Positions 1 to 64,000 of a stretch of 64,000 bases of DNA are shown here, in pieces. Each line of letters begins with the position of its first letter. Positions within the stretch are counted from its first letter, which is position 1. The notes beneath the pieces were generated by a model, which did not search any database, had not been told where the DNA came from, and saw nothing but the letters and a program-made list of their open reading frames with translations. The DNA lies in contig CAWECG010000003.1 in NCBI GenBank assembly GCA_963807605.1, positions 992,001 through 1,056,000 on the forward strand, given 5' to 3'. This DNA comes from Candidatus Bathyarchaeota archaeon (GTDB lineage: Archaea; Thermoproteota; Bathyarchaeia; 40CM-2-53-6; RBG-13-38-9). A program made the position numbers and the translations under genes.

Positions 1-423
1 GTAATAGACAACTAGCAGCACTAGCATCAAGCCTACCAGAAGTGCAAGGTATGCTTGGCGGGGGCGGTAGGCCATTCTTACGCTCCTTAGTACGAGGTAA
101 AAGCCTATAGCACCAAAAAAATAGAGCATGCCAGAGATCAGGCCCTCATTTATGGTCTGCATATTCAGGTCTCCAGGATAAATGAAGGTCCACCCACGAG
201 CTACCGGCAACATCGTCAAAGCCTGTCCAGACATGATCTCGACTACGCTGTAAACGCCCCCCGCTAGGACAAAGATTGCAAAAGCCATCAAAAGCACAGT
301 GATGATCGTCAGCGAGGGTTTCACTCTCATGACCCGTGGAAAATGGAGCACTCTGAATCTGAAGGCTAGATTATTCAGGAACCTTTTGAACTTCCAGTTG
401 AAGCCTCCAACATTATTGCTCAA
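1..423 (-). CDS. OST3/OST6/DC2(OSTC)-like membrane protein, putative oligosaccharyltransferase accessory subunit (3' end outside window; not in ORF track)
   Basis: Manual translation from TTG at 423: MSNNVGG...FVLAGGVYSVVE...WTFIYPGDLNMQTINEGLISGMLYFFGAIGFYLVLRS...ALLVGLMLVLLVVYY. Three hydrophobic segments; the GG-x-Y and Q-x-x-x-EG-L pattern is recalled from the OST3/OST6/DC2 TM region. Confidence 0.6.
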   Translation of the reverse strand, partial: MSNNVGGFNWKFKRFLNNLAFRFRVLHFPRVMRVKPSLTIITVLLMAFAIFVLAGGVYSVVEIMSGQALTMLPVARGWTFIYPGDLNMQTINEGLISGMLYFFGAIGFYLVLRSVRMAYRPRQAYLALLVGLMLVLLVVYY

Positions 424-559
424 GTCTGGCCATCTTCCCCCTTGGAGTGTCAAATCATAGTTATAAGCTCTTAGAGGCTGAGCCTACCGGATATATTGGT
501 TTTCGACTCAAGGTTGAAATAGCGTCATCAATGTCATTTGTGAGGGGATTACTCTCTTC

Positions 560-733
560 TTGCCTCAGAAGATCTACTGTAAGAACTGTGGCCACGAGCT
601 CTATGTCGGTCTCGAACTCGAGTCCCCCCTTGAGACTATCCATAAACACGGTGGCTACTGTCCGGGATGCAAGAACAAGCTTGGTTTTGATATAGAGTCG
701 ATAAAGATAACTCCTGCAGAGCTTAGACTCTAG
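560..733 (+). CDS. small zinc-ribbon protein, 57 aa (not in ORF track)
   Basis: TTG start after GAGGGG: MPQKIYCKNCGHELYVGLELESPLETIHKHGGYCPGCKNKLGFDIESIKITPAELRL; two CxxC pairs. Confidence 0.7.
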   Translation: MPQKIYCKNCGHELYVGLELESPLETIHKHGGYCPGCKNKLGFDIESIKITPAELRL

Positions 734-793
734 AGCTTCTGATCACTGATATATACTGATAAACATCATTACTACTCCCAATCGTTATGAGGT

Positions 794-1216
794 TTGAGCA
801 TCTTGAAGGTTGACGACTACGATGTCCCTGACGATCTGCGCTACACGAAAGAGCATACATGGGTCAAGGTGGAAAATGATAAATGCAGAGTCGGCGTGAC
901 CGACTATGCACAGAAGGCCCTGCACGAGGTTGTATTCATCGAACTCCCGAAAGCCGGATCTGATGTTGAGCAGTTGAAGGCTGCTGGAACTCTGGAATCT
1001 GTCAAGGCGGTTTCAGACTTCTTCTCCCCAGTCTCAGGCGAAGTCATAGAGGCGAATACTAGCCTGCCTGATAATCCAGAGCATGTGAATAATAGCCCAT
1101 ACGGCGATGGTTGGGTCGCGATTATTAAGCCCTCAAACCTAGATCAAGAGCTTGTAGCTCTGATGGATGCTAAGGGATACTGCGAACTCCTGAAGACTAT
1201 AATAGAGAAGAAGTAA
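794..1216 (+). CDS. gcvH: glycine cleavage system H protein
   Basis: YTKEHTWV, GVTDYAQ, lipoyl-lysine motif ESVKAVSD, NNSPYGDGW. Confidence 0.95.
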   Translation: MSILKVDDYDVPDDLRYTKEHTWVKVENDKCRVGVTDYAQKALHEVVFIELPKAGSDVEQLKAAGTLESVKAVSDFFSPVSGEVIEANTSLPDNPEHVNNSPYGDGWVAIIKPSNLDQELVALMDAKGYCELLKTIIEKK

Positions 1217-1409
1217 GATTATCGTCGGTTGGCACCTTTCTCGGGCATTCCACTTATTCTCCTGACAGTCTAAAGATGAGCTGTTGCCCCGATTCTTATT
1301 GGCCACGATATTTCGCTGATTAGGTCTTGAGTCTGACCAGGATAGAGATCTTTCTCCGTGAGCCTTTTAGCAGAGGTCGTATCATCACTTGGAAGTCTAC
1401 AACTGCTTT

Positions 1410-1803
1410 GCGTAATTTGATCGCTATGGCGTGGCAAAAGCAGCCAGTGTTTGCAGATTCCGCATCCAGTGCTTTTGCGGGGTCGACGACCGCGTATACG
1501 CGGTCATTTCCGCTTTCAATCATAGTCGGTGGGATAAAGTGCGAGGTTTCCTCGATGTCACTTATTGAGAACGATCTTGGGCTATTCTGCTTGGTCTTTG
1601 AGCCAATGAGTTTTTAACCTCAACCTCGGGTAGACTCTGGCGTACTCTAGAGGTAGTGTCTTCATAACCGCGTCACCCCACGCAGCCTCCACTTCGTTCG
1701 CTGCATAAGGGCAGTCAATTTGGGCGTGACTAAAGAAAGCACGGATGGATGAGTTTCTAAAATGGACGCCGCAGACATCAACAGAAAGGTCTGCCAGCAC
1801 CAT
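1410..1803 (-). pseudogene. remnant of dihydroorotate/dihydropyrimidine dehydrogenase (PreA-like) with C-terminal ferredoxin
   Basis: N-terminal ADLSVDVCGVHFRN...AAWGDAVMKT joined to frameshifted VVDPAK/TGCGICKH/CHAI; stops present and most of the middle is missing. Confidence 0.5.
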
Positions 1804-1917
1804 CGGCTTCGACCTCGCAATCGTGAGTAAGAAAATGAAGCCAAAAGAATCGTTGATTTGTTATTTGTTCCTAAACCTTCTCCAAGGGACGATCCCAACT
1901 GACAGATGATGATTTGT

Positions 1918-2490
1918 TTACTGCTGTTTAGCTCCACATCTATCACAGAACCGCGATTCCACAGGAATCTCAGCGCCACACTTGCTGCATTGCATGCTCT
2001 TCGGTGCGGGAGGTGATGCGGGAGGTGATGCGGGAGGTGATGCGGGAGGTGATGCGGGAGGTGATGCGGGAGGTGATGCGGGAGGTGATGCGGGAGGTGA
2101 TGCGGGAGGTGGTGCAACCTCCCTGATCTGTTTAAGGTCATCCAAGGTCGTCCTAATTTCTGAGACTCTCTTATCAAATTCCTCTCGATCAAGTAGGCCG
2201 GAAGCATATGCTGTGGAGGCATCATCGAGATCCGTCCTCAACATCTCTAAGACAGTGGATGTGGGTGAACCTTCAGAAGACGACTGCGTAGGATGCAAGA
2301 ACATTGGATCATGATGTTGGGAAGCGTCTAAACCGGATCCCGGGTGTGTTCGCCGTCTTAGAAGAAGGAAGACAATAACTATAACCACGACTATCACGGC
2401 GACAATCACGACCGCTAACAGCAAAGTAATATCCGGGCTAAACTGCAAAAGAATCGCGGCTAAATTCAGTGGAAGAGCAGACTTCAACAT
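1918..2490 (-). CDS. membrane-anchored protein: TM, SHOCT-like segment, Pro-rich linker, C-terminal zinc ribbon
   Basis: TM followed by RRRR; GLLDREEFDKR; (PPAS)n; CSKCG...CDRCG. Confidence 0.8.
   Translation of the reverse strand: MLKSALPLNLAAILLQFSPDITLLLAVVIVAVIVVVIVIVFLLLRRRTHPGSGLDASQHHDPMFLHPTQSSSEGSPTSTVLEMLRTDLDDASTAYASGLLDREEFDKRVSEIRTTLDDLKQIREVAPPPASPPASPPASPPASPPASPPASPPASPPASPPAPKSMQCSKCGAEIPVESRFCDRCGAKQQ
2005..2112. repeat. 12-bp tandem repeat TGCGGGAGGTGA, 8 perfect copies plus 1 variant
   Basis: Read directly; encodes SPPA repeats on the minus strand. Confidence 0.95.
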
Positions 2491-2647
2491 TTGTCTTCCG
2501 CATCAATCCAGGTTAATGTCGAACAACACCATTCGATCGGCGAGACCAGGCCCAACGAATCTTCTAACCAGCTTAATACTACAACTAATCACCGTATAAA
2601 TCGTATCCTCCATTACTATCCATCTTCATCGGCCCCTCTCAACACGA

Positions 2648-3265
2648 CTAAGTGAGTTCTCGCACCACCTCTATCTTGTTCAGCGTCATCATATATAGGA
2701 AAAGGGCATGTAAGAGGTCGGCATCGTGTGGCAGCACGCCAAGCTGCTTGGCGACAACAACTGGTAAGCCATAGGTATTCACTGCGTTCGCCGGAACTAT
2801 CACACGCCGCGTAACATCACGGGCATTAGCCCTCAACCTCAAATCCATAGCCAGGTCGTACGTGCAGAGGTCTGTGCAAACACCCACTACGATGAAAGTG
2901 TCGACCTCAGCATGCTGCCTGAGCCATTGCTCCATCTCGGTATCCACGATCGTATGGAGTGAGTTCTTGTGAGTGATGACAAAGTCTCCTGCAAAGGGAA
3001 GTGATGCAATCTTAGGGACGGTCTGCGCTTCTCGGCTACCGCGAACGCAATGCTGGCCGTATGCCTTGAATTCTTCAGCTTGCTCGCTGTGCCACTCCTG
3101 AATTAAGACGCAGTTTCTGACTCCGAGATTGTGGGCTTGTTTAAGAAGATTCACTATTGGCTCCACGCAAGCCGCTGCACGCGGACTGGCCAAGTTGCCT
3201 TCGTAACAGAAGCCATTCAACATGTCAACTGAGCAAATGGCTACATGGGTTGGGTCCTTGACCAC
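2648..3265 (-). CDS. isochorismatase/nicotinamidase-family cysteine hydrolase (frame open upstream to 3373)
   Basis: VDMLNGF, EWH, HC, K-N, GVCTDLC catalytic motif. Confidence 0.85.
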   Translation of the reverse strand: MVKDPTHVAICSVDMLNGFCYEGNLASPRAAACVEPIVNLLKQAHNLGVRNCVLIQEWHSEQAEEFKAYGQHCVRGSREAQTVPKIASLPFAGDFVITHKNSLHTIVDTEMEQWLRQHAEVDTFIVVGVCTDLCTYDLAMDLRLRANARDVTRRVIVPANAVNTYGLPVVVAKQLGVLPHDADLLHALFLYMMTLNKIEVVRELT

Positions 3266-3445
3266 GTCCTTGAGAGGTAGTGACTTTAGATCTGCATGCC
3301 ACTCGCTAAGCCAATCGAGAAATTCCTTTGACTTCTTACTAAGATCTATCTCTTGTGTAATCGTGATGGCAGGTCACTCTCGTCCACCAGCAGATCAGGG
3401 GTCGGGTGAATTTAAGATGAATCAATTTCTGAATTCTCCCCATTC

Positions 3446-4246
3446 TTGGCCCTAGGAATACCTATAAATAGTAGTTGTCCGTGGTCCGATTCTTTCTTGG
3501 GAAGAGCTTTGCCAGCAAAGAGATCTGCTGAACGTCAGACGGTCGAGGATTCTCAAGAAAGCAGGAAGGCGAAGGCCCATAAGATACTCGTGGTCGCCTT
3601 CGGCGACAGCCTCACTGCAGGAGACCAGGCGCCAAGACCAGGTGCACCTCTGCCAAAATCGACGCCCTACACGGACCCGTTAAAGGAGCTTATTGATGGA
3701 GCTCTGGATAAGATTGGAAAGCTCAAGCTAGTCCAGGTTATTATTTACAATAAAGGAGTGAGTGGCGAAACAACATCAGACATGATGCGAAGGCTTGACA
3801 GCGACATATTATCCGTCAAACCAAGTTACACCGTCGTACTGGGAGGTTCGAATGACATCGGTTGGGGTGTAGAACCGAAGGAAATCTCAGATAATCTGGT
3901 TCAGATGTATGAGAAGTTATCCTCAAAAGGGATTGAGGTGGTCGCCTGCACAGTCCCGTCCATCGTCGGAGCAGATACCTACGTAAAGCCCCGACTTGAA
4001 CTGAACGAACTTATCTCAGACTACTGTTTCGAGAACGAGTTGGTCTGCGTAGATCTCTTCTCGGCGACATTCGATCCCAAGACTAAGATGCTGGATAAGA
4101 AGTACTCAAGTAGCGATGGCCTTCACCTCAGTACCGCCGGGTACACCAAGGTGGCCGAGACGATATTCGAACAGGCTTTCGCCAAACTCGTCCCAATCTG
4201 GACCGTGGGACAGGAGGCTCCCGGATCTTCCACCAAACCTCGTTGA
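3446..4246 (+). CDS. SGNH/GDSL hydrolase (start uncertain)
   Basis: FGDSLT, NKGVSG, GGSND, DGLH blocks. Confidence 0.9.
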   Translation: MALGIPINSSCPWSDSFLGRALPAKRSAERQTVEDSQESRKAKAHKILVVAFGDSLTAGDQAPRPGAPLPKSTPYTDPLKELIDGALDKIGKLKLVQVIIYNKGVSGETTSDMMRRLDSDILSVKPSYTVVLGGSNDIGWGVEPKEISDNLVQMYEKLSSKGIEVVACTVPSIVGADTYVKPRLELNELISDYCFENELVCVDLFSATFDPKTKMLDKKYSSSDGLHLSTAGYTKVAETIFEQAFAKLVPIWTVGQEAPGSSTKPR

Positions 4247-4255
4247 TGAGGACTC

Positions 4256-4647
4256 TTGGGATCCCCCACTGATGAGGAGACTACTGTAAGTGCTCTTAGA
4301 GAGGGCATCTCAAGATTTGTCCGAGGGCGCGGATGGGAGAGATTTCACAATCCAAAGAATCTTGTCGAGTCTATCTGCATTGAGGCATCTGAACTCCTCG
4401 AGCTCTTCCAGTGGCTGACAACAGCTGAGTCCAAGAACTTGAACAAAGATCCTGACAACCTAGTCTTCTCTCAAGCGAATTGGCTGACGTCCTCATCTAC
4501 TGTTTTGCTCTAGCAAATGCTGTCCAAGTAGATGTGTCGGGCTCAGTCCTCTCCAAGCTCAAAGAGAGCTCAAGAAGATACTCAACATCTAGCTACAAGG
4601 GAAAGGCACCTAGTCGCTGCAAATCGATCAGCAGAAAAATCTATTGA
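4256..4647 (+). pseudogene. MazG-like nucleotide pyrophosphohydrolase with one frameshift near 4468 (possibly an assembly error)
   Basis: WERFHNPKNL...EASELLELFQW in one frame; SELADVLIYCFALANAV...RRYSTSSYKGKA in another frame, stop 4645-4647. Confidence 0.8.
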
Positions 4648-4678
4648 TGTCTGGAATAGTATAAGCTTGAGAGAGATC

Positions 4679-4918
4679 TTGACCCGCCCCAGTCTTCCGG
4701 ATACATGTCCAGGGATCACGAAATTTGTACGACCAACTCCCGAATCGATAGTTTGTCAGAGTTGCGGCAGAAACCTGGAGATATGGAGCGATGAGGATGA
4801 GGTCAAGTGTGACGGCTGCGGAGCTCAGGTATCCAAGGAGAAAGGAGCATCATGTCTCGACTACTGCGAATATGCAAACAAATGTAGAGATATAATCAAC
4901 AAGAGAAAGCTCGGATAG
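4679..4918 (+). CDS. small Cys-rich/zinc-finger protein
   Basis: TTG start; CPG...PTPE..CQSCG..EIWSDE..CDGCG..CLDYCEYANKC. Confidence 0.75.
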   Translation: MTRPSLPDTCPGITKFVRPTPESIVCQSCGRNLEIWSDEDEVKCDGCGAQVSKEKGASCLDYCEYANKCRDIINKRKLG

Positions 4919-4960
4919 GCGATCTTGGCCTAACTCGGTTGGACTCCGTACAGATCAAGC

Positions 4961-5678
4961 CTAAAACCCGCGCGCGTAGAAGGTATCATTTGTATCTCTG
5001 TTCTTTGTAAGGGCGGCTGAATTGCTATAACCCAGTTTCTCCCAGAAACCTAGTTGATCCTCGGTTGTGAATTTGATCTCGTGAATCCACTTGGTACTCT
5101 TATATCCATACTTTTGTGGAACGACCCGCCTTAAGGGCTGGCCACGTTCAGGTTCAAGTTGCTTCTCATCTAACTCACATGCTAACATAACATCCGCGTC
5201 TAGCAATACATCCAGAGGCAGAGAGGTGAAGTAACTGTCCTCACACGTGAATCCAACGAAATGTGCGCTGGATTTCGGTGCACAAAACTCAACGATGTTC
5301 TTGAAAGTCGTTCCACCCCGCAGGTTGTCCAGCTTGCTCCAGCCAGTCACACAGTGAAAATCCGATTGCCGAGTTGTCTTCGGCAGTCTCAGAAAATCAC
5401 TCCAGAATAAACTAAGTGGCTTCTGAACCTCCCCGAGAATTGAGCCTCCAATCTTTCTCCACAAACATTGGGGTTGCGGCGATGCTGAAAACTACGATTT
5501 CTGTAACCTCGCGCTGATTGGGCGGAAGGTGGGAAGGATTAGATGGTGTTCGCTCGCCTTTGAAAGGCTGTCTAAAGAATATTGATCCTACACTCAAGGT
5601 AGCAACCCCTACGGCTATTCCTAGAAGATATTTCAGGAGTCTTCTTCTACTCAACGGTTGTCCGAAGAGTTGAGGCAT
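4961..5678 (-). pseudogene. molybdopterin-dependent oxidoreductase (sulfite oxidase/MsrP-like) with Tat-like signal, frameshifted
   Basis: SRRRLLK plus hydrophobic segment; LPPNQ; DFHCVTGWS; YGYKSTKWI; GFWE. Frameshifts near 5440 and near 5013. Confidence 0.8.
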
Positions 5679-5759
5679 TCTTCTCTTCCATCTGTGCCTG
5701 ACGCATATCGGCCTGATTCTGGCATCATATCCAATTAAACACAATTACCGTCAAACTAA

Positions 5760-8700
5760 TTACTTAATAGATCGTTTACCGGGACGCTTACGCACTATTC
5801 GGCTTTGTGCTCGTTTCTTCTTGATGGCTCTCTTCTGAATTCGGTGCATTCCGATGAAGTAGTCTCTTCCATCGATCAACCATTCCCTCGAGAGCTCAAC
5901 CTTGGGTCTTTTCTGTCCTTTGCCAAGGAAATTCAGATTCTTTGCTCTGACCTCTTCGCAGATGTAGTCTTCCTTCTTCTTCAGCGACTCTAATTCCGCC
6001 TTCCCAGGGGGAACTACGTAAGCACTGACATAAGCATCGACCGGTAGACTCATCTGCCTCCGCATCTCTTGCATGCGTCTTACTATATCCCTTACGAGCC
6101 CTTCTGCCAGAAGTCTCTTTGGCATGGTTGTGTCGACGTATACTCTTCCTTTGCTGAAGGTTCCAGGTATGAAGTTCTCCGCCATCTCCTCTCTGAATGT
6201 AACCATCTCGGAGTCTAACGTAACGGTTCTTTCCTCCACTTTCAAATCGTAAGTTCCCTTCTCTTTGAGCTCTTCAAAGATCTCTCTGCCGTCAAGCCTT
6301 TTTATCGCCTCGGCGATCACATTAGTCTCTCCTTTGAAGGTTGGTCCCAGAGCTTTGTAGTTTGGAGACACCTTCAGTGTCTTAAGCTTCTCTTCTTCTT
6401 CCACCGCAACGAACTCTATCTTCCGAGTATTTGCTTGGGAGTAGATCACCTGTTCAAACTCCTCGGCAGCTCTTTGGACAGTTGGCTCTTCTGTCACGAT
6501 TATGATTTTTGAGATTGGTTGTCTGAGCTTTATCCTAGCAGTCTGCCTCGCGCTTAGAGCTGCGCTTATCAACTCTTTGGTCAGTTCCATATTCTCCTCG
6601 AGTGAAGGTTCGATCCAGTTGATCTTGGGCTCTGGGTATCGGCACATGTGTATGCTCTCAAGGGGTGACGCCTCTGCGGGTTTGATCATTTCTTGGTAGA
6701 TCTTCTCTGTAATGAAGGGTGTGAATGGTGCGCTTAAGAGGAGCCATGTCTTGAGGGCGTGGTAGAGGGTTGAGTATGAGGCAAGTTTGTCAGGGCTCTC
6801 TTTCTCCTGCCAGAACCTTCGCCTTACGAGCTTGATGTACCATCTGCTTAGGTCTTCAACGGCAAATTGGCTAAGGACTCTGGCGGCCTTGTGTATGTTG
6901 AGACTCTCAAGCTCCTTCTGTACGAGGAGTTTCAGACTCTCCGTCTTAGAGACAAGCCACTTATCTTCAGGTCGGAGGTTGCCTTCCCAGACCGGCCATT
7001 CTTCAGGCTCGAATTGATCAAGGTTCATGTAGATGCTTGCGAAGGCGTAGATGTTCCAGACGACCTTAAGATCCTTCATTGTATCCTCGACTGTTGTTGT
7101 CGAGAAGTTGAAGTCTTCCCATACAGTCCGTTGGAGCTCGTAGAGGCGAAGTGCATCTCTACCATACTTCTGAACGATGTCATTTGGTGAGATAAAGTTG
7201 CCTTGGGACTTGCTCATCTTCTGTCCTTCGGTGTTGAATGTGTGGCCGTGCATCAGGACGGCTTTGTAGGGTGAACTGTCGAATGCCACCAGGCCTGCGC
7301 CAAGTTGTGAGTAGAACCAGCCTCTGGTCTGGTCGTGGGCCTCGATTATTAGATCTGCTGGCCACCACTTCTTGAACTCCACCTCAATCCTTGGGTATTG
7401 GAGGGATGCCCATGAGGCGACACCTGAGTCCATCCAGACATCCACTATGTCAGGAACTCGACTCATTGAGCCACCACATTCGCAGTCGAATTTTATTGGG
7501 TCGACATCCTGTCTGTGGAGCTCAATTGGTCCTTGAAGGTTTGAGGCTCTCTGTCTTAGCTCTCTCTCTGAACCGATGACAGTTCTTCTGCCGCAGTTCT
7601 GGCAGATCCAGATTGGCATGGGGGAACCCCAGTATCGCTGTCGTGATATTACCCAGTCCCTTGCCCCAAGCAGCCAATCCTTGAATCTCCTTGTTCCAGC
7701 CCAGTCTGGGGTCCAGCTGATCTTCTCATTCTCTTCGAACAATCTCTGTTTTAAGTCAGTAATCTTGATGAACCACTGTTCAGTGGCCCTGAGTATCAGT
7801 GGGGTCTTGCATCTCCAGCAGTGAGGATATGGATGCTCAATCACTGAAGTCTTCAAGAGTAGGGACTTGGCCTTAAGGTCTTCAACAATCTCTGGGTTAG
7901 CATCAAAGACATATTTCCCAGAGTATTTTCCCGCCTCCTGAGTGAACCTTCCAGTCTGATCGACTGGACTCATCACCGGTAAGTGATTAACTTGGCCTAC
8001 CTCAAAGTCTTCCTCACCGTGTCCAGGCGCGCAATGGACGCATCCAGTGCCTTCCTCCATCGACACATATTCCTTGCTTAGAACGATTGTGTGGATGTTG
8101 TCTTCTCTTGGCTTGGCTTGGATTGGAACCTCATTCCGGAGGGGTGGGCGATACTTCAGGCCTTTTAGCTTATTTCCCTTGAAGATCTCTAAGACTTCTT
8201 CTGGTTGTCCTTCGAACACAGCATGCCTTCTTGCTTCGGCCAAGATGTAGACTTCGTCACCCACCCTGACCCTTGAGTAGTCAGTGTCGGGATTTACCAT
8301 GACTGCGAGGTTTGCAGGAAGCGTCCAAGGTGTCGTCGTCCAGATCAGTATATACTCCTTCTCCTCACCTTCTACAGGAAACTTGACGTAGATGGATTGG
8401 TCTTTGACAGTCCTGTACTCATCTGTCACCTCGTATCCTGCCAAGGCTGTCTCGCAGCGGGGGCACCAATGGACGACCTTCAATCCTTTCTGCAGTAACC
8501 CCTTGCTCTCAGCTCTCTGTATTATCCACCATACAGACTCAATGTACTCATTCTTGTAAGTCAGGTAGGGTCTGTCCCAATCCATCCAGACCCCAAGATC
8601 CTTGAAGACACGTGTCTGAATTTTAGCGTTCTCTTGAGCATAGCATTTACAGAATTCTATGAACCTCTTTATTGTAATGGATTCTTCGATCTCTCTCTTA

Positions 8701-9023
8701 CTCTTTATCTTGAGATCTTCCTCAACCTTAACCTCTATAGGCAGTCCGTGGCAGTCGTAGCCAGGCTGATCTCTAACATCGCGGCCCATCATCCGCTGAT
8801 GCCTTATCACAACATCCTTCAGTATCTTATTCCAGGATGTACCTACGTGAGGCGGATTCGTGACATACGGCGGGCCGTCCAAGAAGTAGAACTTATTCCT
8901 ACCTTGGAGTCTCTGCTTGACCTTCTCGTAGATCCGGTTCTTGTTCCACCAGCGCAGAATCTCCTTCTCCAAAGCACTGGGGGAGTAGGCATGTGGTATC
9001 TTGCCAACAATGGATGCAGTCAA
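5760..9023 (-). CDS. ileS: isoleucine--tRNA ligase
   Basis: DGPPY, HVGT (HIGH-like), GYDCHGLP, WTTTPWTLP, SRQRYWG, KMSKS. Confidence 0.97.
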   Translation of the reverse strand: MTASIVGKIPHAYSPSALEKEILRWWNKNRIYEKVKQRLQGRNKFYFLDGPPYVTNPPHVGTSWNKILKDVVIRHQRMMGRDVRDQPGYDCHGLPIEVKVEEDLKIKSKREIEESITIKRFIEFCKCYAQENAKIQTRVFKDLGVWMDWDRPYLTYKNEYIESVWWIIQRAESKGLLQKGLKVVHWCPRCETALAGYEVTDEYRTVKDQSIYVKFPVEGEEKEYILIWTTTPWTLPANLAVMVNPDTDYSRVRVGDEVYILAEARRHAVFEGQPEEVLEIFKGNKLKGLKYRPPLRNEVPIQAKPREDNIHTIVLSKEYVSMEEGTGCVHCAPGHGEEDFEVGQVNHLPVMSPVDQTGRFTQEAGKYSGKYVFDANPEIVEDLKAKSLLLKTSVIEHPYPHCWRCKTPLILRATEQWFIKITDLKQRLFEENEKISWTPDWAGTRRFKDWLLGARDWVISRQRYWGSPMPIWICQNCGRRTVIGSERELRQRASNLQGPIELHRQDVDPIKFDCECGGSMSRVPDIVDVWMDSGVASWASLQYPRIEVEFKKWWPADLIIEAHDQTRGWFYSQLGAGLVAFDSSPYKAVLMHGHTFNTEGQKMSKSQGNFISPNDIVQKYGRDALRLYELQRTVWEDFNFSTTTVEDTMKDLKVVWNIYAFASIYMNLDQFEPEEWPVWEGNLRPEDKWLVSKTESLKLLVQKELESLNIHKAARVLSQFAVEDLSRWYIKLVRRRFWQEKESPDKLASYSTLYHALKTWLLLSAPFTPFITEKIYQEMIKPAEASPLESIHMCRYPEPKINWIEPSLEENMELTKELISAALSARQTARIKLRQPISKIIIVTEEPTVQRAAEEFEQVIYSQANTRKIEFVAVEEEEKLKTLKVSPNYKALGPTFKGETNVIAEAIKRLDGREIFEELKEKGTYDLKVEERTVTLDSEMVTFREEMAENFIPGTFSKGRVYVDTTMPKRLLAEGLVRDIVRRMQEMRRQMSLPVDAYVSAYVVPPGKAELESLKKKEDYICEEVRAKNLNFLGKGQKRPKVELSREWLIDGRDYFIGMHRIQKRAIKKKRAQSRIVRKRPGKRSIK

Positions 9024-9149
9024 CCGAAGCCACTCACATCATAAAGGCGTCTGGACCTTATATTTTAGCCTCAGAGGGAACTCTTAACTCGACCACAACA
9101 CGAATAAGGCGCATCAAAATCTCCCGATAGCATTCGTGAGGAATCCCTG

Positions 9150-9398
9150 TTGACAACGCCAAGGGCTAAGCTTTTCGGTTCCGCATGTAACCTGAAGCAA
9201 GGGATTCTCAGTAAAGCTAGCGATCTTAAGGCCTCACTGGCCAGTATTCCAAGAGCTTCGTACCTCAATCTTCTCTGCATTATTATTATAACAGCTGCGG
9301 CGGCTCTTCTCCGTTCTTTGCCTTTGAGATGGGGAAAATATCTGACTGAATTTGACCCCTATGTGCAGTATAGGCAGACCGAATATACAGTCAATTGA
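9150..9398 (+). pseudogene. aglB: N-terminal fragment of oligosaccharyltransferase AglB/STT3
   Basis: First TM plus LRSLPLRWGKYLTEFDPYVQYRQTEY; stops after 82 codons, and the next gene ends 243 bp away. Confidence 0.75.
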
Positions 9399-9641
9399 GG
9401 TAGTTGATAGAAAAATAATTATTGATTAATAATTATGTTATTGTCAGGCCTCGAGAAATCTCCTCGCCAAAGCGCTGTCCCCTAAGGTGGACGTTAGCGC
9501 GATTGAGGATAGCCTGGATGCGAAGCCATAATGCCCCACCAGTGGGCGAATAGGCGCATGCCAAACATACTCATCCAGGAACAAAGATAGAAGAGGGGCC
9601 TTCACATAGGCGCGCTTCCAGGGGCTCAGTAGACTGCCGGC

Positions 9642-10403
9642 TCAAGATATGTAGCTGGTAGTCTTCTCAGAGATGCTGCCTTTCAGGGCGAGATCCATCT
9701 TATCCTCAGCTTGGCGCACTTTCAACTCTATCTCATCCATCCTCACGATATCCCTATCAATGCCTTCAAAGTTGACATCGATCCCCAGTAGTCTAGTCAA
9801 GATCTTCAGGACATTCTTGGCAGCTTTGGGATCTGGCACGTAGCCAACCGTCTCCCCCAGCAGGCATATGGCGGGTAGATCACGAGGCTGTGCTAGCCCC
9901 AATATCAGCCCAGATACCCCTACCACCGGTATACCTGACCTGTTGACTACCACGCCTAGTTCAGTCAGCTTATTTACTATCTCGATCTTTGTCGCTGCGC
10001 CGATGACCTTTGCTTCATCTTTTTTCTCTGAGCTGTAGCCTCCGACAGTAACTATGAGCTTGGCTGAGTGTTCAGCCGCGTAATTCATGATTATATCCGC
10101 GATCTCATACTGGCCTACTGAGGTTTGAGGTTGGCAGTCGCCCGTTATAACAAGTATCTCTTTTCTATCGGTCCTGCTGCGCCAGTGGTATAATTCATTT
10201 CTGGGGAGTCTGACCAGTCCTTTTCTATCGACTATCGCGTAGTAAGGGAACTGTGGGGAGTAGAGTGTTGCTATCCTCTTGGCTTTGAGGCTCCTGATGA
10301 CCTCTTGAGCTACTATTCTACCCACAGATCCTAGACCGGGCAGACCTTCTATGATCACAGGTTCACGGGGTCTGATCTTCGATTCTACCATTGAGGTCTT
10401 CAT
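9642..10403 (-). CDS. proteasome assembly chaperone (PAC2) family protein
   Basis: IEGLPGLGSVG, GDCQP, TVGG, CLLGET, PDPKAA; usual position after nop10. Confidence 0.9.
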   Translation of the reverse strand: MKTSMVESKIRPREPVIIEGLPGLGSVGRIVAQEVIRSLKAKRIATLYSPQFPYYAIVDRKGLVRLPRNELYHWRSRTDRKEILVITGDCQPQTSVGQYEIADIIMNYAAEHSAKLIVTVGGYSSEKKDEAKVIGAATKIEIVNKLTELGVVVNRSGIPVVGVSGLILGLAQPRDLPAICLLGETVGYVPDPKAAKNVLKILTRLLGIDVNFEGIDRDIVRMDEIELKVRQAEDKMDLALKGSISEKTTSYIS

Positions 10404-10557
10404 GGCGACTCGGTTTCTGCACTCTGTAGCGTGCATACTTGTCTGTTGGTGAGAATTTTGACGGGATCGGGCTCACAGTCTCAACGTTACACTTGGGGCA
10501 GATGTCCTTGAGCGTATATTCTCGGCATCTAGTACATCTGCGTATTTGCCATTTCAA
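10363..10557 (-). CDS. nop10: H/ACA RNP protein Nop10
   Basis: RCxxC..YTLK..CPKC...P.KFSP.DKY..YR. Confidence 0.93.
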   Translation of the reverse strand: MKWQIRRCTRCREYTLKDICPKCNVETVSPIPSKFSPTDKYARYRVQKPSRHEDLNGRIEDQTP

Positions 10558-11333
10558 TCTAGCTGGCGTCCCGCTCCTCCCAGGTTTCGGATAGAGTTCA
10601 AGGCTTCATTCACGGCATCTTGCAGAATCTTCTCAGCTTCAGAATAGTCTCTCGCGATGACCTCGATCCTATACTTCGGAGCCCCGATGGTGTAGATGTC
10701 TACCGTGGCATCCTTTGGCGTCTTGATTGTCTTTGCGTTTATGAGGGCGGTCTTGATCTGATCGATCCCATCAGGTTTCAGGCTGGAGATCTCGACTGTC
10801 GCCTCAACTTCTGCGGTCTCGATCTTGATCTTTTGCTTGGCAGTCTCAGCCAAGGCTGATGCCCATTCAGGCGATATATCGAGCTTCGTGAATGTCTTCT
10901 CGCCCATCTCAGCGGACTCTTCTAGTGCATCGAAGATATTCGTATACTTCGATAGGATCTTGTTCTTGATCTCCTCGATCTTGTCCGGGGTCGTGCTTAA
11001 TTTCTCGGATGCAAATTTGAGTATCGACTCCGCCCTCTTGTTCTTCTTCCAGTCGAGTAACTTCTCGGTCTTCTCTCTGCCGGTTACTCTTCTAAGTGAG
11101 AGGTCTATCTGTCCCTTCTGAGGATTAACTCTGAGGACTTTGAGAACTAGCTTCTGTCCTTCTCTTGCATGGTCTCTTATGTTCCTGACCCAGGTAGTAG
11201 ATATCTCTGAGATATGTACCAGAGCCTCTCTGCCATTGAACTCATCGAGTTTAACGTAGATACCGTAGTCAGTTAGTCTCGTTACGGTAGCTATTACGAC
11301 ATCCCCGACTTCCGGGTATCCTTGGAACGAGAT
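10554..11333 (-). CDS. eif2a: translation initiation factor aIF2 alpha (probable ATC start)
   Basis: Frame open from 10554 to the TAG at 11346-11348; manual translation adds the S1 domain YPEVGDVVIATV...KLDEF...HISEISTTWVRNI...KGQIDLSLRRV that the ORF track misses. Confidence 0.92.
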   Translation of the reverse strand: MSFQGYPEVGDVVIATVTRLTDYGIYVKLDEFNGREALVHISEISTTWVRNIRDHAREGQKLVLKVLRVNPQKGQIDLSLRRVTGREKTEKLLDWKKNKRAESILKFASEKLSTTPDKIEEIKNKILSKYTNIFDALEESAEMGEKTFTKLDISPEWASALAETAKQKIKIETAEVEATVEISSLKPDGIDQIKTALINAKTIKTPKDATVDIYTIGAPKYRIEVIARDYSEAEKILQDAVNEALNSIRNLGGAGRQLD

Positions 11334-11345
11334 CCTGATCCTCTC

Positions 11346-11540
11346 CTACGTTAGTATTTGTATGACCTCGCCCTTTATTGAGGCCTTTCCACCGGAGGGC
11401 TCAGCCAAGACCTCATCGCATACGTTACATCTGATTATTGTAGAGCATCTCTCGAACACAGTCTGTTCGTTAGAGCATTTAGGGCATCTTACTGTTAGGA
11501 AAGTGCTTTCTGGTTTGGGGATGAGACCTCTCTTGACCAT
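11346..11540 (-). CDS. rps27e: 30S ribosomal protein S27e
   Basis: IPKPES.FL.V.CPKC.NEQ.VF...C..C..L..P.GGKA. Confidence 0.95.
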   Translation of the reverse strand: MVKRGLIPKPESTFLTVRCPKCSNEQTVFERCSTIIRCNVCDEVLAEPSGGKASIKGEVIQILT

Positions 11541-11544
11541 ATTC

Positions 11545-11823
11545 TCAGGCTCCTAGTTCCAGCTTTCTCAGCCTTATGCCCTTCTTCTGAAGTGTGAATC
11601 CACAAGTCTTGCATTTGAGCTTAAGAACTTGTTTCTTAGTAGTCTTTGCTGTACGTTTCAGTTCAGGCCATTTCTGGCCCCCATAGCCATGCTTCTCGCG
11701 TTCGTGCCTTCTCACTCCCCCGGCTAAGGTTCTTTCGCGTCCTTTCTTATAGACAGCGACAGCGTGTGGAGTGTGGTGTTTACATTTCGGGCAGAAAGTG
11801 TTGAGCTCCTTAGTCATCTTCAT
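11545..11823 (-). CDS. rpl44e: 50S ribosomal protein L44e
   Basis: TFCPKCKHHT.H, GYGGQK, KTTKK..L.LKC..CG. Confidence 0.95.
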   Translation of the reverse strand: MKMTKELNTFCPKCKHHTPHAVAVYKKGRERTLAGGVRRHEREKHGYGGQKWPELKRTAKTTKKQVLKLKCKTCGFTLQKKGIRLRKLELGA

Positions 11824-11934
11824 GCTTACGCACCAAGCAGAGGCATAGTACAACGTCTATATGCGCTATTTATTCGTTTTTAAAGAATATGCGACGTGTC
11901 AACGTCTGTATTTACTCGGCTAGATCTGGATTTC

Positions 11935-12504
11935 TCAACGTTTCACTTCTATCTTCACCGCGGCTTTCTGACGAATCAGTGCCTCAGCGTTATCTCGAGG
12001 CAGTGTTGCTACATCTTCAGGCTCAAAGGGCCCATAAGTCTCCATGTCCACCGCCACAATGGCTGGAATCTTGGCCGTGAACCTGACCACGATTTTTTCA
12101 GTTTCCAAGTCTGCTTTGGCTCTTGAGTCGACGTTTCCCCCTTCGAGTATTCTCTCTCTCAAGTTATCATGATCCTCAAAGGCTTCCAGCACTCTCTTGT
12201 AGATCGCCGCCTCTTCCACTGCAAGTTGTTGTCGAGAAAGATCTTTGTGTTCAAAGCCACCACTGATCAGTTTCTGGAGTCTTGTCTCCATTAATGAAGA
12301 GAACAATTTTTGAGCATTGTCAAGCTCCATATTGAGAATACGATACTTTAGCGTCTTCTCGTCTAACATTCTGAGTTCTTCATGAATCTTCTTGATATAC
12401 TGACTGATCTCCGTGAAGAAATGAGGCTCAAGCGGCTGAAGATCTTCGGAATCGAACTTCTCTTTTCGCCAGGCACTGTAAAGTCTATTATGCAACTTGT
12501 TCAA
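11935..12504 (-). CDS. DNA replication GINS family protein (Gins51-like)
   Basis: Helical A domain (LQPL...F) then B domain YGPFEPEDVATLP..NAEALI; adjacent to priS. Confidence 0.85.
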   Translation of the reverse strand: MNKLHNRLYSAWRKEKFDSEDLQPLEPHFFTEISQYIKKIHEELRMLDEKTLKYRILNMELDNAQKLFSSLMETRLQKLISGGFEHKDLSRQQLAVEEAAIYKRVLEAFEDHDNLRERILEGGNVDSRAKADLETEKIVVRFTAKIPAIVAVDMETYGPFEPEDVATLPRDNAEALIRQKAAVKIEVKR

Positions 12505-13747
12505 TCACCGGGTGTGCTCTACCTTTGCAGAGCATCAGAATGGCAGCTGCAGTGGGAACAGTAACGTCAACATCATTGAATGGTCCATATTCTTCTCCGC
12601 CTATCATAAATCGTGGGACCTCCTCAACGTGTACGGTCTCATGACCCTCAAAAACTGTAGCTCGCCTCAGCGGGTTGAACTGGGGAAGTTCATCCATCTT
12701 GACCTGCATTGCTCTGAAGCCCGTCTTTCCATTGAGAGTCTCTGGAAGTCTTATCAGTCTATGGGTATCTGTCGTCACGACGGTATCTATGTTTACAGAC
12801 TCTAAGGATGCTGCCTTATGGATAATCAGCTTCCAGGTGTGTCTTCCCACGCCTTCGATCGGTCGCCAATATGGTCTATCCCCTTTGGGTTCTTCGCTTC
12901 TTGATTTCACTATGGAGTCTACTGTCTTGCTCGCCAGATCCATTTTCTTGAGCGTTTCTTGGTCTGCTTCAAACAGGATATACTTCAGTCGTTTGGCCAG
13001 TCTCCCTCTCCAACCGGGATCGTTAGGTGTCGGGCCGTCGGCAATGTTAAGTCTTCCCTCGAGGTCGTATAGACCCAAGAGAGCTGGATCCAGTCCTGTA
13101 CCTGTAATGTAATCTGTCATCTCCTTTCTTTCTTCTGAGCTGAGACTTTTGACGTCTTCAGAGTCTACATGAAGGTGGTAGCCTCTGTGTCCTGAGAAGT
13201 TGGTTTTCATATGCTCGAGGCTTACTCCAAAATCTGAATTAAGTACGTTGATAAGCTTCAGGACCTCCTCCCTCGCCTTCTCCAAGCAATCTTGGCACAT
13301 CCAAATGTCTTCCCTGAAGCGCTGTCCTTTACAGTCTGGACAATTCTGTGGTGCCTTGCCATGACCTGAGGCTTTGCAACTCATGCAGACCCATCTATCA
13401 TGGATCTTCTTGCACTCTGTGTCGATATGATCGGCATCTATGTCGAAGATGAGGTCTGAGCCAATCCAGCCTTTCCTATCCATGGGTGACTCGGGATCGG
13501 TATAGTAAGCAGCCGAGTAGTAGACATCCGATGGGATCCTTGTCTCGATGAACTTTCTCAAGCCACTAATTTGCGTGAATGATCTGTGCCTAATCATTTG
13601 ACCTTCTGAAAATAAAAGGAAGCCGAATTCTCTCCTTTCCATTGTTTGCGGAGGAGAGATGGTGTCTTCGTTCTTCTTGTAGTATTCAGAGAACCTGAGT
13701 TTTATCAAAGATCGAGTTAGTTGCTTTAGGTTCTCTGAGTTCTTCAT
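12488..13747 (-). CDS. priS: DNA primase catalytic subunit
   Basis: REFGF, DLIFDIDAD, FSGHRGYH, IDTVVT.D.HRLIRLP.TL.GKTG; Cys-rich Zn insertion. Confidence 0.95.
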   Translation of the reverse strand: MKNSENLKQLTRSLIKLRFSEYYKKNEDTISPPQTMERREFGFLLFSEGQMIRHRSFTQISGLRKFIETRIPSDVYYSAAYYTDPESPMDRKGWIGSDLIFDIDADHIDTECKKIHDRWVCMSCKASGHGKAPQNCPDCKGQRFREDIWMCQDCLEKAREEVLKLINVLNSDFGVSLEHMKTNFSGHRGYHLHVDSEDVKSLSSEERKEMTDYITGTGLDPALLGLYDLEGRLNIADGPTPNDPGWRGRLAKRLKYILFEADQETLKKMDLASKTVDSIVKSRSEEPKGDRPYWRPIEGVGRHTWKLIIHKAASLESVNIDTVVTTDTHRLIRLPETLNGKTGFRAMQVKMDELPQFNPLRRATVFEGHETVHVEEVPRFMIGGEEYGPFNDVDVTVPTAAAILMLCKGRAHPVIEQVA

Positions 13748-13943
13748 GGGTCAGTTACCCTTCCATCCAGATCTCCACGTATGACTATTTAGATATCTAT
13801 GAAAGAGACCTATGTCTTATAATCAGACGATCATCGTAGGTGCGATATCTTTCGGCGGATCTCCCGTACTCGAGTCGCGAAGATGAGTGAGATTCTCGTT
13901 AGACACGCAGTTCAGGTTACCTAGGAGGTCAAGCACTCTTTGC

Positions 13944-14975
13944 TCAGGCTTTCCTCCTCGGAATAGTTCTTTTTCTTCTGTAGTACATCATAGGATGTCT
14001 AACCTTACCGCATAGTTCATCAGGCCCGGGGCATAATCCATGGGTCTTCAGCGTATCACATTTGGGAGGCGTATACTTGGTTCTGCCACCTCTTACGCCA
14101 CTTATGTGCTCGACCTGATATCTTGTCTTCCTTTCATCAAAGTCTGACGCCGACTTGAAGAAGCTCACTACTTCATCTTCTGTAGCACCTGTATTCACCA
14201 AGAAAGATGTCAGGGTGAACCTGCCGACGTGAGATAGCCTCCCGCCAGAGGATAGCGTGTCTAGTAATTTCTTGATACAGGGTGGCATATCTGCGACTTC
14301 CAAACCAAGAGTCTGCGCTTGGGTTTGGTAGGTACTTCCGCTTGATGCAAGTTCTCTTATGGATTTGATAGCCTCCTGAAGAGCGCTCGGTGGTTCGACA
14401 GTGGGACGCCTAGTTTTCTGAAGTATCTTTCTTTGAATCTCCTCCTCTATCAGTCGTGACGCCTCATCGCTTGTCAGTCTTACGTAACCTGATCCGAGGG
14501 TGCGGTTTGTGAGTTTCCATTTAAGTTCATTCAAATCGCAGGTATTGCTTAGAAAATCTTTGAAATGGAGAAGGAAATCTCCTTCTTGTCCTCCACCTTC
14601 ATCAAGATGCCTAATCTTCCAGCTGAAAGTTTCCTTTGCAATTCTAAGGATCTTGTCCGGAGGTTCATCCTTCAGTTTCTTAGAGAAGCTCTTTGACTCA
14701 GCGACAGCGTATCTTCTCTTGGAGTTCTCGCTGTCTGAGTACGCCATTAGCATGATGGCTGTCGGAAAAGACGGGACTTCTATGTTCGGATCCTCTTCTT
14801 GGGGTGAGAGCTCATCAGGCTTGAGCAGTGACTGTCGGATCCTCTGTTCCGCTCTCTTGAGGATCGCGCCATACGGTTCTGTGATCAAATCGCCAATTTC
14901 TATTCCGAGGTTCTTAACAAAGTCTGCTGCTTCATTTGTGAACGGATATCGTGCCTTATCTCTTTCCGAACTCAT
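13944..14975 (-). CDS. priL: DNA primase large subunit
   Basis: RYPF, PPCI, H.GRF, DFDE..T.YQVEHI, YTPPKC, C..V.HP..YY. Confidence 0.93.
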   Translation of the reverse strand: MSSERDKARYPFTNEAADFVKNLGIEIGDLITEPYGAILKRAEQRIRQSLLKPDELSPQEEDPNIEVPSFPTAIMLMAYSDSENSKRRYAVAESKSFSKKLKDEPPDKILRIAKETFSWKIRHLDEGGGQEGDFLLHFKDFLSNTCDLNELKWKLTNRTLGSGYVRLTSDEASRLIEEEIQRKILQKTRRPTVEPPSALQEAIKSIRELASSGSTYQTQAQTLGLEVADMPPCIKKLLDTLSSGGRLSHVGRFTLTSFLVNTGATEDEVVSFFKSASDFDERKTRYQVEHISGVRGGRTKYTPPKCDTLKTHGLCPGPDELCGKVRHPMMYYRRKRTIPRRKA

Positions 14976-14984
14976 TTAGTATTC

Positions 14985-15740
14985 TTACTCTGCCTCTATC
15001 CTCGGCGCCATATAATATGTGAGCCTTCCTTGTTGAGGCATCTCAAATTCGAGCCTTACCGGCATATTCGTTGAGAATTCCATCGAAGCAACCTCTGAGG
15101 TTGCCGATCCCGCCTTGACCATCTCGCCTAGGTAGTTGAGGTTGAATGTGGCAGCCGCATTTTCCTTGACGTCTAACTCGAGTAGGGCACCGTCATTCTT
15201 GGTTAGTTCCATACTTACGTTGCTCAATTCAGAAGTTGCCTTGACAAGGAGCTTATCTTGACTCGCCTCAAACCTGATATTGTCACTCACAGTCTCGCTA
15301 TCCTCGACAATCTCCTTCAGTGTCTCGGACATCAGTTTGATCTTAGCATTGAAGGTGAGTTTGGGTGTAGGGACCTCTTCTTCTACAGGTTCAAGTGTGG
15401 GCATAGTGAATTTCTTCAGTATCTTTCCTTTCAGAGTCAGATTGACCTTCTTGTTCTCCTCATCGTATGACATCTCTAAACTCTCTTCACTCTTGCCCCT
15501 TCTCAGGAGTTTGAGCATCGTGGAGACATTGACCCTAATGTTTGTGGGTTTGTCGCAGACATATTCCTCGAAGGCCACTTTGGGCCATTCAAAATCTACC
15601 ATCGCCACGTGAGAGGGGTCCATCGACCTTAACTTCAGACCTTCGCTGGTGGTGTTGAAATCTGCCTCCTCGATCAGAGTCGATATGGCTGTCAAGAGAT
15701 TCTTCCATATCTTAGCGTCTTGAACTACTGCTTTGAACAT
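14985..15740 (-). CDS. pcna: DNA polymerase sliding clamp PCNA
   Basis: MDPSHVAMV, YYMAPRIE. Confidence 0.97.
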   Translation of the reverse strand: MFKAVVQDAKIWKNLLTAISTLIEEADFNTTSEGLKLRSMDPSHVAMVDFEWPKVAFEEYVCDKPTNIRVNVSTMLKLLRRGKSEESLEMSYDEENKKVNLTLKGKILKKFTMPTLEPVEEEVPTPKLTFNAKIKLMSETLKEIVEDSETVSDNIRFEASQDKLLVKATSELSNVSMELTKNDGALLELDVKENAAATFNLNYLGEMVKAGSATSEVASMEFSTNMPVRLEFEMPQQGRLTYYMAPRIEAE

Positions 15741-15801
15741 AGATATCCCTAATCCTCCCTACTTGATTAAGCAAAAGGGCTTCTTTTCAGTTTTGGTCTG
15801 T

Positions 15802-16137
15802 CTAGGAGGTCTCACGCCAAGTCGAACCGCAGCGGACACATCTGAAGAACTGAGTTGATGATTCATCGGCGCCGCGTGTCTGCACAAGCCAGTAGAATGC
15901 CTCTGGATGGCCGCACTTCGGGCAGACTGCTGATGTCTTCGGTAGAGTCCTTATTTTCTGTTCCTCTCGACCGATGACGACTATCTTCTCCTTTTCATGC
16001 TTTATCTTTTCGACTTCTTTTGCGGCTTTCTTGGTTTCATAGTTGCACTTGGGACAGACAAGAACTACTTTTTTCTCTTTCTTAGTAGGTACTAGAGTCA
16101 TTCCACAATTCGGACAAAACTGCATCTTCTGGAGCAA
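15802..16137 (-). CDS. tfs: transcription factor S (likely start at ATG 16125)
   Basis: Two Zn ribbons; QTRGADE acidic hairpin. Confidence 0.93.
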   Translation of the reverse strand: MLQKMQFCPNCGMTLVPTKKEKKVVLVCPKCNYETKKAAKEVEKIKHEKEKIVVIGREEQKIRTLPKTSAVCPKCGHPEAFYWLVQTRGADESSTQFFRCVRCGSTWRETS

Positions 16138-16214
16138 CCGTCCGTGCCATTACCCCGTGAGCCTCATTTAAGGATTACTGCAGATAACGGCAATTTGAAT
16201 GCAGCCACATCGTT

Positions 16215-16811
16215 TCACAGGATTGTCTCGGGCATCTGTTGAACTAACGTTCTTGCGAGTAAGCGTGCAACTCTCAAAGGGTCTGGAATGGCGCCTTGAA
16301 GGGTGAATCGATCAAGGATCCTTACGGCCTCCTTCCTGTCAAGTCCCAAGTATCGAGCAAAGACTGTCTTTCCAGTGTGGAGCCTCAGTTCTTCCCTTTC
16401 CCCATTCTCTTTGTATTGGGTAATCCTCTCTTCAGCTCTGGTTCCAAAGTATTCCAAGAAGTATTTCTCCAAGCCTTCAGATTCCTCATAGGTAGTGCAG
16501 ATCACGGGAAGGCCTGTGTCCTTGTGGACTCTCCCCAAGTTTATTATATTGAACCAGCTGATGATGCAGCCATTCAGAAATATGAAGTTGATATCCTCTC
16601 TGTGGAGCGTCTGGTAGAGCTCGATCACGCAGTCTGTTGCATCCATACCTCCAACAGTTGTTCTTGAGAAAGAGAAGCCATCCAGAATTAGGTCTGCACG
16701 CATGACGACTCCGGCAAGAATAGATTTCTTGCTCTTACTTTTAATGAAGCTCTCTGAAATGCCTAGGACTCTAACGCCTCTCTTATCGACATGTATCCTC
16801 GGAGTATTCAC
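16215..16811 (-). CDS. DUF99 family (endonuclease V-like/endonuclease dU) protein
   Basis: GISESF, VGGMDAT, ISWFNII, G.IPDPLRVA. Confidence 0.85.
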   Translation of the reverse strand: MNTPRIHVDKRGVRVLGISESFIKSKSKKSILAGVVMRADLILDGFSFSRTTVGGMDATDCVIELYQTLHREDINFIFLNGCIISWFNIINLGRVHKDTGLPVICTTYEESEGLEKYFLEYFGTRAEERITQYKENGEREELRLHTGKTVFARYLGLDRKEAVRILDRFTLQGAIPDPLRVARLLARTLVQQMPETIL

Positions 16812-16881
16812 CGTTACCTCCCCTAAGTAGTGCGTACTCCTATTCTAAACAATAGCTTTCTTGGAGGGTGCGCGGTTGGAC

Positions 16882-17256
16882 TCACGAATTGTGCAGCTGT
16901 TCTATTCGTTTTTTTGCGACATTTATCATTTGAGTGAAGCTTTCTTGAGGGTTCGGATTCTTCCTCAGAATTTCAATTGCCTCTTCACAAGCCATGAGCT
17001 TGTTCTGCCAAGCATAGACCAGAAGGGCCTCAGCAGCATTCGCAATCTCGTTTCTTCCCGTTCTCTTGGGAAGCATTCCCCTGAGTCCAGATGCCCTGGC
17101 TGCATCTGCAAGTATGCGATCGCTGACCTTAACCCCAGTTGGTTTACCTTGGATCTCGGTTAGCGCCAGAGAATAGATGAAATTAATATATGCGTCTCCG
17201 AGTCTTGCTAGGCCTTTGTCTACTAGGATCTTTTTGAGTTCGTCCGTTCCCATCAC
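16882..17256 (-). CDS. archaeal ribonuclease III-like protein
   Basis: DKGLARLGDAYINFIYSLA...NAAEAL; located after rpoL. Confidence 0.8.
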   Translation of the reverse strand: MMGTDELKKILVDKGLARLGDAYINFIYSLALTEIQGKPTGVKVSDRILADAARASGLRGMLPKRTGRNEIANAAEALLVYAWQNKLMACEEAIEILRKNPNPQESFTQMINVAKKRIEQLHNS

Positions 17257-17537
17257 GGACTTCCTGTAGCTTGTCTAAACTTCGTCAGGAACTCATCGGT
17301 TCTCTCTGTAATCTTCTTCAAAGCTCGTTCAAGCACTTTGCTTGGATCAGCATCTTTCTTTACCTTGAGGTAGACCACGGATCTTAGCGTCAGGGGATGT
17401 GGCATGTCGTATCCAGCCATCTTGATGCCACGCTCCTCCAGCAGAGTATTTTGAAGAAGGTTGCAGAAGGTATGTCCTTCCCCCTCTATCTCTAACCTCA
17501 ATTCATCTGCAGTCTTCTTGAGAATATTGATCTTCAA
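17253..17537 (-). CDS. rpoL: RNA polymerase subunit L (Rpo11)
   Basis: EGEGHTFCNLL...AGY..PHPL; TTG start at 17537. Confidence 0.93.
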   Translation of the reverse strand: MKINILKKTADELRLEIEGEGHTFCNLLQNTLLEERGIKMAGYDMPHPLTLRSVVYLKVKKDADPSKVLERALKKITERTDEFLTKFRQATGSP

Positions 17538-17550
17538 GCATATCCCGTTC

Positions 17551-18114
17551 CTAGGACGCGTAATCTTCAGCCAGTTTTCTCTTCTCGGTGTTATTGCATC
17601 TTTCACATTTCAGGAGTCTTCGTCTTAAAGCGAGTGGATGGCCACAATTTGAACAATAGGCCTTCAGCACTCCCAGATTTGGTCCGACGGTCATAAGCCT
17701 GATGATGCCATCGGCAGTGCTTGCAACTTTGGCTCTAACTTGGTCTAGTTGCCTACAGACATCGGTCATGCTTCTTTCATAACTCGGGCTCGACGCTGAT
17801 ATGTGTAAAAGTCCAGTGAATGGTGTCGACAGAGCCTTGTCACCGATCTTGATGATGTCTATCACAGCCATCTTTTCCTGAACATGCGTCGCTACGCCTG
17901 TTACGATCCCTCCTTCCAAGGGTAGAGTTGGTGTCCTCCTAGGAACTACTGAAACAATCTTCCTTGATGGATCCGCTCTCGCGTTCCCAACGAACTGTGA
18001 ATATATGCTTCCGTCAATTTCGTATGTGCCTTCGCCGGGTGTGAATTCTTCGATAACCCCGAGTTTTGAGCCCGGAACTACGAATCTTTCACGATCGACA
18101 TTTCTTGTAGGCAT
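17551..18114 (-). CDS. csl4: exosome RNA-binding subunit Csl4
   Basis: VVPG..LG..EEF..G.GTY; S1 domain; LGV..AYCS.CG..C..C..E.RKLA. Confidence 0.93.
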   Translation of the reverse strand: MPTRNVDRERFVVPGSKLGVIEEFTPGEGTYEIDGSIYSQFVGNARADPSRKIVSVVPRRTPTLPLEGGIVTGVATHVQEKMAVIDIIKIGDKALSTPFTGLLHISASSPSYERSMTDVCRQLDQVRAKVASTADGIIRLMTVGPNLGVLKAYCSNCGHPLALRRRLLKCERCNNTEKRKLAEDYAS

Positions 18115-18874
18115 GAATAGACTACCAGACCTTACTGGCTAACTACATTCGGTCCTGACTTCTCACGTTAGTTCTCAAAGTCGTCATATTAACATTGTTA
18201 TTCTGTTGTGTTTGTTCGCGTCTTCACGCGTGCGTCCCACTACTTTTCTTCTCCAAGGCTAAACAGCGACGCGTCTTAGATTAGGCAATTTGTTTTCGTT
18301 AAGCTTTTGTTGGGTTAGTCAGGTGTTCTTGGCTGAATCTAAAAGGTAACGCAGGTATTTCGCAAGCTCAGACTTTGGATGCTCAAGCACGCGCTTTAGC
18401 CTTCTTCGCTGATCTCTTTCGTCGAGTGAAAGTTGCCTGCCTAAAAATGATTTTGCCGAGTCTCTAAATTTAATTAGTCGTTTTTTTAGGAAATGAATAT
18501 ACATCTGTCGCCATGGTTGTGTTTACTCAGAAACTTCTCAGGGTACAGGCCTGACAGAGTAGCTCGGTCGCTTTTCCAATACCTGTACTTCGTCAGGATA
18601 ATCTTTTTTCGCCCTGTGGGAGAGCTCGTATTCCGAGAGCCATCTTTGTGGCATTTTTAGCCTGTTCATTCATGAGTTTTCGCTAAACTTCTGCAAGGCG
18701 TCTTGTGGCTTCTAATTTTCCAGCCATCTGTCACATGAGGATCTCGTACTGCTCCATCTTCTCCTGTATCTTCCGGAGGTCTAAGTCGGTAGTTCCAGAC
18801 ATGATATTCATTTTCTTAGCGATTCGGTACTGCTTCAAGAGTGTACGCACGCGCTGGCATGTCCAAGATTAGGT

Positions 18875-19498
18875 CTATCTGTTTATCGAATTGGATCTCA
18901 TGACGTAGAGGTCGACTTCAACGTCGTATTTTCTTCTTTTATGGAAGTCGTATGTTCTTGGTATCTGGAGTTCCATTTCGTAGAGGGCTTCTACGCTGCC
19001 GGAGTTCTTCTTTATCAGTTTGAGTAAGTAAAGTCGCGTACTTCGCTTATGTAAAGAGTAGGTTACGTCAGCTATCGAAAGGGCCTTTAGAAGGAATTTC
19101 CTATCAGCATGCTCCAATCTGGTTCCGAAGGGTGGATTCATTAACACGGTATCAAATGACCCTCGTATTGCGTCTATGTCAGAGTTTATCCAGAATATGC
19201 TATTCCGAGTCTGAAGGGACTTGGCGTTCTCCCTTGCGATTTGGATGCTGATCGGATCGATATCTACTGCTGTGACTTCTTTAGCTCCTAGGATGCTCGC
19301 CCCGATCGCGAGCCTTCCTGTGCCACATCCAAGATCTATGATGCTTTTGCTAGCAATGTCTCCGCGGATATTCGAAGCTATAGAGAGCATCTCAGCGGCT
19401 GTTCTAGAGGGTATGGTGTATTGTTCCAGCCAGACTTTCGGCCGGGGATGGACGATCAATCTGTCAAGTACAATCTCTATTTCCTTTCTACGGATCAT
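18875..19498 (-). CDS. METTL5-family N6-adenine RNA methyltransferase
   Basis: LEQY, DLGCGTG, NPPFG, YSLH. Confidence 0.9.
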   Translation of the reverse strand: MIRRKEIEIVLDRLIVHPRPKVWLEQYTIPSRTAAEMLSIASNIRGDIASKSIIDLGCGTGRLAIGASILGAKEVTAVDIDPISIQIARENAKSLQTRNSIFWINSDIDAIRGSFDTVLMNPPFGTRLEHADRKFLLKALSIADVTYSLHKRSTRLYLLKLIKKNSGSVEALYEMELQIPRTYDFHKRRKYDVEVDLYVMRSNSINR

Positions 19499-19533
19499 CG
19501 ATCAAATTTTTTCCTCGTCTTTAGAATTAAAGC

Positions 19534-20544
19534 TTAGAGTAAACCTTGGTCCACTAGATTCTCCCATGTCAATTCGCCGATCGCTACAAGCGCCTCTCTT
19601 GGCAACAAGATGGGCTTTGAGAATCTCTCAGCATCATCAAGAGCAAGTCTAGGGCAAGCCGTATTCACAAAAATCTGCACATCTTCAAAGTTCTGAACGG
19701 ATTCAGGCACAATTTCATCTGCAGCTATGATGACGACATTCTTACCTCGGCCCGAAATCATCTTCTTGAGTCTGATAACGCCCATAGGGTCGTATTGACC
19801 GGGTTTGGTTCCCATTACTATAGCAAAGTCCTTTGCTTTCTTTGCTTTGTCTATAGTTGCGTATCGACGTCGAATGATAGTTTCTCGTATCTTATTCATG
19901 TTTGTGACTTGATTTGAGTAAGGGTCTGCTTGGATAACAGGTTTCTTGACAGCCATCGCGGCTCCCAAACCGTGGAATCTGCTTCCAATGATGAGGAAGG
20001 CTTCAACCTTGTCAGCTATAGACTTTAGGGGCGTGTAGTCGCATCCAATGATCTGTCCACTATATATGTTGCGACCCCCCTTCGGTGTGACCACAACTTC
20101 TATCCCTAGCCTGTTCAAATAATCTCTGACGCCCTTGAGTTCATCTAGATGTTGAAGAGTTGTTGTGAGTCCAATCGTTCTCCAACCTGTGAGTTCTTGT
20201 TCTACCTTCTCGAGAACCGGCTTCAAATTCAGCTTTGATCTGGCGTCTAAGAAGACTACAGGTAGTCCATCAACGGCTGCAAATTGAGTGTGGCCATAAT
20301 GTACGATTAGATCTACGCCCAAGAGTATTGCTTGGTTGATTGCTATATCGCATGCTCCGTAACATGCGCTTGAAGATACGATCACGTCTGCCGAGGTTTT
20401 CTCCTCGATGATCTTTGAGAGTTTGGATGCTATGGGTTTGAGTCCGTCGGGAATCTGAATGAGGACTCTTCTTGCATTTCGTCTTGTTATTTCATCGAGC
20501 AAACGGTCTATCTCTAGGTCGTAATTGAGAGTCAACGGTGACAT
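19534..20544 (-). CDS. dph2: diphthamide biosynthesis enzyme Dph2
   Basis: Q.PDGLK, CYGACD, HYGH, GQIIGC, NTACPRL. Confidence 0.93.
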   Translation of the reverse strand: MSPLTLNYDLEIDRLLDEITRRNARRVLIQIPDGLKPIASKLSKIIEEKTSADVIVSSSACYGACDIAINQAILLGVDLIVHYGHTQFAAVDGLPVVFLDARSKLNLKPVLEKVEQELTGWRTIGLTTTLQHLDELKGVRDYLNRLGIEVVVTPKGGRNIYSGQIIGCDYTPLKSIADKVEAFLIIGSRFHGLGAAMAVKKPVIQADPYSNQVTNMNKIRETIIRRRYATIDKAKKAKDFAIVMGTKPGQYDPMGVIRLKKMISGRGKNVVIIAADEIVPESVQNFEDVQIFVNTACPRLALDDAERFSKPILLPREALVAIGELTWENLVDQGLL

Positions 20545-20612
20545 GTTCTATCCGTTTGGCTCTTACTGAGCCTAGAATAATATTGCAACTTATGATGATC
20601 TCTATTGACTGT

Positions 20613-21131
20613 TTAGGCCTCTATTTTTTGAGGGCTCTCAGCGAGTTTCTCGACTGCTATCCTACATGGCATCGGTAGTTTTTTTGAGCATTCGAATAGT
20701 GCTTCTTGGGCAAGTTTCAGGGTATTCTCATTCACGTAGATGTCAATCAGTTCTTGGTTTTGTGTCACCCTTGCAGCTCGGCTTGTGGGCTTACCGAAGG
20801 ATTTTCTCATGCCTTCTTGTAGCCTGTCAGCGCCTGCGGTGGCTATCATCTTATTCTCGCGAAGTACTACGTGTGGATAGATTCTAAGATGGAGAAGATA
20901 GCCTGTTTCTCCAAGCTTGTCGGTTAGCATTTTGTTGGCAGAAATTCTCGCAGCTTCTATGGCATTGTGGCGTATCTGCAGTCTTCCTTGGGAAATGAGT
21001 GTCACTTTATACTTGTAGTCTCCTTGGCCTCCCATCACATATTTCGAGATCTTTGATGCAGGTGAGCCATGGATATACTTGCCTCGTGTGTACGCTTGAC
21101 CTCTTGATGATCTATAGTTTCTCCCTTTCAT
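20613..21131 (-). CDS. rpl10e: 50S ribosomal protein L10e (uL16)
   Basis: QIRHNAIEAARI, YPHVVLRENKM...GADRLQEGMR.SFGKP. Confidence 0.97.
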   Translation of the reverse strand: MKGRNYRSSRGQAYTRGKYIHGSPASKISKYVMGGQGDYKYKVTLISQGRLQIRHNAIEAARISANKMLTDKLGETGYLLHLRIYPHVVLRENKMIATAGADRLQEGMRKSFGKPTSRAARVTQNQELIDIYVNENTLKLAQEALFECSKKLPMPCRIAVEKLAESPQKIEA

Positions 21132-21202
21132 TTCGACTCGCCGATTCCAAGAATGACCATTCCGTCTTATTTAAACATCCAGACTGACATCTATTGTCTC
21201 CA

Positions 21203-21922
21203 TTACCTTCCCTGCTGTCCGTATATTCTTATTTTGTCAGCGGCTCTCCTTAGTACGCCTATAATAAGCGTCGCTTCCCTCTCTGAAATTAGGCCACGTG
21301 AGATTACATTGCTTAGAGCCCTTCTAGCGAGTGGGACTCTATGGTGAGGGAGGTGAACCATTCTTGCGAGGTCCTCATATGTCTCAAGCAGTCTTTCCCT
21401 GACTTCTTTGTCTGCATTTTCAATCGAGCTTATCCTTCTAGTTCTTGTTGTTTGAAGTTCGTAAAGTGTTATGGAGACTGCTGTGGCTATGTTAAGAGTC
21501 CTGTAACTGTTGCTCGTTGGGATATTTACAACCAGATCGCATCTTGCGATCTCGGTATTCAACAGGCCTTGGCTTTCCCTGCCGAAAAGTATCGCGGCTC
21601 TGCTTTTCACGTTAACAGCCTTTCGAGCAAACTCCCTTAAAGTGAGCACTCTTCTGTTAAGGTTTGATCGACTATTTGCAACGATCGCTGTGGTTGCTAC
21701 AGCGTAGTCGCATTTGTCGAGCGCATCTTCAAGATTCGAGACTACTTTCGCTTTGGCCAGGAGGTCTTGAGCGTGGCTAGCTAGCATCCTAGCTTCTAAA
21801 CCGAGTTCTGCCTGTGGATTTACAAGCCAAAGGTCATCATATCCAAAGTTCTTCATTGCTCGGGCGATTAGTCCGATATTTCCATCGTGCTCTGGCTCTA
21901 CGAGGACCACTCGGGTTTTCAA
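21203..21922 (-). CDS. trmJ: TrmJ-like SPOUT tRNA methyltransferase
   Basis: VLVEP...NIG..ARAMKNFG; FGRE..GL.N.E...CD; IP..Y..LN. Confidence 0.85.
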   Translation of the reverse strand: MKTRVVLVEPEHDGNIGLIARAMKNFGYDDLWLVNPQAELGLEARMLASHAQDLLAKAKVVSNLEDALDKCDYAVATTAIVANSRSNLNRRVLTLREFARKAVNVKSRAAILFGRESQGLLNTEIARCDLVVNIPTSNSYRTLNIATAVSITLYELQTTRTRRISSIENADKEVRERLLETYEDLARMVHLPHHRVPLARRALSNVISRGLISEREATLIIGVLRRAADKIRIYGQQGR

Positions 21923-21937
21923 CTGATATCACTGAGT

Positions 21938-22759
21938 CTATCGGGAGAGGGTCTCTTTTCGGGCTACCAGGATAGGGGTGAGACCTCGAGCTATTTCCTC
22001 AAACTCCTCTACAGATAACTGAAAGACTCTCTTATCGAGAATACCCAACTCATAGATCTCCTTTGGAAAGGACTGGGTTCTATCTCGGAGATAGTGTTTG
22101 AGGGAGACTCTAAGGGTCCTCCTCCTCTGAGTGAATAATCCTCTGACGACATCGACGAAAGGCTCCTCATCAATTCCTTTCGTAGTATCTCCAAGTGTAA
22201 CCTTTATGATTGCTGAGTCGACCTTGGGTCTTGGGTTGAAAGCATCTCTGGAGATGTAGTCTAGTATCTCTGCGCGGGCTTTGTGAGCGATCATGACTGT
22301 TAGTCTACCGTAGTCTTTCGTCCCCGGTTTGGCGACTAATCTCTCAGCAAACTCCTTCTGGAGCGCTAGGATAATGGTCTGGCATCTGCGCCTTAGAAGA
22401 AGGAATAGTAGTTTTGAAGAGATGTTGTATGGGGGAGTCGCTACGACTTTGTCGTAGTCTGGGAGGTCTATCTTCAAGATATCTCCTGTTATTATCTCGA
22501 CTTTTGGATTGTTCAGAAACTTTCTACTTAGAAACTCAACTAATGCAGGATCCTTCTCTACTGCTATGACCTTCTTTGCCTTAGTCTGGAGAAGCTGTGT
22601 GAGGCCGCCCAGCCCAGGGCCAACTTCAAGAACGATGTCGTCGGGCGAGATCTCTGCGTAAGACGCTATCTTCTCAAGCCATCTCTTATCTGTTAGGAAG
22701 TTCTGGCCGAATCTTTTCTTTGGTACGAATGAGGTTGGGAGGCCTCTTGCATACATCAA
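21938..22759 (-). CDS. rsmA: 16S rRNA dimethyladenosine transferase
   Basis: GQNFL, EVGPGLG, PPYNISS, QKEFAERL, F.PRPKVDS. Confidence 0.95.
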   Translation of the reverse strand: MMYARGLPTSFVPKKRFGQNFLTDKRWLEKIASYAEISPDDIVLEVGPGLGGLTQLLQTKAKKVIAVEKDPALVEFLSRKFLNNPKVEIITGDILKIDLPDYDKVVATPPYNISSKLLFLLLRRRCQTIILALQKEFAERLVAKPGTKDYGRLTVMIAHKARAEILDYISRDAFNPRPKVDSAIIKVTLGDTTKGIDEEPFVDVVRGLFTQRRRTLRVSLKHYLRDRTQSFPKEIYELGILDKRVFQLSVEEFEEIARGLTPILVARKETLSR

Positions 22760-23412
22760 GTTGCCCTTACGAACAGTCTGTATTTCGACTCGCCAATTAA
22801 TTCTTCTACGATTCTCTTAGCGATCGTCCTCGCAGGATCGGTTATTCCAGCTCGAGTCTGGATATCTTTGAAACTCTCGAATGGTTTCTTCTCTCTCGTA
22901 TCGATGACGTGCCACATTGACTTCTTTCCTATGCCTGGGAGAAGCTCAAGTGAATGCATTCTGGGAGTGATCGGTTGGGCTCTGTTAAAGAAATCCACAA
23001 AGTCACCTTCACGTTTCTCAACCAGCTCCTCAAGCATCGATGGAATCTCTACCTTAGCTGTGGCCGTCAACTCATCGTAGCTTATTCTTCCTATGATTCT
23101 CTCGACCTTGTCACGCTTATCTTTGCCGACGTACAGCCTTTCGTGAAGGAGCACGTCGATCCCATGTTTAGGTTCTAACTCAAGCAATGTGAAGTAACTC
23201 TCCCCCACTGCTTGGACTGTTGGAGCGGCCATATGCCGGTATCTATCATGAGTAAGTCTTCCTGTTGGAAGGTAATCGAGAACGTAAGCATACTCCTCAT
23301 ACGTTCTTCTCGCGGAGACATCATACTCAGGGTCTCTTTGATCTAATCTCCTGTCTCCGTATTGTTTTGTAGGAATTGACATACTCTTCCTCCCGCAGCT
23401 TGGATTATTCAA
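22756..23412 (-). CDS. DUF655 family RNA-binding protein
   Basis: EEYAYVLDY, GE.YFTLLE, RMHSLELLPGIGKK. Confidence 0.9.
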   Translation of the reverse strand: MNNPSCGRKSMSIPTKQYGDRRLDQRDPEYDVSARRTYEEYAYVLDYLPTGRLTHDRYRHMAAPTVQAVGESYFTLLELEPKHGIDVLLHERLYVGKDKRDKVERIIGRISYDELTATAKVEIPSMLEELVEKREGDFVDFFNRAQPITPRMHSLELLPGIGKKSMWHVIDTREKKPFESFKDIQTRAGITDPARTIAKRIVEELIGESKYRLFVRAT

Positions 23413-23703
23413 AAAGCACTCTAAGATCTGAGAACTATATTCGTCGGTCCGGACAGCATGCGACGTATGTTGCTGTAGGAGGGTGGCTCCAATAGTGTTA
23501 CTTCCAACTCCTAGAAGGTGTGCTTCTTTAAGAAAAGGTTTTCCTTAGATCTAGACTTCTCTGGGGAGAAAGGCGACAATTCGGAATCCCGCTTCGCATT
23601 TAGTCAGTCGAAGGAGGTAGATTCTCCGCAAAGGGCGATATGCCAAGTATCTTGGTCTTGAAACGGTTGAATATGTGGGGTCGAGCTGCAAATTGGCCAT
23701 TTT

Positions 23704-24252
23704 TTAGAGAATTTTGGTGATTTGGTCCACGCTGTTTACCTTTCGGTACTTCTTCATCACCCTTCTCTTAAGCTCGGTCCCGCATACCTCACATTTTCTG
23801 TCGAGGTAGTTATGAGGGTATCTCCTGAAACATGCCGGACAGTAAAATGACCAATTGAACTCGTAGCTTATGCCGAAGGTTGCTAGAAAGGTGTAGCTGA
23901 GACCCAAGTGCTCAGCAACGTTCTGTATTGCATAGTCGTCGCTGACTATTACAGGATTTCTTCCCTCCATTCTCAGGTCGAGGCTCAGGGCAAGTATCTT
24001 GAGGTCGGCTTTCGAGAGGGCATCTCTCTCTCCAAGCTTTAACGATGCCTTCCTCACAGCCCCGTAAGAGGACGGTAGTGGTTCTCTCACCAGTAAGCTT
24101 CCATTATCTCTAGATGTAGAGAACCTTAACGCCGGCATACTCTTGGGTGGCAACTCAGACTCGACCTCAGGAACTGAATAGGCTTGACCCTTGATCATCG
24201 ACGGATTGATTCCCATGATCAGGGCCGATGTATCAAGTACGTGTATTGTCAT
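23704..24252 (-). CDS. nob1: Nob1 family endoribonuclease (PIN plus Zn ribbon)
   Basis: VLDTSA, LS.AD, SDDYAIQNVA, CPAC...CEVCG. Confidence 0.9.
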   Translation of the reverse strand: MTIHVLDTSALIMGINPSMIKGQAYSVPEVESELPPKSMPALRFSTSRDNGSLLVREPLPSSYGAVRKASLKLGERDALSKADLKILALSLDLRMEGRNPVIVSDDYAIQNVAEHLGLSYTFLATFGISYEFNWSFYCPACFRRYPHNYLDRKCEVCGTELKRRVMKKYRKVNSVDQITKIL

Positions 24253-25105
24253 CCTCTCTCGCGCTCCATCTTTGCGGACGTGCTAGGGTTCGGTTCAAGA
24301 AGGAAGAGTTCAGCCTAACGAAGACAGCTTTGTTCTTAGACTTTCTGATGGTCAAGAAACTGCCAGGTGGTAGATGTTTCGTGTAGCGGCCGTCGACTGT
24401 AATTACAGCTCTCAGCTTAGGGTCTGCCAATCTAACTTGAAGATCGCCTATCGAGGAGAAGACGAGTGCACGGACGTAGTCTGACGGACAGATGAATACC
24501 GCGGTGAAGGCATCAAGAGAAGTCTGTAATACTGGGCCGCCAGCCGAGAGAGCATGAGCCGTTGAGCCCGTCGGTGTGGCAATAATAAGGCCGTCAGCCC
24601 TCTGGTCCACTAGATTTCCGTTATCGTGCTTCAATTCAAAATGGAGCATCTTCCAAGAAGTTGCAGGAGTTATAAGGACTTCATTGAGCCCATCTATCAA
24701 CAATTTATCTTCAAAGTAAATCGACAATTTGGAATGTTCTTGTAGGCCGTGTTTCCCAAGCAGACACTCTTTTAGAGCTTTGAGCGCATTTTCAGGTTCG
24801 ACCTCCGTCAAATATCCGCGTCTTCCCATATTGACAGCCAATATTGGCGTCTCAGGTTTCTGGATGCTCATGATCGTCTTCAGGACCGTTCCATCCCCAC
24901 CAATGGTAACGATAAGGTCAGCATTCATCTCGGTGAGAGATACGCCTCCATCGATATTCTTCAATCTTGCAAATTCAATTTCGGGCAGAGCATTGACTCT
25001 GTTAGATTTCAGGTATCTATGAAGATTCGTCGCCAGCCCCAGAGCATCTTCGCTGTCTAGGCGTGGAACAATCCCGACACTCCTGAACAATAGTGTCACC
25101 TGCAA
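24233..25105 (-). CDS. nadK: NAD kinase
   Basis: GGDGT, NE, DG..IATPTGSTA..LSAGGP. Confidence 0.93.
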   Translation of the reverse strand: MQVTLLFRSVGIVPRLDSEDALGLATNLHRYLKSNRVNALPEIEFARLKNIDGGVSLTEMNADLIVTIGGDGTVLKTIMSIQKPETPILAVNMGRRGYLTEVEPENALKALKECLLGKHGLQEHSKLSIYFEDKLLIDGLNEVLITPATSWKMLHFELKHDNGNLVDQRADGLIIATPTGSTAHALSAGGPVLQTSLDAFTAVFICPSDYVRALVFSSIGDLQVRLADPKLRAVITVDGRYTKHLPPGSFLTIRKSKNKAVFVRLNSSFLNRTLARPQRWSAREDDNTRT

Positions 25106-25222
25106 TCTTTGAGAGTGCTAAATGTTATAGTTGCGACTCTAACCTTAAGAGGTTATGTCAGACCGCCCAAAGTCTTTTAGCCTGTTAATGTAGACTGGAA
25201 TCGAGACGCTGAGGAGATCCTG

Positions 25223-25615
25223 ATGAGCAAGCCCACCGATGTAGGAAGCATAAAGGTAGGCCAGTACATAGTTATAGACAATGAACCCTGCAGAGTAGTG
25301 GAGTACGAGAAGAGCAAACCGGGCAAGCATGGGGCTGCGAAGGCAAGGATCGTAGCTATGGGAATCTTCACTGAGCAGAAGAGAAACGTCATAAGTCCGG
25401 TCGATGCAAAGATCGACGTACCTGTCATAGAGAAGCGAAGTGGGCAAGTGCTAGCTCTGATGAGCGAGATGGTTCAAATAATGGACCTTGAGAGCTACGA
25501 GACTTTTGAGACGCCTCTTCCAAAAGAGACGGAACTTAGATCTAAAATGAATTCTGGGGTAGAAGTCGAGTACTGGAAGATGGCTGGCGGGATTAAGATA
25601 ATAAGAACTAAGTGA
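25223..25615 (+). CDS. eif5a: translation factor aIF5A
   Basis: Hypusine motif KPGKHGAAK. Confidence 0.97.
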   Translation: MSKPTDVGSIKVGQYIVIDNEPCRVVEYEKSKPGKHGAAKARIVAMGIFTEQKRNVISPVDAKIDVPVIEKRSGQVLALMSEMVQIMDLESYETFETPLPKETELRSKMNSGVEVEYWKMAGGIKIIRTK

Positions 25616-25663
25616 TCTTTGTAGCAACCCCTCATTTTCTGGGGCAGGATTTGGGTTGAAGAG

Positions 25664-26596
25664 ATGCCCTACGTAAGACAGATGAAGATAAGGCCTGGGA
25701 TGCGACTCACAGATGTCATAAGAGAGATGAGTAGAGCAGGCGTTTTGGGAGCTGGAAGGTTTGCCCGGGCCGTCGATATTGTAAGAGAGATATTCAATAA
25801 GGACTACACTTGCTTTCTCTCGTTAGCTGGCCCTGTGGTGGCCGGTGGACTTAGACTAATAATACGAGACCTAATACATTATGATTATTTGGACGCTGTG
25901 ATCTCAACGGGCGCCAATATGACTCATGACGTCATAGAGGCACTGGGATACAAGCACAGCATTGGAACAGCAGCCGCAAGGGACGCCTCCCTAAGGGAAA
26001 AAGGGATCGGCCGAATATACGACATAAACATAGGCATGAAGGCCTTCGAGGGCCTTGAGAGATGGACCTACAGATTTCTAGATAAACTACCAGAAGAGAT
26101 GAGAATTGGTGTGGCCGGATATGAGCTCCTGTGGGAGATTGGAAGAAATCTCAAAGATGAGAATTCCATCTTGAAGGCAGCTTACAAGAAAAAAGTTCCC
26201 ATAGTCTGCCCCGCCCTACAAGATTCGATGCTTGGAATGAACCTGTGGACCTATAGTACGTTAAGGAAGCTCACAATAAACCAATTCAAAGATCTTACGA
26301 AACTCACCGAGATCTCTTCTGAGGCAGAGAAGGTCGGGGCAATAATCATCGGCGGTGGCGTGCCCAAACACCACCTCTTGATAGCTAACATTCTAAGAGG
26401 AGGGGTTGACGTAGCTGTTCAGATAACGATGGATCGACCCGAAGCAGGCGGTTTCAGTGGCGCCCCTCTTGAGGAGGCCATAAGCTGGCGGAAGATCCGA
26501 AACGAGAAAAAAATTGTTACTCTAATAAGCGACGCAACAATAGCCTTCCCCTTAATAGTGGCCGCTGCGCTAGACACCAAACAGAGAAACCGCTGA
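25664..26596 (+). CDS. dys: deoxyhypusine synthase
   Basis: TGAN..HD, GGGVPKH, GG.SGA..EAISW.K; follows aIF5A. Confidence 0.93.
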   Translation: MPYVRQMKIRPGMRLTDVIREMSRAGVLGAGRFARAVDIVREIFNKDYTCFLSLAGPVVAGGLRLIIRDLIHYDYLDAVISTGANMTHDVIEALGYKHSIGTAAARDASLREKGIGRIYDINIGMKAFEGLERWTYRFLDKLPEEMRIGVAGYELLWEIGRNLKDENSILKAAYKKKVPIVCPALQDSMLGMNLWTYSTLRKLTINQFKDLTKLTEISSEAEKVGAIIIGGGVPKHHLLIANILRGGVDVAVQITMDRPEAGGFSGAPLEEAISWRKIRNEKKIVTLISDATIAFPLIVAAALDTKQRNR

Positions 26597-26633
26597 ACTA
26601 ATTCAGAGAAAAATAGATTCTGAAAATTGACTG

Positions 26634-27974
26634 GTGAATTCGTTGAGTGCACTTGACAGTTTAGGGAAGTCACTCGGCGACGCTGTTAAAAAACTCCTCA
26701 GGTTGCCAATAGTTGACGAAAAAGCCATAAAAGAATTAGTCAAAGACCTCCAGCGAATCCTCCTGGCAGCAGATGTCAACGTCAATCTTGTTCTCCAGAT
26801 CTCAAAGAACGTGGAGGAGAGATCCCTAAAGGAAACTCTTCCACCAGGCGTATCACGAAGAGAACACGTCATAAAAGTGCTTTACGAAGAGATAACACGC
26901 TTTCTCGGTGAAAAGCCGACAAAGCTCTCTCTCGAGCCAGGTCACACAACGACAATAATGCTAGTCGGTATCCAAGGAAGCGGAAAGACAACTGGTGCAG
27001 TAAAGCTTGCAAGGTTCTATCAGAAGCGCGGACTCAAAACAGCGATAGTATGCACAGACACGTTCAGGCCTGGGGCCTTCGAGCAGCTCAAACAACTAGC
27101 CGACCGAGTAGGTATTGTAACCTTCGGACTGAAAGACGAGACTAAACCTGAGAGAATAGCTCGAGAAGGTTTGGGGACTCTCGGTAAAGGGGGCTTCGAC
27201 GTCATCATAATAGACACCGCAGGACGACACAAGAACGAGAAAGACCTCATGGAAGAGATGTGCAGACTCTCAGATGCCATAAAGCCCGACGAGGTCATGC
27301 TAGTCATAGATGGAACGATTGGTCAACAAGCAACGACACAGGCCGCGGCCTTCAACAGTTCAACCCCAATAGGATCTATATACGTGACAAAACTGGACGG
27401 TTCTGCCAAAGGCGGCGGCGCCCTCTCAGCCGTTGCAGCCACAGGCTCAAAGATCAAATTCATCGGCACAGGAGAAAAGATTGAGGACATTGAACAATTC
27501 ATCCCGGCGAACTTCGTCGGAAGGCTCATGGGGATGGGCGACATTCAAGCCCTTGTTGAACGAGTGAAAGAAGCTGAACTCAGTCTTCCAAAAGGGAAGG
27601 CAAAGGACATACTTCATGGCAAATTCACACTCAAAGACTTGTATGACCAAATGGAAGCCATCAGAAAGATGGGTCCCCTAAAGAAGATCTGGAGTATGGT
27701 TCCCGGAGGCTACAATCTCCCCGAAGAGATGGCTGAAGTCGCCGAGAAGAGGCTGGACTCTTGGAGGGTCATAATTCAATCAATGCGCCTCGAAGAGATT
27801 GAGAACCCCAAGATGATCGATTCCTCAAGGACACGACGAATAGCAAGAGGGTCTGGAAAGAGCGAAAGAGACGTAAAGGAACTCCTGAGCCAGCATGCAA
27901 CGATGAGAAGAATGATGAAGTCGATGAGAAGACAGCAATCCAAACTAATTAGAAAACTCCCCTTCCAGACTTAA
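26634..27974 (+). CDS. srp54: signal recognition particle protein SRP54
   Basis: [27 protein letters not shown] domain RIARGSG. Confidence 0.97.
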
Positions 27975-28059
27975 AACAGGACTTGGGAATTGTTTATAAG
28001 AAGACTACACGAAAAGGGTTGAAGTTCTCCCGACACAAACGAGCTAGAGATGGATCATA

Positions 28060-28356
28060 ATGGTAAGAAAGTCCAAAGGTTACCGACGAGATACTAGACA
28101 ACTCTTCAGGAAGAAGCCACGCCAGAGAGGCAAGATCGGGCTGAGCAGACTCCTACAACCCTACAGGATCGGAGATCGCGTAGTCATAAAGGTTGAACCT
28201 AGCCTCCACAAAGGTATGCCGTATAAAAGGTTTCACGGAAGAGTCGGCGTTGTTAAACAGCAACGTGGAAGGAGTTACATGGTAACCGTAACCTCAGGGG
28301 GGAAAGAGAAACAGGTCATTGCACGACCTGAACATCTTAGACCCTTCACGGGATGA
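28060..28356 (+). CDS. rpl21e: 50S ribosomal protein L21e
   Basis: SKGYRR.TR, KGMP.KRFHGR.G, PEHL. Confidence 0.96.
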   Translation: MVRKSKGYRRDTRQLFRKKPRQRGKIGLSRLLQPYRIGDRVVIKVEPSLHKGMPYKRFHGRVGVVKQQRGRSYMVTVTSGGKEKQVIARPEHLRPFTG

Positions 28357-28360
28357 GCTT

Positions 28361-28705
28361 ATGCCAAGAAAGATCCTTGATGGGACTGAAGCAACGATTG
28401 CCGAGGCAAGAAGGTTCCTTGAACGGGCCGACGTGGAAGAGCTGGGAGAGTTTCAGAAGAGAGTTCTTGAGTACACTCAGAAATTCTCGAAATTGAAAGC
28501 TGACAGAGCGCGAAAGCTCACCGGAGAATTAACATCTAATTTTGGCATTGAGAAGAAAGAAGCAATCCAAGTAGCGAATTGCATGCCTCAGACCACAGGG
28601 GAACTGAGATCCGTATTATCAGTCAAGGGAAAGATCCTCAGTACAGAACAGCTTCAAGAGATGCTCAAAGTCATAGACAAGTTCAGAGAAAAGGAAAAAG
28701 AATAG
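28361..28705 (+). CDS. rpoF: RNA polymerase subunit F (Rpo4)
   Basis: Q...LEY..KFSKL; A.Q..N.MP....ELR; follows rpl21e. Confidence 0.9.
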   Translation: MPRKILDGTEATIAEARRFLERADVEELGEFQKRVLEYTQKFSKLKADRARKLTGELTSNFGIEKKEAIQVANCMPQTTGELRSVLSVKGKILSTEQLQEMLKVIDKFREKEKE

Positions 28706-28788
28706 CTACGCGCGCGCTATTATCATTACGATTAAGACTGCAAGAATTGCTAATTTATCCAAGGTAATTTGTCCTCTGGCAAGATTCG

Positions 28789-29979
28789 TCACAGCTCGAA
28801 CTTCTTCAATTGTTCAAGCACGTACCGTCTCGTCTGGTCTACAGTTGGCGGTCTTTCAACAATTTGTCCTTTTCTTATTATAGGCTTAAGCATAGGCTCT
28901 GTCGAACCTCCACAGCTAGAACATCTAGGTTCACTCCTTTCGAACGGTAAGACAATATCCGTCGTGCACTCACGGCAGCGCCAGACTTGTTTTCTACCGC
29001 TGAGTTTACCTCTCTTCGCTTCAGGCCTTCCCTCCTTCTCTACTATATCCAAGGCGAAGTCTATTGTCGGAGCGTTACTGATCGATGTTCCAACGCCGAA
29101 TCCCCTTGCCCCACCTTCGTAGAGCCTCTTGATGCTCTCCTCGTTCAATCCGCCTGACACGTAGATCTTAACATTGCTATACCCTCGTGTGTCTAGCTCC
29201 CATCTGACCTCCCTTACGAGGTCTACGAAGTTGCCTCTTCTTGATGGAGGCGTATCGAGCCTGACACCATGTAGCTTTTCTTTTAGCGTCTCAGCAGCCA
29301 TAATCGCCTCAGTCTTCTCATCATAGTACGTGTCCACAAGGGCTATTCTCATGACATCTTCCGGCATGACTTCGTCGAAGGCTCTCCAAGCCTTGATCTG
29401 GTCGCCAAAGACCATGATAAGAGCATGAGGCATCGTTCCGGTTGGCTTCTTTCCTATCGCGTCAGCTCCTGAAAGGCTTGAGACGCCATCCAATCCTCCA
29501 ATATATGAGGATCTGTCCACCATTCGGGAAATTCCTGGATGAACTCTCCTGATGCCGAAGGAGATCACAAAACTGTCAATAGCAGCCTTCCTGACCCTTG
29601 CTGATTTTGTAGCTATACCAGAAGCTTGGCAGATCAAACCAAGAAAGGGGGTTTCAAAAATGCAAAAGTCTCCGTAGCTTCCTTCGACAGCGGCAACTGG
29701 CGCACGTAATCCATGTACATCTCTCGGTCGGAAGATGGTCCCCTCACTCATCGAATACACATTTACAGGCAAACCTTCGAAGAGCTGTATCACCTCATCA
29801 ACTCCGCAGAGTACGCCCCAAGACCAGCCGTTAGGCAGTTCACCGGCAGTCGCCTCCATCACAACATTCATGTCTGCTAAACCCTTGGCCTGCAACACCT
29901 CCTTAGTTCTCACAAAGTATACGTCGGTAGTTCCCCCACTCTTGATCTCTTGTTCAGAGGCGATATTGAATCGTGCCAA
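28789..29979 (-). CDS. pncB: nicotinate phosphoribosyltransferase
   Basis: TTDVYF, FG.RR.HP, GTMPH, LVDT, VRLDTP, SGG, GFGVG, KRGK. Confidence 0.93.
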   Translation of the reverse strand: MARFNIASEQEIKSGGTTDVYFVRTKEVLQAKGLADMNVVMEATAGELPNGWSWGVLCGVDEVIQLFEGLPVNVYSMSEGTIFRPRDVHGLRAPVAAVEGSYGDFCIFETPFLGLICQASGIATKSARVRKAAIDSFVISFGIRRVHPGISRMVDRSSYIGGLDGVSSLSGADAIGKKPTGTMPHALIMVFGDQIKAWRAFDEVMPEDVMRIALVDTYYDEKTEAIMAAETLKEKLHGVRLDTPPSRRGNFVDLVREVRWELDTRGYSNVKIYVSGGLNEESIKRLYEGGARGFGVGTSISNAPTIDFALDIVEKEGRPEAKRGKLSGRKQVWRCRECTTDIVLPFERSEPRCSSCGGSTEPMLKPIIRKGQIVERPPTVDQTRRYVLEQLKKFEL

Positions 29980-30300
29980 ATTACATCACACGCAGACCAA
30001 AGATTGTCCTTGGACAAAGTTCAATTGTTACATCTCGAAGCGGCAGGATGTTTAAATAGATTGAGCTTATTTCAAAACAGAAATCCGCTGTGAGAGCATT
30101 ATGAGTGTATTGAAGCTCCCACGCGCGCGTATCACAACTTGTTCAAGAGATCTTATCCAGAAAGATGAGTGTCCTTGACAGAGTTCTTGAGTTACTTTCA
30201 ACGCACCGGAACATTCTGAAAGGTCTTCAAGCTCTGCATAAGCCAGCGCAGGCCGGGAAAAACGCCTGCACTACACAAGTTGAGATTTCACCATTTCTAC

Positions 30301-30639
30301 TCAGGATGTCAAGTACTGTAGTATCGCTGTAATCTGATCCGGAGTGAGCGTAGTCCCAAATGCTGGCATACCTTTATCGATATTGCCTTTCTCTATTGTA
30401 TCTCTGTTTACATTGCTGGCAGTGAGCGCGGGGGCTTTCCCTCCAACACCCTTTGCACCATGGCACGCTTCACAGTTGACTTTGTACAATGCTGCACCGT
30501 CTGCAGCGACGGTTGGCGTCGTAGACTGAGGCGGTGAGTATTGCGAAGTCGGGGCAGGAGATCTAGAAATATAGTAGACTCCAGCCACAGCAATTATCAC
30601 TATAACAACTGCTATCGCTATTATGGAACGACTTACCAA
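30301..30639 (-). CDS. membrane-anchored monoheme c-type cytochrome
   Basis: N-terminal TM, Pro/Ser/Thr linker, G..LY..NCEACHG, axial Met in MPAF. Confidence 0.88.
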   Translation of the reverse strand: MVSRSIIAIAVVIVIIAVAGVYYISRSPAPTSQYSPPQSTTPTVAADGAALYKVNCEACHGAKGVGGKAPALTASNVNRDTIEKGNIDKGMPAFGTTLTPDQITAILQYLTS

Positions 30640-30894
30640 ACCAAATGCACCTAAATAGAAATTTGTTATTGATTGATTTAAAAACTTTTAAAACATGATA
30701 GGCAGCATCAGACTGTACCTTTCGACAACTAAGACAGATTTATCGGGAGTCACAAACGATTAGGTGAGAGAACTACTGGATTTCAAACGATCTAAACGCC
30801 TTTTGGTCCCACTCAAATTCACTCGTAAAGCTTTTGGAACGTCCATTTCCATCTATGCAATAGACTCTCCAAATCGAGACAACTGGAGTGATCG

Positions 30895-31686
30895 ATGATG
30901 AGAAAGAACTGCATCCAGATGACCTTGATCCAAGTTGACAATTACGGACCCTGGACATTGAGCTTGGGGCACCAACGTGAACCGTATCTCCAAGTACTGC
31001 AATCAGAACTCTACGCTGAACTTCAAAGACTCTTTTCCCTCAAAGCGGGTTTAGTTTTTCTTGGCCGATTTGATAACATGTTAGCAGTGACTAACGGGAT
31101 ATCGGTGAAGGATCATTCAGAGATTCAACAGAGCATATGTCAACTTTTTCCTGTAACAGTCAGCATGGGAATCGGCGCGGGGGAGTACCCAATAGAAGCA
31201 CAACTAAACGCCACTAGAGCCCTACAGAATCGAGGTAGCTCAAGGCACGCTGAACGTATAAACGTATTAGCTGTAGAGCAACCTCTCGACTCAGAAGCAG
31301 ACGATTTCGTTCAAATTGCACACATAGATTTAAACGACGTGACGACGCTTACAGACTCCATCTCAGCATACGACGCCTTCGTTACGATGATCAAGGTCCA
31401 CGAGACTTTGGCGAAAGCATTTCTCCAATCGAGGTCACTTGTCTTCTTCGCAGGAGGAGACAATTTCCTAGTAGTATCGAACGGCCTGACAGAGGATAAA
31501 TATCGGAAGATATTGAAGGAAGTCTCAGGCGAAGTCGGCTTAGAAATGAAAGCAGGAATAGGCATTGGAAGAACAGCCTCAGAAGCACTTGAACTAGCAA
31601 GCCGAGCACTTGACAGAATTAGAGCCAAAAGGAACGAAATGTACACCACACCATTCCCACACACGCTCCTTGAGACTAAGTTATGA
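30895..31686 (+). CDS. gch3: GTP cyclohydrolase IIa (III)
   Basis: IQVDNYGPWT, RFDNM, AHID.ND.T, GGDNF, K.GIG. Confidence 0.93.
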   Translation: MMRKNCIQMTLIQVDNYGPWTLSLGHQREPYLQVLQSELYAELQRLFSLKAGLVFLGRFDNMLAVTNGISVKDHSEIQQSICQLFPVTVSMGIGAGEYPIEAQLNATRALQNRGSSRHAERINVLAVEQPLDSEADDFVQIAHIDLNDVTTLTDSISAYDAFVTMIKVHETLAKAFLQSRSLVFFAGGDNFLVVSNGLTEDKYRKILKEVSGEVGLEMKAGIGIGRTASEALELASRALDRIRAKRNEMYTTPFPHTLLETKL

Positions 31687-32927
31687 AGACTTTGATAGAA
31701 GCACCGTTCCTATTGTCAGGGGACGAGATGAAACTCACCAGACAAGGATATGTCCTCATAGATCACGATACAATTGCTGAAGTAGGAACCGGTTCGCGGC
31801 CTCAAACCGAAAAGACCCTCCGATGCAAGCATTCAATCATTATCCCAGGCCTGATAAATTCACACATCCACCTGGGAGATTCAGCGTTCAAAGACGCCGG
31901 CTCAGGAAAGACTCTAGATGAACTCTTCAAACCGCCTAACGGTTTGAAGCACAAGCTACTGAAGGCCGCCACAAGATCCCTTCTATTGGAAGCGGCAAGA
32001 CACAGTCTGGCAGACATGCTGCGCTCCGGAACTACCACCTTCGCTGACTTTCGAGAAGGCTCCATTGAAGGTGCAAGAATTCTTCTCGAAACATTAAAGG
32101 AACATGATATGAGAGGCATAATCTTCGGCCGAACAGACTACAACTTCAGTATAGAACAACTGAACGACAACAAAGGAACAATTCCAAAAAGCGATCTAAC
32201 AACCTTGCATGAATTACTCGAAATGACTCATGGAATAGCCCCAAGCAGTCCCAATGACGCTACAGACGAAGCCCTGAAACAACTAGCAGAAATAGCCAGA
32301 CAACATCAGAGAATGAAGGTCACTCATGCAGTTGAGAATCCACATTCCGAGAAAATCTCAAGGGAACGGAGCGGACTCACCGAGGTAGAGAGAGCTGTCA
32401 GGTATCTTAACGTTGACATGCTAGTTCATTTAACATATGCTTCACAAGAGGATCTGAACTTAGTAGCTGCAAGAGATATCCCAGTTGCGGTATGCCCGCG
32501 AGCAAATGCCTACCTGTCCCTCAAGCTACCTCCCATAGGAGAAATGTTGGATAGAGGAATAACCGTCTGCATAGGAACAGACAATGTGATGCTCAATCAA
32601 CCGGACATGTTCAGAGAGATGGAATTCACCTTCAAAGCCTACCGAATAGAAAAGACCGCAACCCGGCACCTACGTCCCATAGAAGTTTTACGTATGGCAA
32701 CTATTAATGGAGCAAAAGGACTCAGAATCGAACATAAGACTGGATCCATAGCAGAAGGAAAATCCGCGGATTTGGTGATCATAGACCTCGATAAAAATCT
32801 CAGGGATACCAAAGATCTTCTGACATCTCTGGTACATAGAACGGCAGCAGAGGATATCAGTTCAGTCATCGTGAGAGGTAAGATTGCTTATGACAATCAT
32901 ATGGGAAACTCAAGAGAGAACACCTGA
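31683..32927 (+). CDS. metal-dependent amidohydrolase, deaminase subtype
   Basis: PGLINSHIHLGD, GTT.F.DFREG, HAVE, VH, CPR.N, GTDN. Confidence 0.88.
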   Translation: MKTLIEAPFLLSGDEMKLTRQGYVLIDHDTIAEVGTGSRPQTEKTLRCKHSIIIPGLINSHIHLGDSAFKDAGSGKTLDELFKPPNGLKHKLLKAATRSLLLEAARHSLADMLRSGTTTFADFREGSIEGARILLETLKEHDMRGIIFGRTDYNFSIEQLNDNKGTIPKSDLTTLHELLEMTHGIAPSSPNDATDEALKQLAEIARQHQRMKVTHAVENPHSEKISRERSGLTEVERAVRYLNVDMLVHLTYASQEDLNLVAARDIPVAVCPRANAYLSLKLPPIGEMLDRGITVCIGTDNVMLNQPDMFREMEFTFKAYRIEKTATRHLRPIEVLRMATINGAKGLRIEHKTGSIAEGKSADLVIIDLDKNLRDTKDLLTSLVHRTAAEDISSVIVRGKIAYDNHMGNSRENT

Positions 32928-33591
32928 AAACCTCTACAATAGGCCGTACGTTATCTTGAATGCTGCCATGACGCTGGACGGAAAGATAGCAACCAGATCT
33001 CGTGACTCAGAGATCTCTTCGCAGGAAGACCTGACACGTCTGCATCAGTTGAGAGCTAGCGTGGATGCCATAATTGTGGGAGTAGAAACAGTCTTGGCCG
33101 ACGATCCTCAATTGACACCATACCGCGTGGCAGGAAAGAATCCAATTAGAGTGATTCTGGACAGCGTAGCTCGGACCCCGACGACAGCTAGAGTGTTAAG
33201 ACGGGACTCTGCGCGAACACTCGTTGCCGTCACGGAAAGCGCACCCAAAGAAAGGATCGACGCCTTACTTTCTACCGGAGCCGAAATTATTGTGACAGGA
33301 TCAGGAGAGAGAGCAGATATCTCCTCAGTGATGAACACATTGCGCAAACTTGGAGTGAATAAAGTCTTAGTCGAGGGCGGCGGCAATGTAAACTGGAGTC
33401 TAATTAGGCTTGGACTTGTCGATGAGATACGTGTGTCTGTAGCTCCAGTAATAGTCGGAGGCAAGGATGCTGTCACGCTCGTTGAAGGTGAAGGGATGAT
33501 GAAAGTGAGTGACGGAATCAAACTTCTCCTTCAGCGTATCGAGCAGTACGGCAACAATATCGTACTGACATACAGATCACTTTGGAAATGA
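32884..33591 (+). CDS. arfC: 2,5-diamino-6-ribosylamino-4(3H)-pyrimidinone 5'-phosphate reductase (RibD reductase domain only)
   Basis: RPYV..NAAMTLDGKIA, DDP.L, VEGGG..NWS. Confidence 0.92.
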   Translation: MLMTIIWETQERTPENLYNRPYVILNAAMTLDGKIATRSRDSEISSQEDLTRLHQLRASVDAIIVGVETVLADDPQLTPYRVAGKNPIRVILDSVARTPTTARVLRRDSARTLVAVTESAPKERIDALLSTGAEIIVTGSGERADISSVMNTLRKLGVNKVLVEGGGNVNWSLIRLGLVDEIRVSVAPVIVGGKDAVTLVEGEGMMKVSDGIKLLLQRIEQYGNNIVLTYRSLWK

Positions 33592-33597
33592 CGAATA

Positions 33598-34794
33598 ATG
33601 TCGCAGAGATGCGGTCTCGACTCTACCCTGAAGGAGATCCTACACAGGGCCCTTCTCGACAGCCCCCCAACCAGAGGGGAAGCCTATCAGTTGATCAATG
33701 CGGGAGTTGAGGATCTACCCGCGATTGTATCCTGCGCGTCAGCTATCAGAAACACGAAGAAGGGCCACTTGATAAGCTACTCCAAGAAGGTTTTCATCCC
33801 TCTGACCAATATGTGCAGAAACAAATGTGATTACTGCGGCTTTAGAAGAGGGCCCGAAGATCCGGCATCCAAGATGATGATGCCCGACGAGGTGATGAGA
33901 CTTGCAAGAACAGCCGTTAAGGCTGGATGCAGAGAAGCACTATTCGTTCTAGGAGAAAAGCCTGAGATAGCACATCTCAAAGCAATGAAGAAACTTAGCA
34001 GTCTGGGGTACTCATCGACCGCAGATTACCTCCATGACATATGCAAAATGATCCTGAATGAGACGGTACTGCTGCCGCATAGCAATCTTGGGATTCTTTC
34101 AAGAGAGGAACTAGTAAGTTTGAAGGATGTTAATGCAAGCATGGGTCTAATGCTTGAAAGTTCAAGTGTTCGATTATGCGATAAGGGTGGACCGCATCAA
34201 CACAGCCCTGGAAAGAGGCCAAACCTTAGATTGAAGACCATCGAGGAGGCGGGGAGACTCAAAATACCAATGACAACAGGGATACTGATAGGGATTGGCG
34301 AGACACCTGAAGAACGTATCGACTCACTCTACGACCTCAAGCGTTTACACGACAGATACAATCACATCCAAGAAGTAATCATTCAGAATTTTCGCGCTCA
34401 GACCCAAACACCGATGGAGAACAAGGCCGAACCCGATCTCTTTGACATAGCGAGGACTGTGGCAGTAACACGAATAATCTTTCAAGGCAGAACTAACGTC
34501 CAGGCTCCACCAAACCTGATCCCAGACAACTACCAAATGATACTAGATGCTGGAATAAATGATTGGGGTGGAATCTCCGATGTTACACGTGATCTTGTTA
34601 ATCCTCAATCACCATGGCCAAAAGTCGAGGAACTCAGAAAGGCTACAAATGCCGCAGGTTTCCAACTTAAGATGAGGTTGCCGATTTATCCGGAATACAT
34701 AAAGCAGATGCATGGGTACCTCCCGAAATGCTTGGAGAGTAAAGTAATGTCGCAGGTTGATAGCGAGGGATACGCGCTGGAGGAGAGTATTTGA
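33598..34794 (+). CDS. cofG: FO synthase subunit CofG
   Basis: VFIPLT..CRNKCDYC, EALF..GEKP, ASMGLMLE, H..SP.K, NDWGG.S.VT.D.VNP..PWP. Confidence 0.93.
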   Translation: MSQRCGLDSTLKEILHRALLDSPPTRGEAYQLINAGVEDLPAIVSCASAIRNTKKGHLISYSKKVFIPLTNMCRNKCDYCGFRRGPEDPASKMMMPDEVMRLARTAVKAGCREALFVLGEKPEIAHLKAMKKLSSLGYSSTADYLHDICKMILNETVLLPHSNLGILSREELVSLKDVNASMGLMLESSSVRLCDKGGPHQHSPGKRPNLRLKTIEEAGRLKIPMTTGILIGIGETPEERIDSLYDLKRLHDRYNHIQEVIIQNFRAQTQTPMENKAEPDLFDIARTVAVTRIIFQGRTNVQAPPNLIPDNYQMILDAGINDWGGISDVTRDLVNPQSPWPKVEELRKATNAAGFQLKMRLPIYPEYIKQMHGYLPKCLESKVMSQVDSEGYALEESI

Positions 34795-35966
34795 AAGAAT
34801 CATTAGTGCAAGAGCATTCATCTTTGAGTGGTTTCCTCAGCAAAATCTCCCTCTCGATCGACCCAGTGGTATCGAATATACTCGACAAAGCACTTGATGG
34901 AAAGGAGCTTTCACGGAAAGACGCTATTGAACTCTTCAACACTAGTGGAACAGGTTTTGAGCTGTTGATGTTTGTTGCCAACGAAATCAGGCGAAGAACA
35001 GTTGGGAATGTTGTGACCTATGTGGTCAATCGCAACATAAACTTCACAAATATTTGCATAGCCAAGTGTGGTTTCTGTGCTTTCAGCAGAGAACCGAATG
35101 ATCCTGACGCCTACACTCTGTCTGCAGAGGAGGTGGCTGCAAGAGCTGAAGAGGGTTGGAGAGCCGGAGCAACAGAGGTCTGCATCCAAGGCGGATTAAA
35201 CCCAACTTTTGACGGACATTTATACGCGCAGATCTGTCAGGCCGTCAAAGAAAAGATCCCTATGCTGCACATTCATGCTTTCTCACCCATGGAGATCGTG
35301 TACGGGGCAGAGAAAACAGGCTTGACTATAACCGAACACCTGAAGATGTTAAAGGAGGCTGGGTTGGACAGCATTCCGGGGACAGCGGCAGAGATACTTG
35401 ACGATAACGTAAGGAGAATAATCTGTCCAAGAAAGATAAATGTCCAGACATGGATTGACGTAGTAAAGACAGCCCATAAACTCGGGATACCAACAACCTC
35501 AACGATGATGTACGGTCATGTAGATCAGCCCCAGCAGTGGGTAGAACATATCTCTTTGCTAAGAGATATTCAGAAAGAAACCCATGGTTTTACAGAATTC
35601 ATACCACTAAGTTTCATCCACCCAAACACACCACTATACAAAAATGGGCAGGCCGGACCCGGGGCAACCGGTTCCCAAGACATAAAGGTACACGCCGTAT
35701 CAAGACTTATGCTGAGCGGCTACATAAACAACATCCAGGCTTCATGGGTCAAGTTAGGACCCAAAGTGGCCCAGATGTGCCTAGCAGCTGGTGCCAATGA
35801 CTTGGGCGGAACGCTAATGGAAGAGAACATCTCAAGGACCGCCGGAGCAACCAATGGCCAAATCTTGGATCCGGCGGAGATGATGAGACTCATAAGCGAT
35901 ATGGGGAGAATCCCAGCTCAACGGAACACAACCTACAAAATACTGAAGGTGTCTCAAAGCAAATAG
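34791..35966 (+). CDS. cofH: FO synthase subunit CofH
   Basis: TYVVNRNINFTNIC...C.FC, EVCIQGG, PGTAAEIL, QASWVK, NDLGGTLMEE; adjacent to cofG. Confidence 0.92.
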   Translation: MKESLVQEHSSLSGFLSKISLSIDPVVSNILDKALDGKELSRKDAIELFNTSGTGFELLMFVANEIRRRTVGNVVTYVVNRNINFTNICIAKCGFCAFSREPNDPDAYTLSAEEVAARAEEGWRAGATEVCIQGGLNPTFDGHLYAQICQAVKEKIPMLHIHAFSPMEIVYGAEKTGLTITEHLKMLKEAGLDSIPGTAAEILDDNVRRIICPRKINVQTWIDVVKTAHKLGIPTTSTMMYGHVDQPQQWVEHISLLRDIQKETHGFTEFIPLSFIHPNTPLYKNGQAGPGATGSQDIKVHAVSRLMLSGYINNIQASWVKLGPKVAQMCLAAGANDLGGTLMEENISRTAGATNGQILDPAEMMRLISDMGRIPAQRNTTYKILKVSQSK

Positions 35967-36028
35967 AAACCATTGCTTCTGAACGTTGCTATTACTAGAG
36001 AAGAAAAACCTCACCACAATATCGTGGA

Positions 36029-36553
36029 TTGATGGCCATGCTTAGAAAGAGGTATAGTCCATCCTCCAGAAAAGCCGCGGTGACAGCGGTTCTCGCCGCA
36101 ACCGCGATCGTCCTATCACCTCTATCCTTTCCGATAGGTCCGACTAGGGTGTATCCTGCCCAACATATGATAAATGGTGTCGGAGGTGTGCTCTTGGGTC
36201 CATGGTACGCAACGCTTGTCGCAGTAGTCGCCGCGATCATACGAAATGCCTTAGGTACTGGCACGATATTCGCTTTTCCCGGGGGAATTCCAGGAGCACT
36301 AATTGTAGGCGTGATCCACAAATATCTCTGGAAGAAGGACTTTGCAGCTCTCACTGAGCCTATCGGAACCACGATCGGCGCGGTTATTAGTGCCTTATTT
36401 GTATCGCCTTTGGCGCTCCAGTTAGGCTTCACTGGATTGACTCTTCCACTGGAAGCCTTCATAGTCGCTTTCCTTGTCAGTAGCGTTCCTGGATCCATTC
36501 TGGGGCTTGCGGTGCTGCTGGTGATGCGAAAGACTCGGAGTCTGATCCCCTAG
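36029..36553 (+). CDS. thiW: ECF thiazole transporter S component ThiW
   Basis: P.QHMIN, LLGPWY, IRN.LGTGT.FAFPG, EPIGT. Confidence 0.9.
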   Translation: MMAMLRKRYSPSSRKAAVTAVLAATAIVLSPLSFPIGPTRVYPAQHMINGVGGVLLGPWYATLVAVVAAIIRNALGTGTIFAFPGGIPGALIVGVIHKYLWKKDFAALTEPIGTTIGAVISALFVSPLALQLGFTGLTLPLEAFIVAFLVSSVPGSILGLAVLLVMRKTRSLIP

Positions 36554-36645
36554 TAAATAAGATTCATAACAAAATACGGTCTCCCAACTACAGATCGGCT
36601 CTCTGACATGAGGTTCTGGTGAATTTCGCGTAAGGAAGTGAAGTT

Positions 36646-37239
36646 ATGCAGTCATTCTCAAAAGTAGAGCCTGGGCTAACGTATCCTTTCTCTTCCGTAG
36701 CTCATAAGAGAACTCTGATTCTGGGTGATCTCTCCTCGGGAAAAACCGTTTTGACAGCTAGGATGCTTGTCGACGCACTAAAATCAGAAGATCTCTGCGA
36801 AATAACGATAATCGATCTTGCTCCCGAAAAGGTCCTGTACAACAGAAAAGCCCTAGGTGGCAGGATTGCAGATGAATTGAGGTTGCCCCTCCGGCTTAGG
36901 GTACTTCAGCCAAGAAAGATCAATACGCCCAGATTCTCAGCCAAGAATAGTAGCGATTTGCTTCGTCAGGTTGAAGAGAATCATGCAATGATCGAAGAGA
37001 TAATCGACCTCTACCTCGGAAAACCAACACCTATACTTTTCGTCAACGATGTCTCTCTTTATTTGCAATCAGGGAAATTCGAAAAGATCTTCAAGCTCAT
37101 TGAAGAAGCAGACACCTTTATTGCCAATGCTTACTACGGAATGTCTCTCAAGGATGACCTCGGGACAGGGATCTCAGCCTTGGAGAGGCAGCTTGTGGAA
37201 GGTGTTGCGAGACAAGTCGATCTTGTGATACACCTCTAA
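36646..37239 (+). CDS. uncharacterised P-loop NTPase-like protein
   Basis: GDLSSGKT; IIDLAP; LFVND.SLYL; NAYYG. Confidence 0.7.
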   Translation: MQSFSKVEPGLTYPFSSVAHKRTLILGDLSSGKTVLTARMLVDALKSEDLCEITIIDLAPEKVLYNRKALGGRIADELRLPLRLRVLQPRKINTPRFSAKNSSDLLRQVEENHAMIEEIIDLYLGKPTPILFVNDVSLYLQSGKFEKIFKLIEEADTFIANAYYGMSLKDDLGTGISALERQLVEGVARQVDLVIHL

Positions 37240-37256
37240 ATTCCTGCCACGCACGT

Positions 37257-37460
37257 TCATGAAGCGTTTAGCATCAAGCATGACGTCCGTAACAGAGTTA
37301 TTACGCCAGTTCCGAAAGCAATTGCAATTAGAGTCATCACCAGTCTCTCAACTGCTGAGACGGGCAACATGAAGATGAACAGTACAGGTATACCAGGAAG
37401 AGTCATCGAAGTTAAGATTGAACTTACGACCTCTAACGGAATGAACGATCCCAATCCCAA
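37257..37460 (-). pseudogene. C-terminal fragment of a membrane protein (ECF S-component-like)
   Basis: Hydrophobic LFIFMLPVSAVERLVMTLIAIAFG; 5' part absent. Confidence 0.45.
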
Positions 37461-38060
37461 GATGAAAAGAGTGCTACAGCGGGAACGTATTCAGGATATT
37501 TCATCGCCAACTCCTTATTCTATACACTCGGCGTTCTTTTTGTCCTGGGTACAGGGGTTTCCGATAGTGTACGTGCCATAACCACCCTTGCCTACGGGAT
37601 CCCAGCTCTGCTGCTGATCCTCGTTGACGAGACAGACAATGGTTTTGCAGACATCAATTGTGCATCGGTTTCGATACAGAACATATGGCCCAAGATCTCA
37701 CAAAAGCTACTCGTAACCTTGATTGGGCTGGCCGGAATGCTAGTTGCCTTATTCCTTCCTATTGAGCAGTACACCTCATTCCTTTTGTTGATAGGATCTC
37801 TATTCATACCACTATTCGGAGTAGTTGTCACCGATTATGTCTTCGTCAAGAGAAGAAGATACTCGACTGAAGACCTATACAGGAACAGCGGGAACTACTG
37901 GTATCATAGGGGAGTGAGTCGTCTGGCTATCGGCGCATGGTTCATAGAAGCTCTCTCTTACCACGTCATAGTAACCTATTCATCTTGGCTCGGTGCCTCA
38001 GTTCCAAGCTTCATAATGGCAGCTTTCACATATTGGATAGCTATGGAGCTGAAGAAATGA
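37461..38060 (+). pseudogene. cytX: 5'-truncated CytX-like hydroxymethylpyrimidine/purine-cytosine permease
   Basis: Startless open frame DEKSATAGTYSGYFIANSLFYTLG...LILVDETDNGFADI...FLLLIGSLFIPLFGVVVTDY; overlaps the thiDN start. Confidence 0.7.
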
Positions 38061-39463
38061 CAACCTCTTATGAAGGTCTTCTAGGGATCGGCGCAATCCC
38101 TAGAGCATTAACTATAGCCGGTTCTGACTCAGGAGGCGGTGCCGGGATCCAAGCTGACCTAAAGACTTTCGCAGCCCTAGGGATCCATGGCATGAGCGCC
38201 TTAACCTCAATAACTGCTCAGAATACACTTGGAGTCGATGCTGTCCAAGACCTACCACCTGAGATCGTAAGGGCCCAGATAGACTCTGTCGCACGTGATA
38301 TTGGTATCGATGCAGCGAAGACGGGAATGCTTCATACCTCCAAGATAATCAATGCTGTAGCTGAAGAGATCAACCGATACGGGCTCCCAACCGTAGTGGA
38401 TCCTGTTATGGTCGCCAAGAGTGGGGCGATCCTCCTTGAACCTGATGCAATAGAGTTGATGAAGAGCAAACTTGTCCCACTTGCACTCGTCATAACCCCA
38501 AACGCCCCAGAGGCCGAAGCCCTCAGTGGACTAAAAGTCAGATCCTGTGATGAAGCGGTGGCTGCGGCTAAGAAGATCGCAAATCTTGGCCCCAGAGCGG
38601 TTGTTGTAAAGGGTGGCCATATTCAAGGTGAAAGCGTTGTTGACCTACTATACATCGATGGAGCCATAAAGAGATTCGAAGCCGAACGCTTCAATTCAGA
38701 TACGACGCATGGTACAGGGTGCAGTTTCTCCGCAGCTATCACGGCGGAGATAGCGAAGGGCAAAGGAATCGTTGAAGCGGTTGCTTCAGCGCAGAGGGTT
38801 GTCAGCGATGCAATAAGATTTGGCCTCAAGCTCGGCAAGGGTTACGGTCCCGTAAACCCTCTTGCTGCTCTCTATAGGGAGGCTGAGAGGTACCGGGTGA
38901 TAAGGAATGTCTCAGAGGCCTTAGAAGCGCTTCAAATGGATACCAACCTTCACTATCTCATACCAGAATCTCAGACAAACCTAGCCATGGCCCTTCCAAA
39001 TGCGACCGGACCAGACGATGTTGCGGCTGTGCCAGGTCGAATAGTAAGAATAGGTAAACGAACACACGCATCGGCATGTCCACAATTTGGAGTATCCAAG
39101 CATGTCGGCTCAACCATCGTTACGGCTCATAAGTACGATCCGATGGTTAGAGCTGCAATGAACATCAGATTCTCAGAGGAGATACTGCAAATCTGTGAAA
39201 GGCTGAAACTGACTATATCTTCTTACGATAGAGCGATAGAGCCTCCGGAAGTCAAATTCACAGAAGGAAGGACAACCGCTTGGGGTGCTGAACAGGCGAT
39301 TAAACAGATCGGTCGGGTGCCAGACATAATCTTTCACAAAGGCGACTGGGGTAAAGAACCAATGATAACCATCGTGGGTCGAACCGCAGTCGAAGTCGTA
39401 AAGATAGCTCAGAATATCGCCGCGGAATACGCCAGAACCCAGCCTAAGAACGAGTCCAAATGA
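38057..39463 (+). CDS. thiD: HMP/HMP-P kinase fused to ThiN thiamine-phosphate synthase (ThiDN)
   Basis: [29 protein letters not shown]; C-terminal IPE.QTN...GRI...GKEPM. Confidence 0.93.
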
Positions 39464-39493
39464 ATTTCAATGAATCCCTCGATAATGAGAAAC

Positions 39494-39910
39494 CTAGGAA
39501 ACATGCTTGACTAGAGATTGTGTGAAGGAAGCAAAATCGTATAGCATAAAAGGAAATGTGATACAAGCAACCAACGCACCAAGGCCAGTAACAGGTATAA
39601 GACCTGTAACCAAGACTGCATCTTCACCACCTACAAACTCTTCAGCAATGGCAATTATCAGGTTCCAATAAGCCAAGCATGTGAATCATAACATTGAAAC
39701 AGAATTACCAGCGTCTCAAAAGAGTACACTCCAAAATAAATCACAAAGCTAACGACTCCTGAACATAAACCGGTTATAACGTTAATTATCCACTTATTCA
39801 TTCTATCAGGGAGTCAACCAAAAAACAGTGCGCCCACTGCACCGAACACCGATAGAACACTGATCAACATCCCCACCTGAGAAACGTTTAGACCGAACTC
39901 ATAACAAGAA
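39494..39910 (-). pseudogene. degraded MFS transporter (C-terminal half)
   Basis: FGLNVSQVGMLISV...FFG*LPDRMNK (MFS motif-A-like) with stops and frameshifts. Confidence 0.55.
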
Positions 39911-39977
39911 GCGCGCACAGTATGAATCAACCCATCAATCGGTTCGTAGAATCGTTTTGGTCAAAGCAAAAAGAAAA

Positions 39978-40306
39978 CTATGAATTTTGAACTCTCTCAA
40001 CCATTATCGTGCAATCCGTTATCAGCGCTGCCAGAGCTCCAACGGCAGCAAAGATCGGAGCGAGGACTGCACCAACAACAATCGTAAGGGGAATCTCTAA
40101 CAGAGTCTTACCATCCTGTTTGATCACAATTCTCCGAATGTTCCCTTCGTGAATAAGTTCCTTAACCTTATCTACGAGCTGGCCCCTGAGACCTTAAACT
40201 CTTGCCACTTGACGCCAGGCTCCTCTTTTAGGATCTTCGAGCCGCAACTCCAGCAGAAAACTGACTCTCGAGGAACAGCTGCTCCGCATCCCGAACAGAA
40301 TGACAC
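39978..40306 (-). pseudogene. zinc ribbon plus DUF4342-like protein, frameshift in a G run near 40185 (possibly an assembly error)
   Basis: GTG start: SFCSGCG...FCWSCG...EFKVSG / QLVDKVKELIHEGNIRRIVIKQDGKTLLEIPLT...CTIMVER. Confidence 0.75.
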
Positions 40307-40465
40307 TTCAATTCCCTACATTACCTTTACAGGAAACCAGATAAAACTTGTCAAGGTATCTGGGTATGGGTCGACTCTGACCTAACCGAATTTCTACCTA
40401 TAATGCACATGACTGAATGCAGAAAAGATATTCAAGCATCATAGGACTATTCGATATGACCAATA

Positions 40466-42124
40466 TTGAATGACAGTAACGTCGAGTTTGACCAAACAGT
40501 CAAAGAAATGTTCGAGACACTTACGCGCCGAGATCCGGTCTCTGCCACTTCATTGGGGATCCACAGCTACGATCACCTCCTCCCCAACGGAACCTTGCAA
40601 GCTAAACTTGAAGATATAGAGATCATGAAGGCTTACCTAAGAGATTTTGAAGAATTTAGGAATCAGCAGCTTACTCGAGACAGAGGTTTCGACAGAGATC
40701 TTGCTATAGATTCTCTGAAACTGTCGTTGTTCTTCGATGATGACCTCGGACTTTGGAGAAGTTCGCCAGAAGCTCCGCACACGGTAGGAACATCCCTATT
40801 TCTCTTGGTGACCAGGGAATTTGCTCCACTGGGAAACCGACTTCGAAGCATCAATAAGCGAATCGAGGCAATACCAGAATTCTTGAGAGATTCAAGAGAA
40901 AGAATTACCGATCCCGTCGAGCTCTGGATTAAACTCGCGATTCAAGCGACTGAAGGATTACCTCACCTTCTGGAAGAGGTTGCCGCACTAGCTCGTGAGA
41001 CCAGATTCGATCAAGAAGAAGAGTTGACTGATGCTACCGAGAAGGCTATAAATGCCGTTTCTGCCTACAGAGAATGGCTCTCAGAAAAGACCCTTCCAAG
41101 AGCAAGAAAGGACTTCGCAATCGGCAAAGATAACCTCGATAAAATATTACGTTTGAGAGGACTCGACATAAATTCAGACGGAATACTTGAGTTTGCCTAC
41201 CAAACACTTGACAAAGAGAAAACTAGACTAAGGCAGTTGGCCTCAGAAATAAAAACCGGCGCTTCGATAGAAGAAGTCAAAACGATCATAAAGGCAAAAC
41301 ATCCCAACACATTTCAAGAAGCACTTGAGGCTTACCGCGCATCCATTGGTGATGCAAGGAGATTCATTCTAGAAAAAAAGGCGTTCACAATACCCGACAA
41401 TGAAGCTGTGAAAGTCAAGGAGACGCCAACATTTATGAGGAGTCTTGTAAGCACGGCGGCAATATTCCAACCTGCTAGGTTTGACAAGGACCAAATAAGC
41501 GTCTATCTCATAACTCCACATAAAGATCCGAAATTCCTAGAGGAACACAATTACTATTCCATCCCAAACACAACCGTACACGAAGCCTACCCCGGCCACC
41601 ATCTCCAGGGGTGTTGCGCCAACACAAACACCTCATTAGTTCGTCTACTAGCGCCATTTCCAGTCGAGTTTGTTGAAGGATGGGCGCACTATTGCGAGGA
41701 ATACATGAAGGAATTAGGTTTCGATGACTCTCCACAGTCCCGATTTGAACAGACATTAGGAATGGTCTGGCGTGCAACGAGAATGATCCTAGACGTTAAG
41801 TTGGCCAGAGGCGCTATCTCTTTTGAAGAAGCCGTCCACTACCTCATTGAGCAAACAGGTATGGAGCGTCAGATAGCTACAATTGAAGTCAACGAGTATG
41901 CCGAAAGACCAAGTTACTTCCTCAGCTACTACTTAGGCAAGCATATGATACTCGAGTTGAAACGGGATCTTATGAATAAGAGTGGTAAGAGCTTCGATGA
42001 GAAGAAGTTTCATGACGTACTTCTCTATTCTGGAAGTATACCTATGAGATATGTCAGACGGATAATTCAAGAAGCTTTCAATGTCAAACTCAGTAGTACC
42101 CTACTTGAGCCGGAGCGGACTTGA
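40466..42124 (+). CDS. DUF885 family protein (metallopeptidase-like)
   Basis: P..AT.LG, HEAYPGHHLQ, FVEGWAHY.E, WRA.R..D, SY.LGK. Confidence 0.88.
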   Translation: MNDSNVEFDQTVKEMFETLTRRDPVSATSLGIHSYDHLLPNGTLQAKLEDIEIMKAYLRDFEEFRNQQLTRDRGFDRDLAIDSLKLSLFFDDDLGLWRSSPEAPHTVGTSLFLLVTREFAPLGNRLRSINKRIEAIPEFLRDSRERITDPVELWIKLAIQATEGLPHLLEEVAALARETRFDQEEELTDATEKAINAVSAYREWLSEKTLPRARKDFAIGKDNLDKILRLRGLDINSDGILEFAYQTLDKEKTRLRQLASEIKTGASIEEVKTIIKAKHPNTFQEALEAYRASIGDARRFILEKKAFTIPDNEAVKVKETPTFMRSLVSTAAIFQPARFDKDQISVYLITPHKDPKFLEEHNYYSIPNTTVHEAYPGHHLQGCCANTNTSLVRLLAPFPVEFVEGWAHYCEEYMKELGFDDSPQSRFEQTLGMVWRATRMILDVKLARGAISFEEAVHYLIEQTGMERQIATIEVNEYAERPSYFLSYYLGKHMILELKRDLMNKSGKSFDEKKFHDVLLYSGSIPMRYVRRIIQEAFNVKLSSTLLEPERT

Positions 42125-42364
42125 GATCAGAGGCGCAGACCTGAAGTCTATCCAAGAGCAGAAAAGCCCCCATTGATAGCCTCTCGACACAGCTATCTGA
42201 TAGACGGCTGAGTGATCTTGGAACGCGCAGGTCCATTAATATGTGGCCTATCGTTACGAGGTTTGGCACGAAGTAGCAACATGAGAGGTCAAATTGAGAT
42301 GTTCACGTTGAAAGTCTAACGACCTGCAGTATAAGATCTTCTCTGGCTAGCTCGCTGGATTTTT

Positions 42365-42928
42365 CTAGATTTTCAAACCTGCTCTTTCTAAGGATCTCAG
42401 GAGCAAGTACGCAATAATAGTCGCGGGGATCAGTTGTAGACCAAGATACATCGGTAAGGTCAGATAGTACATAATTATTGGGAGGCCTAGGACCAGCACT
42501 ATAACAACGTATACCGCCGGGATATCAAGCAGGGCTAGGGCAACGCTCATAGCCGCAATCCGAGTCTTGGCGGATGACTTGGGGTATATCTTTTGGATGA
42601 CTATGGCAGTGAATCCGGCAACAATTGCGAAGGATGCATTTATGGCGGGCCACAGCCACGATAGTGGATTCGCAGCAGTCAACAAACCTGTTATGGCTTG
42701 CACTTCCGTCATCACCAGCGCGCCTATGGGTCCGTAGAGATATGCGGAGAGAAGAACCCACGCATATGTGTTGGAGTAGCCCAAAGGTGTGGCATTTCCA
42801 CCAGTGATCACGGTATCGACCCTCTCCAGTATGGAAGCCAAAACGCCTGCGGTAACACCGAAGACCATTGAAGTTAGAAGGTCACGCATCCCAAGTCTCA
42901 GCTTGGTTCGTCTGCTCATGGAAAGCAC
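42365..42928 (-). CDS. ECF transporter S-component-like membrane protein
   Basis: Several TM helices, YGP..A motif, about 185 aa. Confidence 0.65.
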   Translation of the reverse strand: MLSMSRRTKLRLGMRDLLTSMVFGVTAGVLASILERVDTVITGGNATPLGYSNTYAWVLLSAYLYGPIGALVMTEVQAITGLLTAANPLSWLWPAINASFAIVAGFTAIVIQKIYPKSSAKTRIAAMSVALALLDIPAVYVVIVLVLGLPIIMYYLTLPMYLGLQLIPATIIAYLLLRSLERAGLKI

Positions 42929-43148
42929 CGTTTTACTAAATCATGAGTAGCTACCTATTTATGCGTAACGATTAGGGAAACAGACTAGCCAAGAGGACGC
43001 TGACAGACAAATAACGGGTGAAAATTGGTCAGACAAACAGAAAATACAGAATAATGTTTGAGAAGAGCTCAAGTCGGGCACTATCGCTACATAGCCGGAT
43101 AATGATAAATAACAATCATGCACCACAACCCACGAGAAGATACAGCCG

Positions 43149-44360
43149 TTGAACTTCTCAACTATTCTCTTGACTCTGGATCCACTTACAAACTCGATCA
43201 TCTCATTCTTTCTCGCGATCTCAATTTTCTACGTCTTTCTGGCTTGGAATGCCAAGACGCCGTCAAGACCGGTACACTATTTTCCAAGCGTCACGGCCAT
43301 GGCCTACGCCTGGCAATCTGGAAATGTAATCGAAAGGAAGATCAAGAATTTCCTAAGCCAAGACTACCCCTCCGAGAAGCTTGAGATCATAATCTATGAC
43401 AATGATTCAACGGATGAGACTCCCACAATTTGCAGACAGTACGAGGAAAAGGGGTTAATCAAATACTATAGACCCAAACGACCCCACGATAGAAAAGCCC
43501 CCGTACTTGATGAAGCAATCGAAAACGAGGCGACCGGAGAGATCATAGCACTCACAGATCCAGATGGTGTCTGCGAGAAAGAATGGGTCAAGAAGATTGT
43601 TCAACCATTCTCTGACCCTGAGATTGGTGCAGTCGCTGGAATAACTCATTGTGGAAATTGGGATAAAAACTTCTTCACAAGACTCAGAGCAGTAGAAGAT
43701 GAGTGGTGGAATAACATATCTCTCACCGCGAGAGACGGCAAGGTGAGAATAACAAAGTTTCAACCCCTATGCGGATGCAACTATGCCCTCAGGAGAAGTA
43801 CTTGGGAAGATATTGGAAGAAGCCACGGAACGAGCCTTCTCGAGGACTTGCAGGTAAGCTTAAAACTGCACCAGAAAGGCTGGCGGCTCGTCGTCGCCGA
43901 CGCAAATGTTTGGCAGGAGGAAGTTGAAAATATCGACGAGTACTGGCGGCAGAGGAGACGTTGGTACAGCTTCAAATCATTGGACATCATGAACGGAGAC
44001 GGAAAGCTCGATAGGATAATCGGATCCCTGCCTCAGGGCATCCAGATGACAGCGCTCTTCTCGCTATTGACTTTCTTGGTCATCTTAACTTGGAACTTTT
44101 TCTTTTTCAGGATCGAAATCAGCGAAACACTCTTCGCAGCTTCACCTTTTCTGTTACATAACCTCGCCCTAATGTGGGGGTTATTTAAGGCAGCAAAGGC
44201 TAGGTTCATCCCCTACGTTCCAATTTTTCTGACCGCCGATGCATTACTTCAGCTTTGGTGTTTCGCTGATGTCAGACTCCGTTGGAGAGAAGAACCGAAA
44301 TGGGTCAAACTTGCTAGTGGAAAATACTATCACGTGGGCAGCGAGCTTAGAATGGATTAA
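43149..44360 (+). CDS. processive-type GT2 glycosyltransferase with TM helices
   Basis: ND.STD, DPD, LEDL, QRRRW. Confidence 0.88.
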   Translation: MNFSTILLTLDPLTNSIISFFLAISIFYVFLAWNAKTPSRPVHYFPSVTAMAYAWQSGNVIERKIKNFLSQDYPSEKLEIIIYDNDSTDETPTICRQYEEKGLIKYYRPKRPHDRKAPVLDEAIENEATGEIIALTDPDGVCEKEWVKKIVQPFSDPEIGAVAGITHCGNWDKNFFTRLRAVEDEWWNNISLTARDGKVRITKFQPLCGCNYALRRSTWEDIGRSHGTSLLEDLQVSLKLHQKGWRLVVADANVWQEEVENIDEYWRQRRRWYSFKSLDIMNGDGKLDRIIGSLPQGIQMTALFSLLTFLVILTWNFFFFRIEISETLFAASPFLLHNLALMWGLFKAAKARFIPYVPIFLTADALLQLWCFADVRLRWREEPKWVKLASGKYYHVGSELRMD

Positions 44361-44476
44361 GGATTGAATCGAGAGGTGTGCCGAGGAGATCCGTTCCTTG
44401 AATTCTTAGTAGTTGCTCCATGGAAATCAAAATAAAACATACGCTATGAAGTGACCCCAAGGGAGAGCTTTAGAGA

Positions 44477-45283
44477 TTGAAAACCTTCGTGGTTTCAGGC
44501 AAGAACCTTCCACTTGTTTGGGAGGAGGCGGTCCTGAAGACTTGGAGGGAGGGTCTGCTTGCCTATACTGAATACGAACAATGGAGCAAGGACTGCACCA
44601 TGCTTATGGTCGTGAACGAACCATTTTCCGAGCCGAGAATTCATATGGGAGGCCTGTGTGGCAGCTTAACCGATCTTCACAAGTATGTTGAGGAGGTTGT
44701 CGAAGGATCGGAGGATCATTTTGTTTACGAAGGCAAACGCCCCTACGAATATCATGAGCGGCTATTTGACTACAGCGTCCACGAAGGCCGGAGAATAAAC
44801 CAGATCGACTATATGGTGAAGAAGCTCTGCGAGAAAAAGGAGGTTACACTGAACGGCAGAGCTCTTTCGGTGTATGGCTACACTAGGAGGGCACAAGCGA
44901 TAACTTGGAAACCCTCCGTAGATCCTAGTCTAGAGCATCCACCGTGTCTTCAAAGGGTATGGTGCAGAATCGTAGAGTCAAAACTAGTCATGGAGACATG
45001 TTGGAGATCCAGAGACGCCTACAAGGCGGCATTCTGGAACATGTATGCCTTCACTGAGCTTCAAAAGTACATAGCGCAGAGTCTGAGTGACAATATCGGA
45101 GAAGAAATAAGACTGGGCGCCTACGTAGACTTCACCAACAGCTTCCATATCTATGAACGCGATTTCGAGGATGTTGAGAAACGGCTTGTCAAACTTGTGA
45201 ATGAGAGAAGCTTTGAAGAGAGAACCATGGAGACTCTAGATTACCTCAGACATTTGCGTGAGATTGGTAGATTGCACCAGTAG
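44477..45283 (+). CDS. thyA: archaeal-type thymidylate synthase
   Basis: Y.YH.RL, RRAQAITW, PPCLQ, RSRD, FWN, H.Y. Confidence 0.85.
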   Translation: MKTFVVSGKNLPLVWEEAVLKTWREGLLAYTEYEQWSKDCTMLMVVNEPFSEPRIHMGGLCGSLTDLHKYVEEVVEGSEDHFVYEGKRPYEYHERLFDYSVHEGRRINQIDYMVKKLCEKKEVTLNGRALSVYGYTRRAQAITWKPSVDPSLEHPPCLQRVWCRIVESKLVMETCWRSRDAYKAAFWNMYAFTELQKYIAQSLSDNIGEEIRLGAYVDFTNSFHIYERDFEDVEKRLVKLVNERSFEERTMETLDYLRHLREIGRLHQ

Positions 45284-46106
45284 TCGATCGACTGTCTGCG
45301 AAGAAAAAGAGGCGGGAAGTAATTCTCGGGAGATAATCGCGTCAAGCTAGATGGCTACACTTACGATAGAGTGCGAGAGATGCCAAGGCAGCAATCCCGA
45401 TGAGGAGACCTGCCGCGAACCCTTTGTGATCCATAGCACCACCACTCATTCTTTCGTTACTTGAGGCGATCGGTTCCTGCTCTGTTAGCGGGGTCTAGGG
45501 GGTCTAGCAAGTCACTGAAGAGGGGGATTCTGTTACCTCAGACACATTGGCTGAATTATCTTTTGTTACTCTATTCAGTTGTGAGCATTTGCTGCAGCAC
45601 GCGCTCTCTAGGAAGTCTGACCCTTGACGTGTTCCGTCCATGCAACAATAATTTTCAATGTGTGCACCTGCTAGGCCGCTGAATTTTGTCTTGCCCACGA
45701 CAATGGTTTTTGACTTGCTCCAAGAGGCATAGATTGCCGCCTGCAAACCCGCCGGGCCCCCCAGTTACTAGGATATCTGTGAGAATCATGATAGTCACCT
45801 AAGATATCAATTCGAGTTGAAATGTTGGAAGTAATTTCTTGACAAATCATTCAGAGACTTCTGATATCTAAGAACTGCTAGTATGTTGGCTGACGAACAG
45901 AAGGTATACGTGTGGCCGTATTGAATTCTATTTTCTTCTGGAGGATACGACCATCAACCTATTTCTTGCTAATATGTGGTCAAACTTTACAGAGAAGTTA
46001 TTTACTTGCAGTGGAAGGAATTAAGTGCTAGAAGATTGACTAACAGTTCGGCCAGTACATTCAGTGCGCAGCGAGGCCATTGGTTCCGAGTGCGGGGATT
46101 TCACTC

Positions 46107-46833
46107 ATGAAGAAACGTATTCGCACGTTTTCAACGGTTAGGCTCAAGCTGATCGAAGCCCAGCAAGATATGACTTTGCTAAGGGCGTCTCTGCGAGAGA
46201 CTTTCGCTAGTGAGATCGGAGCAGTCAGAAACTTACTTGTCAGGTATCCATTTCTAAGTGTTAGTTTTGCATTCGTCGCCGGCGTTTTCTTCGGAGGTCT
46301 GCTTCAAGCTAGAGTATCACAATTCGTTGTTCTAGCACTCCTAGGAGGCTTTCCTCTTGCCATAGTCTATGGGCACTCCCAAGGTGTACCGACTATCTTT
46401 TTCGATAGGATCCGTAATAGTGCTCGACAGCTTCGTTTCCTATTCGCTTCTAAAACTCATGAAAGCTTTGAGCGAGTACCCCCGAATCGAGCCTTACTTA
46501 TCCAGAATTAGGGTGAGGTACTCAGACAGCTCCCGCCTTTTCATGACCTATTCCGGAAGACTTGGTGCTGAGGGAGCATTGGCCGTCTGCACATTCTTGA
46601 TAGGATGGTGGATTGCGGCAGTCATAGCGTATCTCATGGATTTTGACACAAGAACCGCTATGGTCAGCATATTCTCAGGTTTGATGGCTGGAGGTCTATT
46701 ATCTTGGGCGCTCTATGAAGGCTTTGTAAGACTAATCCCCGATCCAGCTATCGTCGTCGTGATATTTCTTGTGGTATTCATTATGTCTGGATTTGTTGTG
46801 GGCAGACTTTTCAGAAGAATTGGACAGGATTGA
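46107..46833 (+). pseudogene. multi-TM membrane protein (small multidrug export-like) split by an extra T in a T5 run near 46400
   Basis: ORFs 46080-46511 and 46369-46833 join into one hydrophobic protein if one T is removed. Confidence 0.55.
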
Positions 46834-46862
46834 TACCAGAATCTTCTATTAATCGCCAGTTT

Positions 46863-47001
46863 TGGTAGCGGGGGGTAGATTCGAACTACCGGTTGAGCCC
46901 GATTTCTCGAGTATCTCAGGGTCTCTCAGTTCATGTCATATGAGCCCTGCGGGTTAAACCTGGTTGGGCTTCTTCATTCGAAGAACCTACCCCACCCCGC
47001 T
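46863..47001 (-). tRNA. initiator tRNA-Met(CAT) with three introns (46964-46986, 46923-46938, 46892-46912)
   Basis: Spliced 79 nt: AGCGGGGTGGGGTAGCCAGGTTTAACCCGCAGGGCTCATAACCCTGAGATCGGTAGTTCGAATCTACCCCCCGCTACCA; A1-U72 pair, GGG/CCC in anticodon stem, encoded CCA. Confidence 0.93.
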
Positions 47002-47242
47002 ATTCTCTGGACTTGTCAGGGAATTTCAAAGATAAATGTTTTGCCTAAAAAATAGGTTGTGCCCCGCTGAGATTTTTCTCTAGGCACTATTGCTCACAGT
47101 CTCGTTAGCAACGCTTATAAGTTATAATATGAGGTTTAGTGCCAAGCTGGTTTATAGTGGACGGAAGCAGGATCCGGTTCTGTACGGTTGACTGTTACTT
47201 GTTCTTATAACTGGCCGAAACGAAAAGAGGTGAAAGTGGATA

Positions 47243-47437
47243 ATGGCTTCTTTTGTTAAGCCTGTTGAGGAAGGGAAAGAGTATGAAGTTGACATCAAAG
47301 AGCTCAGCAGGCGTGGAGATGGACTTGCACGGATAGAGGGTTTTGTGGTCTTCGTTCCAAATACGAAGCCAGGCGACCATGTAACTGTAAGAGTTACACA
47401 GGTCCGAGACCGATTTGCCGTTGCTGAGAAGATCTAG
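47243..47437 (+). CDS. single TRAM-domain RNA-binding protein
   Basis: [12 protein letters not shown]...[15 protein letters not shown]...GD.V; GAGGTGA SD upstream. Confidence 0.92.
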
Positions 47438-47510
47438 AGATCTTCAGATACTGATATGACCCGACCCCTGTTTTTCTAATATTTTTTCATATAGTCAGGT
47501 AGGTGCACAC

Positions 47511-48188
47511 TTGAGCACAACCTCAAACTGTAGCTCTGGGGCTTCTACGTTGGACAAGCTCTTGATTACAGAGTACTCTCCGACTTTAGTATCTCCACTA
47601 TACGTTGTAGGGCTTTCTGGTGCCAGTGAACTTGGAAGGATTGCAGCTCGCATTCTATTAGAACGAGCTCAAGCAAGACTTTTTGCAGAACTTTACAACA
47701 AACACTTCCCAGATCATGCTCTGGTAACAGAAGACGGGACATGCAGATTACTCAGATACGAGTTCTATGAGAGTTCTCGGTCCTCACCCAATATGATAAT
47801 TGCCTATGGAGACGATGGAATAACCTTTGAGAATCCCGAAAGCGGCTACAATGTTTTCGACGAACTTGTCATGCTGGGAAAGAATTCTGGTGTGTCCAAT
47901 CTGATCCTGATAGATGCTATTCGGATGGACAGCGGCGAATCTACCTATGTGGCTGCAACAAAGACCAGTCTAACCAAACGTTTTGTGAATAAAGGAGCAA
48001 CAGTGATAAAGGATACCCATCTATTAGGCCCCGCAGGAATTATTCTAGGGATGTGCCGACTTCATCTGTTAAGTGCTATCGGTCTCTTCCCGACACTAAC
48101 ACCGGAAGGGAGCGCAGAAAAATCTGCCGAGACCGCTGTCAAACTTGTCGAGGATTCCTTCGATATCAAATACCCTAGGGTCCGGTAA
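47511..48188 (+). CDS. divergent PAC2 family protein
   Basis: VGL.G...LG.IAA; A.LY..HFP; G.AG..LG. Confidence 0.65.
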   Translation: MSTTSNCSSGASTLDKLLITEYSPTLVSPLYVVGLSGASELGRIAARILLERAQARLFAELYNKHFPDHALVTEDGTCRLLRYEFYESSRSSPNMIIAYGDDGITFENPESGYNVFDELVMLGKNSGVSNLILIDAIRMDSGESTYVAATKTSLTKRFVNKGATVIKDTHLLGPAGIILGMCRLHLLSAIGLFPTLTPEGSAEKSAETAVKLVEDSFDIKYPRVR

Positions 48189-48200
48189 AAGAGGATCAAA

Positions 48201-49478
48201 TTGGGAATTGTTAGGATCGGCGTTGACGATACTGACTCAAAGGAGGGCATGTGCACAACCTACCTAGGGGCTGTCACTGCAGATAGGTTAAAGCTTCAAG
48301 GCTTCAGACTGAAAGGTTACCCCAAACTCGTGAGGCTGAATCCGAATTGGCACCTAAAGACAAGAGGTAACTGCGCGATTTCACTGAATGTGGAGTGCGA
48401 CCGGTCAAGACTGCCTACCTTAAGAGAGATAGTCCTTAGCACTGTGAGAGAACTCGCAGAGCTTCGATGTGAGACAACCAATCCGGGGATAGTCCTCTAC
48501 ACTGGTGACTCTGTCCCCCGAGCGCTCAGAATGTTCTCAAGAACGGTCATTCAGGGAGTTGTCGAGATCGAAGACGCAGAAAGGCTTTCACAGGAGATAG
48601 GTGCAGAGTACTATAAGTTCAAACTTGGAAGAGGTATAATCGGTGCCATGGCAGCTATTGGAGAGACATTCGAGCAGGACTCAACTTACGAACTTATCGC
48701 CTATAGAACTGAAGGTTACAGAGGTCGCGAGAGAATTATAGATGAGGAGAGCGTCTTCGAGATGGATAGGAACACCTTTCCAAGGACTTTTGATAACGTC
48801 GATCCCAGCACAGGGGAGATTAGGATTACTCCTCATACGCCGTGTCCTGTCCTCTTTGGAATTCGCTCGCATGATCCTAGGGTGGCGTTGGAAGCATTCC
48901 GAATGATACGAGTATATGAGCCCATTGAGAGGCAGATGATTTATCAAACAAACCAGGCAACCGACGCCCACCTATTATGCACCACAATCATGGCTATCAA
49001 GCCAATCACTTCTGCAATAGTGAGCGGCAGAGTATCGCAGAAGCCTAAAGTCATTCGTGGAGGGCATGTCATAATGGCGGTGACAGACGGGACTGGCGAA
49101 TTATACTGCGCGGCGTACGAACCTACACGGAGATTTAGAGATGCGATCAAGAAGCTGCAGGTTGGGGATTCAGTAAGAGTCTATGGTGGCGTCAAGAAGA
49201 AAGAGAATCTTCCACTGACTTTGAATCTCGAGAAGATAGAGATCTTGAATTTGTTGAAGATCTACCTAAAATCAAATCCCGTTTGCACAAGATGTGGAAG
49301 GCGTGCAAAATCTGAAGGGAAAGGGAAAGGTTATCAATGCAAAGGTTGTGGCCAAATGTTTAGGCCTGGAACAGAGACATTCACTGAGAGACCGCGGGGA
49401 TTACAAATCGGATTCTACGAAGTTCCACCCAGGGCCCGCCGGCATTTAGCGAAACCTTTGATTCGTATCCTGTGTTGA
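48201..49478 (+). CDS. tiaS: tRNA(Ile2) agmatidine synthetase
   Basis: G.DDTDS..GMCTTY, RLNP...KTRGN, GRG.IGA, PVLFGIR, AYEPT, Zn ribbon, RRHL.KP. Confidence 0.95.
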   Translation: MGIVRIGVDDTDSKEGMCTTYLGAVTADRLKLQGFRLKGYPKLVRLNPNWHLKTRGNCAISLNVECDRSRLPTLREIVLSTVRELAELRCETTNPGIVLYTGDSVPRALRMFSRTVIQGVVEIEDAERLSQEIGAEYYKFKLGRGIIGAMAAIGETFEQDSTYELIAYRTEGYRGRERIIDEESVFEMDRNTFPRTFDNVDPSTGEIRITPHTPCPVLFGIRSHDPRVALEAFRMIRVYEPIERQMIYQTNQATDAHLLCTTIMAIKPITSAIVSGRVSQKPKVIRGGHVIMAVTDGTGELYCAAYEPTRRFRDAIKKLQVGDSVRVYGGVKKKENLPLTLNLEKIEILNLLKIYLKSNPVCTRCGRRAKSEGKGKGYQCKGCGQMFRPGTETFTERPRGLQIGFYEVPPRARRHLAKPLIRILC

Positions 49479-49545
49479 ACGTTTCTATTTCAGACTTGCA
49501 TTAATGAGACATTGCAACCTGACTGTCCAGGAAGAAAGATCGACT

Positions 49546-49785
49546 TTATCTTCCCGCTACTATAATCATTGTGAGTGTTGAGCGAACCTTCTCCAGGCGC
49601 CTCATATTCGATGTTATCACTTCCTTTAGTCTATCCATCGTCTCAGCCTCAACCTTAGCTACTATGTCATAGACACCGTACACGACATAAGCTTCTGTTA
49701 TGTTAGGCGTCTTCTCAAGTTCATGCAAGACTTCATCTTCGAATCCAGTCTCAGTGTTTATCAAAACATAGGCTGTATTTGCCAT
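49546..49785 (-). CDS. stand-alone Lrp/AsnC ligand-binding domain protein
   Basis: AYVLIN...G.E..V; VYGVYDIVAKV; STLTMI. Confidence 0.88.
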   Translation of the reverse strand: MANTAYVLINTETGFEDEVLHELEKTPNITEAYVVYGVYDIVAKVEAETMDRLKEVITSNMRRLEKVRSTLTMIIVAGR

Positions 49786-50004
49786 GTGCAACCCCAGACC
49801 TGATTTCATGTTCCTTAACTTAAGACTTCTCAAAATCCCGATAGGAACTGGTCACTATCAAATGACGAATTAACCTCATAATCAAAGTCTGTGACCCGCC
49901 ACTTTGGTTCATTGGACCAGACCACGGTTTCTTCTAGTGTTAGATCGGTTTATATTGAATCCTATTCAAACGATCCCATACTATATTATCAGAGTGGTCT
50001 TCAG

Positions 50005-51544
50005 ATGGACCTGAACCAAGTCTATATCACCTCGAGCGACGTCAGAAGGCTAGACCTCAACTCTGAATATTTGGGTATATCTCCACTCCAGCTCATGGAG
50101 AACGCTGGTCGAGCTGTGGCGACGGAAGTCGCCTCAAGATTGAAGCCCAGAATCTAAAATCATCGTCTTGGCAGGCACTGGCAGAAATGGCGGGGACGGC
50201 ATGGTTGCAGCAAGACATCTTGCTTCGATGGGTTATGAAGTCGTTCTATACCTTATTGGCTCTGAATCAAATATCAAGGATGATATTGTCACCACAAACT
50301 GGAAGGCTCTGAGAGCGATGTCCTCCAGCGTAAAGACTCAGGTGCTCACAGACTCATCATATCTACAGCCCTTCAGTGCAGACATCATAATAGACGCGTT
50401 GCTGGGTGTCGGTTCCAAGGGCACTTTAAGACAACCAATTCTTGAAACTGTGAGAATGTTGAACCGTTCGGAAGTATTTGTCATTTCGATTGATGTGCCA
50501 ACAGGCATTGACTCTGACGATGGCGGGGTCTTGGGGGAGGCGGTGAGAGCCAAACTCACAGTCACTTTTCACGCCCCAAAAACCGGCTTCACGAAAGCGC
50601 AGAAATATTTCGGCGAGGTCAAAGTTGCATCAATAGGCATTCCGCCTGAAGCTGAACTGTATACCGGACCCGGTGATGTAGATGTTGTTCTGAAAAAAAG
50701 ACCATCACAGTCCAAGAAAGGCGATTTTGGACGGGTCTTGGTGATCGGTGGCAACAAAACCTACAGTGGCGCTCCGGCCCTTGTCGCTATGGCTGCCCTC
50801 CGCGCTGGGACGGATCTGGTCTATGTAGCAGCGCCAGAAGAGACTGCTGAAGCCATCTCTTCTATGTCACCAAACATGATTACAATCAAGTTGAGTGGCG
50901 AACACGTCAAGCCTACCGATCTGGGACAACTTGAGACCTTCTTGGATAGAGTAACTGCAGTGGCTGTCGGCCCAGGAATGGGCCTGCACAGAGAATCATT
51001 CGAAGCGGTTGGAAGGCTTTTGCAGCAGCTTGAAGCACTCAAGAAGCCAACGTTGATAGACGCTGATGCGCTGAAGGCTCTTGGAGCTTCTAGGAGCCGT
51101 CTTGTCTTTCCAGCTGTCATTACGCCACATGCAGGTGAGTTCGAAGCAGTCTCAGGAAATAGAGTCTCTGCGGAGCTAAACGAAAGAGTTGAGGATGTGA
51201 AGGCACTGGCCAAGGAGATAAATGCAGTCGTCTTGCTGAAAGGGAGAGTTGACGTGATCTCAGACGGATTCAAGGTTAAGCTCAACTGGACAGGTAATCC
51301 GGGGATGACTGTAGGTGGAACGGGGGATGTCCTCTCAGGGGTTGCTGTCTCTCTAATGGCTCAAGGTTGCGGATCTTTCGAGGCCGCAGCCGCGGCGGCC
51401 TTCATAAATGGTGCGGCTGGCGACTTCGTCTACAAGGAGAAGGGATTTCACATCTTGCCCACAGATCTGATAGACCAGATACCCAAGGTGATGATTAACC
51501 CGATGAGTCACAGAGATGCAAAATTCCTTGGAAACCAAGTCTGA
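50005..51544 (+). CDS. nnr: bifunctional NAD(P)H-hydrate epimerase/dehydratase, single frameshift near 50147 (likely assembly error)
   Basis: LMENAG / G.NGGDG, DA.LG.G, D.PTG; KGDFG, GPG.G, DADAL, TPH.GEF, GGTGDVL. Removing one C from AAGCCCAG restores KPESKIIVLAG. Confidence 0.88.
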
Positions 51545-52085
51545 AAGGTTAAGAATTCTTGTCTACGTCATGGAGCAAGACGACCCCAGGAAATGCACCT
51601 CTGCGAAACTCGCAAGGATGAATTTGGCGAGGAGAATACGTTTTAGATCGATGATCCCCCGAAGAGCGGTTGTTCTAAATCCATCAGCTGCCACGGTACT
51701 CTTGCCCTCAGACCGAAAAGACATTGTGAATGGAGGTCTGGTGGCCATCGATTGTTCATGGAACAAAGCGGACATAGTTTTTGACAAGAGATTTCCTGGG
51801 CTGAATCGTCGACTTCCCCTCCTTCTGGCAGGAAATCCTGTTAGCTACGGTATAATCGGCAGGCTTAGTTCAGCAGAGGCACTGGCCGCAAGCCTGATGA
51901 TCACGCACTTTGTTGAGGAGGGGAGGAAAATAATGGGGTTCTTCAAGTGGGGTCGGACCTTCCTGACGCTAAACCACGATCCTCTAGAGGATTATGGTAA
52001 TGCAAAGGATTTGAACGAGATCTTGGAAACTGAGAGATCTTACTTCAACGGCCGGAGGACTGCCGAGCTAAGTAATGATAACTGA
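51516..52085 (+). CDS. tsr3: 16S rRNA aminocarboxypropyltransferase (DUF367/Tsr3)
   Basis: QDDP.KCT, DCSW, R.LP.L.A.NP..YG..LSSAEA, FKWG.TF..LN. Confidence 0.92.
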   Translation: MQNSLETKSERLRILVYVMEQDDPRKCTSAKLARMNLARRIRFRSMIPRRAVVLNPSAATVLLPSDRKDIVNGGLVAIDCSWNKADIVFDKRFPGLNRRLPLLLAGNPVSYGIIGRLSSAEALAASLMITHFVEEGRKIMGFFKWGRTFLTLNHDPLEDYGNAKDLNEILETERSYFNGRRTAELSNDN

Positions 52086-52116
52086 GCCCGGCAGACGCTT
52101 CCAAATTCTGGGCCTG

Positions 52117-52413
52117 CTACGCGCCGCAACCTTGTTCCAAGATTGAGATCACGTCACCCTCCTTGAGTTCCTTGTTAAGGCCGTTTACAGAAGCCGTATT
52201 TGTTTCCGTGATCCGTGCAGTCTCTAGATTGTTTATTACAAGGATGACTGGGACCACTTTTCCCTTCTCGTCGTAGAGTATTTCCTTGACAGGGTAGTCC
52301 GTGGCAAGTTGTTCAAGTAGATCGGTAATCCTGTTCCCTTTGAGGTTTACTTCAACTCTATCTTTGCCGGTTGCCATACGAAGGCGACCGAACAGTTTCG
52401 CAGTTACGAGCAT
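52117..52413 (-). CDS. MoaD/ThiS/SAMP ubiquitin-like protein, C-terminus GCGA
   Basis: KLFG.LR..TG, LLE.L, GL...LKEGD.ISI. Confidence 0.8.
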   Translation of the reverse strand: MLVTAKLFGRLRMATGKDRVEVNLKGNRITDLLEQLATDYPVKEILYDEKGKVVPVILVINNLETARITETNTASVNGLNKELKEGDVISILEQGCGA

Positions 52414-52745
52414 AACCAGAATCTGTGGCAGACATTGATAAAGGTGTGGCGATCATATCCTGCTCCAATATCTTTCGTTGAGATATTCTTGATCGCAAAA
52501 ACCGCGCCTCAAATACCTATTAACTTAGAAATACTGAGCTAGCTAGTTCACTTTCCCTACAGTTTGTATTAGAATGGGGGATTTCAGTCGATCTCGAATA
52601 CCTCTCTGCGACATCCTTGTTGTACTAATGAAGTCAAGATAGTGGTTCCCACACATTCGATGCGTGATAGTCATGAGAGTTCTTTCCGTAGCCGCATCCT
52701 AGGTCTCAAGAAATTGCTTGGTGAACCAATCTACGCCGTGCTATC

Positions 52746-53279
52746 TCAGTACTCTATTCCTTTTCTTGATCTGACGCCTCTTCTGTATGGATGCTTCTTC
52801 TCCACTATTTCACTGACATAGTCAGCGACCTGTTCAAGTTCTGACGGTGAGTCTCTGCCTGTGATTACTAGCTCCAGACCTCTAGGCTTATCGTTTACAA
52901 GTTTGATAACCTCATCCAACGTCACCAAGCCTAGATTGATTGCATGAGTCAACTCATCGAGAATTACCAGGTCGTACTTCTTACTCTTGGTAGCTTGCTT
53001 TGCGTGTTGCAGCGCTTCTTGGGCTTCTTCAATATCTATCTGAGTAGGTTTTCCCCTGATCAGCTCTTTTCGGCCGTAGGCGGTTATTTCTAGGCCAGGA
53101 ACACGTCTGGCCGAATATTTTTCGCCGTACCGATATCGCCCCTTCAGGAACATTATCACGCAAACCCGCATTCCGTGTCCTGCTGCTCTGAGGGCTAGCC
53201 CCAAAGCTGCTGTTGTCTTGCCCTTCCCGTTGCCCGTGTAGACATGTACTAGCCCCTGTTTGCTTGCGGTTCTGCTCAC
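52746..53279 (-). CDS. cobO: cob(I)alamin adenosyltransferase (CobA/CobO/BtuR)
   Basis: VYTGNGKGKTTAA.G, ILDE, TGR, KHPY..G..RKGIEY. Confidence 0.93.
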   Translation of the reverse strand: MSRTASKQGLVHVYTGNGKGKTTAALGLALRAAGHGMRVCVIMFLKGRYRYGEKYSARRVPGLEITAYGRKELIRGKPTQIDIEEAQEALQHAKQATKSKKYDLVILDELTHAINLGLVTLDEVIKLVNDKPRGLELVITGRDSPSELEQVADYVSEIVEKKHPYRRGVRSRKGIEY

Positions 53280-53314
53280 TTAATCTCACATCAATTTCAG
53301 ACTGTTTCCGTCTT

Positions 53315-53941
53315 CTAGTCACAAGCTAGATCAAGTTTTCCGCGTGTAAGATTGGCTGAGGCGGAGCCAACATAATCTGTGAAGTTGCAGAAAGGTTCTG
53401 TTTCTTTTAAGATCCTGATCATATCGAGGCCATTCTCAGCATCAAAGTCTTCAATAAAGTGTTTTCCAACTTCTTGAAACTGGTAAGTGGAAACATAGTA
53501 CGCTCTACCCGGTTGGGCTTCCAATTTCTTCACGTTCAGGCCCTTCTCACTGATCAGCCCAAGGATAAGCCCATTTTCACCTACTGCTCCTACTATCCTA
53601 GGGGTCTTCTTTTCATCCTTCTCGTATCCTAGGACTTCAAGGATAGCCGAGACTTGTCTCTCAAGATCGATTTCACTAGACACCATAGTCTCAACGTAGT
53701 CGGTGTGAGTTCCATTCCCTACAAGTAGTACTGTCCTCTTCGCCATTCTGATTATTTTGATGCAATTATAGAAGAGATGTGGTGGATAGGACATAGCTGA
53801 ACTGCTTCTTTGTACCACCTTTGCGGTTGTCTCCCTAATATCGATCATCCTATCAGCAAATGATTGACTCGACAACAGGTAAGCTGCTACGAGTGTTCCA
53901 GTCTTTGTGACGCCTACAAGACAAAGTCTTCCTACGTACGA
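53315..53941 (-). CDS. purO: archaeal IMP cyclohydrolase (start non-canonical or damaged)
   Basis: Extended frame YVGRLCLVG...AAY..SSQSF.DR; YNCI; NG.HTD; YEKD...TPRI.G. Confidence 0.85.
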   Translation of the reverse strand, partial: SYVGRLCLVGVTKTGTLVAAYLLSSQSFADRMIDIRETTAKVVQRSSSAMSYPPHLFYNCIKIIRMAKRTVLLVGNGTHTDYVETMVSSEIDLERQVSAILEVLGYEKDEKKTPRIVGAVGENGLILGLISEKGLNVKKLEAQPGRAYYVSTYQFQEVGKHFIEDFDAENGLDMIRILKETEPFCNFTDYVGSASANLTRGKLDLACD

Positions 53942-54032
53942 TTGTGGACACCTCAGTGCAGTGATTCGGAGTCAGTCGTGTAGAATTGTCCAAAAAGTCT
54001 TAATAAGTCTAAGAGATGCTGACGAATAGGAC

Positions 54033-54153
54033 GGGCCGGTAGCTCAGCTTGGTTACGTTGCTGGAAGCAACATCGAGGAGCACACGGCTGATAAGCAGAT
54101 TCGATTACGAAGAAACCGTGGGGTCATGGGTTCAAATCCCACCCGGCCCACCA
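54033..54153 (+). tRNA. tRNA-Ile(GAT) with two introns (54056-54077 at 21/22; 54094-54114 at 37/38)
   Basis: Spliced 78 nt: GGGCCGGTAGCTCAGCTTGGTTAGAGCACACGGCTGATAACCGTGGGGTCATGGGTTCAAATCCCACCCGGCCCACCA. Confidence 0.88.
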
Positions 54154-54235
54154 GTATTCTGCAGACAGAGGGTGTGTCCCCGCAAATAGGCGCGCCGCAG
54201 TAGAGTGTTGCCACGATTGGACTCGCAGTACCCTA

Positions 54236-55450
54236 TTATAATAGATGTCTCTCCAGCCAACTGCCAGTGTTTCTACCATAGCCCGTAGCAATGGTGACTA
54301 TCATTATAAGGATCGCCAGAGCTGTGATGATAAAATAGATTGTGGAATAATCCTCTTGCCAGTTGGCAGTTATTGTCTTTGGAGAATCCATAAGTACCTG
54401 GGCAATATTGTCAGCTGAAATTATCCCACCTGACCATCCGCCAAAGACTCTTTTTCCACCTAGGACTCCCAGGAGACCTGGCAGGGGCAGTTCTTTCTCT
54501 ATGCGTATCTGCGTGGTTGAACCCTCCTTATACCAGCCACTACCCGAAGGACTCCCATACGCAGATAAGAGTTGCAAGTAATATTCCCTATGATACTCGG
54601 CCTTAGCCTCGACAGGAGAATTGAGGACAACACTCACGCTTGACTCCTTGCTGACAGAGTCTGAAACAATCCACGAATCAAAAACATCTCTAACCCCTTG
54701 GGTAACTTGTACCATTTGTGGACAAGTCAGCAATATCGTGAAGCCCCTATCATACCACCCTGTATTCTTGGCTACGTCACCAGCTGGGGCTGATACAGAC
54801 AAAAAGTATTGAGTTGAATAGTAAAAGGTATGAGCCACCCTTTCCTCTCGTGTTGAGGGAGTGGACTTTCCGAGGTGCCACGAATTATCTTGGCAATAGA
54901 ATCTCAAGCCTTTTGAACTCTCTATGGAAGATTGGACAGAGAAGGTGTGGTCGACCAGAAGGTCCACCTCAATGGATACTGTTTCCCCTCCGAGTATCGA
55001 ATGAGTTGACGAATTGTCGACGCTTAAGTCTGCAGTGTACTGAGGTGGAACTCCATCTATGCTAATCGATACCTGAGTTGTTGGGAACCCGTATGTGGTT
55101 ATTGGTTGTAGATAGAAATTGATAGTTGTGTCAGAGCCATCCGATATGGCAACTGTCTGAGATTGGAAATAATCGAGTGTGACTGTTGAAAGCATTGCAG
55201 TCATGTTGTAGGTTCCGGCTGGAAGATAGGCGAAATAATAGCCAGCAGAGTCTGTTCTTATAGTGGTTTCGAAGAATTCACTTCGCACTATTATTGTTGT
55301 AAAGCCCGCCGGCACATAATCTCCTAGATAATCCCTAGCGAAGACTTGGCCCCTGACAGCGCCTCCTTGACCTTCAGTTGAAGGAATTATGAATGCCAAT
55401 GCAAGGACAAGTAGAAAAAGTGAAGATACTACGGACCTGTTGAGTAACAA
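54236..55450 (-). CDS. secreted/membrane-anchored surface protein with beta-sandwich repeats
   Basis: Signal peptide; TD..G.Y...LPAGTY; two Y.L....GWY..G repeats; C-terminal TM. Confidence 0.75.
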   Translation of the reverse strand: MLLNRSVVSSLFLLVLALAFIIPSTEGQGGAVRGQVFARDYLGDYVPAGFTTIIVRSEFFETTIRTDSAGYYFAYLPAGTYNMTAMLSTVTLDYFQSQTVAISDGSDTTINFYLQPITTYGFPTTQVSISIDGVPPQYTADLSVDNSSTHSILGGETVSIEVDLLVDHTFSVQSSIESSKGLRFYCQDNSWHLGKSTPSTREERVAHTFYYSTQYFLSVSAPAGDVAKNTGWYDRGFTILLTCPQMVQVTQGVRDVFDSWIVSDSVSKESSVSVVLNSPVEAKAEYHREYYLQLLSAYGSPSGSGWYKEGSTTQIRIEKELPLPGLLGVLGGKRVFGGWSGGIISADNIAQVLMDSPKTITANWQEDYSTIYFIITALAILIMIVTIATGYGRNTGSWLERHLL

Positions 55451-55554
55451 CCTCTATCGAACATGAATAATATTCGGCCCCTAATATTCATCATCTTAAG
55501 CGCCATAATAATCAGGTTATTCATTCCAATCGGACGTGATTTAGGGGTGTCCTC

Positions 55555-56481
55555 TTAGAGGAGCCTTGCACCTTCAAAATCGATCTTTGTCGAGAACAAC
55601 TTAACTCCTCGAAATTGGCCTCTCAACACTTCAAGAACATGACCGGTCAGGTCTTCCTCAACTACAGCATGGAAGGCCTCCCCTAGCATGTTCTGAGTAG
55701 CTCCTATCGCACCAGCACTCTTGGCAGCGGCAATAAGCATCTTGATTTGTTCTGTCATGAAGCCGACCTTCAGGGCAAACTCCTCTGACCGCTGAAGGAA
55801 GTTATTCAAATTAGGTTCGGATAGAATTAGTCTCATTGTTCTGCCACCTACTCGACCAATTCTCTGAGTGGTGATTGCAGAATCTAAAACACTACGTTTT
55901 GATATTGGTCCATAAGATCCTGAGATGATTCTATAAGAGGATTTGAGCGGGATGCGATCGATCCTGCATAGGCCAGGAGGTCCTCCTTCTCTCTGTATTA
56001 CACAACCTCCAACCATTAGCGGACCTACAGTTCCCAGACCGGTTTCCTGTCTTATCTCCGCAGCATGGGCGAAGAATCCAGCTTGATCAAATGTCATCCC
56101 AAGATCAAGCAGTTCATTCAGCGCAAGCGCTGTTGATAGTGCGCCTGCGGCGCTAGTTCCGTATCCAGCCCCTACTGGAATCTCTATCTGGTGCTCAACC
56201 TTTAAGGCAAATCTGCCCTCAGACCGCTTCAATAGCAGTTCCGCTACAGTCTCCGTTGTGTAAGCATCAAGTGTAGGCCTGCCATTTATGAAGACCGCTA
56301 CACTGTTCTTTCTCGCCCGTCGGGCTGCTACAGACGTTGTTGTTCCTCTTCTGGTTGTTAAGCCGCCCCCCCGAGCTGCCATTCGAATATCTGTTAAGGA
56401 TGGATCTACCGTTTTCTTTAGCATATAGGGCTGGAAGAAGCTTGTAATTCCGCCAGGGCTGAAGGCCGTCACAGGAACCAT
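55555..56481 (-). CDS. pok: pantoate kinase (GHMP family)
   Basis: AFSPGGITSFF, PVGAGYGTSA, AH.AE...TGLGTV, GG..R..GG.PG, Q.MLG. Confidence 0.88.
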   Translation of the reverse strand: MVPVTAFSPGGITSFFQPYMLKKTVDPSLTDIRMAARGGGLTTRRGTTTSVAARRARKNSVAVFINGRPTLDAYTTETVAELLLKRSEGRFALKVEHQIEIPVGAGYGTSAAGALSTALALNELLDLGMTFDQAGFFAHAAEIRQETGLGTVGPLMVGGCVIQREGGPPGLCRIDRIPLKSSYRIISGSYGPISKRSVLDSAITTQRIGRVGGRTMRLILSEPNLNNFLQRSEEFALKVGFMTEQIKMLIAAAKSAGAIGATQNMLGEAFHAVVEEDLTGHVLEVLRGQFRGVKLFSTKIDFEGARLL

Positions 56482-56641
56482 GGGAGTCACATTCTGGCCG
56501 ACAAACAAAATGGCGAAGGGGCTTATCAGTCTTGGTACAAAGCTATGTACTCCTATGCCGGCATTATTAGACAACAAATTTTTCCCAAAAGCGTTTTATT
56601 TAAGGTCTACACAGATCGACGCGTTAAGGAACAGGTAGTCT

Positions 56642-57142
56642 ATGGTTTCAGTCACCTTTGCTGGTAAAGTTCTCTTAATGGTCGGAGGAGCCGCCCTCAT
56701 AGCAGTGGGAATGATAATGTTTCTCATTACTTACTGGTGGTGGGGCAACTTCTTTAGCAGCAGTCTTGTTCTCCTCCTGTTTGTCCCTATGGGAATGTTG
56801 CTGCTGTTTACCACATTAATAGTCGGTACGAAACCTAGCAAGCCAAAATATCCGCCTGGCTATGCCCAGTATTATCAGCAGTACAATGTGCCGGGTCAGG
56901 CTCCGGGTCAGTATCCGGGTCAGGCTCAGTATCCTCCTCCACCGCAAGATTTTGAGTCCCAACAGAAACTATACAAGCAGATATATGACCAAGCCTATCA
57001 GTTTGCATACCAGCAGGGTTACCAGGTGGGACTGCAGAAAGGTATTGAGCAGCTTTACAGGGGCCAGCGTCAACCCTACCAGCAGCCCTTCCAGCAACCA
57101 TTTCAACAGCCCTATCAGCAGTATTACCAGTATCCCATGTAA
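56642..57142 (+). CDS. two-TM membrane protein with Q/Y/P-rich low-complexity tail
   Basis: Two hydrophobic helices then PGQAPGQYPGQ...QPYQQPFQQPFQQPYQQ. Confidence 0.75.
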   Translation: MVSVTFAGKVLLMVGGAALIAVGMIMFLITYWWWGNFFSSSLVLLLFVPMGMLLLFTTLIVGTKPSKPKYPPGYAQYYQQYNVPGQAPGQYPGQAQYPPPPQDFESQQKLYKQIYDQAYQFAYQQGYQVGLQKGIEQLYRGQRQPYQQPFQQPFQQPYQQYYQYPM

Positions 57143-57166
57143 CTGGTGTCGTGAACATCAACGCAG

Positions 57167-58051
57167 TCAGTATCTAAAGATCTCTTTCATCAAGTTAGTG
57201 GTAACTAAATCCGCGACGAGTTCAACCTTGGCGAAGGTGTCATGAGTAGACATCTGGGTTATTGCCCAAGAAACTCCGACGAGCCTTCTTCTCAACTCTG
57301 TAGAAAGGTAGTCTAGTTCTCTGTCTACGGGACTGTCCTCGGTATTCCTCCAACTCTGATGATCTAAAGTTGCTGCGACGCATGCAAGATCTTTGAACCT
57401 CGCTGCGAGACAGAGAAGCATCTTAGCCGGGTCTCTTTTTGAGAGATTCCAAGCCTCCAGGTCATCCTTCTCCGTCTTCAGAACATGAAGTGAATAAGCG
57501 ATTTGATCGTCGATGTATTTGTGGTCCAGAAGAAGTCTCGTAACCTCATAGTCTTTTACACCCATGGAGATTAGGTAGAGAATATCAATAATGAATGTCC
57601 TCGGGAGGCTGTACTTCTCCGAGGCCTCAAACAAAGATCTTGGGACGGCAAAAACATAGTATTCAAGTGAGCCATGCAAGACTGAATGAGCGACCTCATG
57701 TCTTATGATAGCTCCTATAAGGAGAGGATTCAGTCTCTGTAATCTCTCGTAGCATATCAGAATTCTAGGGATCCCCGTCCACGCCTCATGAGTCGCTACG
57801 AAATCTGCCTCCAGCCCGGATGAATAAGCCCCAACAAGATATTTTTCTCTTAAGGAAAATGCCTCCATCCTGGAAGAATTCTCGAATAGAATGACATCGA
57901 CAATTTCCAGACTGTGGGGACTAAGTCGTCGATAGCAATCTTCCATTACAGTCTGGATTTCGATTACCGCTTCATCGGGTATTCTTCCAAACTTCTGAAG
58001 GATAATCTCCAAGGATCGTAACCTTGCAGAGCTAATATGTTCCGTTCTCAT
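57167..58051 (-). CDS. hypothetical protein with HExxH motif
   Basis: 294-aa ORF; H.AW.G.PRI, RHEVAHSVLHG, KDYEV. Confidence 0.7.
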   Translation of the reverse strand: MRTEHISSARLRSLEIILQKFGRIPDEAVIEIQTVMEDCYRRLSPHSLEIVDVILFENSSRMEAFSLREKYLVGAYSSGLEADFVATHEAWTGIPRILICYERLQRLNPLLIGAIIRHEVAHSVLHGSLEYYVFAVPRSLFEASEKYSLPRTFIIDILYLISMGVKDYEVTRLLLDHKYIDDQIAYSLHVLKTEKDDLEAWNLSKRDPAKMLLCLAARFKDLACVAATLDHQSWRNTEDSPVDRELDYLSTELRRRLVGVSWAITQMSTHDTFAKVELVADLVTTNLMKEIFRY

Positions 58052-58353
58052 AAGATTTTGAATTCAAGGACTGGCGCCTCCAATTCAACATGCTTTTCTC
58101 ATTGCTCGGAAGAGATCCATAAAGAGTCAGCCGACTGCCACAGGCGATTCTTGTTTACTAGCGAGGAACCTTTTTAAACCGGATTCCCAAAAGAGTACGA
58201 ATCGTCAAATTGAGGGACACGGCTTGGGTGACCACCAAATTCCCTACTAATATAGTGAACAATCTTCAAAAGAAGGCCTCAGGCAGAACACATTCTGAAA
58301 CAGACGTGTACTCCGCCTCGATTCATGAAAGAATTCTTGCCAAGAAGACTCCA

Positions 58354-59952
58354 ATGCGATACGTTGAACTTTACGACACAACTCTCAGAGATGGAAATCA
58401 GGGAGTTGGGATAAACTTCACCGTAGAGGATAAACTCAAGATTGCAAGGCATCTCTCAGATTTTGGAGTAAAGATTATTGAAGGCGGCTGGCCTAGCGAG
58501 GTTAATCGTTCTGAGGCCGAATTTTTCAAACGCTTCAGCCACGAAGGACTTGACGCAACGATATCGGCTATCGGAGCAACACGGAAGCCAAATTCCAGAC
58601 CGCCGAGGGATCAAAACCTCAAGGACATACTCTCGGTTGAGGCCGACTACGTCACAATTGTGGGGAAATCTTGGAAACTTCATGTAGAGAAAGTCCTAGA
58701 CACGACTCTTGAAGAGAACCTCCGGATGATAACGGACTCGATAGAATATCTGAGCGAACAAGGTCGCAAAGTGATCTTCGACGCAGAACACTTCTTTGAC
58801 GGATTCAAGGCGGATCCAGAATATGCAATGCAGACCGTTATGGCTGCTATAGATGGTGGAGCGAAGACTGCCGTACTTTGCGATACACGCGGTAGTTCTA
58901 TCCCCGATGAGGTCCGCGAGATAACGCTCCAAATTTCAAAAGAAATAAGCGAGACAATAGGAATTCACGCCCATAATGATAGAGGCCTCGCCACAGCAAT
59001 CTCACTTTCTGCGGTAATGGCTGGTGCCAAACATTTCCAAGGCACTGTGAACGGAATCGGCGAGCGATGTGGAAACGCCAATCTCATAGAGTTCATAGCA
59101 AACCTCGAATTCAGCTTAGGCTACAAGACAGAACAAGATCTGACAAAACTAACTCAACTCTCAGACTACGTCAATGATATTGCCAACTTGGATCGTAACA
59201 GCTACATGCCGTTTGTCGGAAGGTATGCTTTCGCTCACAAAGCAGGTCTACACGGCCATGCTGTCTTGAGACTTGCCAAAGCATATGAGAGTATTGATCC
59301 GAGCCTTGTTGGAAATACCCGAATGATAACCGTCTCCAGTCAAGCGGGATTAGCAAATATAATCTCAAAAGCCCAAGAGTTCGGATTCAAACTCTACAAG
59401 GAGAATCCCAAAGCTAGAGCCATCCTCTTAAAGATCAAAGAGATGGAGGCCGCGGGTTACAATCTTGAGAACGCCAATGGAACCCTTAACCTCCTGTACG
59501 CTCGGGACTTTGGGGTCAACCTAGACTTCTTCGACCTAGTCAATTGGCGAGCCTTTGTAACGGGGGAGGATGGAAACGTCAGAGCAGAGAGTACAGTCAA
59601 GATGATTGTGGACGGAGAAACCATCATTACCGCTGGAGAGGGAAATGGGCCTGTCAACGCGTTTGACATGGCACTTCGAAAAGCCCTCCGGGTGTATTAT
59701 CCTGAACTCAAAGAAGTCAAGTTGACCGGATACCGAGTGAGAGAAATCAATGTTGAGAAAGGAACTGCCGCAGCAGTGAGGGTCTTCACAGAATTTGAAG
59801 CCGAAGGTATGCGTTGGTCAACAGTTGGAGTCTCAACGAACGTTCTCAAGGCAAGCGAAGAGGCCTTGATAGATGGGTACATTTACTTCCTATACAAATC
59901 TGAGAACGAAAGACCGAAGTCAGGAGAAAAGAAAAACTGCTCATACAAGTGA
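58354..59952 (+). CDS. cimA: citramalate synthase (DRE-TIM family); ORF open from 58210
   Basis: YDTTLRDG.Q, GKSW..HV, DAEHFFDG, H.HND, GERCGNA, AFAHK.G.H, GNGPVNA.D. Confidence 0.88.
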   Translation: MRYVELYDTTLRDGNQGVGINFTVEDKLKIARHLSDFGVKIIEGGWPSEVNRSEAEFFKRFSHEGLDATISAIGATRKPNSRPPRDQNLKDILSVEADYVTIVGKSWKLHVEKVLDTTLEENLRMITDSIEYLSEQGRKVIFDAEHFFDGFKADPEYAMQTVMAAIDGGAKTAVLCDTRGSSIPDEVREITLQISKEISETIGIHAHNDRGLATAISLSAVMAGAKHFQGTVNGIGERCGNANLIEFIANLEFSLGYKTEQDLTKLTQLSDYVNDIANLDRNSYMPFVGRYAFAHKAGLHGHAVLRLAKAYESIDPSLVGNTRMITVSSQAGLANIISKAQEFGFKLYKENPKARAILLKIKEMEAAGYNLENANGTLNLLYARDFGVNLDFFDLVNWRAFVTGEDGNVRAESTVKMIVDGETIITAGEGNGPVNAFDMALRKALRVYYPELKEVKLTGYRVREINVEKGTAAAVRVFTEFEAEGMRWSTVGVSTNVLKASEEALIDGYIYFLYKSENERPKSGEKKNCSYK

Positions 59953-59982
59953 GTGGTCTCAGTCCGCTACGAGAGTTTCACG

Positions 59983-59997
59983 GATCAAGACTTATAT
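59983..59997 (+). promoter_or_regulatory. putative BRE/TATA of the rRNA operon
   Basis: Purine-rich segment followed by TTATAT (59992-59997), about 280 bp before the 16S. Confidence 0.5.
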
Positions 59998-60189
59998 CTG
60001 GGGAGCCACAATATCCTGTCTTGACCGCAGAAGAATGCGGGCCCGTGAAAAAAATGGCGGCGTCAACCCGACGGTAAGGGCTCTACAGCCCATGAATGAA
60101 AGGTTGACCTCCAATCGCGGGTAAAATGATGAGGACCAAAACAAACCTGGAATATGCCTCTAGGAACGCTTTGGTCTAATACTGGTTCA

Positions 60190-60221
60190 CAGTCTATCCT
60201 GCCAATCTTCAACCCAGATAA
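60190..60221 (+). other. 5' arm of the pre-16S BHB processing stem (pairs with 61790-61821)
   Basis: CAGTCTATCC-TGCC-AAT-CTTCAACCCAGATAA pairs with TTATTTGGGCTGAGG-GGCA-TAA-GGAAAGACTG; 4-bp helix with two 3-nt bulges. Confidence 0.85.
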
Positions 60222-60277
60222 GGGTTAAAGTAGACTGTATCCCAAAAAGTCCCAACTTTATGGGGAATATTAAATCA

Positions 60278-61778
<1,501 letters not shown>

Positions 61779-61949
61779 TAGAAAAGCCATTATTTGGGCT
61801 GAGGGGCATAAGGAAAGACTGCGAACCACTGTTGATGCAGCCTCCAAACTTTTTGGAGGCGAAGGGTTGAGTGGGCTTCCAAGGCTCACAGTGACGACCA
61901 TGCATAGGCCTTCAACGCGAAATCGATGTGGGTTCCTGAGCAAACTTGG

Positions 61950-64000
<2,051 letters not shown>

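What the first reader, a model, noticed from the sequence alone, without database searches (positions are those of the whole stretch)
31683..32927. Deaminase-type amidohydrolase in gch3-arfC-cofG-cofH: candidate pyrimidine deaminase of flavin/F420 synthesis
Seen: overlaps gch3 (ATGA-type 4-bp overlap) and arfC; has HxH, HxxE (HAVE) and GTD motifs; arfC is reductase-only; no creatininase-family ArfB in the cluster. Knowledge: the archaeal route needs Gch3, deformylase ArfB, reductase ArfC, then deamination and dephosphorylation to give the CofH substrate; to my knowledge the archaeal deaminase is not firmly assigned, and HxxE marks the nucleobase deaminases of this superfamily. Inference: this protein deaminates 2,5-diamino-6-ribitylamino-pyrimidinone 5'-phosphate, or substitutes for ArfB.
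Basis: partly seen in the sequence, partly recalled or inferred. Interest (0 to 1): 0.7.

Follow-up and report, generated by a model that had tools for sequence, protein, structure and literature searches.

The report
Predicted archaeal Fo/riboflavin pyrimidine deaminase
The gene between gch3 and arfC in this soil Bathyarchaeon very probably encodes the never-assayed deaminase that makes the pyrimidine precursor of coenzyme F420 (and, in other archaea, of vitamin B2), but its protein family (MJ0699, 'PyrD') was already proposed for that step in 2010 and 2017, so this is a well-supported rediscovery.

Summary
In detail: a 414-aa amidohydrolase with an intact deaminase-type metal site sits in a tightly packed gch3–AMH–arfC–cofG–cofH operon. 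It belongs to NCBIfam NF005552 (349 bits; cut-off 294) and forms one clade (100/100) with MJ0699 and MTH_994. MJ0699 is the untested 'PyrD' candidate deaminase of Osterman/Rodionov (2010, 2017); an ortholog carries the SEED name 'Pyrimidine deaminase archaeal predicted'. The idea is therefore not new, and this scan reached the same verdict on other genomes.

New supporting evidence here:
- The order looks like a riboflavin auxotroph (RibH/RibC family in 1 of 41 genomes; none of RibB/H/C/E in this one). The gene tracks CofH, so it acts upstream of the Fo branch point.
- Sister genera replace Gch3 by a RibA–reductase fusion, which makes no formyl intermediate, yet keep AMH–cofG–cofH.
- Other lineages carry ArfB in the same operon.

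The last two argue against the 'ArfB substitute' option. No CDA-type deaminase and no other cog0402 paralog was found in this genome. I found no published assay. Confidence in the deaminase role is about 0.8.

The parts
30640..30894 (+). Intergenic region upstream of gch3; presumed promoter of the operon. It contains an AT-rich palindrome at 30674-30695.
   Evidence: 255-bp gap before gch3; palindrome TGATTTAAAA/TTTTAAAACA. Its function was not tested.
30895..31686 (+). gch3/arfA, GTP cyclohydrolase III (GTP to the formylamino-pyrimidine nucleotide)
   Evidence: PF05165 1.4e-83. The stop overlaps the next ATG.
31683..32927 (+). The finding: a cog0402-type metal-dependent deaminase of the NF005552/PRK07213 family, an ortholog of MJ0699 ('PyrD' candidate). 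Predicted 2,5-diamino-6-ribitylamino-4(3H)-pyrimidinone 5'-phosphate deaminase.
32890..33591 (+). arfC, archaeal pyrimidine nucleotide reductase (RibD_C domain only). An alternative TTG start lies at 32884.
   Evidence: TIGR01508 224 bits against a cut-off of 186; start context.
33598..34794 (+). cofG, Fo synthase radical-SAM subunit
   Evidence: TIGR03550 447.7 bits.
34791..35966 (+). cofH, 5-amino-6-(D-ribitylamino)uracil--tyrosine 4-hydroxyphenyl transferase. It consumes the product of the branch.
   Evidence: TIGR03551 541 bits; 4-nt overlap with cofG.

Best explanation
The protein is a mononuclear-metal amidohydrolase of the cog0402 deaminase type. It most likely hydrolyses the 2-amino group of 2,5-diamino-6-ribitylamino-4(3H)-pyrimidinone 5'-phosphate, the ArfC product, to give 5-amino-6-ribitylamino-uracil 5'-phosphate. 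After dephosphorylation, that compound is the CofH substrate.

Inferred mechanism, by analogy with guanine, isocytosine and MTA deaminases:
- H61, H63, H215 and D300 hold the metal-bound water.
- E218 of the HxxE motif, together with H249, shuttles protons.
- Hydroxide attacks C2 and ammonia leaves.

In this organism the five-gene operon gch3–AMH–arfC–cofG–cofH, with an ArfB encoded elsewhere, forms a dedicated GTP-to-Fo line. The riboflavin branch (RibB, RibH, riboflavin synthase) was not found.

Shown: family membership, operon structure, phyletic pattern and fold. Inferred: substrate, order of reactions and the metal.
For: 1. Family. NF005552 scores 349 bits against a cut-off of 294. The protein is 33% identical (4e-64) to MJ0699 = UniRef100_Q58110. 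It forms a single clade (100/100) with MJ0699, MTH_994 and the rib-operon copies, separate from DadD-like paralogs.

2. Gene context in 80 loci.
- ribE/ribC–ribB–ribH–gch3–AMH–arfC(–arfB) occurs in Nitrososphaerota, Bathyarchaeia and Asgard (Frey/Jord) archaea.
- AMH–(arfC)–cofG–cofH occurs in Bathyarchaeia.
- Divergent copies lie directly beside ribH in four crenarchaeal families.

3. Phyletic pattern.
- 101 of 101 Methanobacteriota genomes have exactly one copy over the cut-off.
- Among 41 relatives, AMH and CofH co-occur in 8 (one of them a partial AMH at a contig edge). Each occurs alone in one genome, both cases with a contig end or low completeness. Neither is found in 31.

4. No rival deaminase. 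The genome has no PF00383 hit. Its other amidohydrolases are PyrC, urease and FwdA.

5. Position in the pathway. The gene is retained although RibB/RibH/RibC/RibE are not found, and CofD and CofE are present. The step therefore lies upstream of 5-amino-6-ribitylamino-uracil.

6. Fold. The AF2 model has pLDDT 92.5. The nearest solved structures are AtzA, MTA/adenosine deaminases, isocytosine deaminase Vcz, TrzN and guanine deaminases. All of these remove a substituent from an N-heteroaromatic ring. Isocytosine is the 2-amino-4-oxopyrimidine core of the proposed substrate.
Against: - No member of the family has a published assay or knockout that I could find.
- In Methanobacteriaceae the gene sits beside carAB, usp and CBS genes with no rib link.
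- One family of B2-prototrophic Thermoproteota, of which one genome (G170) was tested, showed no hit even at 1e-15. The family is therefore not the universal archaeal solution.
- Substrate-binding residues could not be mapped, because no model coordinates or ligand complex were available.
- Relatives are not independent samples, so the co-occurrence counts overstate the statistics.
Confidence: 0.8

Rival explanations
1. It is a 5'-deoxyadenosine/MTA/SAH deaminase (DadD-like). It would remove the inhibitory 5'-deoxyadenosine produced by the two radical-SAM enzymes CofG and CofH encoded next to it.
For: MTA/adenosine deaminases are among the nearest solved structures. NF005557 (5'-deoxyadenosine deaminase) gives 154 bits. 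The genome has no other cog0402 paralog that could do this job. CofG and CofH are radical-SAM enzymes.
Against: - 154 bits is far below the NF005557 cut-off of 522.
- Methanocaldococcus carries both an MJ0699 ortholog (578 bits) and a separate DadD-like paralog (87-93 bits). The two fall in different clades.
- In Nitrososphaerota and Asgard archaea the gene lies in rib operons with no radical-SAM gene.
Confidence: 0.06
2. It substitutes for ArfB: it would hydrolyse the formamide of the Gch3 product (deformylase).
For: No creatininase-family gene lies in the operon. Amidohydrolases can cleave amides.
Against: - Two ArfB-like genes exist elsewhere in this genome, 35-41% identical to operon-encoded ArfBs.
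- ArfB lies in the same operon as this family in L020, L024, L027, L037, L057 and L058. It is fused to ArfC in L034.
- Sister genera lack Gch3 and use a RibA–reductase fusion, which yields no formyl intermediate, yet keep AMH–cofG–cofH.
- The HxxE deaminase signature is invariant.
Confidence: 0.03
3. It deaminates a related substrate: the ribosyl form before reduction (the bacterial order of steps), the dephosphorylated ribityl compound, or another 2-amino-4-oxo pterin/pyrimidine of the pathway.
For: Context shows only that the step lies between GTP and the CofH substrate. In some relatives ArfC is unlinked or fused to RibA. The nearest folds include isocytosine, guanine and 8-oxoguanine deaminases.
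Against: In M. jannaschii, reduction was reported to precede deamination (Graupner et al. 2002, as cited in PMC5397151). The conserved gene order AMH–arfC with overlapping reading frames fits consecutive steps, but does not fix their order.
Confidence: 0.1

Closest known systems
'PyrD' candidate archaeal pyrimidine deaminase = MJ0699 (UniProt Q58110) / HVO_2483 / MTH_994; NCBIfam NF005552 (PRK07213 'chlorohydrolase'); SEED role 'Pyrimidine deaminase archaeal predicted'
   Same: Same family. The window protein scores over the NF005552 cut-off, is 33% identical to MJ0699 and lies in the same clade. It shows the same clustering with arfA/arfC that prompted the 2010/2017 prediction (PMC5397151).
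   Different: Here the operon is fused to cofG–cofH in a lineage without the riboflavin branch, so the enzyme serves Fo/F420 only. The family is still unassayed.
Bacterial RibD N-terminal domain and fungal Rib2 deaminase (cytidine-deaminase fold, PF00383)
   Same: Same predicted reaction type: hydrolytic removal of the 2-amino group of the diaminopyrimidinone intermediate. Rib2 acts on the same ribityl substrate.
   Different: Unrelated fold (CDA versus TIM-barrel amidohydrolase). No PF00383 match was found in this genome. If confirmed, this is a non-orthologous displacement.
cog0402 deaminases with solved structures: isocytosine deaminase Vcz/8-oxoguanine deaminase (7ww2), guanine deaminases (2i9u, 6ohb, 2uz9), MTA/SAH deaminases (4f0r, 1p1m), AtzA/TrzN
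   Same: Same fold (TMq 0.79-0.87) and the same HxH / HxxE / H / D metal-and-proton-shuttle set. Isocytosine and guanine share the 2-amino-4-oxopyrimidine moiety of the proposed substrate.
   Different: At most 24% identity. Scores are far below every equivalog cut-off, for example guanine deaminase 112 against 375. The family has its own invariant motifs: HxHxGDS, PPxGLKH, DFREG, CPRAN and GTDNVMxNxPD.
ArfB (MJ0116, creatininase family PF02633) formamide hydrolase
   Same: Another hydrolase of the same pathway segment, often in the same operon.
   Different: A different family and a different reaction. It co-occurs with the finding rather than replacing it.

Membership tests
Amidohydrolase superfamily, cog0402-type deaminase subgroup | (beta/alpha)8 barrel with HxH (strand 1), H plus HxxE glutamate (strand 5), H (strand 6) and D (strand 8) | tested here: met
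   PF01979 1e-53. H61, H63, H215, E218, H249 and D300 are invariant. AF2 model pLDDT 92.5, with cog0402 enzymes as the top Foldseek hits.
NF005552 / PRK07213 (MJ0699, MTH_994; 'PyrD' candidate) | Score over NCBI's curated cut-off (294 bits) | tested here: met
   349.4 bits.
NF005552 / PRK07213 (MJ0699, MTH_994; 'PyrD' candidate) | Orthology: same clade as MJ0699 and separate from DadD-like paralogs | tested here: met
   Clade support 100/100. The identity of MJ0699 was checked by exact look-up.
NF005552 / PRK07213 (MJ0699, MTH_994; 'PyrD' candidate) | Clustering and co-occurrence with riboflavin/Fo pyrimidine-branch genes | tested here: met
NF005552 / PRK07213 (MJ0699, MTH_994; 'PyrD' candidate) | Deaminase activity on 2,5-diamino-6-ribitylamino-pyrimidinone 5'-phosphate | not testable with these tools
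   No published assay found.
ArfB (creatininase family) | PF02633 domain | tested here: not met
   P0001 has no PF02633 hit. The genome's two PF02633 genes are elsewhere.
RibD/Rib2 CDA-type deaminase | PF00383 zinc-deaminase domain | tested here: not met
   Not in P0001 and not found anywhere in the genome.
DadD / MTA-SAH deaminase; guanine deaminase | Score over the equivalog cut-offs (NF005557 522; NF012037 779; TIGR02967 375) | tested here: not met
   154.6, 109.4 and 112.2 bits.

The most novel reading that the evidence does not exclude
A whole order of Bathyarchaeia has apparently lost riboflavin synthesis but keeps a self-contained GTP-to-Fo operon. In that operon this amidohydrolase is the only unassigned catalytic gene. 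Together with the natural Gch3/ArfB versus RibA-fusion swap, this narrows its job to the deamination step. It also makes this protein, or MJ0699, a ready candidate for the first assay of the non-CDA archaeal pyrimidine deaminase. Confirmation would close the last unassigned chemical conversion, other than the phosphatase, of archaeal flavin/deazaflavin precursor synthesis.
Probability: 0.75. Interest if true: 0.5.

Novelty: new member of a known kind. Interest (0 to 1): 0.4.

Why it matters
The deamination step of the archaeal riboflavin/F420 precursor pathway has a candidate gene but no published biochemical proof that I could find. Confirmation would establish a non-orthologous replacement of the bacterial and fungal CDA-type deaminase by a TIM-barrel amidohydrolase. 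It would also correct the widespread 'chlorohydrolase / amidohydrolase family protein' annotations. Finally, it would complete the enzyme set needed to rebuild the archaeal route to Fo/F420 in heterologous hosts. The Fo-only operon in a riboflavin-auxotrophic lineage is a clean natural argument for where the enzyme acts.

Tried and rejected
- ArfB substitution was rejected.
- A DadD-like role was considered because of the radical-SAM neighbours. It was rejected on HMM scores, the tree and the rib-only operons.
- I checked the genes downstream of cofH for a candidate phosphatase. They are ThiW, an unassigned P-loop protein and ThiDN, which form a thiamine cluster and are not conserved beyond close relatives.
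- I looked for an RbkR-type operator upstream of gch3 and found only one AT-rich palindrome, which is not informative.
- A strict NF005552 threshold (1e-60) misses the divergent crenarchaeal copies. Phylum-wide absence at that threshold is therefore not evidence against the role.
- The RibA–RibD_C–PTPS cluster of family f2 has a nearby amidohydrolase, but an ERCC4 gene on the other strand separates them and it looks unrelated.

Full report
**What is there**

The ORF at 31683-32927 (+) encodes 414 aa. It is the second gene of five tightly packed genes on the + strand:
- gch3/arfA, 30895-31686 (PF05165, 1.4e-83)
- the amidohydrolase ('AMH')
- arfC, 32890-33591 (TIGR01508, 224 bits; RibD_C domain only)
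- cofG, 33598-34794 (TIGR03550, 448 bits)
- cofH, 34791-35966 (TIGR03551, 541 bits)

The gch3 stop and the AMH start share ATGA. AMH overlaps arfC by 38 nt, and cofG overlaps cofH by 4 nt. All are invariant in an alignment of 18 homologs sharing 38-67% identity.

**Which family**

Pfam gives Amidohydro_1 (1e-53). NCBIfam puts the protein over the curated cut-off of one equivalog only, NF005552/PRK07213 'chlorohydrolase' (349 bits; cut-off 294). 5'-deoxyadenosine deaminase, MTA/SAH deaminase, guanine deaminase and the rest score 90-155 bits against cut-offs of 375-780. An AlphaFold2 model is confident (pLDDT 92.5). Its nearest solved structures are cog0402 enzymes at no more than 24% identity: AtzA, MTA/adenosine deaminases, isocytosine deaminase Vcz, TrzN and guanine deaminases. 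All of them displace a substituent on an N-heteroaromatic ring with a metal-activated water.

**Is it the published candidate?**

Rodionova et al. 2017 (PMC5397151) state that RibD-type deaminase orthologs are apparently missing in Archaea. They also state that a candidate, 'PyrD', had been proposed from clustering and co-occurrence (Osterman, Overbeek & Rodionov 2010) but remained untested. Pfeiffer et al. 2021 (PMC8305020) name that candidate as HVO_2483/MJ0699 (Q58110) and list the step as an open issue.

I checked the link myself in four steps:
- I reached Methanocaldococcus genomes through a tRNA pattern.
- NF005552 hits them at 486-598 bits.
- An exact look-up of the 1.7-Mb genome's protein returned UniRef100_Q58110, 'Uncharacterized protein MJ0699'.
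- The M. lauensis ortholog is deposited as 'Pyrimidine deaminase archaeal predicted'.

The window protein is 33% identical to MJ0699 (4e-64). In a maximum-likelihood tree, the window protein, MJ0699, MTH_994 and the rib-operon copies from Nitrososphaerota, Asgard archaea and Bathyarchaeia form one clade (100/100). That clade is separate from the DadD-like paralogs. The finding is therefore a member of the known, predicted but unassayed family. Searches up to late 2026, including a 2026 review of the pathway, turned up no assay. Earlier agents of this scan reached the same verdict on other genomes.

**Gene context elsewhere**

In 80 loci from species-representative genomes, the genes most often found beside AMH are:
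- ArfC (42 loci)
- Gch3 (38)
- RibH (33)
- RibB (32)
- RibE (23)

The recurring order is ribE/ribC–ribB–ribH–gch3–AMH–arfC in Nitrososphaerota, Bathyarchaeia, Frey- and Jordarchaeia. In Bathyarchaeia it is AMH–(arfC)–cofG–cofH. In six loci a creatininase-family ArfB follows arfC in the same operon. In L034, ArfC and ArfB are fused. In those operons every assigned step from GTP to riboflavin is present, and AMH is the only gene without an assigned reaction. Methanobacteriaceae keep the gene beside carAB–usp–CBS with no rib link. Even so, 101 of 101 sampled genomes of that phylum have exactly one copy over the cut-off. In four crenarchaeal families, divergent copies (120-193 bits) lie directly beside ribH. 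One tested B2-prototroph genome (G170) had none.

**What this genome adds**

The assembly is 2.65 Mb in 5 contigs and 94% complete. It has no RibB and no RibH/RibC family member by HMM. By tblastn with rib-operon proteins from other lineages (Bathyarchaeota, Nitrososphaerota, Asgard and other archaea) it has no RibB, RibH, RibC or RibE, while the Gch3 and ArfC controls hit. It does have a CTP-dependent riboflavin kinase, CofD and CofE. The DMRL-synthase family was found in only 1 of 41 genomes of the order. The lineage therefore looks like a riboflavin auxotroph that keeps the pyrimidine branch only to make Fo/F420.

| Pattern among the 41 genomes | Genomes |
|---|---|
| AMH and CofH both present (one AMH partial at a contig edge, G012) | 8 |
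| AMH only (G008; contig ends 5 nt past arfC) | 1 |
| CofH only (G014; 69% complete) | 1 |
| Neither | 31 |

AMH must therefore act upstream of 5-amino-6-ribitylamino-uracil, the branch point.

Only G000, G001, G008 and G018 have Gch3. Two other genera of the family differ. In genus g3, G003 and G009 show RibA hits (partial in G009) and G003 encodes the RibA–RibD_C fusion; G015 has neither Gch3 nor RibA. G007 (genus g7) also has the fusion, which I verified there (462 aa). The g3 genomes keep AMH–cofG–cofH; in G007 the genes are dispersed. GTP cyclohydrolase II releases formate itself, so these genomes need no deformylase but still need a deaminase.

This genome also has two ArfB-like genes, no CDA-type deaminase and no other cog0402 paralog. 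Its other amidohydrolases are PyrC, urease alpha and FwdA. Together, these points remove the 'ArfB substitute' reading and leave deamination as the only unfilled hydrolytic step.

**Mechanism**

This part is inferred. By homology with cog0402 deaminases:
- H61, H63, H215 and D300 bind one divalent metal and the attacking water.
- E218 (HxxE) and H249 relay protons.
- Hydroxide adds to C2 of the 2-amino-4-oxopyrimidine ring and ammonia leaves.

The same ring system is the substrate of isocytosine and guanine deaminases. The family-specific invariant residues K89, R124/E125 (DFREG), R150, R237 and R386 are candidates for binding the ribityl phosphate. I could not map them in 3D. Reduction before deamination is taken from the M. 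jannaschii literature cited in PMC5397151 and was not tested here.

**Rivals**

A DadD-like role, clearing 5'-deoxyadenosine from CofG/CofH, is the most reasonable alternative in this particular context. It fails on HMM scores, on the tree, and on the rib operons that have no radical-SAM genes. Deamination of the ribosyl or dephosphorylated form cannot be excluded.

**Verdict**

The main interpretation is supported and the ArfB alternative is rejected. The gene is a new member of a known, predicted family, so this is a rediscovery with two useful extra arguments: the Fo-only auxotroph context and the RibA-fusion swap. Confidence in the deaminase role is about 0.8. Interest is moderate (0.4), because the step is still unproven experimentally but the idea is 16 years old.

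Noticed in passing
L161:1423-2811 (G007); also G003 C314:4389-5654 and G010 C20:1227-2495: RibA (GTP cyclohydrolase II) fused to a RibD_C pyrimidine reductase (462-480 aa). It occurs in Bathyarchaeial genera that lack Gch3. I do not recall this fusion being described, but I did not search the literature for it.
   Followed up: partly
L034:7224-8663: ArfC–ArfB fusion protein (RibD_C + creatininase domains, 479 aa) directly after AMH in a Bathyarchaeota rib operon.
   Followed up: partly
Whole genome G000 and 40 relatives: RibB, RibH, RibC and RibE were not found in this genome. The RibH/RibC family was found in only 1 of 41 genomes of the order, while Fo/F420 genes are present in a subset. These appear to be F420 producers that are probable riboflavin auxotrophs. 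I found no paper on this.
   Followed up: partly
L162 (G000:C1:553000-564000): 4630-5367(-), 5891-7060(+), 7205-7783(-): A second locus with a creatininase-family gene, a TrpD-like phosphoribosyltransferase (193 bits, just under the cut-off) and a truncated RibD_C paralog (145 bits, under the cut-off). Its function is unclear; it may hold the operon's missing ArfB.
   Followed up: partly
window 36029-39463: Downstream of cofH lie ThiW (thiamine-precursor ECF S-component), a 197-aa P-loop-like protein with no family, a fragment of a cytosine/purine permease, and ThiDN. ThiW and the P-loop gene also follow cofH in L019 and L022.
   Followed up: partly
window 30301-30639 (-): Small membrane-anchored c-type cytochrome (PF13442, 1.4e-14), divergent from the operon.
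   Followed up: no
L172:5584-8008 (G025, family f2 of the order): A cluster of RibA, a glyoxalase-family gene, a divergent RibD_C-like gene and PTPS (COG0720), in genomes with no CofH, RibH or AMH. It may be a different GTP-derived (pterin-type) pathway.
   Followed up: partly
L028-L081 (Methanobacteriaceae loci): Conserved order carA–carB–AMH–(serS)–usp–CBS. The candidate deaminase is never beside rib genes there, and its linkage to carbamoyl-phosphate synthetase is unexplained.
   Followed up: no
G170 (Thermoproteota family f22): A B2 prototroph with RibH and RibC but no NF005552-like hit even at 1e-15. The family is all RibH-positive (10 of 10) and none has a hit at 1e-60. This lineage may use yet another deaminase.
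   Followed up: no

Follow-up and report, generated by a model that had tools for sequence, protein, structure and literature searches.

Three BHB Introns in the Only Initiator tRNA-Met Gene Found in a Bathyarchaeia Genome

Results

The Initiator tRNA Locus

The window, that is, the whole stretch of 64,000 nt that was analyzed, belongs to the genome of an uncultured Bathyarchaeia archaeon (i.e., not a member of Thermoproteales), whose assembly comprises 2.65 Mb in five contigs with 47% G+C and is 94% complete. An initiator tRNA-Met(CAU) gene of 139 nt, including the encoded CCA, is located in an intergenic gap between ORFs, on the minus strand of the window (47001 to 46863). Its A1 is at 47001 and the CCA occupies 46865–46863, with the last A at 46863. 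The initial annotation had given exactly these coordinates but had left the strand unstated. A plus-strand reading, conceivable with the self-complementary acceptor ends (AGCGGGG...CCCCGCTA), was rejected: the cloverleaf, the CAU anticodon, the CCA, and the upstream promoter block are found on the minus strand only.

The gene consists of four exons (15, 25, 10, and 29 nt) and three introns (23, 16, and 21 nt), all on the minus strand. Exon 1 (46987–47001) holds positions 1–15 of the tRNA, that is, the 5′ strand of the acceptor stem, U8, G9, the 5′ strand of the D stem (GGGT), A14, and G15. It is followed by intron 1 (46964–46986) at site 15/16 and by exon 2 (46939–46963; positions 16–37), which provides the rest of the D arm, the 5′ strand of the anticodon stem, and the loop CUCAUA with the CAU. 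Intron 2 (46923–46938) is placed at the canonical 37/38 site. Exon 3 (46913–46922; positions 38–47) contains A38, the 3′ strand of the anticodon stem (CCCTG), and AGAT of the variable loop, and is separated by intron 3 (46892–46912; site 47/48) from exon 4 (46863–46891). The latter includes positions 48–73 and the CCA, with C48, the T arm (GGTAG-TTCGAAT-CTACC), the acceptor strand CCCCGCT, and A73.

When the exons are joined, a 79-nt RNA is obtained (a tRNA of 76 nt plus the CCA), which forms a regular cloverleaf with CAU in a 7-nt loop and is called as tRNA-Met(CAT) by ARAGORN. Its D loop has three extra bases. The spliced molecule shows A1:U72 (A at 47001 with T72 of CCCCGCT) and the pairs G29:C41, G30:C40, and G31:C39 (CAGGG/CCCTG once intron 2 is removed), which are the features given for archaeal initiator tRNAs (PMC6412873). 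By these marks the product is an archaeal initiator tRNA-Met, for which methionylation, binding of aIF2, and use at start codons are predicted. The identification first proposed for the locus, that is, an initiator tRNA-Met with BHB introns at 15/16, 37/38, and 47/48, is thus borne out by the initiator marks, by the splice motifs described below, and by the ARAGORN call on the spliced product.

In its unspliced form, the gene is invisible to standard tools. ARAGORN called zero tRNAs in the window, and the Rfam tRNA model gave no match at the locus, even at E ≤ 10; the Rfam matches within the window are limited to a tRNA at 54033–54150 and the rRNA operon. With its intron option, ARAGORN mis-called the initiator gene as a tRNA-Ile with one 60-nt intron, a call that was rejected. 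A second initiator-type gene was searched for with patterns of the acceptor end and the anticodon arm and with a 16-mer of exon 2, and none was found in the 94% complete assembly. The 16-mer (AACCCGCAGGGCTCAT) has a single occurrence in the genome. Therefore, another initiator gene that could supply the mature tRNA, which the initial annotation had named as evidence against its reading, did not appear in this assembly.

Upstream of the gene, a BRE/TATA-like block (GGCAAAACATTTATCTT; 47029–47045, minus strand) is predicted as a promoter, with its TTTAT core 31–35 nt upstream of position 1. Among the nine orthologues of the family, conservation upstream of the gene is limited to this block, whose position fits the promoter range of the tRNA genes of Thermofilum pendens (−30 to −49; PMC3218864). 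We infer a promoter function for it. A second exact copy of AGCGGGG, the 5′ strand of the acceptor stem, is found on the minus strand at 47068–47062, 67 nt upstream of the gene. It was considered as a leader decoy and rejected, since the BRE/TATA-like block is situated between this copy and the gene and the family shows no conservation of the copy, which is seen as either a chance occurrence or a relic.

BHB Motifs at the Intron Boundaries

The BHB motif is defined by a central helix of 4 bp (H) and two 3-nt bulges on opposite strands, and its classes are named hBHBh′ and hBH (PMC7714728). Checked base by base, all three introns have four out of four H pairs between two 3-nt bulges, and all three possess at least one flanking helix (h or h′) of at least 2 bp. 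Every helix and bulge that had been named for them in the initial annotation was found, at each of the three introns.

In detail, intron 1 is of type hBHBh′. Its H is formed by G10–T13 (GGGT) with GCCC near the 3′ end of the intron and is flanked by AG↓G and AA↓C as bulges (arrows mark the predicted cuts), the inner hairpin TTCTTC/GAAGAA has 6 bp (h′), and the outer helix has 2 bp (h). Intron 2 places TGAG opposite C32–A35 (CTCA) in its H, between the bulges TA↓T and AG↓A. Its outer helix is provided by the 5-bp anticodon stem, the inner helix has just 1 bp, and the motif is thus only of type hBH. Intron 3, again of type hBHBh′, has its H between T42–G45 (TGAG) and CTCA, with the bulges AT↓A and AC↓C, an inner hairpin of 5 bp (CTCGA-GAAA-TCGGG; h′) with a GAAA loop, and an outer helix of 2 bp. 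When the introns were shuffled, an equal or better motif arose once in 20,000 cases for intron 1, 71 times in 20,000 for intron 2, and never in 20,000 for intron 3.

Copies of introns 1 and 3 were not found elsewhere in the genome when up to three mismatches were allowed, which leaves the idea of transposed introns without a match. The hairpin of intron 1 (46964–46986) contains TTCGAAT, that is, the T-loop heptamer of the tRNA itself (46872–46878). This looks like a coincidence, because the loop differs among the relatives.

Conservation and Covariation of the Introns

Orthologues of the gene were gathered across the order, and the boundaries of their introns were determined by spliced alignment to the mature sequence, with no use of the motif. 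Eight other species of the same family carry the same three introns, with 88–92% identity over the whole gene length. All exons, exon 1 included, are invariant among the nine family orthologues. The helices are nearly invariant within the family as well, and the three-BHB structure is 97.8% paired in comparison with 33–55% when the partners are slid.

The lack of a call at the locus by standard finders such as ARAGORN and Rfam could be explained by a pseudogene in decay, or by an artefact of the assembly with the look of an interrupted tRNA. The probability of such an origin is close to negligible, since the exons show no variation, independent assemblies of the eight other species repeat the architecture, a conserved promoter-like block and an encoded CCA are present, and no other initiator-type gene was found in the genome.

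Across the order, a full 4-bp H together with a flanking helix is present in 102 of the 127 introns from 49 distinct orthologues, as opposed to 3.4% of the shuffled-intron controls. The covariation of the inner helix is strong in the 47/48 intron, where H is paired in all 39 distinct sequences and inner pairs 1–5 are paired in 35–39 of them, with 3–7 standard pair types per position. In the 15/16 intron, H and inner pairs 1–5 are paired in 15 out of 15 distinct sequences; inner pair 5 switches between TA and CG from one family to another, whereas the hairpin loop varies freely, and the support from compensatory changes is moderate. In the 37/38 intron of the relatives, H is often relaxed (three of the four pairs).

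These data also bear on the possibility that one or more inserts are retained in the mature RNA as expansion segments, so that, for instance, the D loop would be enlarged by the 15/16 hairpin, or the 47/48 hairpin would serve as a long variable arm. The 47/48 insert is indeed situated at the site of the long variable arm of class II tRNAs and forms a stable hairpin, but all 39 distinct inserts keep the exact BHB geometry (a 4-bp H that includes positions 42–43 of the anticodon stem, two 3-nt bulges, and an inner helix that covaries with free choice of sequence), which would be needless for a variable arm. Moreover, orthologues that lack the 47/48 insert combine the same exons with a plain variable loop of 5 nt. 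Initiator tRNAs are of class I. Retention of the inserts is, on the whole, very improbable, and they are better understood as introns.

The exon junctions are fixed independently of the BHB rule by an intron-free orthologue of a related family (L098), in which the mature sequence is contiguous. This orthologue is a full-length Rfam tRNA (RF00005; 64 bits) and has the same mature sequence as the host, with the exception of compensated T-stem pairs and one D-loop base. The clean 79-nt initiator, which according to the initial annotation results from cutting after the second base of each bulge, matches this contiguous sequence. Between families, the T stem is compensated in the forms GGTAG/CTACC, GGTGG/CCACC, GGACG/CGTCC, and GGATG/CATCC.

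Intron Variation across the Order

The same initiator gene shows zero to four introns across the order, distributed over approximately seven sites (4/5, 15/16, 20–23, 37/38, 47/48, 57–60, and ∼71/72). No intron or a single one is found in family f8 and in most of f10. Two introns are present in f6 (37/38 and 47/48) and in part of f2 (47/48 and T loop). Three introns occur in the family of the host, either at 15/16, 37/38, and 47/48 or at 37/38, 47/48, and the T loop; in part of f2 (15/16, 47/48, and T loop); in f3 (D loop, 47/48, and T loop); and in genus g22 (37/38, T loop, and ∼71/72). Finally, four introns are found in f5 (L016, L017, L019, L022, and L106), f7 (L093 and L095), and genome G024 (L104), at sites 4/5, 20–23 of the D arm, 37/38, and either 47/48 or the T loop.

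The H helix of the 4/5 intron makes use of two bases of the leader (GTAG/CTGC in L016). The leaders of the four-intron forms repeat the acceptor 5′ strand, as AGCGGGG or GGCGGGGG, as recognized by eye. In f5 and f7, the alignment had placed an insert of 38–93 nt at 6/7; this placement was rejected, as the insert reads better as the leader plus an intron of 17–22 nt at 4/5. Four genes of g22, within f2 (L084, L086, L088, and L090), have an insert of ∼30 nt in the 3′ acceptor strand (CCCCGC...TACCA; ∼71/72) and none at 47/48. In the same four genes, complementarity between the leader (ggagacgt.cggag) and the trailer (ctccgcgacgtctcc) points to a possible processing stem.

The series of zero to four introns on one mature tRNA is a compact natural data set for the gain and loss of BHB introns and for the limits of motif relaxation. 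A tentative reading, which we regard as possible rather than probable, is that BHB introns are in active turnover in Bathyarchaeia, with repeated recent gains and losses and with a mechanism that would still be inserting BHB-competent DNA into an essential single-copy gene.

Splicing Enzymes

Two genes of the EndA family and an RtcB gene are present in the genome. The catalytic alpha EndA (G000:C4:303386-303622; 188 aa) has the motif GIDHAPF and aligns end to end with crenarchaeal catalytic chains, namely those of S. tokodaii (2cv8), A. pernix (3p1z_B), and P. aerophilum (2zyz_B). The beta EndA (G000:C3:661701-661937; 175 aa) includes both EndA domains without the His at the aligned catalytic position, where PDB chain 3ajv_B has Ala. 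In the alignment of the alpha EndA with 3p1z_B, IPKPKP stands against VEKPRG, and thus K41 corresponds to K44 and K43 to R46. The two A. pernix residues are part of the Crenarchaea-specific loop (CSL), which confers broad substrate specificity (PMC3241643).

The likeness to the alpha2beta2 EndA of A. pernix (PMC3241643; PDB 3p1z) extends from end to end (E 3e-37) and includes the CSL residues, the His motif GIDHAPF, and the existence of a second, His-less EndA paralogue. The beta EndA is full-length here (175 aa), closer to the EndA-like chain of M. kandleri (5x89) than to the short one of P. aerophilum. The pair fits an alpha2beta2 enzyme of the broad-specificity type, for which assembly and cleavage of relaxed motifs are predicted. 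The broad-specificity splicing endonuclease that had been presumed from the DNA of the locus therefore finds its counterpart in the alpha/beta pair, with K41 and K43 aligned to the CSL residues.

Probable Maturation of the Precursor

It is highly probable that the only initiator gene found in this genome yields its mature tRNA through the removal of three BHB introns, by EndA cleavage and RtcB joining. Transcription would probably start from the BRE/TATA-like element ∼33 nt upstream, giving a precursor of at least 139 nt in which the CCA is already encoded. The precursor would fold locally into three BHBs, of which the first borrows the 5′ strand of the D stem, the second the anticodon loop, and the third the bases where anticodon stem and variable loop meet. 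In each of them, four 3′-proximal bases of the intron would pair with the exon bases just upstream of the 5′ splice site (G10–T13, C32–A35, and T42–G45, respectively). An alpha2beta2-type EndA may then cut each bulge after its second base, and the exons would be joined by RtcB to the 76-nt tRNA plus CCA. Only after splicing would the D stem be free to form and the anticodon stem reach its full length.

The requirement of splicing for the cloverleaf, as initially proposed, agrees with the geometry of the motifs. BHB 1 takes positions 10–13 of the D stem and BHB 3 takes positions 42–45; a precursor folded for splicing thus cannot form the local arms of the cloverleaf, and vice versa. In nearest-neighbor folding, the BHB conformers are not favored, and the same model under-predicts the mature cloverleaf too.

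The initial annotation had also raised a possibly ordered splicing that could limit the supply of initiator tRNA. In a regulated or obligatory form of this scheme, the BHBs would be in competition both among themselves and with the cloverleaf, so that the introns would have to leave in a fixed order. There are features in the gene that would suit such a design, since BHB 1 occupies the 5′ strand of the D stem, the H of BHB 3 uses T42 and G43, which also take part in the outer two pairs of the anticodon stem closing BHB 2, and the gene is apparently single copy. However, the three BHBs can form together in one conformer when the anticodon stem is reduced to its three G:C pairs, with a computed energy of −41.0 kcal/mol in comparison with −23.6 kcal/mol for the cloverleaf with looped-out introns. 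In addition, the base-pair probabilities of ViennaRNA give no order, as the H helices receive 0.01–0.06 in every intermediate; the order is not rankable in this way because the model under-predicts the arms of the mature tRNA itself (D stem 0.14 and T arm 0.58). The relatives, with zero to four introns in other combinations and the same mature tRNA, argue against a tuned regulatory design. Consequently, a splicing order that limits the initiator supply is unlikely.

The duplicated CTCA/TGAG words had been considered as a source of alternative pairings. The exon CTCA (32–35) is complementary to the exon TGAG (42–45), and the matching words of the introns likewise, but the TGAG of intron 2 is not conserved, being found in only two of the 26 distinct 37/38 introns of the relatives, and the alternative pairing is therefore not conserved either. 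The duplication arises because the exon sequences are fixed.

In this way, one precursor apparently has to be cut and ligated three separate times before translation can be initiated in the host. With a three-intron initiator, EndA and RtcB would be indispensable beyond their usual roles.

tRNA Genes of the Host Genome

The tRNA genes of the genome were anchored by acceptor stem and T arm, and 26 of the 27 genes so obtained are 90–163 nt long, whereas one has 76 nt. By this excess of length, almost every tRNA gene in the genome is interrupted. The census is based on gene length only; removal of BHBs without the intron option of ARAGORN recovers the initiator and is ambiguous for about half of the genes. 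The initiator, with 136 nt, is long but no outlier among the 27. Triple introns, regarded as rare in the initial annotation, are hence not exceptional in the host genome, as judged from the 26 over-long genes. Examples of long tRNA genes are found at C3:1084785-1084947, C3:770912-771065, and C4:65453-65595, and nearly all of the 27 encode CCA.

Rfam detects just 19 tRNAs genome-wide, so that a good number of tRNA genes escape standard tools. The elongator tRNA-Met and the tRNA-Ile2(CAU) were not located in the genome with simple patterns of the anticodon arm; presumably, their genes either carry interruptions elsewhere or are missing from the assembly.

Comparison with Other Archaea

In Thermoproteales, three introns are the stated maximum for pre-tRNAs (Sugahara et al.), with tRNA-Glu(UUC) of P. 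calidifontis and tRNA-Pro(UGG) of P. islandicum as examples (PMC4390854, PMC4033280, and PMC3218864). Those archaea are hyperthermophilic, whereas the present genes come from mesophile-type Bathyarchaeia MAGs and the tRNA concerned is the initiator. Furthermore, the introns of Thermoproteales are shared and apparently transposed, whereas those of the gene studied here, as far as introns 1 and 3 were scanned, have no other copies in the genome.

In Asgard archaea, the majority of tRNA genes contain inserts, as many as five in a single gene; inserts of the D arm escape standard annotation, and gains have occurred repeatedly at BHB-competent boundaries (bioRxiv 10.64898/2026.10.13.758758). The Bathyarchaeia genome is alike in that most of its tRNA genes are interrupted and missed by standard annotation, although Asgard archaea form a different phylum, and the preprint makes no mention of Bathyarchaeia or of the initiator tRNA (bioRxiv 10.64898/2026.10.13.758758).

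Disrupted initiator genes have been described in two other archaea. The iMet gene of Thermofilum pendens is permuted, with its junction at 59/60 and a canonical intron, and that of Nanoarchaeum equitans is split at 37/38 (PMC3218864). Similarly to these, the Bathyarchaeia initiator is apparently a single-copy gene, presumably essential, whose maturation would proceed wholly via BHB processing; unlike them, it is colinear with three cis introns, neither permuted nor split. The 59/60 junction of T. pendens is also the site of the T-loop intron in relatives of the present gene.

A literature search found no published description of tRNA introns in Bathyarchaeota/Bathyarchaeia. Multi-intron tRNAs and disrupted initiator genes are already known in archaea, and the present gene is an expected variant of them. 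As for annotation, neither ARAGORN nor Rfam sees the gene, and surveys of Bathyarchaeia with tools of this kind would therefore report the initiator as missing, so that estimates of the tRNA complement and of completeness could be distorted.

Other Features of the Window and the Genome

The tRNA-Ile(GAU) gene of the window (54033–54150, plus strand; 118 nt) has inserts of ∼25 nt in the D loop and ∼21 nt at 37/38, and is still detected by Rfam with 43.5 bits. The rRNA operon is located at 60278–64000 on the plus strand, with the 16S at 60278–61778 and the 23S from 61942 to beyond the end of the window; the spacer between them has 163 nt and is without a spacer tRNA. A long dinucleotide repeat, (TG)n/(GT)n, came up at G000:C1:520604-520818 when the genome was scanned with a loose pattern.
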